Under the pieces are notes generated by a model. It had not been told where the DNA came from. It did not search any database and saw only the letters and a list, made by a program, of their open reading frames with translations. From an uncultured Clostridia bacterium (GTDB taxonomy: Bacteria > Bacillota > Clostridia > TANB77 > CAG-508), in assembly GCA_944390975.1 (NCBI GenBank), contig CALXRX010000008.1, forward strand, positions 407-64,406: 64,000 nt of DNA, given 5' to 3'. Positions 1 through 64,000 of the stretch are shown here, in pieces. Every line of letters starts with the position of its first letter. The first letter of the stretch is position 1. The translations under genes were made by a program, and so were the position numbers.

Positions 1-81
1 GTTCATTTTTCGTCATTTTATCTTTCTATTATTCTATTTTCAATAGTTTTAGCCTTTTTTAGTTATCACTTTTTTACATAA
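1..81 (-). repeat. Copy 1 (cut by the window edge) of a ~95-bp conserved cassette: hairpin terminator overlapped by a sigma-A-like promoter
   Basis: Near-identical to 3221-3314, 59203-59297 and 63401-63494, and to the diverged copy 1465-1558. Lies immediately 3' of the minus-strand ATPase gene. Confidence 0.6.
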
Positions 82-108
82 TTATAATACAGCATTTTGT
101 TTATTTAA

Positions 109-1338
109 TTAATCTTTTTTCTCTAGTAACCAATCTAACACATTTATCTTTTTTATTCCGTCAAAATCAGCATCTAAATCATCATCTAATGTCAAAATAT
201 ATTTAGGATAGTTGTCATTTATTTTCTTTAATGGTGTTAGTTCTCTTTCTAAAATTCTATTTTCGTCTTCACTTTCTGACCTCGTAGTTAATGCTACTTG
301 ATAATAAACTGTATTTTCAGGTTTTTTAGCAACAAAATCAACTTCTAATTCGTCATACTTTCCTATATATACTTCATATCCTCTTCTTAATAATTCTAGA
401 TATACAACATTTTCTAATATATGTCCCATATCTCTACCAGATTTTTGCCCTAACATATAATATCTAAGTCCTATATCTACTGCATAATATTTTTCTTGTG
501 TTTTTAAATATTCTTTTCCTTTTATATCATATCTGCTAGCTTTAAATATTAAATAACTATCTATTAGTGCATCTACATAATTTGAAATTGTATTATAAGA
601 TGAATTCTTTTCTATGCCTTCAATATTATCACTTATACTTTTCATACTAGCTCTATTTCCTATATTATCATATACATATTTTATAACTCTTTCTAAAACA
701 TTTTTATCTGTTATTCCCTTTCTTCGCATTACATCTTTAAATAAAATCGTATTATATATACCATCTAAAAACATATTGATATTTGCGGGATTTATTTTAT
801 ATAATTCTACTGCTTGAGGAAAAGAACTATATCTTAAATAATCTCTAAACTTTCTTGATATGTCTGTTTTATCTTCAAAAGCAGACATATATTCTTTAAA
901 TGATAATGGTAACATTTTTATTTCAATATATCTTCCTGTAAGTAATGTTGCTAATTCTGAAGATAATAAATACGCATTTGAGCCTGTTATATATAAGTCC
1001 ACCTCTTTATTTATAAATAAACTATCTACTGTTTTTTCAAATTCATTTACACTTTGAATTTCATCTAAAAATACATAAGTTTTTTTCCCTTTAACTAATT
1101 TTGCTTTTATATATTCATATAATTTTTTTCTATCCTGTAGTTCTTCATAATCTGCATTTTCAAAATTTATATATATTATTTGATTATCTTCTACTCCATT
1201 ACTTCTTAAATAGTCTTGGAATATTTCTAATAATGTTGATTTTCCACATCTTCTAATTCCTGTTATTACTTTTATTATTTGTTGATCTTTGAAATTTTTT
1301 AAAATAGATATATAATTATCTCTATTTATTCTTTCCAT
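109..1338 (-). CDS. AAA+ ATPase, DUF4143/COG1373-type
   Basis: 409-aa ORF with Walker A GIRRCGKST and Walker B-like VFLDEIQ. The C-terminal half looks like DUF4143 ATPases (family assignment from memory). Confidence 0.8.
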   Translation of the reverse strand: MERINRDNYISILKNFKDQQIIKVITGIRRCGKSTLLEIFQDYLRSNGVEDNQIIYINFENADYEELQDRKKLYEYIKAKLVKGKKTYVFLDEIQSVNEFEKTVDSLFINKEVDLYITGSNAYLLSSELATLLTGRYIEIKMLPLSFKEYMSAFEDKTDISRKFRDYLRYSSFPQAVELYKINPANINMFLDGIYNTILFKDVMRRKGITDKNVLERVIKYVYDNIGNRASMKSISDNIEGIEKNSSYNTISNYVDALIDSYLIFKASRYDIKGKEYLKTQEKYYAVDIGLRYYMLGQKSGRDMGHILENVVYLELLRRGYEVYIGKYDELEVDFVAKKPENTVYYQVALTTRSESEDENRILERELTPLKKINDNYPKYILTLDDDLDADFDGIKKINVLDWLLEKKD

Positions 1339-1361
1339 AAAATCTCCTCCTAACTACTATA

Positions 1362-1390
1362 ATTATACTATCTTTTAGTATTATAGTCAA
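1362..1390 (-). promoter_or_regulatory. Sigma-A-type promoter for the ATPase gene
   Basis: Coding-strand TTGACT, 17 nt, TATAAT. The RBS AGGAGG follows upstream of the ATG at 1338. Confidence 0.55.
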
Positions 1391-1464
1391 GTTTTTTCAA
1401 TTTTATGAAAAAACTTTATAATTTTAGGAACTTTTTATATTTTCACACTATTTCTTTAGCTGTC

Positions 1465-1558
1465 AAAAAATGACGAAAACTCTTTTTCGTCATTTCGTTT
1501 TTCTATTATTCTAATTTTCAATAGTTTTAGACTTTTGTGATTATAATTTTTTATATAA
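1465..1558 (-). repeat. Copy 2 (diverged) of the terminator/promoter cassette, abutting the stop codon of paralog A
   Basis: Hairpin aatgacgaaaa/ttttcgtcatt plus a T-run on the minus strand. The remainder aligns with the other copies. Confidence 0.6.
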
Positions 1559-1565
1559 CGTTTTA

Positions 1566-3086
1566 TTAAACTTTTATTATAATTCTTCTTATATCCTGTG
1601 AAAAGCCATTAACACCATATGCAGTAAAAGTTATTGAGCCAGAGCCTGAAAATTTTATTTTCTGCACTATATATGCCCATCTCCCACTTTCTTTAGTACT
1701 AAGATTTCCACTAGATAAATTTGATATTACACTTCCTCCCGATTGAGATATAGTAGCATTTAATTTAGTAGTATCATACGTATAACCATATGAGCCTGTA
1801 TAATATGAAAGTATAGCTATATATGTTCCCGCAGATACACTTATTGTTTTTGTAGAATCGGCACCACTACTAGTATCACATGCTGTTCCTCTACTATAAT
1901 GTGATAAAGAGATACCTCTATCAACTCCTGCATTTACACCTGCATTGTAACCATTGTTATATCCTGTTTTATAATTTGTTGAATTTGCATTGGCTCTATT
2001 ATCTGCTGCTGTTACTCCAGCATTGTATCCATTAGTATAACTTGGTCTTGAGTCTAATGTTCCTCCGCTATAGTATCCTGCTGGCACTGTATATGTTGTA
2101 TTGCTTCCTGACCAATTTAAATTTCCTCTATTCGGCATTGTTCCTGTTACCTTGCTTCCATTTACCCATGCTGTATATCCATTTAATATTTGCCCTGCTC
2201 CTGCTGTTGCTGATGTTTGACTTGCTAGCGAATTTGCTGTTACTTTTCCACTTCCATTATGGTATCCTGCTGGTATTGTGTAACTTCCTCCTGCATTTAA
2301 ACTTTGGCTTACTGCTCCTCTGTTTGGCATTGTTCCTGTTAGTCCTACTTCACTTGAGTTTGAAAATGTTTTCCCACTTAATACATCTGCTAATGTTGCA
2401 TTTCCTGTTGATTGTTTCTCTTTTAAGCTTGCTATTTGTGTATTTAAATCATTTATTGTGTTTTGTTGTTGTTCTATCGTTTTATTTAAGCTATCTACTT
2501 GCTGTGTTAAGTTATCTACTTGTTCTTGTAATATTGCACTATTTCCTTGTTCTTGTTCTATTTGATTATTTAAATCTTCTATTGTTCCTTCTAGTTCTGT
2601 TTTGGTATTGTTTAGGTCTTCTACTGTTTTTTCTAGTTCTTCTACTTTTTGTTGTAGTTCTGCTAGTTCTTCATCTGTTGCTGCATCTCCTCCTGTTGTT
2701 CCTCCTGGTTTATATATTTCATCTATTTTTATTTCATAACCTTCATCTGTTTTTATTGTATTTCCATCTTCTTGTAGTTCTCCATAATTTCCTGCTATTT
2801 CTTCTAGTTCTTCCTGGGTTAGCCCTGTTCCTCCTTTTTCTAGTTCTTTATCTAATAATGCTAGTTGCATATCTTCTTTTATTGCTGCGATTTCTTGGGC
2901 TTCTTTTGCCCTCACGGCTTGGGTTATTATTCCTCTATCTCCCAAAGTTAGGCTCAAGGTCACTCCTGATAAAATTAATAATATTACTATTGTTACCACA
3001 AGTGAAACTAAAGTTATTCCTTTTGCTTGTTTTACTTGCTTTTTTCTTACTTCTTTTAAATTACTATTTCTTATTTCCTTTTTCAT
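1566..3086 (-). CDS. Paralog A of the surface-fibre family: pilin-like N-terminal segment, coiled coil, two tail-fibre-like repeats, unique C-terminal domain
   Basis: 506-aa ORF with RBS AGGAGGAAC. The basic leader is followed by KG-ITLVSLVVTIVILLILSGVTL (prepilin-like or signal anchor). Heptad-rich segment LEKTVEDLNNTKTELEGTIEDLNNQIEQEQ. Repeats GTMPNRGA..SYTIPAGYHNGSGKV and GTMPNRGN..TYTVPAGYYSGGTLD. The first ~370 aa are nearly identical to ORFs at 57619, 59385 and 61524. Confidence 0.8.
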   Translation of the reverse strand: MKKEIRNSNLKEVRKKQVKQAKGITLVSLVVTIVILLILSGVTLSLTLGDRGIITQAVRAKEAQEIAAIKEDMQLALLDKELEKGGTGLTQEELEEIAGNYGELQEDGNTIKTDEGYEIKIDEIYKPGGTTGGDAATDEELAELQQKVEELEKTVEDLNNTKTELEGTIEDLNNQIEQEQGNSAILQEQVDNLTQQVDSLNKTIEQQQNTINDLNTQIASLKEKQSTGNATLADVLSGKTFSNSSEVGLTGTMPNRGAVSQSLNAGGSYTIPAGYHNGSGKVTANSLASQTSATAGAGQILNGYTAWVNGSKVTGTMPNRGNLNWSGSNTTYTVPAGYYSGGTLDSRPSYTNGYNAGVTAADNRANANSTNYKTGYNNGYNAGVNAGVDRGISLSHYSRGTACDTSSGADSTKTISVSAGTYIAILSYYTGSYGYTYDTTKLNATISQSGGSVISNLSSGNLSTKESGRWAYIVQKIKFSGSGSITFTAYGVNGFSQDIRRIIIKV

Positions 3087-3167
3087 CCGTTCCTCCTATT
3101 TTTTCAATTACTTTTTTATTTAATTTATTCTCAATCTAAAATACATATTTTGAAAATTTTTTAAAAA

Positions 3168-3213
3168 CCGCGTAAGCGACCAAACGAGTTTCGTTAGAGA
3201 CGAGTGCGATTTG
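3168..3213 (-). promoter_or_regulatory. Conserved relatively GC-rich 5' leader element upstream of paralog A (second copy at 59128-59174)
   Basis: 46 nt with 4 substitutions between the two copies. Contains the palindrome AACGAA-A-TTCGTT (perfect in the 59-kb copy) and a direct repeat of ACTCGT. Function unknown. Confidence 0.4.
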
Positions 3214-3220
3214 TAACACA

Positions 3221-3314
3221 AAAAAATGATAAAGTTCATTTTTCGTCATTTTATCTTTCTATTATTCTATTTTCAATACTTTTGGGCTTTTTTAATTATC
3301 ACTTTTTTACATAA
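3221..3314 (-). repeat. Copy 3 of the terminator/promoter cassette, upstream of paralog A
   Basis: Coding-strand TTGAAA, 17 nt, TAAAAT. The -10 overlaps the 5' arm of the hairpin (a)atga(c/t)(g/a)aa..ttcgtcatt, which is followed by T7. Confidence 0.6.
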
Positions 3315-3422
3315 TTTTTTGTTTTTATGTTACTATTTAAACTAAAAAGCAATCAACTAATTTTTATGAAGTAATATCTAATCTATACCAAAATCCCACA
3401 GTTACTATATAACAACTTAGGT

Positions 3423-3450
3423 ATTTTTGCGTTCTAGTCTGAAAATTAAC
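3423..3450. repeat. Left copy of a ~27-bp direct repeat bracketing the CRISPR cassette
   Basis: atttttgcgttctagtctgaaaattaac versus atttttgtattctagtctgaagattaac at 3875-3902 (3 mismatches). Confidence 0.6.
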
Positions 3451-3644
3451 CAATTTTCTCAGATATGAAAAAAACTTGTTGAATTATATAAATATTCATT
3501 ATATAATATTATTAAATTATTTTTAGTCGAAAATTAAACTTAAAATACAAGAAAATATAGTAATTAATGATATTTTTGGCAATTATACATATCTATCTAA
3601 AAAAATACAACGGAGTCATTAACCGTAAAATTTAAACCATTTGA

Positions 3645-3877
3645 GGTTTTAGAATTGTGTTATTTTAGATAGTAGTAAAACAGGAAGAGAAAGCACTTGT
3701 CTATTGATTAAGTTTTATAATTGTGTTATTTTAGATAGTAATAAAACTTTCCAGGAGATGTCTGGATTATGGTAATGTTTTAGAATTGTGTTTTTTTAGA
3801 TAGTAGTAAAACTCATCTTGGAGACGATGAAATGGCAGAATTGTTTTAGAATTGTGTTTTTTAGATAGTAATAGAAT
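3645..3877 (+). CRISPR. Small type II-like CRISPR array, 4 repeats and 3 spacers, with no cas genes in the window
   Basis: 36-nt repeats at 3645-3680, 3711-3746, 3776-3811 and a degenerate one at 3842-3877. Consensus is GTTTTAGAATTGTGTTATTTTAGATAGTAGTAAAAC. Spacers are 30, 29 and 30 nt. Every repeat carries private substitutions. Confidence 0.8.
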
Positions 3878-3902
3878 TTTTGTATTCTAGTCTGAAGATT
3901 AA
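3875..3902. repeat. Right copy of the direct repeat bracketing the CRISPR cassette
   Basis: See 3423-3450. It overlaps the end of the degenerate terminal repeat. Confidence 0.6.
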
Positions 3903-3975
3903 CGTCTTTATTATAAAAAAATGCTGACATTATTGACAAAATAAATTTAGTTATTATAATGGTTTTGGTGATAAT

Positions 3976-4482
3976 ATGAATAAATTATTTGAAAATACAA
4001 CTACTTATACTCGTGAACTTTATAAAGAATTTGTAGAATTTCATAATAGAAAATATAATTTAAAGTATAATTTATATACTTTATTTGTACTTATTTTAAT
4101 TGTTTTTTGTATGGTTTTACAATTCTATTATAATGAGATTCTTTTAGGTTGTATTTTTATTTTATTTTTAATGGTATTTTTAGTATGGAGAGTTTTTCAT
4201 CCTATTTTCTTCGTAAAAAAAGAAGCAAACAGTAATAAGGTGAAAAAGCAATTAACTAATACCTACTCTTTTTATGATAATTATATGGAAGTAAAGAATA
4301 ATACTGATTGTTTTTCTTTAAAATATTATAAGATACATAAAGTATTTGAAACTGATAATTATTTCTATTTATATATTAATAAAAATTATTCTTTTGTTTT
4401 AAGCAAAAATACTTTTTCTATTGGAGATCCAAATAATTTTTACAGTTTTATTAAAAGTAAATTATGGTATAAAATTTTTTAA
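3976..4482 (+). CDS. YcxB-like small membrane protein
   Basis: 168-aa ORF with two adjacent TM helices followed by a ~90-aa soluble domain. This architecture is typical of the YcxB family (from memory). Confidence 0.6.
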   Translation: MNKLFENTTTYTRELYKEFVEFHNRKYNLKYNLYTLFVLILIVFCMVLQFYYNEILLGCIFILFLMVFLVWRVFHPIFFVKKEANSNKVKKQLTNTYSFYDNYMEVKNNTDCFSLKYYKIHKVFETDNYFYLYINKNYSFVLSKNTFSIGDPNNFYSFIKSKLWYKIF

Positions 4483-4510
4483 ATAAATATTGTCTTAATT
4501 TTTAATATAA

Positions 4511-4549
4511 CTAAAAAAGTAAAGCAAATTAATGCTCTACTTTTTTTAG
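4511..4549. terminator. Bidirectional intrinsic terminator between convergent genes
   Basis: Hairpin ctaaaaaagtaaagc / gctctactttttttag flanked by A and T runs. Confidence 0.6.
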
Positions 4550-4557
4550 TTATTTAG

Positions 4558-6396
4558 TTATTCTTCTTCAACTTCAAATTGTGAATTATATAAGTCACTA
4601 TAAAATCCACCTTTTGCAAGTAATTCTTCATGTGTTCCTTGTTCAACTATGTCTCCATGATTCATAACTAAAATTAAATCTGCATTTTTTATAGTTGATA
4701 ATCTATGTGCTATTATAAAACTTGTTCTACCTTTCATCAAATTGTCCATCGCTGCTTGTATTTGTTGCTCTGTTCTTGTATCTATTGAACTTGTGGCTTC
4801 ATCTAATATTAATATTTTTGGATTTGCTAAAATTACACGGGCAATTGTTAATAATTGTTTTTGTCCTGCTGAAATATTAGATGATTCTTCATTTATTACC
4901 ATATCATATGCTTTTGGTAAAGTTTTTATAAAATGATGCATATGTGCAGATTTTGCCGCTTCTATAACTTCTGCATCAGTTGCTTCAGGATTAGAATACT
5001 TTATGTTTTCCTTTACAGTACCACCAAACAACCATGTATCTTGTAAAACCATGCCAAACATTCTACGAAGTTCTCCACGTTCAAAATCTTTTACATTATG
5101 CCCGTCTACCAAAATGGCTCCAGAGTTTACATCATAAAATCTCATTAGCAATTTTACCATAGTTGTTTTTCCAGCTCCTGTAGGTCCAACAATAGCTATT
5201 TTTTGACCATCCTTTATATCTGCATTAAAGTCATTAATTATTATTCTATCTTCATCATATCCAAAGCGAACATGGTCAAATTTTACATTTCCTTTTAATC
5301 CATCTGTTGAAACTGGATTTTTTACAGTTTCTACTTCTTCTGGCTCTTCTAGGAATTTAAAAACTCTTTCTGCTGCTGCAACCATAGATTGAAGCATACT
5401 TGATACTTGTGCAATTTGATTTATTGGTTGTGTGAATTGTTTATTATATTGTATAAAACTTTGAATATTACCTACTGTTATTCTTCCTTGTATTGCTAAA
5501 TATCCACCAAGTATTGCTACTGCAACATAACCAACATTTCCCACAAAATTCATTATTGGGTGCATAAGTCCAGATAAAAATTGAGATTTCCAACCAGATT
5601 TATATAATTCATCATTTGCTTTTTCAAATTCTTTTATAGTTTCTTCTTCTGCATTAAATGCTTTTACAATTGTGTGTCCACCATAAACTTCCTCTACTTG
5701 ACCATTTACATGACCTAAATAGTCTTGTTGTCTTGCGAAATATTTTTGTGATTTTCCTACAATTTTACTAACAATAAATACTGTAATTGGTAAAATTATT
5801 AGTGACACTAATGTCATTTCCCAACTTATGGAAAACATCATAATTAGTATACCTATTAACGTACATATTGATGTAATAATTTGTGTTATACTTTGGTTTA
5901 AGTTCTGGCTTAATGTATCTATATCATTAGTTATAACTGATAATACTTCGCCATTTGTCCTTTTATCAAAGTATTTCATTGGTAATTTATTTATTTTTAC
6001 AGATATATCACTACGCAATTTGTATGTTAATTTTTGAGCAACACTAGTCATTGTAAACCCTTGTATTAAAGAAAATGCTGCACTTATTAAATATAATACT
6101 AATAATGTTAATAATATACCTGCTATTTTTCCAAAATCTATTCCAGAGCCACCTGAAAGTTTGCTTATTATACCATTAAATATTTCTGTTGTAGCATTAC
6201 CTAAAATTTTTGGCCCTACTATTGAAAATATTGTACTACCTATTGCAAATACTATTACTATTATTAATGCTACTTTGTATTTTGATAAATAATCTTTTAT
6301 TAACTTTTTTGTTGTACCTTTAAAATCATTTGCTTTTTCTACAGCTCCTGCACCCATTTGATTTCTTCTCATTGGTCCTCTTATATTGTTTGCCAT
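4558..6396 (-). CDS. ABC exporter, fused permease/ATPase subunit with canonical NBD
   Basis: 612 aa. Six-TM domain, Walker A GPTGAGKTT, signature SAGQKQ, Walker B ILILDEATS, H-loop IAHRLST. Confidence 0.9.
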   Translation of the reverse strand: MANNIRGPMRRNQMGAGAVEKANDFKGTTKKLIKDYLSKYKVALIIVIVFAIGSTIFSIVGPKILGNATTEIFNGIISKLSGGSGIDFGKIAGILLTLLVLYLISAAFSLIQGFTMTSVAQKLTYKLRSDISVKINKLPMKYFDKRTNGEVLSVITNDIDTLSQNLNQSITQIITSICTLIGILIMMFSISWEMTLVSLIILPITVFIVSKIVGKSQKYFARQQDYLGHVNGQVEEVYGGHTIVKAFNAEEETIKEFEKANDELYKSGWKSQFLSGLMHPIMNFVGNVGYVAVAILGGYLAIQGRITVGNIQSFIQYNKQFTQPINQIAQVSSMLQSMVAAAERVFKFLEEPEEVETVKNPVSTDGLKGNVKFDHVRFGYDEDRIIINDFNADIKDGQKIAIVGPTGAGKTTMVKLLMRFYDVNSGAILVDGHNVKDFERGELRRMFGMVLQDTWLFGGTVKENIKYSNPEATDAEVIEAAKSAHMHHFIKTLPKAYDMVINEESSNISAGQKQLLTIARVILANPKILILDEATSSIDTRTEQQIQAAMDNLMKGRTSFIIAHRLSTIKNADLILVMNHGDIVEQGTHEELLAKGGFYSDLYNSQFEVEEE

Positions 6397-6444
6397 TTTT
6401 TTGCTCCTTTCTATTTATATTTTTAATAAAACTCATATAATTAA

Positions 6445-8697
6445 TTATTCTAGTTCTTCTTTTGATAATTGTGATAAGGCTATTTGTGAATATGTTTCAC
6501 AATTTTTCATTAATTCTTCATGTGTTCCAATTCCTACTATTTTTCCTTCATCTAATACTATTATCTGGTCTGCATTTAATATTGTACTTATTCTTTGTGC
6601 TACAATTATTACAGTTTTATTTTTTGTGATATTTGCAAGTGCTGCTCTTAAATTTGCATCTGTTTTTAAATCTAGTGCAGAAAAACTATCATCAAATATA
6701 AATATTTCTGGATCTTTTGCTATTGCTCTTGCTATAGATAGACGTTGTTTTTGACCTCCTGATACGTTACTTCCTCCTTGTGCTATTTCAGATTTATATT
6801 TGTTTTCTTTGTTTTCAATAAATTCAGTAGCTTGTGCTATTTGTGCTGCTTCTATCATTTTTTCGTCTGTCATATCTTCATTAGAATATTTAATATTAGA
6901 TTCAATTGTTCCAGAAAATAGCACTCCTTTTTGAGGTACAAAACCAATTTTTTGTCTTAATTCATTTTGGGGTACTTCTTTTATATTTACACCATCAATT
7001 AATAATTCTCCACCTGTAACATCATAAAAACGAGGAATTAAATTAACTATTGTAGATTTTCCTGATCCTGTACTACCTATAATAGCAGTAGTTTTTCCTG
7101 GCTCTGCTGTAAAATTAATATCTGTTAATAATTCTTGATCGGCATCTGGGTATCTAAACGATACATTTTTAAATTCTACAACGCCTGTTATGTTTTTATC
7201 AAAATGTTTTGGATTTTCAATATCCTTTATACTAGGCTCTGTTTCCAGTACTTCATTAATACGCCTTGCAGATACTGCTGCACGAGGAAGCATAATAGAT
7301 ATCATTGAAATCATTAGAAAACTCATTACTATTTGCATTGTATATTGTATAAATGCCATCATGTCACCAACTTGCATTATTCCTTGGTCTACATTGTGTC
7401 CACCAACCCAGATTATTAATAACATAATTGAATTCATAACAAACATTAATGCAGGCATCATTATACTCATTGCTCTGTTAACAAATATGTTTGCTTTCAT
7501 TAAGTCTTTATTTGCATTGTCAAATCTTCCTTCTTCTTTTTTCTCTGTATTAAAAGCTCTAATTACAGGTAAACCTGTTAATATTTCACGAGATACAAGA
7601 TTTAATTTATCTATTAAATCTTGTAATTTTCTAAATTTTGGCATTGCTACTATGAATAATATTAGTACAATTCCTATAACACAAAGTATTGCAAGCCCTA
7701 TAATCCATGCCATACTTGTATCACTATTTGTAAGTACTCTTAAAAATCCACCTATTCCTATGATTGGTGCATAAACAACTACTCTAAATAACATTGTTAT
7801 TAGCATTTGAATTTGTTGAATATCGTTTGTACTACGTGTTATTAGTGATGCTGTTGAAAAGTTATTAAATTCCTTTATGCTAAATCCTAATACTTTTTTA
7901 AACACTTTTTCTCTTAATACTTTTCCAAGTGTTGCAGCTACTCTAGAAGATAATAACATTATAGTTACTGCTGATATTAAACTAATTGCTGCTATTCCAA
8001 GCATTTGTAAACCAGTCATAAATATGTAATTATTTTGGATTTCATCTGTATTTATTCCTAATTGTTTGTATTCTTCTTTTGTAGCAGTTATAGCCACTTG
8101 AGAAGACATGCTTCCTAAATTTTCATCAATTTGTTTGCTTATTTCTTCAACTACTTTATCTAATTCTTCTTCTGGCATAGATTTTAAAATATCTATTATA
8201 CTCATTTGTTGTAATAAGGCACTTTGTTCTTCAGGAAGTTGTTTTAATATTTGCTCTTTTATTTGTGCTGATACAGTTTCATTTGAAATGCTATATGCTT
8301 CCATTAATGGTTTTTGTATTAATTCATTAAGTTCATCTTGTTCTTCTTGTTTTAAATCTTTTTGAATATATAGCGTATTTTGTTCAGCTTCATAATCCTT
8401 GTCGAAATATTTTTCTATTTTTTCATTAGCTTCTGAAGACATATCATTTGTATTTAACTCATAATAACTTAAAATTTTGTCATCTTCATTAGTAAATATT
8501 AATAGATTTTCCATTTGCGTTTTGCTAGTAATAACTGGTGCTGCATTTTCTATACCACCTTGCTGTATTCCAACATTTACTATTTTTGAAGTATAACTTG
8601 GTAATTCCAAATCTGCCCATGCTTGCACACATAATAGTATTATTATTGCAATAACTGATAGGCTAGTTTTCTTTAAATTTTTTAATACTTTAAACAT
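6445..8697 (-). CDS. ABC exporter partner subunit with a degenerate NBD and a large extracytoplasmic insertion
   Basis: 750 aa. Walker A GSTGSGKST, signature SGGQKQ. Walker B is IFIFDDS (catalytic E to D) and the H-loop is VAQRIST (H to Q), as in the heterodimeric exporters BmrCD/LmrCD/TM287-288. A ~190-aa acidic loop sits between TM1 and TM2. Confidence 0.85.
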   Translation of the reverse strand: MFKVLKNLKKTSLSVIAIIILLCVQAWADLELPSYTSKIVNVGIQQGGIENAAPVITSKTQMENLLIFTNEDDKILSYYELNTNDMSSEANEKIEKYFDKDYEAEQNTLYIQKDLKQEEQDELNELIQKPLMEAYSISNETVSAQIKEQILKQLPEEQSALLQQMSIIDILKSMPEEELDKVVEEISKQIDENLGSMSSQVAITATKEEYKQLGINTDEIQNNYIFMTGLQMLGIAAISLISAVTIMLLSSRVAATLGKVLREKVFKKVLGFSIKEFNNFSTASLITRSTNDIQQIQMLITMLFRVVVYAPIIGIGGFLRVLTNSDTSMAWIIGLAILCVIGIVLILFIVAMPKFRKLQDLIDKLNLVSREILTGLPVIRAFNTEKKEEGRFDNANKDLMKANIFVNRAMSIMMPALMFVMNSIMLLIIWVGGHNVDQGIMQVGDMMAFIQYTMQIVMSFLMISMISIMLPRAAVSARRINEVLETEPSIKDIENPKHFDKNITGVVEFKNVSFRYPDADQELLTDINFTAEPGKTTAIIGSTGSGKSTIVNLIPRFYDVTGGELLIDGVNIKEVPQNELRQKIGFVPQKGVLFSGTIESNIKYSNEDMTDEKMIEAAQIAQATEFIENKENKYKSEIAQGGSNVSGGQKQRLSIARAIAKDPEIFIFDDSFSALDLKTDANLRAALANITKNKTVIIVAQRISTILNADQIIVLDEGKIVGIGTHEELMKNCETYSQIALSQLSKEELE

Positions 8698-9204
8698 TTC
8701 TTCCTCCTATTCTTAATAATTTATAACTAACATGGTATCTTATTATAATATTTCAATTTAAGCTTTTTGTCAATATTATGAATGTGAAACTTTCGTGAAT
8801 TAAGCCTTTTACTTTTTACTTTAATACAAAAAAAATAGCCGATTAATTCTTTTTTTACTTTAAGAATTTTTGACTAGTTTAATTATGCAATTAACTCCAG
8901 TAATATTTGACTACACCAATCAGCTAATATCTCCTCTTTAAATTTATGCTACTTTTATTCCAGTATCTACAACTTCTTTTACAAAAGGATTTGAAACTTT
9001 TTCATAATCCTCTGTTCTTATTAAAAAATAGTATTCATAAAATCACAATTTTACATTATAATTTCACAGAAATTGAAAATTATGTAAAATTATGATACAA
9101 TATATTATATAGGTTATTACCTCAAGTGTATTAAATCCTATATTGGTAATTATTATTATCGTAATACTCAAAAAAACAAACAAAACATTTAGGAGGAAAA
9201 AATC

Positions 9205-20303: not shown

Positions 20304-20489
20304 TTGTTAAGACTAACTCAAATGACATTCCAAGACACAGAAACAGGAGAAGTATTTGTTGCAGAATTGCCAGAAGCATTCGATCTTCTCATTCCAGGAA
20401 ATAACGAGCTTGCGGCAAATGTGGCGGCTGGTTGCCTCCTTGTTGGAGGCTACAATTGGCTAAAAGACGTGCTACCTTCAAAAATGTAG
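20304..20489 (+). CDS. Small acidic hypothetical protein in the foreign islet
   Basis: 61-aa ORF. TTG start after AAAGGA, with an alternative ATG at 20322. Higher G+C than the surroundings. Ends at a shared GC-rich terminator. Confidence 0.4.
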   Translation: MLRLTQMTFQDTETGEVFVAELPEAFDLLIPGNNELAANVAAGCLLVGGYNWLKDVLPSKM

Positions 20490-20497
20490 TGCAAAAA

Positions 20498-20526
20498 GGG
20501 AGGTGGAAGATAATCTTCCACCTCCC
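20498..20526. terminator. Strong bidirectional terminator between the convergent islet genes
   Basis: Perfect 12-bp stem gggaggtggaag / cttccacctccc. Confidence 0.7.
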
Positions 20527-20536
20527 TTTAAAGTCT

Positions 20537-21553
20537 TCAGACGGGTTTAGCAAATTTTTTTGCAAATATCTTAAGTAAAGTCATAATAGAAATATACGGA
20601 CAACGTTTTGTTAATTCAGGATAATTTTCCAACCATTTTCTGAAGTGTTGCTTAAGATCTCTTTGTATAATATTAAGTTTCATTTCTTGAAACTTCTCTG
20701 GAAACTTTCTACACAATGCGTTCAGAATACCAGTATAAGTAACTTTATTAGCAGTACAGGCAACAATAAATGCCTTAGTAATCAGTTCTTCATCTGTTGT
20801 CATTCCTATATCTGCCAAAAACGAACCAACCTGTTCTTCTACTTCCTTTGAATTATCTAGCCTATCTAAGGCAAATCCAATAGTTTCGATTAAGGCTGCT
20901 TCATAGTCAACTTTATCAGGTTTCTCAATCTTATCTGATTTATCGGGTTTCAATTTTACAGCAGTAAAATCGAAAGTACTTGGCAACTGACTTAATATTT
21001 TTGACAAAAATTTCGGAGTAACTTTCCCCATAACTTTTTGAAATCTTTCTGGCCGGACCTCTTTGCCTTTTTTTAGCAATACAATTCCATCTGCACATTT
21101 AGTACATATTGGAAGTCCATGCTGTAGCCGATTGTTATTCCCCCTTACTATTGGCACCACATATGGCATGCCAGCATCAGATATGTCACAAACAATAGCT
21201 GGTATACAGCCATTCATTTCTCCAGAAAGATGTTTACCATAGTTACATTCTACAATATCGCCAACTGAATATTTAATACATGACCTATTATTGCACCTTA
21301 AAGATATTTCATCAATTGCCGATGTAACAAAGCTTTCTATCTCGTCTTCAGAAACGTTGCTTTCAGTTATTGCCAAATGTGCAACTTTTAAAACTTTGCC
21401 TACGAGTTCCCGAATATTTTTATTTTCAAAATATATACTCGTACTATTAGTAATATCCTGCAAAAGCAAAGAAGATATTTCATTAATTTCTTTTAAAGAC
21501 AAAAGAAGATTTTCTACTTTAGGCTCAATTGCTTTAGGCGTTGTTTTTTCCAT
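20537..21553 (-). CDS. Three-part protein with a central PemK/MazF-like (SH3-barrel toxin fold) domain
   Basis: 338 aa. Residues ~95-195, VGDIVECNYGKHLSGEMNGCIPAIVCDISDAGMPYVVPIV...VLLKKGKEVRPERF, follow the MazF pattern GDI..........G.E..G..PA.V.........V.PI (the conserved R before the P is I here). Helical N- and C-terminal extensions. Uses 3 in-frame CGG codons. Confidence 0.6.
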   Translation of the reverse strand: MEKTTPKAIEPKVENLLLSLKEINEISSLLLQDITNSTSIYFENKNIRELVGKVLKVAHLAITESNVSEDEIESFVTSAIDEISLRCNNRSCIKYSVGDIVECNYGKHLSGEMNGCIPAIVCDISDAGMPYVVPIVRGNNNRLQHGLPICTKCADGIVLLKKGKEVRPERFQKVMGKVTPKFLSKILSQLPSTFDFTAVKLKPDKSDKIEKPDKVDYEAALIETIGFALDRLDNSKEVEEQVGSFLADIGMTTDEELITKAFIVACTANKVTYTGILNALCRKFPEKFQEMKLNIIQRDLKQHFRKWLENYPELTKRCPYISIMTLLKIFAKKFAKPV

Positions 21554-21755
21554 TTTGTTCTTTCTCCTTTTTTACAAAAAAATTTTTTTCTACTTTAATA
21601 AGTATCTTCTGGTTGTGATTGTCGCATTCTTTAATCCTCCTTGTTTAATTTGTTTGCCTTGTTGCTACATACTTAGATATTATTCTCCTTTCTTTTAGAC
21701 TTTTTGCTTTATTCATAGGAAAAAAACTCTATGAATTATACAGAATTATGTAAAT

Positions 21756-21784
21756 ATTATATCACTTTTAAGGCTTTATTTCAA
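21756..21784 (-). promoter_or_regulatory. Sigma-A-type promoter about 200 nt upstream of the MazF-like gene
   Basis: Coding-strand TTGAAA, 17 nt, TATAAT. The long leader contains a 10-codon uORF (21595-21627) with a perfect AAGGAGG RBS. Confidence 0.5.
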
Positions 21785-21894
21785 TACTTTTGATCTCTCT
21801 ACTTTCTTATATTTTGCATAAAAGCTTAACATTAATTAGATGGCAACATAAAAGAGGTTACGTTTTTGTAACCCCCATTTCTTATTTATTTTTT

Positions 21895-22071
21895 CTAATC
21901 ATTTGCTTCAACTGGTGCATCTACTGGACAAACTCCTGCACAAGTTCCACATCCTATACATGCATCTTGGTCTATAACATATTTATCATCACCTTGTGAT
22001 ATGCATTCTACTGGACAATTTGCAGCACAAGCTCCACAACTAATACATTTATCTGTAATTTTATATGCCAT
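21895..22071 (-). CDS. fdx: 2x[4Fe-4S] clostridial-type ferredoxin (58 aa), not in the ORF track
   Basis: My translation: MAYKITDKCISCGACAANCPVECISQGDDKYVIDQDACIGCGTCAGVCPVDAPVEAND. A terminator hairpin ggttac..gtaacc lies downstream. Confidence 0.9.
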   Translation of the reverse strand: MAYKITDKCISCGACAANCPVECISQGDDKYVIDQDACIGCGTCAGVCPVDAPVEAND

Positions 22072-22126
22072 GTTTTTCGCCTCCTTTATTTTTACATCTT
22101 ATTTATATAATTAATATTTATGACTA

Positions 22127-23050
22127 TTATATATCATCTTCTTGTTCTTTTATATCTTGTTCTTCTAATTTTTCTAATTCCTTAAGTTCTTTTAATTCTT
22201 CTTTATCTATTCCTGATATTTCATCTTTTTCTTCAACATCTTTTATTAGTTTTAAATCTTTTGCATCAAATTTTTTGTAAAAGAATCCATCTTTATCTTT
22301 AAATTTTACTCTTACTTTTTCTTTAAGAATTTCAACAGAATCTACAATTCCTTCTCCTTCTTCTTCAGCTTCCACTATTGCTCCTACTCGAGGAAGTTTT
22401 GCTAATTTTTCTTCGTATACTTCTTGTTCATATTTTAAACAACACATAAGTCTACCACAATTTCCAGATATCTTTGATGGGTTTAATGAAATATTTTGTT
22501 CTTTTGCCATTTTTATTGATACTGTTTCAAAATTTCCTAAAAATGAACAACAACATAATTCCCTTCCGCATATTCCATTTCCACCAATTCTTTTTATTTC
22601 ATCTCTTACTCCTATTTGACGAAGCTCTATTCTAGTTTTAAATATTGCAGCTAAATCTTTTACAAGTTCTCTAAAATCTATTCTTCCATCTGCTGTAAAG
22701 TAAAATAGTAGTTTACTATTATCAAATTTATATTCCACATCAATTAAATTCATATCTAATTTATGTTTCTTTATTTGTTTTAAGCAGATATCAAAAGCTT
22801 CTTTCTCTTTTTGTTTATTTGCTTCGTAATGCTTTTTATCTTTATATGTAGCAACTCTAATAATTGGTTTTAATGGATTTTCTATTTTTTCTTCCTTTAT
22901 CATTCTATTTTCTATAACTACTTCTGCATATTCTTCTCCCATAGATGTTTCTACTATTACATACTGTCCTTTTTGCAATTTATTGTGCTTAGGATCAAAA
23001 AAATATATTTTTCCAGGTCTTTTAAATCTTACTCCTATAATTTCTTTCAA
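22127..23050 (-). CDS. ricT: PSP1-domain protein (stage 0 sporulation protein YaaT / RicT)
   Basis: 307 aa. Conserved GICGRELCCCSFL and CGRLMCCLKYE cysteine motifs. Synteny with holB. Confidence 0.85.
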   Translation of the reverse strand: MKEIIGVRFKRPGKIYFFDPKHNKLQKGQYVIVETSMGEEYAEVVIENRMIKEEKIENPLKPIIRVATYKDKKHYEANKQKEKEAFDICLKQIKKHKLDMNLIDVEYKFDNSKLLFYFTADGRIDFRELVKDLAAIFKTRIELRQIGVRDEIKRIGGNGICGRELCCCSFLGNFETVSIKMAKEQNISLNPSKISGNCGRLMCCLKYEQEVYEEKLAKLPRVGAIVEAEEEGEGIVDSVEILKEKVRVKFKDKDGFFYKKFDAKDLKLIKDVEEKDEISGIDKEELKELKELEKLEEQDIKEQEDDI

Positions 23051-23053
23051 ATA

Positions 23054-23953
23054 TTATTCCTCCCATATTTTATATAACATATTATCAATACTCATATCAT
23101 AATTGCTATTTTGTTTTAAACTTTTTTTCGTTTGTTCTACTGCTTCTATATATCTTATGTATTTTAAATTATTTATCGCTTTGCTAGATAATATAATATT
23201 AATATAGTCTAATATTTCATAAATATTTTCTTTGTTTTTGTATAAAAAATCTAATTTATTTATTACATCTAGTAATTTATAATTTTCTATATTTAAAAAT
23301 ATTTTTGCAGCTTCTTCATAATCTTGCTTTTTTTCATTTACTTTTAATGCCTTTTCAATACTTCCTTCACAGGCTTTTAGAAGTGCTTCATTCATTGTAA
23401 ACCCATGATTATCTTCAAAAAATTTTTTAAGAAGATTATCTTGTATTTTACTAAAAGCAATCTTTACACACCTTGATTTTATTGTGTTTAAAAATAGACT
23501 TTCATTTGTACCTGTCATTATAATTGTAATAAAGCTAGGTGGCTCTTCTAATGTTTTTAATAAACAATTTGATGCATCTCGTGTCATTAGGTCTGCGTCT
23601 TTTATTATATATACTTTTTTATTAGATATAATTGGTTTTTCTAAAATTTTTAATTGCATTTGTCGTATTTGTTCTATTTTTATTGTAGTATTATCTGGCT
23701 CTATTATTATTAAGTCTGGATTATTATTGTTTTCTAATTCTATACAAGATTTGCATTTCCCACATGGTTTTGTTCCATTAGTTTGGCATAAAATCATTTT
23801 TGCAAATTCTTTTGCAAATAGAGTTTTACCTATTCCACTTGGTCCTACAAACATATAACTGTGTGTTAAATTATTGTTTTGTATTATATTATTTAATGTT
23901 TCTTTTATTTGCTCATTTCCAATTAGTGTTTCAAAACTCAAATTTAATAGCAT
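23054..23953 (-). CDS. holB: DNA polymerase III subunit delta prime
   Basis: 299 aa. Contains GPSGIGKT and the zinc-module cysteines CGKCKSC. Confidence 0.85.
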   Translation of the reverse strand: MLLNLSFETLIGNEQIKETLNNIIQNNNLTHSYMFVGPSGIGKTLFAKEFAKMILCQTNGTKPCGKCKSCIELENNNNPDLIIIEPDNTTIKIEQIRQMQLKILEKPIISNKKVYIIKDADLMTRDASNCLLKTLEEPPSFITIIMTGTNESLFLNTIKSRCVKIAFSKIQDNLLKKFFEDNHGFTMNEALLKACEGSIEKALKVNEKKQDYEEAAKIFLNIENYKLLDVINKLDFLYKNKENIYEILDYINIILSSKAINNLKYIRYIEAVEQTKKSLKQNSNYDMSIDNMLYKIWEE

Positions 23954-23974
23954 TCCTTTCCTAAATAATACTAT

Positions 23975-24625
23975 TTAATCTACTTTTCCAAATAAATTAA
24001 GTGGCCAAAATCTAATCCATACTACACTTTCTATTTTTTCTAATGGAACACATCCAAATCTTCTTGAATCTGTGCTTTGCGTTCTATTATCTCCCATTAC
24101 AAATACACAATTTTCTGGAACTACTATATCTGTAAATGGTCCATTTAATGAATCTGTTTCTACAGTAGGCTCTAAATAATCTTCTTGTAATTCTTCGCCA
24201 TTTATATATACTTTTCCATTCTCAATTTTTACATGCTCTCCTGGTAACCCTATTACTCTTTTTATATAGCTATCTTTTCCTATTTCTAATATATAGTATC
24301 TAAATTTTGAAAATAAACTATTTATATTATGATTATACTCGGCAATTGGATTACTTAAATCAGCTTCAGCTGCCGAATAATATGATTTTGATGGTGCTTC
24401 AAAAGTTATTATTTCTCCTCTTTTAGGTAATGTATGTGTAATTCTAATTGTTCTGTTTAGAATTAATCTTTGCCCTTCTTTTAATGTAGGAAACATTGAA
24501 GGTTGTTGCACAATTGTAGGTGTTCCTATAAAATATCTTACTAATAAAGCTAAAACAACTGCTATTACTATACAATATACCCATTCTAATATTTCTTTTA
24601 TTTTTATCTTTTTTTCTTCATCCAT
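23975..24625 (-). CDS. lepB: Signal peptidase I
   Basis: 216 aa. N-terminal TM, SMFPTL (catalytic Ser box), GDNRTQSTDSR box. Confidence 0.9.
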   Translation of the reverse strand: MDEEKKIKIKEILEWVYCIVIAVVLALLVRYFIGTPTIVQQPSMFPTLKEGQRLILNRTIRITHTLPKRGEIITFEAPSKSYYSAAEADLSNPIAEYNHNINSLFSKFRYYILEIGKDSYIKRVIGLPGEHVKIENGKVYINGEELQEDYLEPTVETDSLNGPFTDIVVPENCVFVMGDNRTQSTDSRRFGCVPLEKIESVVWIRFWPLNLFGKVD

Positions 24626-24720
24626 CAGCTAAGACTTCCTTTCAAGGTTATCTATCATCTTTTCAATTATATCTTAAAATTCTATTTTTATCAAGATATT
24701 TAATAACTTAAGTAATTTTT

Positions 24721-24767
24721 TGTTACAGTTCAGACTATAAGTACTTAATTGATAGATAATTGTAACA
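24721..24767. repeat. Solo arm of the MITE-like family closed by a tgttaca/tgtaaca stem
   Basis: tgttacagttcagactataagtacttaattgatagataattgtaaca. Confidence 0.6.
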
Positions 24768-24809
24768 TTTCTTTTAATTCACCATTAAATTATCTAAAAA
24801 ATTTTCTTT

Positions 24810-26256
24810 CTACTTTTTAGTTGGTATTCTAATTACTACTTCTGTTCCTTTTCCTTGCTCACTTTTTATATCTATACTACCTTCATTTTTATCTAATATT
24901 TCTTTAGCAATAGAAAGTCCTAGTCCTGTACCTCCCATATCTCTTGTACGTGCTTTGTCAACTCTATAAAACCTTTCAAAAATTCTACTTAAATCTTCTT
25001 CTGGTATACCAAGTCCATTGTCTATTACTTTTATATATGCATCATTATATACAAATCCTACATATATCTTAATATGTCCTCCTTCTTTTGTATATTTTAT
25101 GCTATTTGTTAGTATGTTTAATACTACTCTTTCTATTCCATATTTATCTGCATATACAGGTGGAACATTTGCTGTTACAAAACATTCTACATAATGATGC
25201 TTTTTATCAATTTCTAATTGCAATTTTTCTTGGCATTGTTTTACAAGGTTTCCTAAATCAAATTCTTCTTTTTGAACTTGAACTTGATTATTATCAAATC
25301 TTGATAAAGCAAGTAAATCTGTTACAAGTTTAGCCATTCTTCTTGCTTCATTTGCAATTACATTTAAAAATTTCTCTTGTGTTTGCTTGTCATATTCACC
25401 TTCTAATAGAGTATCTGCATACCCCATAATTGAAGTGATTGGTGTTTTTAATTCGTGTGATACATCTGCAACAAATTCTTTTCTCATATTGTCTAGCCTT
25501 ACATGCTCAGTAATGTCTTGTATAACAACCATAACACCTGCTGCTCTATCTGATTCATCTTTTAATGGTGCAAAGAATAAATTAATATGTTTATCTCCTA
25601 CACTTATTCTTTCTTCAGAAGATGTCCATGCATCTAAATAAATTATTTTTTCCATGTTTATATCTACATTTAATTTTTTAAATATTTTTTCAAAGTTTTC
25701 ATCTTCTGGCATAATTCTAAGTAGTCTTGTTGCTGCTGGATTTACTAAAATTATTTTTCCGTCCATATTAAAAGCAATAATTCCATCTGTCATATGCAAT
25801 AGTATTGTTTCAATTTGCTTTTTTTGTCTTGATACTTCATTTAAATTTTCCTTAATTTCTGTTGTCATCATACCAATAGTTCCAGCTATTTCGTCCATTT
25901 CTTTACTGTTGTTTTTTTTGTTTTCTTTTTCAATGCCGTACTTCTTCTCCTGTTGCAATTTTTCTTGCACTGTCAATTAATCTATTCATTGGAATAGTTA
26001 TTTTTGTTACAACAAAAATGGCTATTACTACAGATATTACTAAAAACGCAAATACTAAATATATAGATAACAAACCACCTTGACTAATTGTATCTGCTAT
26101 TTTAGATGTTGCCTGCTGTATATCGAAATTTTGTGTAAGTAAAATGTTGTTAATATTATTTAAATTTACTAAAAAATATGTACTAATACCAACTAATAAA
26201 AAAGTTGCTATAACTGCAAATATTAGTATTATTTTTAATTGTACATTCTTAACCAT
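24810..26256 (-). CDS. Sensor histidine kinase (2 TM, HAMP, PAS, HisKA, HATPase), requires a +1 shift at CGG 25936-25938
   Basis: The upstream ORF ends ...IATGEEV-CGG-CAT-TGA. The +1 frame continues GIEKEN...DEIAGTIGMM (HAMP), then the H-box HELKTPITSI and the N, G1 and G2 boxes. Confidence 0.85.
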
Positions 26257-26336
26257 TTTTTCTCCTTCATTTTCTTTAACATATATTTTTTAAGGTCAAA
26301 GGTCTTTTTTGACCTTCGACCTTATTTTCTTTTACT

Positions 26337-27071
26337 TTATTTTGATGCTATATAATATCCTACTCCTCTTTTGGTAATTAATATCTTAGGAGCTGATGTG
26401 TCTTTTTCTATTTTTTCACGAATTCTTCTAACTGTAACATCAACAGTTCTTATATCTCCGTAATATTCATATCCCCATACTTTTTCTAATAAAATTTCTC
26501 TTGTGATAACTTGTCCTGGTTGATTTGCTAAATATTTTAATACTTCAAATTCTCTTAAAGTTAAATCTACTACTTCGTCTTTAACTCTAACTTCAAATTT
26601 GTCTAAATCTAAACTTAAATCTCCAACTACAATTTTATTTGATGTTTCTGCTCTTTCTTGTGTTTTATCATTTGTTAGGGTTACTTCTGCTTTTCTTAAA
26701 TTTGCTTTTATTCTAGCCATTAATTCTCTTACACTAAATGGTTTTGTTACATAATCATCTGCACCTAATTCTAACCCAAGTATTTTATCTATTTCTTCAT
26801 CTTTTGCAGTTAACATTAAAATAGGTACATTTAATGTGTGTCGTATTCTTTTACATACAGCAAGCCCATCCATTTTAGGAAGCATTATATCTAATAAAAT
26901 TAAGTCTGGTTTTTTAGTTAGTGCAATATCTACTGCTGTTAAGCCATCATTTGCTTGTAATGTATTATATCCTTCTTTTTCTAGGTTATATACTAAAATA
27001 TCTACAATATGTTGTTCGTCATCTACAATTAGTATGGTTTTTTTGTCATTATCTATTTTTTCTTCCTCCAT
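26337..27071 (-). CDS. OmpR/PhoB-family response regulator
   Basis: 244 aa. Receiver domain (DDEQ...LLDIMLPKMDG...K) plus a winged-helix DNA-binding domain. Confidence 0.9.
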   Translation of the reverse strand: MEEEKIDNDKKTILIVDDEQHIVDILVYNLEKEGYNTLQANDGLTAVDIALTKKPDLILLDIMLPKMDGLAVCKRIRHTLNVPILMLTAKDEEIDKILGLELGADDYVTKPFSVRELMARIKANLRKAEVTLTNDKTQERAETSNKIVVGDLSLDLDKFEVRVKDEVVDLTLREFEVLKYLANQPGQVITREILLEKVWGYEYYGDIRTVDVTVRRIREKIEKDTSAPKILITKRGVGYYIASK

Positions 27072-27146
27072 AAGGCTAACACCCCTAATCTTTTAAAATA
27101 TCTATGATAAAAATATATCATAGATATTGGTTTTGTACAATACTTT

Positions 27147-28022
27147 TTAAATATTTTCTTCTAATGCTACATGTATTAATGCCATTCTTACATATACTCC
27201 ATTTTGTACTTGTTTAAATATTCTTGACTTTTCACATTCTACAACATCATCTGCAATTTCTACACCTCTATTAAATGGTGCTGGATGCATTATTATACTA
27301 GTAGGTTTCATTTGGTCTACTCTTTGTTTATTTAATCCGTAAGCTTTATGATATTCTTCTACTGTTTCTTGCATTGATGTTGAGTGTCTTTCATGTTGTA
27401 CTCTTAAAAGCATAACAATATCTACTTTGTCAATAATTTCATCTAGTTCAACATAATTATATCCTTCTTCTTTATATTCTTCTGGTCCAGATATATAAAC
27501 AGTCATTCCAAGCCTTTGCATTACTTTTATATTAGTATGAGCAACTCTTGAATGTTTTATATCTCCAACAATAACTATTTTTAATCCTTCAAATTTTCCA
27601 AATTCTTGCTTTATTGTTAATAAATCTAATAAAGATTGTGAAGGATGATTTCCAGTTCCATCACCAGCATTTAGTATTGGTATGTTTATTTTTCCCACTA
27701 ATTGGTTATAATATTCATTTTCAACATGTCTAATAACTAATGCATCTGTTCCAAACATTTCAAAAGTTTTTACAGTGTCATACAAACTTTCACCTTTTTT
27801 TAAACTTGAATTTCCTGAATCAAAATTTTGTGTTTTACATCCCAACCTTAGTGCTGCCATATCAAAACTATAGTGTGTTCTTGTAGATGGCTCAAAAAAT
27901 AAATTTGATATTACCTTTTTTCCTTCGTAATCTACTTTTTTTCCATTTTTAAATTCTTCTGCTAAATTAAGTATTTTTTCTATTTGTTCTACTGAAAAAT
28001 CATCTAAGTTAAGTATGTTCAA
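27147..28022 (-). CDS. pyrB: Aspartate carbamoyltransferase catalytic subunit
   Basis: Motifs EPSTRTHYSF and HPSQSLLD. I prefer the TTG at 28022 (RBS AAGGAGAGG, 6 nt spacing). The ORF-track start is at 28082. Confidence 0.85.
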   Translation of the reverse strand: MNILNLDDFSVEQIEKILNLAEEFKNGKKVDYEGKKVISNLFFEPSTRTHYSFDMAALRLGCKTQNFDSGNSSLKKGESLYDTVKTFEMFGTDALVIRHVENEYYNQLVGKINIPILNAGDGTGNHPSQSLLDLLTIKQEFGKFEGLKIVIVGDIKHSRVAHTNIKVMQRLGMTVYISGPEEYKEEGYNYVELDEIIDKVDIVMLLRVQHERHSTSMQETVEEYHKAYGLNKQRVDQMKPTSIIMHPAPFNRGVEIADDVVECEKSRIFKQVQNGVYVRMALIHVALEENI

Positions 28023-28106
28023 TTTAATCCTCTCCTTTTTTGACATTTTTTTTATTGTAGCACTAGAATTAAATTTACACAAGTATTTTTTTCTAAAGAA
28101 TTTTAA

Positions 28107-28250
28107 CTATAGTTTTAACAGCTTTTTATAATTTTTTGAAAAGCCCATTTTACATAGAACTTTATCAATTGAAATTGTATTTAATTCTTTCTCTAATTTT
28201 TCAATACTTTTTATTATTAAATTATAGAAATCATTAAATTCCTTTTCCAA
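28107..28250 (-). CDS. Possible 47-aa helical peptide between the pyrB leader terminator and pyrB
   Basis: TTG start 5 nt after GGAGGT. Sequence MEKEFNDFYNLIIKSIEKLEKELNTISIDKVLCKMGFSKNYKKLLKL. Speculative. Confidence 0.25.
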   Translation of the reverse strand: MEKEFNDFYNLIIKSIEKLEKELNTISIDKVLCKMGFSKNYKKLLKL

Positions 28251-28265
28251 TATTTACCTCCATAT

Positions 28266-28304
28266 AACAGAAAATACCTCGGGTTTTTAGTTTTCCCCCG
28301 AGGT
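28266..28304 (-). terminator. Leader terminator (attenuator) upstream of pyrB
   Basis: 8-bp GC stem acctcggg/cccgaggt followed by AUUUUCUGUU on the minus strand. Lies downstream of the promoter at 28361-28390. Confidence 0.55.
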
Positions 28305-28360
28305 ATGATTATTTCCGAGTCCAGTCCCGTAGGTTGCTGAACTACTGATCTACTATAGAT

Positions 28361-28390
28361 AGTATAACCTTTAAATCTTAATTTTGTCAA
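28361..28390 (-). promoter_or_regulatory. Sigma-A-type promoter of the pyrB leader
   Basis: Coding-strand TTGACA, 18 nt, TATACT. Confidence 0.5.
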
Positions 28391-28642
28391 GCAAAATGTT
28401 AACTTTAATCTATTAGTATTATTATATTATTATTTATAAAATTTATTCTAATCTAGGTAAAAGATTTATTTTTTTGTTTTTCCCGGAAAATTCATTTGAA
28501 ATGCAACAAAAATTTTCTTTTTTATATGAATTTCAATAAAATTTCTAGTAAAAAATGTATTAAAATTATCATATTCCCAAATATTGTCAGATAATTATTT
28601 TATCCTAGTAAAAAAGTTTTGCAAAAATTTGTTCTTATTTTG

Positions 28643-28671
28643 TTGCTTTTCATAATTTCTTATGCTATACT
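28643..28671 (+). promoter_or_regulatory. Promoter of the candidate type I toxin transcript
   Basis: TTGCTT, 17 nt, TATACT. The predicted start falls just before the left inverted repeat at 28681. Confidence 0.4.
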
Positions 28672-28757
28672 ATCTAACACAGGAAATGAATATAAAGCAG
28701 ATGTGTGTTGCCACTGAACAACATAGTTTCTAACTATGGGGAAGTGAGGTGGTGTTT

Positions 28758-28859
28758 ATGGAATTTATATTATTTATAATATATGCATTGGGATTTTCCC
28801 TAACTATAAACGTATCCTTATTGACAGTTATATACATACTTTTGACAAATAAGGAATAA
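28758..28859 (+). CDS. Candidate type I toxin: 33-aa hydrophobic peptide
   Basis: RBS GAGGTGG. Sequence MEFILFIIYALGFSLTINVSLLTVIYILLTNKE. The stop is followed by the hairpin agacactacatt..aatgtagtgtct. The transcript ends are complementary (28681-28714 versus 28916-28945). Confidence 0.45.
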   Translation: MEFILFIIYALGFSLTINVSLLTVIYILLTNKE

Positions 28860-29145
28860 ACAAAGACACTACATTATGCTTTGGCAGGCAATGTAGTGTC
28901 TTAACTTGAATATATGTGACAACACATTTCTGTGTTTCATTTCCTATATTTATTATACATAGATAATTAAGATTTGTCAAACGATTTTAGAAATTTATGC
29001 TATCATCATTTAGTAACTTAATTGACGAAAATAAATAATAAAATAGTAAAAATAAAAATATAAAACAAGATGCATATAAACTATTGTGTAACAAGTTATT
29101 TTATGCTATTATATATTTATCAAATTTAATACGAGGAGGATTATT

Positions 29146-29712
29146 ATGGTTTGGATTATATTAGCCATTATTGTATTATTAATAATATTTGTTGTAAGTG
29201 TGTACAATGGTCTAGTTACAGCAAGACAAAAAGTTAAAAATGCTTGGAGTCAAATTGATGTTCAATTACAAAGAAGATTCGATTTAATTCCTAATTTAGT
29301 AAATACTGTAAAAGGTTACATGGAACATGAACAAGATACATTAACTAAAATTGCTGAATTAAGAACTGCTTGGGCAAATGCTAATACAGTTGCACAAAAA
29401 GCTGAATTAGATAATCAATTATCTGGTGCATTAAAAACTATTATGGCTGTTTCTGAAAATTACCCAGATTTAAAAGCTAACACAAATTTTTCTGAATTAC
29501 AAGCAGAATTACAAAACACAGAAAATAAAATTTCATTTTCAAGACAATTTTACAATGATACAACAACAATGTATAATACAAAATTAGAAGTTGTTCCTTC
29601 TAATATAATAGCTTCTTTATTTGGTTTTAAACCAGAAGAACTATTTAAAGTAGATTCTGATGAAGCAAGAAAAAATGTAAAAGTTGATTTTGGAAATCAA
29701 GAAGGAAAATAA
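29146..29712 (+). CDS. lemA: LemA family protein
   Basis: 188 aa. N-terminal TM helix, then the conserved QIDVQLQRRFDLIPNLV and ENYPDLKA motifs. Confidence 0.9.
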   Translation: MVWIILAIIVLLIIFVVSVYNGLVTARQKVKNAWSQIDVQLQRRFDLIPNLVNTVKGYMEHEQDTLTKIAELRTAWANANTVAQKAELDNQLSGALKTIMAVSENYPDLKANTNFSELQAELQNTENKISFSRQFYNDTTTMYNTKLEVVPSNIIASLFGFKPEELFKVDSDEARKNVKVDFGNQEGK

Positions 29713-29775
29713 ATTACTAAAAATAGTTTGAAAAATTCAAACTTCAAAATTTAAAATTCAAAGTTTAATATTTAA

Positions 29776-29846
29776 ACTTAAGACTTAAGACTTAAGACTT
29801 AAGACTTAAAATTAAACTAAAAACTAAAAACTAAAAACTAAAAACA
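29776..29846. repeat. Two adjacent heptamer tandem repeats
   Basis: acttaag x ~5 (29776-29809), then aactaaa x ~4 (29814-29846), in the lemA/tatD intergenic region. Confidence 0.8.
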
Positions 29847-29901
29847 AAAAAGAAAAAGTTAAATAAAAACTAAACTATTTAACTTTTTCTTTTTTGTTTT
29901 A

Positions 29902-30682
29902 TTATAATTTTATTTCAAATATCTTACATGTATTTTCATAAGTTATATTTGCTATTTCTTCTAGATTTTTTTTCCTTACATCAGCAATTTTTTGTGCTAT
30001 ATACATTACATTTCTACAATCATTTCTTTTTCCTCTATTTGGCTCTGGTGATAAATATGGGCTATCTGTTTCTATTAGCATTTTATCTAATGGTACTAAG
30101 TTAATTATTTCGTCTGCATTTTTAGAATTTTTGAATGTTATAGGTCCTGCAAATGATATATAAAATCCTAATTTTAGAGCTTCTTTAACAAGTTCTCTAT
30201 TTAACGGGCAACAATGGAATACTCCCTTTTTATTTACTGTATTTTGTTTTAAAATTTCTAAAGTATCATTTACCGCTTCTCTAGTGTGTATTACAATTGG
30301 TAAATTCATTTCATTTGCTATTTTTATTTGCTCAATAAACACTGTTTTTTGAATTTCTTTATTTTCCTTATTCCAGTAATAATCCAATCCAATTTCTCCA
30401 ATTGCTACTATTTTTTCATTTTTTGCAATTTTCCTTATTTCATTTATTTCTTCACCGTATGTTTTCCACTTTTTCGTTTATATCGTTTGGTGATATTCCA
30501 CAAGTTGTATAAATTTGTGGATATTTATTTGCTATTTCTAAAGCTTTTTTTGAAGAATCTAGGCTATATCCTGCTGTTATAAAGTTCTTAACATTTGAAG
30601 ACAATATATTTTGTATTAATTCATATCTATCTTCATTAAATTTTTCATCATCTAAATGACAGTGTGAATCAAATAATTTCAT
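29902..30682 (-). CDS. tatD: TatD-family metal-dependent hydrolase, requires a +1 shift at CGG 30455-30457
   Basis: The HCHLDD part ends ...GAA AAC ATA CGG TGA. The +1 frame continues GEEINEIRKIAKNEKIVAIGEIGLDYYW, then HTREA and ETDSPYL. Confidence 0.85.
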
Positions 30683-30731
30683 TTTTATTTATCGTATAAT
30701 GAAATAATTTATTATACGAATTTCTCCTTTC

Positions 30732-31103
30732 TTAAAATACTACAACAACATTTGCTACTGCATATTCTTTACAATGTGAAACACTTATATCACATTGCTT
30801 TAATCCTTCTATTTTGATATTTATGAAATTAATTTTTGGTCTCCCGTTTTCATCATTAACTAACTCGATATCTTTCCATCCAATATCGTATTTACTGCCT
30901 AAAGCCCCTGAAATTGCTTTAAATACAGCTTCTTTTGCAGCAAATCTTGCAGCATAATGCTGATATTTTGCACCATTTTTACTTTCACAATAATTTATTT
31001 CATTTTGTGTAAATATTTTTTTAATAAATTTTTCTTCTGAGTCTTCTACTAATGCTTTTATTCTATTTATTTCTATAATATCTGTTCCACAGGTTATTTG
31101 CAT
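30732..31103 (-). CDS. acpS: Holo-ACP synthase
   Basis: MQITCGTDIIEINRI..., with RBS AGGAGA before the ATG at 31103. The ORF-track start is at 31127. Confidence 0.85.
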   Translation of the reverse strand: MQITCGTDIIEINRIKALVEDSEEKFIKKIFTQNEINYCESKNGAKYQHYAARFAAKEAVFKAISGALGSKYDIGWKDIELVNDENGRPKINFINIKIEGLKQCDISVSHCKEYAVANVVVVF

Positions 31104-31144
31104 TTTGTTATCTCCTATTATATACATATTGCTTTATTGGTTAA

Positions 31145-31262
31145 TGTTCAAACTATTATTATTTAATTTATAGTTAATTGTATATAAATATTTTGTCGTT
31201 CTTCAATATTTATATACAATTATCTATCAATTTTAAAAAAGTAAAATTGAATGAACTGTAAC
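31145..31262. mobile_element. Complete ~118-bp MITE-like palindromic element (empty form)
   Basis: Two inverted arms (gttca(a/g)..(t/a)gatag..tgtatataaatatt) meet at ttttgtcgttcttcaa. The same arms flank an extra 83 bp in the 37156-37363 copy. Confidence 0.55.
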
Positions 31263-31283
31263 CTTTATTGTTTCACATTTAGT

Positions 31284-32519
31284 CTACATCAATTTAATTA
31301 ATGTTATAAAATTAACTATATTAAGTAGCAACGATATTCCTAGTGCGACTAAAATTATTTTATTTACTTTATTATCTTTTTCTATATTTAATTCTTTATA
31401 TACTATATCATATTTGTTTTTAATATTATTATAAATCTTTTCTAACTCGCATACACGTCGTGTTTTTCTATATATGTTAGTTCCTATATCGTCATTTGTA
31501 ATTTCTTGTATCCATAGTTCTTTCGTAAATTTAATAAATTTTTCCCTTGCTTGTGCTACTAAACTTTTTTCCTTACATTCATTTTCAAGTTTTTTTAGAT
31601 ATATTTTTTGATATTGCACTAAAAGATAAGTATATAAATATTGATTTTCATATACATGTGGAAGTACTGTGTAATTATGAATATCTATACTAGAAGTAAG
31701 TAGTGCCATTCCTTCTTTTGTAAAACCTGTTTGAATGAATTTCCACTTTGATAATATTTCCATATGTTTTTTATCAAAGTTAGATTTATATGCACTTGGA
31801 AATATGTTAGAGTATTTTAAAAACTCAAATTCTATATCTTTAAAATGCTTTGTTTCATTCCAATCTATTTGGTCTATACATGTGTATGCATATGTTAAAA
31901 ATCGATTTGTATTAATGTCTAATTCTTTTGCATTTATTGCATTTCCAGTTAAATCTTTAATGATATCATTTAATTTTTTTACATCACTAAAAGTGGTTGT
32001 TTGAAGTCGTATATTTTCATATTCTTTTAGTTCTTTGAATTCTGAATAAATATCTCTAAATTTGTAATTAAAATTTAATACATCTGAAAACTCTGTACTT
32101 TCTTCTATATTTGTTTTTATTACTAAAAAGCATATTCCTGTTTTAAAACATACGAGTTCTATTTTTTGAATTTTAAAGAAAATTCCTTCTTCTTCTCCGG
32201 CTTTTCCCTGTAAATCGCTACCTAAATCATATTCAAACATTGTACATGTTTTTTTTGATAATATTGCTGTTTGCATATCTTTATTGAATTCTTCAAATTT
32301 TCTAACTTTTTCTTTATTGAATTCGAAATCCTGAAACATAAATTTTCTTATTGTTGGTAAGAAATAAGTATATATGTCTAAATCTTTTTCTTTTTCAAAA
32401 AATCTTACTTTTATGTTTTTATTGCTTAGTAATTTTAATATATATTTATCATATTTATTTTCATTTATAATATACGGATATATAAAATATGTATATTGAT
32501 ACTTTGTCTTTAGTTCCAT
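31284..32519 (-). CDS. Hypothetical protein with a C-terminal TM anchor
   Basis: 411-aa ORF. I recognise no motif. Terminal hydrophobic helix ILVALGISLLLNIVNFITLI. Confidence 0.6.
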   Translation of the reverse strand: MELKTKYQYTYFIYPYIINENKYDKYILKLLSNKNIKVRFFEKEKDLDIYTYFLPTIRKFMFQDFEFNKEKVRKFEEFNKDMQTAILSKKTCTMFEYDLGSDLQGKAGEEEGIFFKIQKIELVCFKTGICFLVIKTNIEESTEFSDVLNFNYKFRDIYSEFKELKEYENIRLQTTTFSDVKKLNDIIKDLTGNAINAKELDINTNRFLTYAYTCIDQIDWNETKHFKDIEFEFLKYSNIFPSAYKSNFDKKHMEILSKWKFIQTGFTKEGMALLTSSIDIHNYTVLPHVYENQYLYTYLLVQYQKIYLKKLENECKEKSLVAQAREKFIKFTKELWIQEITNDDIGTNIYRKTRRVCELEKIYNNIKNKYDIVYKELNIEKDNKVNKIILVALGISLLLNIVNFITLIKLM

Positions 32520-32652
32520 TTTCCATTTTTGTATGATATATTTAATAATTTAAATAAACATACTCTCCTTGTACAATATATTTAGGTTTTTAAATAAGGG
32601 TTTGCCTATAAACCTTTATAGAATTTTATATCAAATCTCGATATCAATTTTC

Positions 32653-34171
32653 TTATTTATCTGTATAATAATATGAATTAATGTCTTCTCCTAAATGCCA
32701 TTTTCCAATAAAATCTATTATAATGTTATTATCTAAGTTATATTGTGTTTCAGCTACAATTTTTCCTTCTTTATCAATTGCTCCCCATTTACCATCTTTT
32801 TTTACAGCTGCATATCCAAAATTATTTTGCTCTGTAGCATCTTCATATATATAATCTATTACTACATTTCCATCTTTATCTGTATAACCATATTTTCCAT
32901 CTTTTTTGCTTAGGAATAATGTATTTGATGATAGTACTTCACTTGGTTTCTTTTCTTCAAAATTAAAGTTATAGTATTTATATTCATCATTTATTCTTAT
33001 TCTAAAATATCCCTTTTCTTGATTTACTTCTGATATAATTCCTTCTAATTTTTGTTCAAATTTGTTGTTTAATATTTGTGATACAGCTTGATTATCTTTA
33101 TTAACTTCTATAAATCCAGCTTCTTTTCTATAGGAAATATTTGTGTATTCAAATGGCAAAATAGTTTCATTTGATGTATTTATTATTCCATATTTATCTG
33201 CTTTTTTTGCTATATAATAACCATTAAATACATATTGTAAGTCGTCATATTGTTGTTCTATTTTTATTTCTCCTGTAGATGAAATTAAACCATATTTTTT
33301 GTTTTTTATAAATACAATATCATTTTCATTAATTTCTTTTACATCATCAAACTTATTTTCTAATAGTATTTCACCTTCTGAATTTATTGCATTTAATTTT
33401 CCATTTTCTTTTACAATATATATGCTAATTGATGGAACTTGCTTTATTTCCTCATATTTTGGCTCTAATAATACTTTTTTTGTAAAATCTATTAATCCAA
33501 ATAAATCATTACTATTTTTTACAATATATCCATTTTGGTAACTATTACCCATAGCTGTTATTTCTTTATATTCTAGATTAATAATTATATTTCCTTTGTT
33601 ATCACATAAACCAACTAATTCTCCGTTTTTTATAACTAGACTATTTGTTATTCCTTGTAATGCTTCAATACTTGTATATTCCGGTGGTAAAATTTCTTTT
33701 CCGTGTGTAATCTATTAAACCATACTTGTCCCCTTTTTTTACTCTTAGAACACCTGATTCATACCACATATTATTGCCTAAGTCATAATTTTCAATTGCT
33801 TCTACTAAATCATAATTAGTGAATTTTTCTTTATTTTTTGAGTCTAATACTTTTGTTTTATATGTATTGTTAGTATAGTCTACATCATATAAACATATAA
33901 ATATATCTGTTTTACTATCAGGTATTGTAATCATTTCTGAGTAAGTTGGCTCTATTACAATTTTACCTGTTTGATCAATTACTCCCCATTTATCATTTGT
34001 ATATACTGGATAATAACTTATTACTTGTGTGTTTGTTTCATTTGTATTTTTTGTAAGTAAGGTTTTAATTGCTACTACAAACATAATAATAACAGCAATG
34101 GCAATAATTACCGCTATTACCTTTTTGATATTTAATTTGGATTCTGTGTCATATCTTTTTCCTCTGCTCAT
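32653..34171 (-). CDS. Membrane-anchored WG(KWG)-repeat protein, requires a +1 shift at CGG 33701-33703
   Basis: N-terminal TM. Repeats of the form (K/D)(W/Y)G(V/L/A)ID.(T/E)GK..I.P.Y. The break is inside one repeat: YGLIDYT-CGG-A..., restored to YGLIDYTGKEILPPEY in frame +1. Confidence 0.8.
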
Positions 34172-34248
34172 ATAATAACTCCCTCCAAAGTTTATTTTAT
34201 ATACAATATAATATCACAAAAAGATGATTTTGGCTAGTATAACCAAAA

Positions 34249-36756
34249 TCATCTTTTAATAAATTTTGCAACAATAATAGTCATGTCATCTTTTGCTACA
34301 CCATATCCATTATCTATGGCTTCTTTTGTTATAATATCAGCTATTTTTTGAACATTATCTGTTTGTATATTTTGTAAGATATCTCTTACCCATAATTCTT
34401 TATTTTGATATTCTGCATTTGATTCCATTATTCCATCTGAAACCATAACTAAAATATCATTATCTTCTATGTCTTTGTCATATACTACTAAATTTATATT
34501 TTCAAGTATTCCTGCTGGTAATGATAATGCTTTTATAATTTGCACATCTTTTCTTTCTTTTATATATGTTGGACATGCTCCATTTTTAATAAATTCTATA
34601 TTCCCAGAATACAAATCTAAAATTGCTATGTCTAATGTAGCAAATGTATCTTCTTCTGTATTTATTGATAATGTGGAATTTATTAACTCAAGTGATGTGT
34701 CTTTATCAAACCCACTAGCAAGCAACCTTTGTAACATTTTAATTGCTATTCCGCTTGCTTGTTTTGCTTTTGGCCCAGTCCCCATACCGTCACTTATTGC
34801 AAGTAAGTATTTTCCATCATCTAGTTTAATACTTAGTTTTGAATCTCCAGAAATTGGTGAGCCAGCTTTTGTTTTTTGCGAAATTCCAAGTTGTAACATA
34901 TATCTGTCTTGTGAAGCATATGTATTTACACATAAATTTGTATCTCTTTTAAATCCACATCCACTTTTTTGTATTACAATTTTTTCGCCTAATACTTTAG
35001 AAAGTATTTTTTCTATTGGCTCTATTGTGCATCCTCTTTTTTCATTAACATCACAACAAGAATCTAAATATACAGTTATTATATATCTACCTGTTTTTTC
35101 TTTCCTTATATTTATGTCTTGTATATTTATTTTTCTTTCTTTTGCAATTCTAACAATTTCTTCTTTTTCAATTATAAATTCGTGTTTATCTTCTTGTTCT
35201 ATTTTTTGCTCTATATCTTCTGCAAGTGATGAGATTACTTTTGAAACTCCATCTAGTTGCACTCTAATATTTCTTTTGTTTTCCTCCATTTTTTGCTTCC
35301 ATATGAAGTTTACTTTGCTTATTTTATATGATTCATTTATTATTTGTATTATTTCTTTTATGTCTTTTTCAAGTTCCATGCTTACTTGTGCATTATCAAA
35401 TCCAATAATGTAATTATTATGGCTTTCAAGTATTTTTAGAAGTTCTTCTCTAGTTATTTCTCCTTCTTTAATTAAGTTTTTAAATATATCTTGAATTAAG
35501 CTTGAATTTTCAGCCTCTAATAAATCATCATATAAAATATTGTTTTCTAATCCATCTAAGTTACTTAGTAATTCATTTATGAATATATTTCTATTTTTTT
35601 CTTCTTCTTTATCTTCCTCTTCTATTATTGTTGCTGCTGCTTCTTTATATGTATCTGCTATTTCTTGTATTGTTTCAGAAACATTGTTTAGCTTAAATAC
35701 TGTTTCTTTGTTTTCTTCTATTCTGCTTGCAGGACCTGTTGGCAATAATTTTGCTTTTCCTACTAAATCTTCAATATCTATGCTTATACTGTTAGGAACT
35801 AATAATAAACCTAATGAAGCTATTAATATTTCTTTTAGATATATTATTGGTTGTGTATTTCCATTTGTAACAAATGCGAATACTCCATTTCCAAGAATAA
35901 ACCCAACTATTACACCTATTTTTCCAAATCTTGAGAATATTCCTGCAATCATTCCTGATAATGCATATGAAGCAATTACTATTGGTTGTGTACCATTTAC
36001 TAAGCCCAATATTGTTCCTATTGTAATACCTGAAGTTGCACCTACTAATATACCATTTTTCCATCCTAATACTAATACAATTAATATGCTTAGGATTGTT
36101 CTTATTTCAAAATTAAATATACTTAAATCTCTAAACCCTGATGCACAAATTGCAAGTAAAATACTTGCTCCTATTACTTCTTCTATTGCAAATGCTTTTT
36201 TTATTGCAAATTCGTTAATAACAATTAATGAATTTGCAAATATTTTGTAAAATATATAAGCTGAAATTGATACCATTATACTTACTAATATATCATATAC
36301 TATTAATTCTTTAAAAAATAGACTTGATATTTGTACTAAAAATGATGCTATAAAAACATATTTTCCTAGTTTCAATTTTTCATTTTCAAATTCATTTTCA
36401 CTTTTCTTTGGCTTAAATATTAATGTCATTACTATAAAAACTAGTGATGTTAATAAATAGTTTAAAGCTTGGTTTGCTCCTAATCCTATAAAAGTTCCTA
36501 ATAATGTAAGTATGTATACTATTAGTGCTGGTATTTTATTACTTAATACTGCTGCAAAAATAGAAATTGCAAATGGTGTTATTCCATTTATTCCTTCTAT
36601 TGTTGATATCATAAAACTTATTATATATATTGCTATTTTTTGCGTTGTAAAGGCATTTTTTAAAAATATTTTTATTTTACTATCATGGTAAGCATTTTCT
36701 TCATATTCTTCATATGGAGTAGCTTGTCCTGATATGTTTTGAAACATTATTACCAC
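34249..36756 (-). CDS. spoIIE: Stage II sporulation protein E (polytopic membrane PP2C phosphatase)
   Basis: 835 aa. About 10 TM helices. C-terminal PP2C domain with GDSKLSIKLDDGKYLLAISDGMGTG. Confidence 0.9.
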   Translation of the reverse strand: MVIMFQNISGQATPYEEYEENAYHDSKIKIFLKNAFTTQKIAIYIISFMISTIEGINGITPFAISIFAAVLSNKIPALIVYILTLLGTFIGLGANQALNYLLTSLVFIVMTLIFKPKKSENEFENEKLKLGKYVFIASFLVQISSLFFKELIVYDILVSIMVSISAYIFYKIFANSLIVINEFAIKKAFAIEEVIGASILLAICASGFRDLSIFNFEIRTILSILIVLVLGWKNGILVGATSGITIGTILGLVNGTQPIVIASYALSGMIAGIFSRFGKIGVIVGFILGNGVFAFVTNGNTQPIIYLKEILIASLGLLLVPNSISIDIEDLVGKAKLLPTGPASRIEENKETVFKLNNVSETIQEIADTYKEAAATIIEEEDKEEEKNRNIFINELLSNLDGLENNILYDDLLEAENSSLIQDIFKNLIKEGEITREELLKILESHNNYIIGFDNAQVSMELEKDIKEIIQIINESYKISKVNFIWKQKMEENKRNIRVQLDGVSKVISSLAEDIEQKIEQEDKHEFIIEKEEIVRIAKERKINIQDINIRKEKTGRYIITVYLDSCCDVNEKRGCTIEPIEKILSKVLGEKIVIQKSGCGFKRDTNLCVNTYASQDRYMLQLGISQKTKAGSPISGDSKLSIKLDDGKYLLAISDGMGTGPKAKQASGIAIKMLQRLLASGFDKDTSLELINSTLSINTEEDTFATLDIAILDLYSGNIEFIKNGACPTYIKERKDVQIIKALSLPAGILENINLVVYDKDIEDNDILVMVSDGIMESNAEYQNKELWVRDILQNIQTDNVQKIADIITKEAIDNGYGVAKDDMTIIVAKFIKR

Positions 36757-36968
36757 CTCTTACTTTTTTAAATATAGGTATTATTTTAATATTAATCTTT
36801 TGAATTGTTTGTCATATTTAGTACTATATTTAAAAAAGTTTTTTATCTTTTTTGACATATATAATCTTTATATGACCTTTTCTTTTGTGGCAAATAATTT
36901 TATATGGATTATTTTATAATATTTTAGTGTTTTTTTCAATGTTTTGGTTAAATAAATTTATTTAAATT

Positions 36969-37003
36969 GTTAATGTTCAGAGACTTAAGTATTTAATTGA
37001 TAA
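36969..37003. repeat. Diverged solo arm of the MITE-like family
   Basis: gttaatgttcagagacttaagtatttaattgataa. Confidence 0.45.
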
Positions 37004-37155
37004 TCATAAAAAAAATTGCCTTGAACTTATTTCTAAATTCAAAGCGTAATTTTTAATTATTTAATTAATTGTCTTTTAATTCTTTTATATTTTTTTGTTT
37101 TTTACATGCTATGCTACATGTTATTCTCTTATCATATTATTGTGTTAGAAATTAT

Positions 37156-37363
37156 CTTACAGTTCAGTCTATTTTACTTTTTTAAAATAGATAGATGAAT
37201 GTATATAAATATTTTGAACAGTCGCCATTCCCCAATGAAACTGTATAAAATGTTTGCACATTTTAACAGTTTCTATTGGTCCCCACTTATGGCTCCTCAT
37301 CGTTCTTCAATATTTATATACATTTATCTATCTATTAAGTACTTATGGTCTGAACTTTAACGA
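37156..37363. mobile_element. MITE-like element carrying an 83-bp structured, higher-GC insert
   Basis: Arms are at 37156-37216 and 37303-37363. The insert at 37217-37302 contains the long imperfect hairpin aatgaaactgtataaaatg / cattttaacagtttctatt. Confidence 0.55.
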
Positions 37364-37457
37364 AATTATTAAAAATATTTTAAATATAATTCTATTTAGA
37401 GAAAAACTTACAAATAGGCTCACTTAGAAAAGCGAGCCTATTTATAAGTTTTTTGTT

Positions 37458-40400
37458 TTATTTTTTTCTTTTATCAACAACAAACTTCTTTATTAAGAAT
37501 ATTCCTATTGCTAATAATACTGTTGATGTAATTCCTATTACATAATAGATGTATTGTGAGCCTGTTGGTGGTGTAATAATTACTTGACCATCTGGTGGAT
37601 TATCTGGATCTACATTTCCTGCATCGTTATATGTTACATATTTGCTTGCTCCAGATGTATCATGTTCTTGTGGTTGAAGTTCTATATCTTGGTTTCCTGG
37701 AACTGCTCCATGGTCATATCTACCAACTTTATTATCTATTTCAACAATTTCTGTCATATTTGAGTAACTTAAATCATCGCTTGAACTTTCTGCTGATAGT
37801 ACTTTCTTTAATTTTAATGTAGATGTTACTTGTTCTCCTGGTTTTAAGTTTGTTTTTGATAGTGGGTTGTCCTCAGTTGCTTGTAATATTGTTGTTTGTG
37901 TACTTAGGTCTATTAATTTTAAGTTGTTTGTTCCATCTGTATTGTTTACAAAGCTTGAGTTCTTAGCATTTTGTACAGAATCTTTTGTTACTACTTTCCA
38001 TAATGGTTTGCCATCTAACATGTTATCTGCTTCTTCATAATTTAGGTTGTTTGCAACATAGTTTAATATTGTTTTTGCTCTTGTTGTTGTATCTATGTCG
38101 TTTTCACTATTATTTCTTATTGTTAGGTTGTATGTTATTTCTATTGTTGCTCCACTCATTATTTCTTCGTCCATAATAACATTTATTAATTCTTCTTTAT
38201 CGTATTTATTAATATCACCTTTGTTAATCCATTGTAGATTTGATACTCCTGTTTGTGTGTCAAATAATACTTCTCCATCAGCTGTTGTTACTTTAATATT
38301 TGCCACATCTTGGTCTATTGTTAATTCAGATTTTGGTCTTTCTACAATTCCGAAGTCTACACCAACAATATTATGTTTGTATGCATTTTGATTTGAGTTC
38401 ATATTTCCTGTGGTTGAAGTTTTTGCATACTCTACTTCAACTTCTATTTCAGGTGTGTATGCATAACGATATGTCCTTCTTTCAAGTTCATTTGCAAGTG
38501 TTCTATTTAGTTCTTGTGTTATATGTTCTGGTTGTGGATTTACGTATGCATTAAATACTTCTGCTTTATGATTTACTATTTCTGTTCCATATTCATTTTT
38601 TGAATAAGCAATTACTTGATTTTTTCTAAATTCATCATCTCTTGCATCTGATAGTTTGTCATCTACTGTATACCAGTAGTATCCATCTTGGTTATATTTA
38701 TCTATTACTGTAGAGTCTGCAATTTGTACAGTTGATTCTTCTGCATTTTTATTGTTATAGTTTTGTGTATATTTGTCTATTAAAGTAGCATCTGTTTTAT
38801 AATTTTGTGTTCCAAGCTCTACTCCTTGTTTTGTTCCATATGCTGTTGATTCATAATCTTGTCCATTATATGATGTATCATTTATTCCTTTATACCAAGT
38901 AGATGATGTGTTCATTGCTGTATCATCGTTTGAGCCGTATGTGTATCTAACTGTATAATCTCCTGGAAGGAATCCTGTAAAGCCATACCAACCATCTTTA
39001 TTTGTTGTAGTAGTTGCTCTAACTATCATTTGTCCGTTTTTTATTTCAACTAATTCAACTATTACTCCTTGTATTCTTTTATCTTGGTCATCTATTTGTC
39101 CATTTCCTTCTCTTTCTTGTCCAGTATACACTTTAGTGTCTTTTCCAGTGTTATCTTCATATACTGTACCTTCTATTGTTCTTGATTCTAATAGTTTGTA
39201 TATAAGTGCTGGTGCTCTACTTGTATCATCTTCATACATTGCTCTTATATTTGGATAATTTACTATGTTATCTTGTGTTAGTTTGTCAATGTTTGAAACA
39301 TTTAAGTTACCTGGATTTGAGTCTATATCTATTAAACCTGGTGTAACTGCATCCGTTTTTGAGTTATATGTTTTGTATCCGTTAATTTCTGCTAAGTTCA
39401 TTACTGTAAGTGTATTATTATTTAATAATTCTTTACTTAATAATGTTCCTGCATCATTTTCTGGTCCAAGTAATTGTAATACTACATAAACATATTGTTC
39501 TTCACCATTTGCTAATCTTGTTTCTGCATTTGGTCTTAAGTATATTGTGTTGTATGAGTTTTTAGTAGATTTATATTCTGAGTTTGGATACATTGATGTA
39601 TCATATTTTGTTACATCACCTGTTTTGTTACCATTTATATCTCCTACATATGCTTCTACGAATTTATAGTTTGTATCATAGTAGTCTACAAGTTCTGTAA
39701 CTGCTCCAATTGTAGAAGATTGATTTCTAATTGCTAATTTATATGTTATATAAATTTTTAATCTATCTTCATTAACTTGGTTACCATTTTGTTGTAAGTT
39801 TATATAGTTTTCATTAAGTTTATAACTTCCATTTACTTTTCCTGTTACATTTTGGTTATAGTTTGTACTTTGTCCATTTGCAATTTCTTCTGTTCTCATA
39901 TCTAAGTCGTAAGTATCTGTTTCTATATCTCTTGTTTGATTTTGGTTAGTATAATTTTGAGAATCTTTATACATTCCTCTTAGTCCATTTAGATAATCTG
40001 TTTCACTTACACCTATACTAAATCCGTTTGTTCCTGCTTTTCTTGCATCATAGTTATATGTTTGTGATTTTCCATTTATTTGTACTTCTGCTTTTAATAC
40101 GTCTTTATATAATGCCATATCAAATGTTTGTCTTGCTTTAATTCCTAAGTTTACATTTGTTTGGTTATACGTAGATGAATATATTGGTGAATAGCCTTTT
40201 CCAGCTACAACTTGTGCTGAATTATCAATAACAAATTCTGATTTTAATGAATATGTTTGTACTGTGTATGCATTAATTCTATTATCTGCTATAAATTGTA
40301 CTTTGCTTCTAATATCTGGAACTGTTGCTTGATATTTATTTATTATAGCTTGATATGCTGCTTTTTCATCTCCATTGTTTACAATAACTTGTTGTGCTAC

Positions 40401-42449
40401 TTCTTTAAATAACTCTATTATATCTTCTTGCAAGTATGTTCTGTTATAAATTTCCGCTCCTGTTATACAATCTGTTGTTTTATAGTTTGATGGATATGAG
40501 CCTATTTCTGCAAACTTGTTATTAAAGTTTTGTCTATTTCCTGTATGCCCTTGTGAATCTTCGGTCGCTTTAGATGTATTATCTCCTGTTGCATTGTATA
40601 AAACATTTGTATATATCATACCATTATATGTGAATTTTACATAGTAAGTTTTTTGAGCATCTAATCCTGTAAATTGATAATATCCATTTTCATCTGTTAA
40701 CACTGGGTTTTGTAACTTTTCTCTTCCAATTATTGTGCTTGTAGTCATTCCACATGAAGTATCATAATAATCTATTGTTTGTCCTTCTATTTTATCGCAT
40801 GTTTTAATATATTTTACTTCTTTTCCACACGTATTTCTATAAAATTCTATTGTTCCTACTGTTTTAAGATTTCCGTCTTCATCATATTCATTTTCTCTTT
40901 TTCCACATATTAAATTACTTGCCACATCATAACATGATGAATCATGTTGATGATAAACTGGTGTTTCAAAACATGTTCCTACTCCTCCAGATTCAGAACT
41001 TCCTATATGAATATGGTTTACAGCACTATAACATGCTCCATATATATTTTCATTACCTTGATGCACATGGTAAACTGGTGTTGTATAACATCCTCCATAT
41101 GTATTACTATTTCCTATATGTTTATGTGTAGTATATCTTTCTAGTACAACCTTATTATTTGTACCAACTTCATATAGAGTAACTTCTATTCCAGCCAACC
41201 CTTCACCATTATCTAGTCTATTATTACCTTCATTAACTTTACCTTGGTCTTGGTCTAAGAAAACTCTACCACTTAAATTCATAGTGATGTCTACACCTGC
41301 TTCTTTATTGTTTTCAATGTCTGCTACCATATGTAGACTGGTTGTATCATAACTTAATTGTGCATCTTGAGCATAAGCTATTAATTTTTGAGCGTCAGTA
41401 TTTATAATTTCTTTTACTAGTTTGAAATGATATTTTGATGTTGCACTTCCATGACATCTATAAATACCATCTCTACAAGTATGACAGTATATGTGTTTGC
41501 TACATGTATTACCTGATTTTTCCCTGTCCCAATGCCAAGATGAGATTTCTCCCTCATAAACATATAATGAGCCTGTAATACCTTTAAAATATTTGAAATC
41601 TACATCTAATGTAATTGATTTTGCATTACCTTTAAATGTTACATAGAATTCCTCATCATTTGCTGGATATTTATACTGTCTATCAAGTATTGAATTACCT
41701 CTTGAGTCTTCTATATCTACTAACTCTAGTGTACTTCCTGTATCACTTTTTACTCTTAAATCTGTTATTTCCCCAAAGTTAATTCTTGTACCATCTGATT
41801 TTACAAAATAGTTATCTAAGTATGATATTTTAAAAGGTCCTACAGTATATGTATCATCATTTCTATTAACTGCAACTTTTACATTGTTAATATTGGTACT
41901 ATCTGTTGGATTAAATCCTCCTGCTGCTTGAACTGATTCATAAAATCTTCTATATTCTTCTGATTCATAATATAAATCTATTTCAAATTGGTCTTTAAGT
42001 TGGTCTTTAATATCACCTTCATTGATACTCATTAACCATAATATTCTTTGTGCTTTATCTATATCTCCTGCATGCATTAATGCATATAATACATCCTGAT
42101 ACTTTGTAACATCTAATGTTTTATTGTCATCTCCTTGTAATGTAAATTTAGTTTGGTACTTGTATCCTTCCCATGGTGGGTTTGGGTTTTCTCCACATGT
42201 AGGACAATACTCACTTTGTGTTGTTCCTGCATTATCTTCTTTGTGTGTTGAATTTTTTAAATGTGCACCTTTTTCAATACATAGTATCCAATAATCATCT
42301 ACTTTCGTAGTAGCAACTTCTCCTTCTCCATCACTTTCCCAATAAAAAGTTTCTGGTGGTGCTGTTTCTGGTACTGCTGCATGAACTAATGTGGTTAATA
42401 ATACTATTGATATAAATATTAGTATTGAAATTATATTTTTTTTCTTCAT
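37458..42449 (-). CDS. Giant surface protein (1663 aa) with SdrD-B/Cna-B-like domains, a Cys/His-rich module and a C-terminal anchor
   Basis: Signal peptide ...TLVHAA. SdrD-B-like GRVFLDQDQGKVNEGNNRLDNGEGLAGIEVTLYE and IEGTVYEDNTG...DGWYGFTGFLPGDYTVRY. IDIDSNPGN motif. The C-terminus is PPTG, then a TM helix, then KRKK. Confidence 0.85.
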   Translation of the reverse strand: MKKKNIISILIFISIVLLTTLVHAAVPETAPPETFYWESDGEGEVATTKVDDYWILCIEKGAHLKNSTHKEDNAGTTQSEYCPTCGENPNPPWEGYKYQTKFTLQGDDNKTLDVTKYQDVLYALMHAGDIDKAQRILWLMSINEGDIKDQLKDQFEIDLYYESEEYRRFYESVQAAGGFNPTDSTNINNVKVAVNRNDDTYTVGPFKISYLDNYFVKSDGTRINFGEITDLRVKSDTGSTLELVDIEDSRGNSILDRQYKYPANDEEFYVTFKGNAKSITLDVDFKYFKGITGSLYVYEGEISSWHWDREKSGNTCSKHIYCHTCRDGIYRCHGSATSKYHFKLVKEIINTDAQKLIAYAQDAQLSYDTTSLHMVADIENNKEAGVDITMNLSGRVFLDQDQGKVNEGNNRLDNGEGLAGIEVTLYEVGTNNKVVLERYTTHKHIGNSNTYGGCYTTPVYHVHQGNENIYGACYSAVNHIHIGSSESGGVGTCFETPVYHQHDSSCYDVASNLICGKRENEYDEDGNLKTVGTIEFYRNTCGKEVKYIKTCDKIEGQTIDYYDTSCGMTTSTIIGREKLQNPVLTDENGYYQFTGLDAQKTYYVKFTYNGMIYTNVLYNATGDNTSKATEDSQGHTGNRQNFNNKFAEIGSYPSNYKTTDCITGAEIYNRTYLQEDIIELFKEVAQQVIVNNGDEKAAYQAIINKYQATVPDIRSKVQFIADNRINAYTVQTYSLKSEFVIDNSAQVVAGKGYSPIYSSTYNQTNVNLGIKARQTFDMALYKDVLKAEVQINGKSQTYNYDARKAGTNGFSIGVSETDYLNGLRGMYKDSQNYTNQNQTRDIETDTYDLDMRTEEIANGQSTNYNQNVTGKVNGSYKLNENYINLQQNGNQVNEDRLKIYITYKLAIRNQSSTIGAVTELVDYYDTNYKFVEAYVGDINGNKTGDVTKYDTSMYPNSEYKSTKNSYNTIYLRPNAETRLANGEEQYVYVVLQLLGPENDAGTLLSKELLNNNTLTVMNLAEINGYKTYNSKTDAVTPGLIDIDSNPGNLNVSNIDKLTQDNIVNYPNIRAMYEDDTSRAPALIYKLLESRTIEGTVYEDNTGKDTKVYTGQEREGNGQIDDQDKRIQGVIVELVEIKNGQMIVRATTTTNKDGWYGFTGFLPGDYTVRYTYGSNDDTAMNTSSTWYKGINDTSYNGQDYESTAYGTKQGVELGTQNYKTDATLIDKYTQNYNNKNAEESTVQIADSTVIDKYNQDGYYWYTVDDKLSDARDDEFRKNQVIAYSKNEYGTEIVNHKAEVFNAYVNPQPEHITQELNRTLANELERRTYRYAYTPEIEVEVEYAKTSTTGNMNSNQNAYKHNIVGVDFGIVERPKSELTIDQDVANIKVTTADGEVLFDTQTGVSNLQWINKGDINKYDKEELINVIMDEEIMSGATIEITYNLTIRNNSENDIDTTTRAKTILNYVANNLNYEEADNMLDGKPLWKVVTKDSVQNAKNSSFVNNTDGTNNLKLIDLSTQTTILQATEDNPLSKTNLKPGEQVTSTLKLKKVLSAESSSDDLSYSNMTEIVEIDNKVGRYDHGAVPGNQDIELQPQEHDTSGASKYVTYNDAGNVDPDNPPDGQVIITPPTGSQYIYYVIGITSTVLLAIGIFLIKKFVVDKRKK

Positions 42450-42472
42450 TCTTATTTTACCTCCTTTCCTTA

Positions 42473-45400
42473 TTATATTTTTCTTAAAACTTTTTTATTT
42501 ATTAGGTATATTCCTACTCCAAGTATTGCTATACTTACAAAAGTTATTATAATGTATACATATACTTCACCTGTTTTTATACCTATAATTGCATCTGCTG
42601 AACTTATATCATCTTCATTTTGTATTTTGTTTGCTGGTGTAGAGTCTATATCTGAAAGTCCTAAATCATTATAGCTTTCATAAATTTCTGCATTGTTATT
42701 AATTACTCCTGTACTTTCACCTGTCATTTTCTTAGTTAATAATAATGTTATTTCTTTAGTTTCTCCTGGATTAATTAATGTATTTGCTAAACTTGCATTG
42801 TATACATTTCCATTATCAGATGTATACCAATCTTGGTTTAGTTCTGATGAAAATTGCATACCACTTGGTAAGTAATCCACTATTTTCTTAGCATATCCTG
42901 CTACTCCACCTTCGTTTGTAACTCTAATTTTGTATTCAATTATAATTGTTGTTCCATTTATTGTTTTTTCATTTAAATCTAATTTTACAAAATCAGAATC
43001 TTTATAGTCATACACTTTTGAGCCATTTTTATCATTTACTGTAATTTTGCTAATTACTTTATCTAATTTTAAGTCAAATTTTGGATTTACAATTAAACCT
43101 ATATTTATGTTGTATATATTTTCATTTAAGTCTATAGTATCAGATACTGCTCCATTTCTTATTTCACCATTTATGTTTAATTTCATTGTTATAGCATCTG
43201 AGTTTTCACTTTCATTTAAACCTTCTGCTTTATATGTTGTTACATCATATTGAGCTGCATCATATAAGAATACTACTATATATCTTCCTTTTGTTATTCC
43301 TTCAAATTTGTATACTCCATTTTCATCTGTTTTTACAATTCTTGAATTTCCATTTTCATCTTTAATTATTTGTCCATTATCTGCATTTATTAGCATAATA
43401 TCTATATTGCTTAATGTTTGTTCAGTTTCATCTATTTTTCCATTTTTATTAGCATCTAACCATGCTTTACCTGAGATATTGTATTTCTTTTCTTCAATTG
43501 TTCCATCTGGTAAAATTACATCTTTGCTTGTTGGCTCTATTGTATGTTTAATTGAATTTAAACTTACAAAACTTGCCGCTTCACAAGATACTGCAATTTG
43601 GTTATCTATTTCTATTGGCTCTGTTCCATCTATTGTGTTGGCTTTAGCAGTAATTGTTATTTTTACTGTTTTTCCAGCTTCTAAGTTTAATGTTAATTTA
43701 GCAGTGTTATCTCCACTCTTAGCTTCAGTAGTTTTTCCATCTATTGTGTACTGCGTTTTTTCATAAGTAAGTGCTTCTGGAAGATTGTCTGTAACAATTA
43801 TATTATTAGCTACTGATTTACCTATATTTTTAATTGTTACATAATATTCTATTGTATCTTCATCAGTCATTTTACCATCTGGTTTATTACTATTAACTGT
43901 GACCGTTAAACCTGCCACTAACAACTTATTAGATACTTCGTTTGTTGTAAATACTTCTTGTGTTTCATTGCATGTTACTTGTGCTGAATTTTTAATAATT
44001 TTTTCAGTTTCTGAACCATTTAAAGTATTTACTGTAACTTCTAGTACTACTCTTATTGTGTTTTCAGCATTTAATGTTCCAATATTATAAGTAACAGTTT
44101 TTGAATTTTCATCAAATGCTACTCCATCTGTAGTTTGCTCTGCTCCTAATATATAACTTGATTTATATGTAGTACCCTCTGGTATTGTATTTCTAACTAC
44201 TACATTTGTTCTTTCATTTGCATTTACATTTTTTATTGTAGTAGTATATTTAATAGTTTGTCCTTCTGTTACTTTTCCTTCTTCTACATTAGGATATGTA
44301 GTCATTTGAATATCTAAATATCCTTCTACAACCTTATTTTTTATTCTATCTGTCTCAATTGCTTTTTCTAATCCATTTGCAGTAATTGTTCCATATACTT
44401 CTAAATATACATCTTCTGGTTTTCTATTTAAAATTTCTTCAATCTCTTCTTCTGTTAAATTTTCAAATTCTTCTTGAGTTAAATTTCCTAAATTTCCACT
44501 TTCAAATGGTGGTAAAGTTTTAACTTTTACACTATATTCAACATCTACACTTTCTCCTGCTTTTAGTGTTTCTATTGTTTTAGAGTATTCTTCCATATCA
44601 TAGTTTTCTACATATTCGTCACTAAAATAATCATCACCTGGTACAAATTCTGTATAAACTGCTCCTTCTGGAATGTTTCCTTTTACAACTACATTTTGTA
44701 CATCTGATTTTCCTACATTTTTTACTGTAATTGTATATGTTATTCTTGTTCCTTCTTTAACATCTGCATTGTTTTCTACATTTGCTTTTATTGAAGCTTC
44801 TAATTCTGGTCCATCTCCTGTTGTTAATCCAACTTTTGCAGCTTTTGCTGTTTCAGATGTTGTTCCATCTTGTGCTACATTGTCAAAGTATACTACATAG
44901 TTAGCATATGTTGATTGGTTGTGTGGTAAGTTTGCTGGTATATTTATGTTGTAATTAAATGTTAATGTGCTTCCTGTTGGCATTTCATAGTTGTTTAATA
45001 CTATTAAATAAGATTTTACTGTTGCTAAATCTTGTACTGATGTTGTCCATCCATTATTTGCATTTGATAAATCTTTTGTAGCTGTACCATTAGCACTATA
45101 GTATATAGTATATTTAGATGCATCTAATCCAGTTGATGTTATGTTTGATGCAAGTGTTGCATCTAAGTTTGACCCTAATTCTTCTCCTGTTAATATGTCT
45201 GTGTTTCCTGAAAATGGTATTCTTCCTAATATACTTATATTTTTTGCTACATTATTATAATTGTTTATTACACTTATTGTAACATTTGCTACTTTTGCAT
45301 CTGTTCTTGTTTCTAGTTTACCTACTTGTTCTTCTCCACTAATTGATGTTACTGTTTCATTTTTAGCATTATATCCTGTAATTTCGTTTGTTGTAACCAT

Positions 45401-47560
45401 TCCAACAGGTGCTACTGCTTTTAATTGTGCTGAAACATATCCTTTTGCTACTGTTTGTCTTGCTGTTGTATTTTCTTGTGCTTCATATGTTGTTACATTT
45501 TCATTTGTAACATATACTTTCATTTGCCCATCTGTTGTTGGTGTTAATTTCTTTAATGAAATGTCTGTATTTATTACAAGGTTTGCACCTTTAGTTATTT
45601 CATCTTGGTTATATACTGTGTCTTCACCTTCAATTAGTACTTGAATTACTATATTTCCTGTTTCATTTACATATGTTTTATAATCTTTTATTTTTAGTTC
45701 ATTATCAAATAGTAAATTAACATCTTTTATATTTAGTTCTGCTATATAATTTGGTAATACAATTTCTACAACTGGATTTTTGTATAAATCGCATGTAATA
45801 TCGTTTGTTTTAAGTATTACTCTAAATTCTACATTTTCATTTTTTACTACTGTAGATAAGTTTTGATTACTAACTGATGCTTCTATTTTTGTAGATGGTG
45901 CTATTAATTTTATGTCTTTACTTGCTTGTGTTTCTTGTATTTTTAGACCTTCTTTTTCTATACTTGTTAATGTGCTTAAATTTAATTTTTCAAAACTTGC
46001 AACTTGATTTTTACTATAGTCTGTTTTTCCTGTTAGGCTTTTTGTATTTTTGATTTCTAATTTTCCTTCTGTAATAGGTTTGCTTGTTTCTATTTTTATT
46101 TGGTTTGCTTTTGCTTCGTATGTGTATACAAAGTTTCCGTTTTCATCTGCTTGTGTATCTTTATTAAATATTGCTAATTGTTGCCCATCTGTTCCAAGTA
46201 TTTTTATGTATCCATCTGTTCCTAATAATTTTTCAAAATTTTCTTTGCTTACTGATGTAGTTTTATAGTATGCATAGTTTATATTTGATATTGTTGTTGG
46301 ACTTACTTGTCCTTCGTTATTTACAAAATTATCTACATTTTTTTGTACTGTAATTTTATCTACTAAATCTGCATATGAAATTGTTAAGCCTATTTTTTCA
46401 CTATATTCTATTTCTTTATCAGATTTTGTGTATAAATATCCTTTGCTTAGTTCTTCTTGTGACGAAATTTGGGTTGTTACAAAATCTCCTTTTACTTCTG
46501 TTTGTTCTATGTTTAATGTATTTGAATTTTTAACTTCTGTTTGTACGTTATTGTATGCTGATATTGTTAATTCTGATTTTTGTTCTGCTTTTATTTCTTG
46601 TAGTTTTTCTGCAAATATGTATGTAATTACATATTCATCTTTATTTGTTTTATTCCATGATACTTTATTTTGGTTTTCTTCGTTGTTTACTGTTATGTTT
46701 AACATTCCTGTTTCTTTATCGTATGTCCAATTATTTTCTCCAAATTGTTCTGCTGATTTATTGTTTGTTGCATATGTATTGTTTGCTGTTACTATTACTT
46801 CTTCTGGTTTTATTCCGTTTACTTCTGGAACTTTTACATTTATTTGTGTTTGTTTAATTGGTAGTGCATTATTTTCTAGTCCTGTTTGTAAAGTTGTTTG
46901 TAATATTGTTCCTACTTTTTCTCCAACTTGATAAGGTATAAATGTTTTTAGTGTTTGTTCTACTTCTGCTTTTACTTCTTTTGTCCATTCATTTCTTGTT
47001 AATATTGTTTTTTCGATTTTAATTGTATCTCCTTCGTTGCTTACATATGTACCTGTTAATTTTATATTATTTATTTTACTAAAATTCGACAAATCAAATA
47101 AATCATCTTTTAAACTTGTAATTGGTATTTCTAAAACAACTTGTGTTCCAGAATTTACTTGTTTTAATGCAATTGTATTATTTGTTGTATCTATGGCTTC
47201 AACAGTTTCTAATTCGTTTTGGTTGTTTGTAATTCTAAAGTTTGCTGTTTGTCCATCTTCTCCTGCTATTTCTATTTTGCCATTTTTTAGATAACCTTTT
47301 TTTACATTTATTGACAAGTGAATTTTAGTATCTGTATTATCTATATCTTGCTTTAATGTATGAGTTTTATTTCCATTTTCTGAAAGAAAATATGCATCAA
47401 ACTCTACATTTTCATTGTTTGATACTGTTTTTTGGTTTTCTAAGTTATCTGATGTTGCATATGTTTTTCCTGCATATATTCCAAGCATTATGAAGTTTGT
47501 AAATGTTAAAATAACTGCTAATGCTGTTGCTAACACCTTACTTAATATTTTTTGATTCAT
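42473..47560 (-). CDS. Giant surface protein (1695 aa) with DUF11-type repeats, an SdrD-B-like domain and a C-terminal anchor
   Basis: Signal peptide. Three DUF11-like repeats (e.g. TYTITVKNVGKSDVQNVVVKGNIPEGAVY). ISGKAWLDANKNGKIDETE...DENGVYKFEGITKGRYIVVF. SDIDSTPAN motif. The C-terminus is IKTG, then a TM helix, then KKVLRKI. Confidence 0.85.
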   Translation of the reverse strand: MNQKILSKVLATALAVILTFTNFIMLGIYAGKTYATSDNLENQKTVSNNENVEFDAYFLSENGNKTHTLKQDIDNTDTKIHLSINVKKGYLKNGKIEIAGEDGQTANFRITNNQNELETVEAIDTTNNTIALKQVNSGTQVVLEIPITSLKDDLFDLSNFSKINNIKLTGTYVSNEGDTIKIEKTILTRNEWTKEVKAEVEQTLKTFIPYQVGEKVGTILQTTLQTGLENNALPIKQTQINVKVPEVNGIKPEEVIVTANNTYATNNKSAEQFGENNWTYDKETGMLNITVNNEENQNKVSWNKTNKDEYVITYIFAEKLQEIKAEQKSELTISAYNNVQTEVKNSNTLNIEQTEVKGDFVTTQISSQEELSKGYLYTKSDKEIEYSEKIGLTISYADLVDKITVQKNVDNFVNNEGQVSPTTISNINYAYYKTTSVSKENFEKLLGTDGYIKILGTDGQQLAIFNKDTQADENGNFVYTYEAKANQIKIETSKPITEGKLEIKNTKSLTGKTDYSKNQVASFEKLNLSTLTSIEKEGLKIQETQASKDIKLIAPSTKIEASVSNQNLSTVVKNENVEFRVILKTNDITCDLYKNPVVEIVLPNYIAELNIKDVNLLFDNELKIKDYKTYVNETGNIVIQVLIEGEDTVYNQDEITKGANLVINTDISLKKLTPTTDGQMKVYVTNENVTTYEAQENTTARQTVAKGYVSAQLKAVAPVGMVTTNEITGYNAKNETVTSISGEEQVGKLETRTDAKVANVTISVINNYNNVAKNISILGRIPFSGNTDILTGEELGSNLDATLASNITSTGLDASKYTIYYSANGTATKDLSNANNGWTTSVQDLATVKSYLIVLNNYEMPTGSTLTFNYNINIPANLPHNQSTYANYVVYFDNVAQDGTTSETAKAAKVGLTTGDGPELEASIKANVENNADVKEGTRITYTITVKNVGKSDVQNVVVKGNIPEGAVYTEFVPGDDYFSDEYVENYDMEEYSKTIETLKAGESVDVEYSVKVKTLPPFESGNLGNLTQEEFENLTEEEIEEILNRKPEDVYLEVYGTITANGLEKAIETDRIKNKVVEGYLDIQMTTYPNVEEGKVTEGQTIKYTTTIKNVNANERTNVVVRNTIPEGTTYKSSYILGAEQTTDGVAFDENSKTVTYNIGTLNAENTIRVVLEVTVNTLNGSETEKIIKNSAQVTCNETQEVFTTNEVSNKLLVAGLTVTVNSNKPDGKMTDEDTIEYYVTIKNIGKSVANNIIVTDNLPEALTYEKTQYTIDGKTTEAKSGDNTAKLTLNLEAGKTVKITITAKANTIDGTEPIEIDNQIAVSCEAASFVSLNSIKHTIEPTSKDVILPDGTIEEKKYNISGKAWLDANKNGKIDETEQTLSNIDIMLINADNGQIIKDENGNSRIVKTDENGVYKFEGITKGRYIVVFLYDAAQYDVTTYKAEGLNESENSDAITMKLNINGEIRNGAVSDTIDLNENIYNINIGLIVNPKFDLKLDKVISKITVNDKNGSKVYDYKDSDFVKLDLNEKTINGTTIIIEYKIRVTNEGGVAGYAKKIVDYLPSGMQFSSELNQDWYTSDNGNVYNASLANTLINPGETKEITLLLTKKMTGESTGVINNNAEIYESYNDLGLSDIDSTPANKIQNEDDISSADAIIGIKTGEVYVYIIITFVSIAILGVGIYLINKKVLRKI

Positions 47561-47603
47561 CGCATATTCCTCCTAAAATTTTTATTTATTCCTGCCAACT
47601 TCT

Positions 47604-47632
47604 ATTATACCCTTTTTTTAGCTATTTTTCAA
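47604..47632 (-). promoter_or_regulatory. Sigma-A-type promoter of the two-gene giant surface protein operon
   Basis: Coding-strand TTGAAA, 17 nt, TATAAT, about 40 nt upstream of the RBS AGGAGG. Confidence 0.6.
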
Positions 47633-48031
47633 GGCTTTATACTAAAAAAACAACATTTTATGTAAAACTTTTTTCTTGCCGACATAATTATATAAATATA
47701 TATATTATTTTACTATTTTCTACACTTTTTTTAAATACTTTTTATTTTATGAAATTCTATTTTGTTTACTACTATTACTAGGGATATTACATATTTGGCA
47801 TGTTTATTTGTGTTTATTAATTTTATATTAAGTTTATATTACAAAACTTTATTGTTTTTTAACTTTTTCTTCGGATATAAGTTTTATAAAGTTTGTAACA
47901 TTTCATATGGGTAATGAATATATTAGAATGTAGAGTTATATTTATATAATTTTTTAGTGAGTTATATATTTTTTTCGTATTGCATAACATATGGTTTTTA
48001 AATATATATTTATAGAGATAGGAGGTTTAAT

Positions 48032-48612
<581 letters not shown>

Positions 48613-48616
<4 letters not shown>

Positions 48617-49041
48617 TGTTTCATTTTCCTAATTTTGGCATGCCTTATTATAACAGATACTCAAGATATGGATATCGCTTACCACCATATACATATCATG
48701 GCTTAACAAATAAAAATTTTGAAAACAATAGTAAAAAAACAAGTAATTTGAATAAAAATTCTTATAGTTCTAAAAATAATATTCATCACCAAAACTTAAA
48801 TTCACATTTAAATCCAAATTCACATTCAAATTCGCATGATAAAAATAACATTTCTAGCACTAGTTCTTCTAATGATAATACATCTTCTTCTATAGAACAA
48901 GACGCTCCAATGTTTCAACTTTTTGGAATTAACTTATATTTTGATGATATTCTACTTATTTGTTTGATTTTCTTTTTGTATCAAGAAGGCGTTAAGGATG
49001 AAAGCTTGTTTATTGCTTTAATTTTATTGCTATTAAGTTAA
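48613..49041 (+). CDS. His/Asn/Ser-rich protein with a C-terminal hydrophobic segment, translationally coupled to the upstream gene
   Basis: ATGA start/stop overlap. 142 aa. Tyr/Pro-rich N-terminus. C-terminal helix LLICLIFFLY...FIALILLLL. Confidence 0.55.
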
Positions 49042-49097
49042 AATAGAGCTTTTGCAAAAAAGTTATTTACTGTTACTTTTTTACAAAGCTCTATTTT

Positions 49098-49706
49098 TTA
49101 CTCGATAATTATAGCATTTTCTTTTACATATGCATATGTTTTTCTTGTTTCTTCTTCCTCTTTTTCTATTTCTTTTACTATATTAGCTATTCGTATTTGT
49201 GGTGATTCTATTTGTGCTGCAGCTATCATAGCTTCTACATTTCCTTTCGCTCCTGCATGTGCTACTCCTCTTAATATTCCTAATACTACTATATTTTCTC
49301 CAGCAACTACTTCTGCACCTGCATTTACATCACCTAATACTACTACACTTCCTTCATATTCTAATTTCATTCCTGAACGTAATGAGCCTCTATGGAACTT
49401 AGTTTCTGAAGATTTTATTTCTTCGGCAAATACTTTTTTTATTCCATGTAATCCTAGTACTTTTGGACTATCAAATTCTATTTTTACATCTATATCCTTT
49501 TGTATAATTTCTTTTATTCTATCTATTTCTTTATTTTTTAAAACTTTTCCTGTTACAAATATTGGTGTTTTTTCATTTTTATATAGCTTTTTTAATTCTG
49601 GAATTTTTTCTTTTAAACATTCTTCTATTTCTTTAAATGTTGCTTTTTCGCTTACTTTTAATGTTATTTCTTCTTTCCCTAAAACAATATTTACACAATT
49701 TTTCAT
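49098..49706 (-). CDS. minC: Septum site-determining protein MinC
   Basis: 202 aa. C-terminal beta-helix repeat VVVLGDVNAGAEVVAGENIVVLGILRGVAHAGAKGN. Confidence 0.9.
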   Translation of the reverse strand: MKNCVNIVLGKEEITLKVSEKATFKEIEECLKEKIPELKKLYKNEKTPIFVTGKVLKNKEIDRIKEIIQKDIDVKIEFDSPKVLGLHGIKKVFAEEIKSSETKFHRGSLRSGMKLEYEGSVVVLGDVNAGAEVVAGENIVVLGILRGVAHAGAKGNVEAMIAAAQIESPQIRIANIVKEIEKEEEETRKTYAYVKENAIIIE

Positions 49707-49769
49707 TCTACATCCTTCTTTCCTAGGAATACATATTTTTTAGTTTTTACATATTCCTAATAAAATCTT

Positions 49770-51873
49770 TTAATTTTGAACTTCTGTATATGGTAATGCT
49801 GTAACATTTTCCACAACTTGGTTTTGATTCATTCCAAAATATTGAGCCATTACATCACGTGCAGCTTCTGCTGTGTAACCTCCGTGAGCCTCCACCTTCA
49901 ACCATTACAACTACTGCAATTTCTGGATTGTCAAATGGTGCAAATCCTAAAAACCATGCATGTGTTACTTTTTCGCCATTTTCATCTTCTATTTGAGTTT
50001 GTGCTGATCCAGTTTTTCCTCCTACTTCTATTGTAAAGTTTTTAAATGTTGAATATGCTGTTCCTCCAGATTCACTTGTAACAGAACGCATTCCTTCTAA
50101 TACTGCATCTAGATTTTCTTGTTTAATATTTAAGTCTTCAATTTTTGTTTTTTCTATTCCAAATTCTTCATTGAAGTATGCTTCATATTCTTCTCTTGGA
50201 ACTTCTGTGCCATCTATGTTTTTTATTGCTTTAATTATTGTAGGGTTTACTGTTTTTCCTCCATTAGCTAACATACTTGCATATTTTACCATTTGAAGTG
50301 GAGTAAACATATTATCTAACTGTCCAATTGCTGCTGATAATGTATTTCCTGGTAACCAAACGTTTCCTTGTGTTCTTTCATTTAGTGTACCTTTTTCTTC
50401 TCCTGTTAGTTCTATTCCTGTTTTTGTTCCTAACCCAAAATATTTTGTATATTTTGCTAGTGTATCTATTCCTATCCTATTTCCTACTTCGTAGAAGAAA
50501 TAGTTACATGAATGTTGTATTGCATGTGTTACATTTAAGTACCCATGTCCAGAACGTTTCCAACAATATTTAGGATAATCGCTATAAAGTGAATATTTTC
50601 CTACGTCATTTATTTTTGTAGTTGTTGTAATTGCTCCTGTTTCTAATCCTGCAATTGCTGTAACCATTTTAAATATTGAGCCTGGTGGGTATATTTCTTG
50701 TGTGGCTCTATTTCTTAATGCTTTTGTTGTTTTACTATTATATTGGTTATATGTTTCAGGATCTATTCCAAATATGAATTTTGATGGGTCAAAATCTGGA
50801 TAACTTGCCATTGCAAGAACTTCTCCTGTTTTTACATTCATTACAACCATTGCTCCACCTGTAGCATTGTATGCTGTGCCGAATTCTCCGTTTCTAATTT
50901 TTTCGATGTTCTTTTGTAAAGCTGTTTGTGTTGCTGCTTGTAAGTTAGCATCTATTGTTAATACTACATCCGCTCCTTGTACTGCTGCAGTTTGTACATA
51001 TTCGTCTGTTATAGTTCCATCTACAGCCATATCAATTTGTTTTACTCCGTCTGTTCCTTTTAAATATTTTTCTGCTATTCTTTCTATTCCTGATTGACCA
51101 TAATAATCATTCATTGTGTATCCATTATCTTTTTCTTCTTTGTATTCATCTTCTGTAATTTTTGAAGTATGACCAACAACATGTGCTGCTAATATTCCTT
51201 TTGGATATGACCTAACTGGTATTTCTACTATGTTAATTCCTGGGAATAAATCATTTTGTTCATTAAATATATGCACACTTTCTACACTAATATTTTGTGC
51301 AATTGTTACTGATTTTGTAGAACTGTATCCTTCTAATGATATTTGATATCTCATTGCCATAATTTTTATTGCTTCTTCTACATTTTCATTTTCTATTTCA
51401 TATTTTTCTTTATATTTATAGAATGTTTCTTCTGCAGTTAGGTTTTCATCTATTTTATTTGATTTTTTCCATTTTATTTCTTTTTCTTTGTCTGTATATG
51501 TAAATACAAATGGATTTACTGTAATTGGAAAATCGTTTATGTATTTACTATTATTTTGTTCTAAAACGTTTGCTACTCTAAGTAATGTGTCATTTAATGT
51601 TTTGTTATCTATTTTGCTTTTATATATTTCTAAATTGTAGCTTGTTGTTGTTCCAACTAAAATTGTACCACTACTATCTGTTATATTTCCTCTTGCTGCT
51701 TTTAATGTACTTTCTCTTGTTAATCTTGTATTTGAGGTTTCTCTATATTCTTGTCCATTAACAATTTGAAGGTTGAAAAGTTGAATTATTAGAACAATTC
51801 CAATTAAATATACAAATGTGGTTACAATATTATATCTTAATTTTATATTTGCTTGTTTATTTGATATTTTCAA
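49770..51873 (-). CDS. mrdA: Penicillin-binding protein 2 (elongasome transpeptidase), requires a +1 shift at CGG 49882-49884
   Basis: SxxK (GSIFK), SxN (HSCN) and KTG (GKTGSAQ) motifs. Frame 0 ends ...GGC TCA CGG AGG...TGA. Frame +1 continues GGYTAEAARDVMAQYFGMNQ... to the stop at 49770. Confidence 0.85.
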
Positions 51874-51906
51874 ACTTTCCCTCCTTTTAATTTTTATTAG
51901 TTTTTT

Positions 51907-52440
51907 CTAGAAATACCTTGTTAATATTTTGCTTCCTCTGAATGATTCTTCTATATAATATCCTACTTTTTGAAGTAGTGGATATAGAATTATTGTTAAT
52001 ATTACGTTATATAATATTTCTATACAAAGAATTTTTATAAATGGGATTATTTCTACATTTATGGATACTATTATGGCATTTAGTATGTAACTTCCTATTT
52101 CAAAAGTTGCTGTTGCTACTATTGTCATTAATATTATTGTTATTCTGCTATCTTTTGAAAAGTTTTTGTCTAGAATTCCTCCCATTGCTCCTATTGCTCC
52201 TAACATTATTCCTGATATTCCTATTTTTTTACTTGTGAAAAAGTCTAGACATATTCCTAAAAATATGCCCATAGGTATGCCTACTCTTTTTCCTGCAAAT
52301 AGACCTAAAAATAGAATTAATATGACATATAAGTTTGGTTGTATTCCTGATATATTAAACCAATTAAAGAAGTTTACTTGTAAAAAGTATAATACTATAA
52401 ATACTAATATTATTGCTAAAATTATTAATGTATTTTTCAT
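51907..52440 (-). CDS. mreD: Rod shape-determining protein MreD
   Basis: 177-aa polytopic membrane protein in the mreBCD position. Confidence 0.8.
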   Translation of the reverse strand: MKNTLIILAIILVFIVLYFLQVNFFNWFNISGIQPNLYVILILFLGLFAGKRVGIPMGIFLGICLDFFTSKKIGISGIMLGAIGAMGGILDKNFSKDSRITIILMTIVATATFEIGSYILNAIIVSINVEIIPFIKILCIEILYNVILTIILYPLLQKVGYYIEESFRGSKILTRYF

Positions 52441-52482
52441 GTTTCCTCCTTTAATTTGTTTAATATTTTTATTATATAGTTT

Positions 52483-53295
52483 TTACTCAGTAATTACTAA
52501 TACTGTTTCTACTTTATCAAAATCTACTGCTGGCTCTATTATAGCACTTCTATCTACTATATTGCTTGAGTTTTGTATCGTTTTAACAGTTCCAATTTTT
52601 ATTCCTTTTGGATAAATACCTCCCATTCCAGATGTTTCTAAAATGTCTCCTTGTATTAAATTGGCATTTGTTGGAATGTATGTTGCTTTTAACATTCCAC
52701 TTTCTTCAAGTGTTCCTTTACATATTAAGTTGTCCCTAGATGTTGATAGTGTTGCACTTACTGTGCTTGCTGTATCTATTATGGTTTGTACTTTTGCAGT
52801 AGTGTCTGTGGTTGAAATTATATATCCTACTAGCCCTTTTTCTGATATTACTGTCATATTGTTTTCTATCCCATCATTTTTTCCTACATTTATTACAAAT
52901 ACGTTGCTATAATTGCTTATATCTTTACTAATAATGTAGGCTGCTTTTGTTTTATAGTTTCCATATTGCTCTGATAAATCTAAGTATTCTTTTAGTGTTG
53001 TATTTTCTGCTTTTACAATTTCTAGTTCTCTTAAATTGGCTTCTAGTTCACTATTTCTTTGCTTTAATTCCTCATTTTCTTGTTGTAATTTACTAATATC
53101 GGCAAAGAATGTATTATTACCTGTTATTTTATTTTTTAAATAGGTTATTCCATTTTGTATTGGCATTACTACTGTAGAAATTACATTTTCAATGTGTGAT
53201 AAATTTTCTACATTCATATTAGATATAAATACTAATATTACTAATATTAGTATAGTTATTATTATACCTACTAAGCCTGTCTTTTTTTTATACAT
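52483..53295 (-). CDS. mreC: Rod shape-determining protein MreC
   Basis: 270 aa. N-terminal TM, a coiled coil, then a beta-barrel region with GDILETSGMGGIYPKGIKIG. Confidence 0.9.
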   Translation of the reverse strand: MYKKKTGLVGIIITILILVILVFISNMNVENLSHIENVISTVVMPIQNGITYLKNKITGNNTFFADISKLQQENEELKQRNSELEANLRELEIVKAENTTLKEYLDLSEQYGNYKTKAAYIISKDISNYSNVFVINVGKNDGIENNMTVISEKGLVGYIISTTDTTAKVQTIIDTASTVSATLSTSRDNLICKGTLEESGMLKATYIPTNANLIQGDILETSGMGGIYPKGIKIGTVKTIQNSSNIVDRSAIIEPAVDFDKVETVLVITE

Positions 53296-53363
53296 TTTTG
53301 CCTCCTGTCTTTAAAAATATTTAATTTCTTATTGACTTTTTATAGCTGGTCTTTTTTAATTAA

Positions 53364-54395
53364 TTATCTTCTTCTACGTGCATTTATTAATACTGATTTT
53401 AGTCTGTCTAGATCTTCTAAGGTTTTTCCTGTTCCTTTTACTACACAATCTAATGGATCTTGTGCAATGTACACAGGCATTCCTGTTTTTTGACTTAATA
53501 ATTTGTCTAAATTCTTTATTAATGCTCCTCCACCTGCAAGTACTATTCCCTTTTCCATGATGTCTGATGCTAGTTCTGGTGGTGTTTTTTCTAATGTTGT
53601 TTTTACAATTTCTACAATTTCATTTATTGATTCTTGCATTGCTGTTTGTATTTGAGTAGATGTAACTGTTACATTTTTTGGTAATCCTGTTGTTAAATCT
53701 CTTCCTCTTATTTCTTTTGACATTTCAGTCATGAGTGGTAGTGCACATCCTATTTCTATTTTTATTTCTTCTGCTGTTGTTTCTCCTATTGCTAAATTCA
53801 TTTCTTTTTTTATATAGTTTACTATGTCTTCATCTAACTCGTCTCCTGCTACTCTTAAAGAATAACTAACTACAATTCCTCCTAATGATACTACTGCAAC
53901 TTCTGTTGTTCCTCCTCCTATATCTACAACGATGCTTCCACTTGGCTCTGATACGTCTAAGTTTGAGCCTATTGCTGCTGCCATTGGCTCTTCTATTAAG
54001 TATACTTCTCTTGCTCCTGCTTGCATTACAGCTTCTTCTACTGCTCTTTCTTCAACTTCTGTAATTCCTGATGGTACGCCTACTACTACCCTAGGTTTCC
54101 CAACATTGTATTTTCTGCATACTTTTGAAATAATGTTTTTTAACATTAGTTGTGTTGCTGTAAAATCTGCAATTACACCGTCTTTTAATGGTCTTATTGC
54201 TTTTATTTGGTCTGGTGTTCTTCCTAACATATCTTTTGCTTCATTTCCTGTTGCTAGTATGTTTCCTGTTTTTCTATCTATTGCAACAACAGATGGCTCT
54301 TTTAATATTATCCCTTTTCCTTTTAAAGTAACTAACATATTTGCAGTTCCTAAATCTATTCCAATATCTTTACCGCCAATTCCAAAAAGTTTCAT
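53364..54395 (-). CDS. mreB: Rod shape-determining protein MreB
   Basis: 343 aa with actin-fold motifs [12 protein letters not shown] and [12 protein letters not shown]. Confidence 0.95.
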
Positions 54396-54426
54396 TTCAT
54401 TTCCTTCCTTTCAATAGGGATTTAGT

Positions 54427-55134
54427 TTATTTTTTTATTTCCCTTTTTCTTTTTTCAAATATACTTCTAAACTCATTATTACCTATTATAACATGATCTA
54501 ATAGGGTTATTCCCATAACATCTGCACTTTCATAAATTCTATCTGTTACCCTATAATCTTCTTTACTTGGGGTTGTATCTCCACTTGGATGATTATGCAG
54601 AAGTATTATCTTTTGTGCTCCCATTTTTACTGGCTCTTCTAATATTATTTTGGGTTCTATTGCTGCAAAGTTTCCTCCGCCTAAAGCAATATCTACGATT
54701 TTAAGTAATATGTTTTTTGAATTTAATATTAATAGCTTTACGATTTCTCTTTTTTCAAACTTTAACTCATCCATAAATAAGTTTGCTACATCTTTTGTAT
54801 TTTTAATCACTATTTTTAATGAATTAACTGGTTTAGACATTCTTTTTGCTAGTTCACAAGTTGCTATAATTTGTATTGCTTTTACTTTTCCAATTCCTTT
54901 TATTTGTGTTAGTTCTTCTATTGATAATTCTTGCAAAAAACTTAAGTCTTTTTCTTTACTAATTCCTTTTAGTTTTAATATCTTTTGTGCAAGTCCTACT
55001 GACGTGTCTTCTTTTGTTCCGCATTTTATTATTATTGCTAATAGTTCTGAGTTAGAAAGAGATGCTGAGCCATACATTTCCATTTTTTCGTATGGTCTTT
55101 CTGATTCTGGAAGTTCTTTCATTTTTATTGACAT
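54427..55134 (-). CDS. radC: RadC-family JAB-domain protein
   Basis: 235 aa with an HhH region and the JAMM motif HNHPSGD. Confidence 0.9.
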   Translation of the reverse strand: MSIKMKELPESERPYEKMEMYGSASLSNSELLAIIIKCGTKEDTSVGLAQKILKLKGISKEKDLSFLQELSIEELTQIKGIGKVKAIQIIATCELAKRMSKPVNSLKIVIKNTKDVANLFMDELKFEKREIVKLLILNSKNILLKIVDIALGGGNFAAIEPKIILEEPVKMGAQKIILLHNHPSGDTTPSKEDYRVTDRIYESADVMGITLLDHVIIGNNEFRSIFEKRKREIKK

Positions 55135-55185
55135 ATTATTTTCCTTTCTTTACCCCCAGATTTTCCCTTTTTAATTTTTGTTTAA

Positions 55186-55443
55186 TTACACTTTTCTGTA
55201 TATGAATATTGATATTGCCATTCCTATTATGCTTGCTATGTTTATTTTTAGTTGTAGTCCAAATGTTAGTTTTATAATGTTTAAATCTAATGTAATTGGA
55301 TTAGCTAGTCCAAATTCTTGCCCATAAGATAACCACCATAAAAAATCTACTTTAGATGCTAATTCCCCTAATAATCCTCCTATTACAAGTCCTGATAATA
55401 TAAATACAATTAAAATCCATATATTTTTATCTCTTGTAGCCAT
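55186..55443 (-). CDS. Small membrane protein, DUF4321-like
   Basis: 85 aa with two TM helices, in the position next to radC that I recall as typical for Clostridia. Confidence 0.6.
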   Translation of the reverse strand: MATRDKNIWILIVFILSGLVIGGLLGELASKVDFLWWLSYGQEFGLANPITLDLNIIKLTFGLQLKINIASIIGMAISIFIYRKV

Positions 55444-55752
55444 TTTTTCCTCCTTTTAATGCATTGTTTTTTTCTATTTTCTTTTGTCCCTTTTTTTCTT
55501 ATAGTATTATATATGCATATAGTTTTTTTTTCAAGTAATCTACTGGTAATTTTTTTATTTTTTTATCGGTTTTTTATTTTATTTTTAATAAGTTTATGTT
55601 ATTATTTTAGTACACTTTTATTTGCTTTATAATATAATGTATTACTGGTAATTTTTTATGCTTTTTTGTAAGTTACCAAAAATTGTTCATTTAAAATTGC
55701 ATCTTGTAGTAGTATAATTAAATTATAGTAATCTTTGGAGGTAAATGTATAA

Positions 55753-56388
55753 ATGAAGTTAGAAAAACTAAATGATGATAAGATTAGAATTACGCTGAAT
55801 TTGGATGATTTAAAGGAAAATGATATTGATTTCCATACTTTTATGTCTAATTCTATTGAATCTCAAGAGTTGTTTTTAGATATGCTTGATAAGGCAGAAA
55901 AAGAACTTGGTTTTGTTACCGATGATTATAAAGTTATGATTGAAGCTTTGGCTATGACTAATGGTAATTTTGTTCTTACTGTTACAAGACTTGAGCCTGA
56001 TAAAAATAATAAAGCTACATATAACAAGAAAAAGGTGACTATTAAAAGAAAATCATCTCCTATTAATGCTAGAAAAGCTATATATTGTTTTAATTCTTTT
56101 GATGAATTCTGTAGTTATTGTAATTTTTTAAATAGTAATATGCTAAAAAATATGAATGCTTTTGCTGATAGTATTACTTTATTTGAATATAAGGAAAAAT
56201 ATTACTTAGTATTTACAAATATAGTTGTTAATAATTCATTATTAAAACTATTTTGTTCATCTATTACTGAGTTTGCAAGTTTTGTAAGTGATGCTGATTT
56301 GTTTGAAAGTAAATTATTGGAATACGGAAATGTGATTATGAAAGATTCTGCAATTGATGATTGTTTAAAGTATTTTTGTGCTAAATAA
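55753..56388 (+). CDS. mecA: Adaptor protein MecA
   Basis: 211 aa. N-terminus MKLEKLNDDKIRITLNLDDL is typical of MecA. Terminator hairpin at 56391-56425. Confidence 0.85.
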   Translation: MKLEKLNDDKIRITLNLDDLKENDIDFHTFMSNSIESQELFLDMLDKAEKELGFVTDDYKVMIEALAMTNGNFVLTVTRLEPDKNNKATYNKKKVTIKRKSSPINARKAIYCFNSFDEFCSYCNFLNSNMLKNMNAFADSITLFEYKEKYYLVFTNIVVNNSLLKLFCSSITEFASFVSDADLFESKLLEYGNVIMKDSAIDDCLKYFCAK

Positions 56389-56434
56389 ACTAACCGACCT
56401 ATTATATTAGGTCGGTTAGTTTATTTATTATATT

Positions 56435-57415
56435 TTAATACAAATAATTTTGTGGATTTTGTGCTACTCCATTTACTCTTATTTCTAAATGTAAATGATT
56501 TCCAAAAGAACGTCCTGTATTTCCCACAGCTGCTATTATATCCCCTTGTGATACTTTTTGTCCAACTTTTACATATAAAGCACTACAATGGCCATAAGCT
56601 GTTTCAACACCATTTCCATGTGATATTACAATATAGTTTCCATATCCACCATTATATCCTGTACTTGATGTTATTACTGTTCCTGATGCTGCTGCTTTTA
56701 TTTTTGTTCCTTTTGCAGCTCCTATATCTATTCCTTTATGTGTACTTCCCCATCTTCCTCCAAATCTTGAGGTAACTGTTCCTGATATTGGTTTTATTAA
56801 ACTGATTCCTAATGGAATTTTTTTACTTGAACTATTTACACTTGAAGCGTATTTTACTGCTGACTTTGTTTGTAATGGTACTAGTTCTACTTTTTCATAT
56901 AACTTCGAAATAACTTCTTCTTTTGTTACTAATTGTTTTTCTTCAGCTTCATATTTTTCAAGTATTGTAAGTTCATCTTTATTTTTACTATTTTTTTCTT
57001 TTAATTCGTTTATGCAACTTTCTGCTTCTTCAAATGTTGCAACATATACTTTTTCTTCACCTGCATCCAAAATTGCATAATATTTATAATATGGTGTTCC
57101 AGCTTCTTTTACTATATTATATATTTCATCATCATTTGTTTGAATATCTTTCTTTAATAGGCATAAACTATATTCTGGTAAAGTGTCTAGCTGAACAAAT
57201 GCCATGTTGCCACCATCGCCGTTTTCAATGTAATCATTTATTTTTTGTTGTAAGTTGCTTTTGTCATTAGTGTATCCTATAAATTCTCCATTAAAAGAAA
57301 CGCTATATGTAGGTTTATATATAAATGCTACTGCTCCAATTATTAACAAAAGTGCTATTACACATACGGAAATAAACTTTATAGACGTTCTAATATGTAT
57401 TAGTATCTTTTTCAT
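56435..57415 (-). CDS. M23-family metallopeptidase with an N-terminal TM anchor
   Basis: 326 aa. Contains HKGIDI and GNHLHLEIRVNG zinc-ligand motifs. Confidence 0.9.
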   Translation of the reverse strand: MKKILIHIRTSIKFISVCVIALLLIIGAVAFIYKPTYSVSFNGEFIGYTNDKSNLQQKINDYIENGDGGNMAFVQLDTLPEYSLCLLKKDIQTNDDEIYNIVKEAGTPYYKYYAILDAGEEKVYVATFEEAESCINELKEKNSKNKDELTILEKYEAEEKQLVTKEEVISKLYEKVELVPLQTKSAVKYASSVNSSSKKIPLGISLIKPISGTVTSRFGGRWGSTHKGIDIGAAKGTKIKAAASGTVITSSTGYNGGYGNYIVISHGNGVETAYGHCSALYVKVGQKVSQGDIIAAVGNTGRSFGNHLHLEIRVNGVAQNPQNYLY

Positions 57416-57618
57416 ATCTTTTTTATTTAATACTCTCCTTATTTTTAATTATGATGTTATTTTATATTAACTATTTTTTTTTCACAATAAGTACATAAGG
57501 TTGTATTTGGGATTTAATCTCAATTATTTTAATATATCTCTTTTTTTCTTTTGTTATCTTCCTATCTTGCATTTTGTAATATTTTTGTAATATACACATC
57601 TAATATTATATTACAATA

Positions 57619-59052
57619 TTAGATTATTTTAGATGTACACCACCAAGTATACTTTCCCGAACTTCCACTACCATTAATTGAATATGTAAAAGCTGTTCCT
57701 GCTGTTGCATATTTAAAGTATATTGAAAATCTTTTTCCAGATGCAGTTCCATTTGCTGGACTATGCAATTCTTTTTTAGTTGTCCCTCCACTACAACTTG
57801 TAGTTATAGAATAGTTAGCTGAACAATCATATATGATAACAACAAGATATAAACCATTACTTGGAGCTGTTCCGCATGCTCTTGATGTTCCTAATTGTGT
57901 ATTAACATCATATTCTGCTCCAATTATACTAGCATTTGAAAAATCTAATAAAGAAGGGTTAGAATATATTGCTGATAATCCAGCATTGTATCCATTAGTA
58001 TAACTTGGTCTTGAGTCTAATGTTCCTCCACTGTAATACCCTGCTGGTACTGTATATGTTGTATTGCTTCCTGACCAATTTAAATTTCCTATATTTGCCA
58101 TTGTTCCCGTTATTTTATTTCCATTTACCCATGCTGTATATCCACTTAATATTTGCCCTGCTCCTGCTGTTGCTGATGTTTGGCTTGAAAGTGAATTTGC
58201 TGTTACTTTTCCACTTCCATTATGGTATCCTGCTGGTATTGTGTAACTTCCTCCTGCATTTAATGTTTGATTTATTGCTCCTCTGTTTGCCATTGTTCCT
58301 GTTAGTCCTACACTACTTGAGTTTGAAAATGTTTTTCCACTTAATACATCTGCTACTGTTGCATTTCCTGTTGCTTGCTTTTTCTGTAGTTCTGCTATTT
58401 GAGTATTTAAATCATTTATTGTGTTTTGTTGTTGTTCTATCGTTTTATTTAAGCTATCTACTTGCTGTGTTAAGTTATCTACTTGTTCTTGTAATATTGC
58501 ACTATTTCCTTGTTCTTGTTCTATTTGATTATTTAAATCTTCTATTGTTCCTTCTAGTTCTGTTTTGGTATTGTTTAGGTCTTCTACTGTTTTTTCTAGT
58601 TCTTCTACTTTTTGTTGTAGTTCTGCTAGTTCTTCATCTGTTGCTGCATCTCCTCCTGTTGTTCCTCCACCTTGATTATATATTTCATCTATCTTTATTT
58701 CATATCCTTCATCTGTTTTTATTGTGTTTCCATCTTCTTGTAGTTCTCCATAATTTCCTGCTATTTCTTCTAATTCTTCTTTTGTTAGCCCTGTTCCTCC
58801 TTTTTCTAGTTCTTTATCTAATATTGCTAGTTGCATATCTTCTTTTATTGCTGCTATTTTCTGGGCTTCTTTTGCATTTACTGCTTGGGTTATTATTCCT
58901 TTATCTCCTAGAGTTAGACTTAATGTTACTCCTGCTAGTATTAATAGTATTATTATTGTGATTACTAGCGAGATTAGTGTTATTCCTTTTACTTGTTTTA
59001 CTAGCTTTTTTCTTACTTCTTTTAAGTTACTATTTCTCAATTTTTTCCTCAT
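57619..59052 (-). CDS. Paralog B of the surface-fibre family (unique C-terminal ~130 aa)
   Basis: 477 aa. Same N-terminal segment KGITLISLVITIIILLILAGVTL, coiled coil and two GTM.N.G repeats as paralog A. Diverges after SRPSYTNGYNAG. Confidence 0.8.
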   Translation of the reverse strand: MRKKLRNSNLKEVRKKLVKQVKGITLISLVITIIILLILAGVTLSLTLGDKGIITQAVNAKEAQKIAAIKEDMQLAILDKELEKGGTGLTKEELEEIAGNYGELQEDGNTIKTDEGYEIKIDEIYNQGGGTTGGDAATDEELAELQQKVEELEKTVEDLNNTKTELEGTIEDLNNQIEQEQGNSAILQEQVDNLTQQVDSLNKTIEQQQNTINDLNTQIAELQKKQATGNATVADVLSGKTFSNSSSVGLTGTMANRGAINQTLNAGGSYTIPAGYHNGSGKVTANSLSSQTSATAGAGQILSGYTAWVNGNKITGTMANIGNLNWSGSNTTYTVPAGYYSGGTLDSRPSYTNGYNAGLSAIYSNPSLLDFSNASIIGAEYDVNTQLGTSRACGTAPSNGLYLVVIIYDCSANYSITTSCSGGTTKKELHSPANGTASGKRFSIYFKYATAGTAFTYSINGSGSSGKYTWWCTSKII

Positions 59053-59127
59053 CAGTTCCTCCTATTTTTTCTATTTACTTTTTTCTTTTTCTCAATCTAA
59101 AATATATATTTTGAATTTTTTAAAAAA

Positions 59128-59174
59128 CTGCGTAAGCGACCAAACGAATTTCGTTAGAAACGTGTGCGATTTGG
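59128..59174 (-). promoter_or_regulatory. Second copy of the conserved GC-rich leader element, upstream of paralog B
   Basis: Aligns with 3168-3213. The whole 5' region 59053-59297 is homologous to 3087-3314. Confidence 0.4.
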
Positions 59175-59202
59175 AGCAAGCTACATATTTTTCTTTTGAA
59201 GC

Positions 59203-59297
59203 AAAAAAATGACGAAGTTTATTTTTCGTCATTTTATCTTTCTATTATTCTATTTTCAATACTTTTGGGCTTTTTTAGTTATCACTTTTTTACATAA
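59203..59297 (-). repeat. Copy 4 of the terminator/promoter cassette, between paralogs C and B
   Basis: Hairpin at 59208-59233 with T7 on the minus strand. TTGAAA (59254-59259), 17 nt, TAAAAT (59231-59236). The -10 overlaps the 5' arm of the hairpin. Confidence 0.65.
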
Positions 59298-59384
59298 AAT
59301 TTTCTATTCTTCAAATATAATAACTAGCTTTTCCGCATTTATATCTTATAAAAGCTTTCTTTTTTTGGTTATCACCTATATACA

Positions 59385-60917
59385 TTAAAATGAAATACTT
59401 CTTGCTACCATTGCTGGTTGTTTTCCGTACGCAGATGCAGTAATTACTCCTCCTGAATTTCCTGTATATTTATAGATTTGTAATCTAACTGCTGAAGGAT
59501 ATGAAGAACCAGTAACACCATAATAATTTTCAGATACTAATGAAAGTGTTGCTGTTCCACTAGTTTTTGAAACTGATAATGTAGGATTTCCTGAAGCATT
59601 ATTATTGTTTGCAGATGCAGATACAACTAAAATTCCATTACTACCACTTAAATTTAAAGTTAATGATATAGTTGTAGTACTACTTGCCATATTTTGATTA
59701 CTATTTCCACTAGCTAAATTCGGATTTGCTTTTCCAGCAGCTACACCTGCATTGTAACCATTGTTATATCCTGTCTTATAATTTGTTGAATTTGTATTTG
59801 CTCTATTATCTGCTGCTGTTACTCCTGCATTATATCCATTAGTATAACTTGGTCTTGAGTCTAATGTTCCTCCACTATAATATCCTGCTGGTACTGTATA
59901 TGTTGTATTGCTTCCTGACCAATTTAAATTTCCTCTATTTGGCATACTTCCTGTTACCTTACTTCCATTTACCCATGCTGTATATCCACTTAGTATTTGC
60001 CCTGCTCCTGCATTTGCTGAAGTTTGGCTTGCAAGTGTATTTGCTGTTACTTTTCCACTTCCATTATGGTATCCTGCTGGTATTGTGTAACTTCCTCCTG
60101 CATTTAAACTTTGGCTTACTGCTCCTCTGTTTGGCATTGTTCCTGTTAGTCCTACACTACTTGAGTTTGAAAATGTCTTTCCCTCTAATACATCTGCTAC
60201 TGTTGCATTTCCTGTTGATTGTTTATCTTTTAGGTCTGCTATCTGTGTGTTTAAATCATTTATTGTGTTTTGTTGTTGTTCTATTGTTTTATTTAAATTG
60301 TCTACTTGTTGTGTTAGATTGTTTACTTGTTCTTGTAATGCTGCACTATTTCCTTGTTCTTGTTCTATTTGGTTATTTAAATCTTCTATTGTTCCTTCTA
60401 ATTCTGTTTTGGTATTGTTTAAGTCTTCTACTGTTTTTTCTAGTTCTTCTACTTTTTGTTGTAATTCTGCTAGTTCTTCATCTGTTGCTGCATCTCCTCC
60501 TGATATTCCTCCACCTTGATTATATATTTCATCTATTTTTATTTCATACCCTTCATCTGTTTTTATTGTGTTTCCATCTTCTTGTAATTCTCCATAGTTT
60601 CCTGCTATTTCTTCTAATTCTTCCTGTGTTAGCCCTGTTCCTCCTTTTTCTAGTTCTTTATCTAATATTGCTAGTTGCATATCTTCTTTAATTGCTGCTA
60701 TTTCCTGGGCTTCTTTTGCTTTTTGTGCTTGAGTTATTATTCCTCTATCTCCTAGAGTTAAACTTAATGTTACTCCTGCTAGTATTAGCAATATTATTAT
60801 TGTTATTACTAGCGAAATTAAGGTTATTCCTTTTTCTTGTTTTATTATATTCTTGCTCATTTTCCTTATTACCTTTATTTCATTTTTTCTTATTTTCTTT
60901 TTCATACGTTCCTCCAA
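59385..60917 (-). CDS. Paralog C of the surface-fibre family (unique C-terminal ~130 aa)
   Basis: 510 aa with the same architecture. Longer basic leader MEERMKKKIRKNEIKVIRKMSKNIIKQEKG-ITLISL. Confidence 0.8.
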   Translation of the reverse strand: MEERMKKKIRKNEIKVIRKMSKNIIKQEKGITLISLVITIIILLILAGVTLSLTLGDRGIITQAQKAKEAQEIAAIKEDMQLAILDKELEKGGTGLTQEELEEIAGNYGELQEDGNTIKTDEGYEIKIDEIYNQGGGISGGDAATDEELAELQQKVEELEKTVEDLNNTKTELEGTIEDLNNQIEQEQGNSAALQEQVNNLTQQVDNLNKTIEQQQNTINDLNTQIADLKDKQSTGNATVADVLEGKTFSNSSSVGLTGTMPNRGAVSQSLNAGGSYTIPAGYHNGSGKVTANTLASQTSANAGAGQILSGYTAWVNGSKVTGSMPNRGNLNWSGSNTTYTVPAGYYSGGTLDSRPSYTNGYNAGVTAADNRANTNSTNYKTGYNNGYNAGVAAGKANPNLASGNSNQNMASSTTTISLTLNLSGSNGILVVSASANNNNASGNPTLSVSKTSGTATLSLVSENYYGVTGSSYPSAVRLQIYKYTGNSGGVITASAYGKQPAMVARSISF

Positions 60918-61047
60918 CTTATTTTTTATTTTTTATTTTTATTATTCTCTTTTTTATATTATTTATGTACTTTATTTCAATTGTTTTTTATAGTTCATTA
61001 TAAATAATTCTTTTTTATTTTAAGATTCTTGTATACCTTACGTCGAT

Positions 61048-61076
61048 ATTTTATAATTACTTATATTACTTGTCAA
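61048..61076 (-). promoter_or_regulatory. Sigma-A-type promoter of paralog C; a homologous but weaker site lies upstream of paralog D near 63335-63365
   Basis: Coding-strand TTGACA, 17 nt, TAAAAT. The surrounding ~90 bp are conserved between 61000-61090 and 63290-63375. Confidence 0.55.
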
Positions 61077-61172
61077 GCCTTTCTATTTTTTTCTTAATTA
61101 TTTTCCACAAAAAAAGATATATATTTACTTTTTTAATATATATCTTTTTTCTATGTTATTTAATTTTAAATT

Positions 61173-61469
61173 CTATTTGCATATATTGTTTAACTTTGTT
61201 GCATCTTTGAAACCTTGTTTATAGTATTTCTTATTATAATAAGCCATTGTGATATTATAATCCATTATTAAATTTTCAATATTTGATGTTAGTTGTTTCT
61301 TTATTAGATTATATTGAGTTGGTATAGCAGATATTAATTTATCAATTTCTTCTTTTTTTATGTGTTTTACTTTATCTTTTAGTATATCAAAATCTTGTTG
61401 GATGCTTTCCAAACTTTTTTCTTCTCTATACTCAAAAACTCTATCTATTAAATCATATTCATTTTCCAT
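61173..61469 (-). CDS. Hypothetical 98-aa helical protein embedded in the paralog cluster
   Basis: ORF with its own terminator hairpin at 61111-61150. I recognise no motif. Confidence 0.5.
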   Translation of the reverse strand: MENEYDLIDRVFEYREEKSLESIQQDFDILKDKVKHIKKEEIDKLISAIPTQYNLIKKQLTSNIENLIMDYNITMAYYNKKYYKQGFKDATKLNNICK

Positions 61470-61523
61470 ACTATCACCTAATAATAGTATTAGTAGATTC
61501 TATATTTTTTATACATTTTTATT

Positions 61524-64000: not shown

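Follow-up and report, generated by a model that had tools for sequence, protein, structure and literature searches.

The module under study lies on the minus strand of contig C8 of an uncultured Clostridia genome, within a stretch of 64,000 nucleotides (C8 positions 407–64406) that was analysed as a whole and is called the window below. The assembly comprises 1.68 Mb in 64 contigs with 26.9% G+C, and the relatives of the genome are uncultured gut Clostridia MAGs, among them a chicken MAG and Candidatus Scybalousia. The module is 95 bp long and is located between the stop codon of one gene, paralog C, and the start codon of the next, paralog B. Copies in the window are numbered 1 to 5 in the order of their coordinates, the copy between these two genes being copy 4. 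The parts of copy 4, the surrounding genes and the other copies are listed here.

59203–59297, minus strand: module under study, copy 4, between the paralog C stop (59385) and the paralog B start (59052)
59278–59297, minus strand: upstream box TTATGTAAAAAAGTGATAAC, about 38 nt 5' of the -35 hexamer and followed by two A-tracts (UP-like region)
59254–59259, minus strand: -35 hexamer TTGAAA of promoter P1, kept as TTGAAA or TTGCAA in the congeneric genome G006
59231–59236, minus strand: -10 hexamer TAAAAT of P1, its final two bases being the first two of the hairpin 5' arm
59222–59225, minus strand: predicted start of P1, at A residues 6–9 nt past the -10 hexamer (from the sequence and the spacing between -10 and AGGAGG in G006)
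59209–59232, minus strand: hairpin with arms ATGACGAA (59232–59225) and TTCGTCAT (59216–59209) and loop AAATAAAC
59203–59209, minus strand: T-run, T7 if the final T of the arm is counted; end of the conserved module
59053–59202, minus strand: leader of paralog B, of the GC-richer L1 type
57619–59052, minus strand: paralog B, 477 aa, with an N-terminal anchor (GITLISL...), a coiled-coil stalk and a unique C-terminal tip; served by copy 4
59385–60917, minus strand: paralog C, 510 aa; read-through from it would run into the copy 4 hairpin
59329–59391, minus strand: relic module, box-like ATGTATATAGGTGATAACC plus AAGATATAAATGCGGAAAA, overlapping the paralog C stop codon
61048–61076, minus strand: second promoter type P2 (TTGACA-17-TAAAAT), assigned to paralog C
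1–81, minus strand: copy 1, after an AAA_14 ATPase gene (109–1338); the complete copy occupies 392–487 of C8
1465–1558, minus strand: copy 2, beginning 8 nt past the paralog A stop; P1 decayed
3221–3314, minus strand: copy 3, with P1 intact and the 3' arm decayed; the sole promoter candidate of paralog A
63401–63494, minus strand: copy 5, after the tip of a paralog truncated by the contig end and before paralog D

The hexamers of P1 match TTGACA/TATAAT at ten of twelve positions, with a spacing of 17 nt. The hairpin of copy 4 has a stem of 8 bp, extended to 11 pairs by the flanking A4 and T4 and containing three G-C pairs; the core folds at -7.2 kcal/mol, and the stem with its A:U extension at -10.7 kcal/mol. 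As a whole, the module folds into a more stable structure than its shuffles (z = -2.35). The predicted start region of P1 straddles the boundary between the 5' arm and the loop, taking in the final base of the arm and the opening bases of the loop. Downstream, the leader of paralog B contains no other sigma-70-like promoter, and the RNA of this leader, as initiated at P1, folds no better than shuffled sequences (z = +1.08), for which reason a further attenuator or a riboswitch in the leader was rejected. A search of the whole window against Rfam for known RNA families gave no matches at the gathering thresholds.

A preliminary description of this DNA had listed the five copies, and all five were found where it had placed them, as a real sequence repeat. 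The overlap of the -10 hexamer with the 5' arm ATGACGAA, which it had also pointed out, was confirmed on the minus strand. Its promoter motif, TTGAAA-17-TAAAAT, is exact in four of the five copies, the exception being copy 2, with an 18-nt spacer and CGAAAT. The hairpin that it had assigned to every copy was found, although in copy 3 the 3' arm is damaged (TTTATCAT) and only -3.1 kcal/mol remains; the T-run after the hairpin is present but varies from T5 to T7, where a constant T7 had been given. The second, partial copy noticed at the stop codon of paralog C is likewise real, and is an internally deleted relic of a module (about 59329–59391). Its local alignment score is 46, compared with 34.6 ± 5.1 for shuffles, 15 out of 500 of which reached this score.

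The remaining copies in the window differ in their state of preservation and in their surroundings. Copy 1 is cut by the start of the window, its 3' arm and T-run being located in the preceding 15 nt of the contig. Copy 2 has the strongest hairpin (-12.6 kcal/mol), and the AAA_14 gene downstream of it has a promoter of its own, TTGACT-17-TATAAT, at 1390–1362. The leader that follows copy 5 contains a degenerate second promoter (63363–63335). Paralog C has no module upstream; its P2 promoter is preceded by a separate AT-rich terminator. The same P2 is found after hairpin-bearing modules at three loci of G006 (L048, L049 and L064).

Copies of the module and the genes they precede

The genome-wide alignment of copies that the preliminary description had proposed was made from an assembly-wide search in which the query was the sequence of copy 4 (100% identical to 59203–59297). 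About 30 copies are present in the genome; the hairpin and a T-run of five to seven residues are present in 26 of them, and the 3' arm is absent from four. Exact matches to TGACGAA-N-TTCGTCATTTT number 22, and the reversed pattern, used as a control, has none. The copies are 82–98% identical, and a block of 95 nt at this level of identity in about 30 places excludes a chance origin. The edges of the module are sharp: the 5' flanks are unrelated, and at the other end at least five leader types diverge after TTTTTTG. Eight further modules are located at contig ends, at which the assembly is broken by the repeated stalk.

Fifty-one ORFs of the genome have a hydrophobic N-terminus of the form GITL[IV][AS]L.... 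By eye, the N-terminus of the genes served by the module reads KGITLISLVITIIILLILAG, with serine or alanine, not glutamate, as residue +5, and the prepilin models (class III signal peptide, G/F-x-x-x-E) in Pfam and NCBIfam gave no match to these genes at E ≤ 0.01. The served genes probably form a lineage-specific, greatly expanded family of surface fibres, each with a prepilin-like anchor, a coiled-coil stalk and a variable tip. Among the complete long coiled-coil paralogs, a module is found upstream in 13 of 16 and within 300 nt downstream in 5 of 16 (Fisher p = 0.011). Unrelated genes are also preceded by it, namely four of the seven AAA_14/DUF4143 ATPase genes, one ABC ATPase gene and one other gene. 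The module tracks the 5' ends of genes, not the tips of fibres, and where it is located 3' of a tip this is because the next gene of the tandem cluster brings its own promoter. The preliminary description had placed the module just 3' of the variable tips. This holds for copies 2, 4 and 5, which follow paralog A, paralog C and the truncated paralog, respectively, but not for copy 1, which follows the AAA_14 gene, nor for copy 3, upstream of which there is no co-directional gene for 1.2 kb.

Tip diversification is real, as the stalks are 82–99% identical over 200 aa and the tips are unrelated. Recombination at the modules does occur, as it would at any 95-bp repeat of which a genome has 30 copies. 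On contig C16, a direct duplication of 172 bp around an AAA_14 gene stops exactly at the T-run of the module; its other end lies inside coding sequence, about 70 nt before the module, which points to an exchange that was homologous and not site-specific. From these elements a function in tip replacement might be constructed, in which the module would be kept as non-coding homology 3' of the tips and, together with the conserved stalk, would permit replacement of the tip by recombination or gene conversion. A module is indeed present within about 150 nt after 8 of 22 tips, truncated paralogs included, module variants and leader types are combined as mosaics, and a relic module follows paralog C. 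We nevertheless consider this function improbable, and the proposal that the tips are bracketed for such replacement is unsupported as a general architecture. Most tips have no downstream module, the count being the 5 of 16 complete paralogs given above, and genes unrelated to the fibres are equally preceded by one. Silent, promoterless tip donors are absent: all six ORFs that appear to consist of a tip only are open to the end of their contig, and are truncated full genes. No two tips are alike among the paralogs of the genome, and among 5.8 billion proteins none is related to the tip of paralog B past the conserved junction, paralog B having no exact copy on record. Furthermore, the promoter part of the module is present in G006 without need for a role in tip replacement.

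The model in question resembles antigenic variation at the Neisseria pilE and pilS loci, where the conserved Sma/Cla repeat is located 3' of the pilin loci. In both, a variable 3' coding part would lie between conserved coding sequence and a conserved downstream repeat. Here, in contrast, silent donors are absent, the repeat goes with gene starts, and for most tips none is present downstream. A recombination system of the antigenic-variation type is not supported.

Promoter P1 and its conservation among relatives

Promoter-like pairs of hexamers are not above chance in DNA of 27% G+C, with 52 found and 43 expected in 8 kb. Among 40 relatives, the module was found only in the congeneric genome G006, in at least 20 copies. 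The majority sequences of the source genome and of G006 are identical in the upstream box, in TATTG-AAAT and in AAAGATAAAATGACGAAAAA, and the intervening stretches differ. The G006 copies have the same box, a -35 hexamer TTG[A/C]AA, the 17-nt spacing, the -10 hexamer and GACGAAAAA, with a diverged spacer sequence. In the source genome, GACGAAAAA corresponds to the end of the 5' arm plus the loop. Most G006 copies run directly to the ribosome-binding site, without a 3' arm or T-run; 11 of them continue as GACGAAAAAGAGAGAAAAAGCAAATAGGAGG...ATG into a paralog, with about 29 nt between the -10 hexamer and AGGAGG. From the length of this gap it follows that P1 must be the promoter, with its start within GACGAAAAA.

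At the diverged G006 loci L061 to L063, TA[A/G]AAT is kept and GACGAA is absent, which favours a -10 hexamer of the sigma-A type. An alternative sigma factor recognising GACGAA (cin-box or sigma-H-like) was set aside, since these diverged copies retain TA[A/G]AAT and not GACGAA. In two distant Clostridia MAGs (L008 and L014), the box and the -35 and -10 hexamers are retained before pilin-like genes, and in L008 the distance between the box and the -35 hexamer is the same 38 nt. When metagenomes were scanned for the 19-nt upstream box, the 26 loci obtained included no module, all of them being chance matches in unrelated contexts. On the best-supported reading, that of a promoter with an overlapping terminator, P1 would be a sigma-A-type promoter common to the fibre family; the comparisons indicate that the promoter is the conserved unit and the terminator an add-on. 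Two further candidates were rejected: an invertible promoter, given that P1 has no flanking inverted repeats, and a leaderless mini-ORF starting at the ATG in the loop (AAATGAAC), given that seven copies read ATA there.

The hairpin and the T-run

All 26 hairpin-bearing copies have five to seven T residues after the hairpin, more than the mirror image of the A4 tract would give. The hairpin is of average-to-weak strength: the 221 terminators predicted in the genome have a median energy of -9.1 kcal/mol, and 29% of them are weaker than the core of the module hairpin (-7.2 kcal/mol). In about 11 cases, the stop codon of the upstream gene is located 2–32 nt before the module. When the 150 nt upstream of full modules are considered, no other terminator-like hairpin is present in 20 out of 24, and a strong one in only one, while a strong separate terminator is present within the same distance of 8 of the 15 hairpin-less modules of G006 (Fisher p = 0.00075). 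Two observations are less tidy. Two or three of the five hairpin-bearing modules of G006 also have a strong terminator just upstream, and in five modules of the source genome the hairpin is intact even though more than 180 nt separate the module from the closest co-directional gene before it.

Six G006 copies have the hairpin. Their loops are 8, 5 or 4 nt long and their arms are unchanged, and a loop of variable length between invariant arms suits a hairpin and not a protein site of fixed spacing. One of these G006 hairpins lacks a promoter; it directly follows a gene, ahead of mraZ, and has the form of a plain terminator. These observations bear on the possibility that the palindrome, ATGACGAA-N8-TTCGTCAT, is a DNA operator, in which case a dimeric repressor bound over the -10 hexamer and start of P1 would silence the fibre regulon and the T-run would be incidental. 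The palindrome does span the -10 hexamer and position +1, the classical position for a repressor, its arms and loop hardly vary among the copies of the genome, and the conservation of the half-site GACGAAAAA across species extends to copies that have no hairpin. Most G006 promoters, however, contain a single half-site, the spacing of the half-sites differs among copies (4, 5 or 8 nt), the T-run exceeds the A4 mirror image in every one of the 26 copies, and in the gene-end terminator just described this hairpin has no promoter with it. An operator is therefore an unlikely explanation of the palindrome. The conservation of GACGAAAAA in G006 without a partner arm does mean that the conservation of this arm is not accounted for by the hairpin and that it has another role, which may be that of a discriminator, an initial transcribed sequence or a regulator half-site.

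Another possibility is a lack of function in the 3' arm and T-run, which would have been fixed once beside P1 and then copied during a recent amplification and homogenisation of the family. As the copies are 87–98% identical, their conservation may reflect youth or gene conversion. Covariation is absent as well: the stem variants amount to two single G-U pairs and one decayed copy, with no compensatory double changes among these few variants, and hairpins persist in places without a near upstream gene. Against this, the T-run is the exact limit of conservation before at least five unrelated leader types, the upstream genes are otherwise without terminators, copy 2 retains its hairpin though its P1 has decayed, and the hairpin recurs in G006 with different loops. 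Taken together, we regard a functionless arm as quite unlikely.

Copies 2 and 3 have decayed in reciprocal ways. In copy 2, the hairpin is kept and P1 is lost, and the downstream gene has its own promoter; in copy 3, P1 is kept and the hairpin is lost, and an upstream gene is absent. This pattern is anecdotal, but it matches two separable functions.

In at least nine units, no promoter-like site other than P1 precedes the gene, and any expression of these genes requires that transcripts starting at P1 pass the T-run. The passage of P1 transcripts is what an attenuator would prevent, and a reading of the hairpin and T-run as an attenuator of P1 transcripts would require either a start upstream of the arm or other pairing partners, and an antitermination factor. 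A terminator is certainly located between the promoter and the gene, and in some units P2 follows the hairpin, which would be sensible if P1 transcripts stop. The -10 hexamer overlaps the 5' arm, however, and a start 6–9 nt downstream leaves this arm out of the transcript; within the module there is no better promoter upstream, no alternative antiterminator fold is seen in the leader, and at least nine genes would be left without a productive promoter. This makes an attenuator very unlikely. A tyrosine recombinase site, consisting of 11-bp arms and an asymmetric 8-bp spacer in the manner of the loxP and FRT cores, at which gene units would be excised and re-inserted as in an integron or shufflon, would account for the direct repeats that bracket single genes in the C8 and C16 clusters and for the sharp module boundaries with many different leaders attached. 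It is nevertheless highly improbable, given that none of the eight tyrosine recombinase genes (PF00589) is located on C8, C16, C25, C26, C57 or C61, that the spacer is not fixed (4, 5 or 8 nt), that the C16 duplication also takes in about 70 nt 5' of the module and starts within coding sequence, and that the remainder of the module is plainly a promoter.

Two kinds of repeat element were also considered and rejected. Correia elements and other MITEs resemble the module as short repeats dispersed between genes, contributing promoters and terminator-like hairpins. The module differs from them in that its ends (TTATGTAAAA... and ...CGTCATTTTTTG) are not inverted repeats, there is no target-site duplication and no relatedness between the flanks; it accompanies particular gene families, and in G006 its promoter is continuous with ribosome-binding sites. 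A DNA uptake sequence was rejected because, although ATGACGAA is found 88 times with 47.5 expected, about 52 of these occurrences come from the modules themselves. Uptake sequences paired into terminators are of the Neisseria/Haemophilus type (PMC1852404).

Proposed function and comparison with known systems

The reading that we favour, with a probability of about 0.6, is that the module is promoter P1 fused with an intrinsic terminator for the preceding gene. The promoter part would extend from the upstream box to GACGAAAAA and would serve the fibre family and a few unrelated neighbour genes. The terminator part would consist of the 3' arm TTCGTCAT and the T-run, added downstream, by which the end of the -10 hexamer and the discriminator, ATGACGAA, would have become the 5' arm. 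A polymerase arriving from the upstream gene would copy both arms and halt at the T-run. A polymerase starting at P1 would begin at an A of the loop, make the 3' arm alone and continue into the leader and the gene. Judging from the sequence comparisons above, from which we infer the start site, the termination and the bypass alike, such a device that stops incoming transcripts and spares its own is plausible. It would be a compact variant of ordinary gene punctuation, in which the fusion with the terminator is lineage-specific and unusually economical.

The nearest precedent known to us, by analogy, may be the Escherichia coli K-12 frd operon, the terminator of which reportedly overlaps the ampC promoter and leader, as Grundstrom and Jaurin are said to have described in 1982. 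In both, the downstream promoter is located upstream of the terminator of the preceding unit, and one hairpin with its T-run serves two units. The ampC hairpin, however, lies wholly within the ampC leader and attenuates ampC, whereas here the -10 hexamer extends into the 5' arm and transcription is predicted to start in the loop, which should let the transcripts of the gene itself escape; moreover, the arrangement is here repeated in about 26 copies. The upstream homology box (UHB) of Borrelia burgdorferi, a conserved promoter block before the ospE/ospF/elp (erp) paralogs that has been discussed as a recombination substrate, is similar by analogy only, being a conserved non-coding promoter block before each variable surface-protein paralog. 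It differs in having no built-in terminator, and its paralogs are plasmid-borne lipoprotein genes.

Two further comparisons concern the position of the transcription start relative to an RNA structure. In certain mRNA isoforms of Bacillus subtilis such a structure controls the translation of one gene, while here the structure would decide termination for transcripts of different origin. The likeness is that the formation of the structure depends on the start of the transcript, which may be located 5' of the structure or within it, as with the start-site-dependent RNA structures of the sigma-B and sigma-A isoforms (PMC8208050). For the compact AT-rich minimal genome of Mesoplasma florum, a passing remark on curation mentions that mapped start sites occasionally overlap predicted terminators (PMC7745072). 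Start sites inside terminator sequences would be common to both genomes; the overlap in that remark is not a conserved multi-copy module.

With the terminator located after the promoter of the next gene, each polymerase leaving an upstream gene would cross the downstream P1 before stopping. The roughly 26 modules might in consequence act as a relay of transcriptional interference and, at the same time, as a portable promoter-plus-insulator that is spread by recombination and recruits AAA_14 and ABC ATPase genes into the fibre regulon. We consider this extension doubtful; if it were true, the expression of the tandem variable fibre genes would be position-dependent or mutually exclusive.

If the fusion of P1 with a terminator is confirmed, a single stretch of 30 nt, present in about 26 copies, would terminate incoming transcripts and yet be invisible to transcripts begun inside it. 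This would bear on how tandem paralogs are insulated from each other in compact, very AT-rich genomes, and would provide a ready bifunctional part for synthetic biology. For the organism and its relatives, the upstream box and P1 would constitute the cis-regulatory signature of a large, uncharacterised family of prepilin-like fibres in uncultured gut Clostridia, a signature that may be used for finding the regulon and its regulator.

The fibre-gene family and its assembly

Across the whole 1.68-Mb assembly, 51 ORFs start with the prepilin-like anchor GITL[IV][AS]L[VI]ITII.LLILAGVT, and none of these anchor-bearing ORFs is matched by curated family models. Long coiled-coil proteins make up one subfamily (about 22 members, truncated ones included), proteins of about 340 amino acids make up another (about 28 members), and a third group consists of short forms of about 98 amino acids.

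Fibre-gene features of the window
57619-63224 and 1566-3086: anchor-bearing ORFs, examples
57619-58060: tip of paralog B, C-terminal 115 amino acids or so

The tip of paralog B has no detectable relatives among 5.8 billion clustered proteins. Some related tips contain the phage tail-fibre domains PF12571 and PF03406. At both ends, the 65-kb contig C8, from which the window is taken, breaks within fibre-gene units: the left end (window 1-81) is a module, the repeat of about 95 bp, with its leader, and the right end (window 63633-64000) is stalk. Each end could connect with the opposite one or with a different cluster; the repeated stalks are thus where the assembly collapses.

Leaders, terminators and dispersed hairpins

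Elements near modules and between paralogs D and C
Window 59053-59202 and 3087-3220: GC-richer leader element …TCGCACACGTTTCTAACGAAATTCGTTTGGTCGCTTACGCAG…
Window 61175-61466, minus strand: 97-aa ORF without a family assignment, flanked by paralogs D and C
Window 61100-61145: AT-only hairpin terminator AAAAGATATATAT...ATATATATCTTTTTTT, the 97-aa ORF's own
L046-L048, L051 and L054-L056, module loci of the sister genome G006: GC-rich hairpins, about 80 nt upstream of each module

About 14 units share the leader element, which comes in two lengths, and its fold is not better than that of shuffles. Past the 97-aa ORF, the AT-only terminator comes first and is followed by P2, the second promoter type. 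In G006, the GC-rich hairpins form a dispersed family, GTCAGTGGGGACGGAGATTTTTGACAAGTTCAGAATTTCCGTCCC..., which looks REP-like and acts as terminators ahead of many modules.

The module beside AAA_14 genes and the upstream box in distant Clostridia

Duplication copies and upstream boxes outside the window
C16:13694-13863 and C16:15246-15418: the two copies of a 172-bp direct duplication in the same assembly
L008:3737-3830, and L014 (minus strand) 1303-1180 and 258-130: upstream box in distant MAGs

An AAA_14/DUF4143 ATPase gene lies between the two copies of the duplication. The duplicated stretch consists of the final 40 or so nucleotides of a coding sequence, a further 27 nt and an entire module, and ends exactly past the module's T-run. 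This assembly contains seven AAA_14 genes, four of which have a module in front of them. In the distant Clostridia MAGs, the upstream box, TTTTATGTAAAAA[A/T]GT.ATA, is retained ahead of pilin-like genes, immediately past the terminator of the preceding gene, and may be where a regulator of such genes binds.
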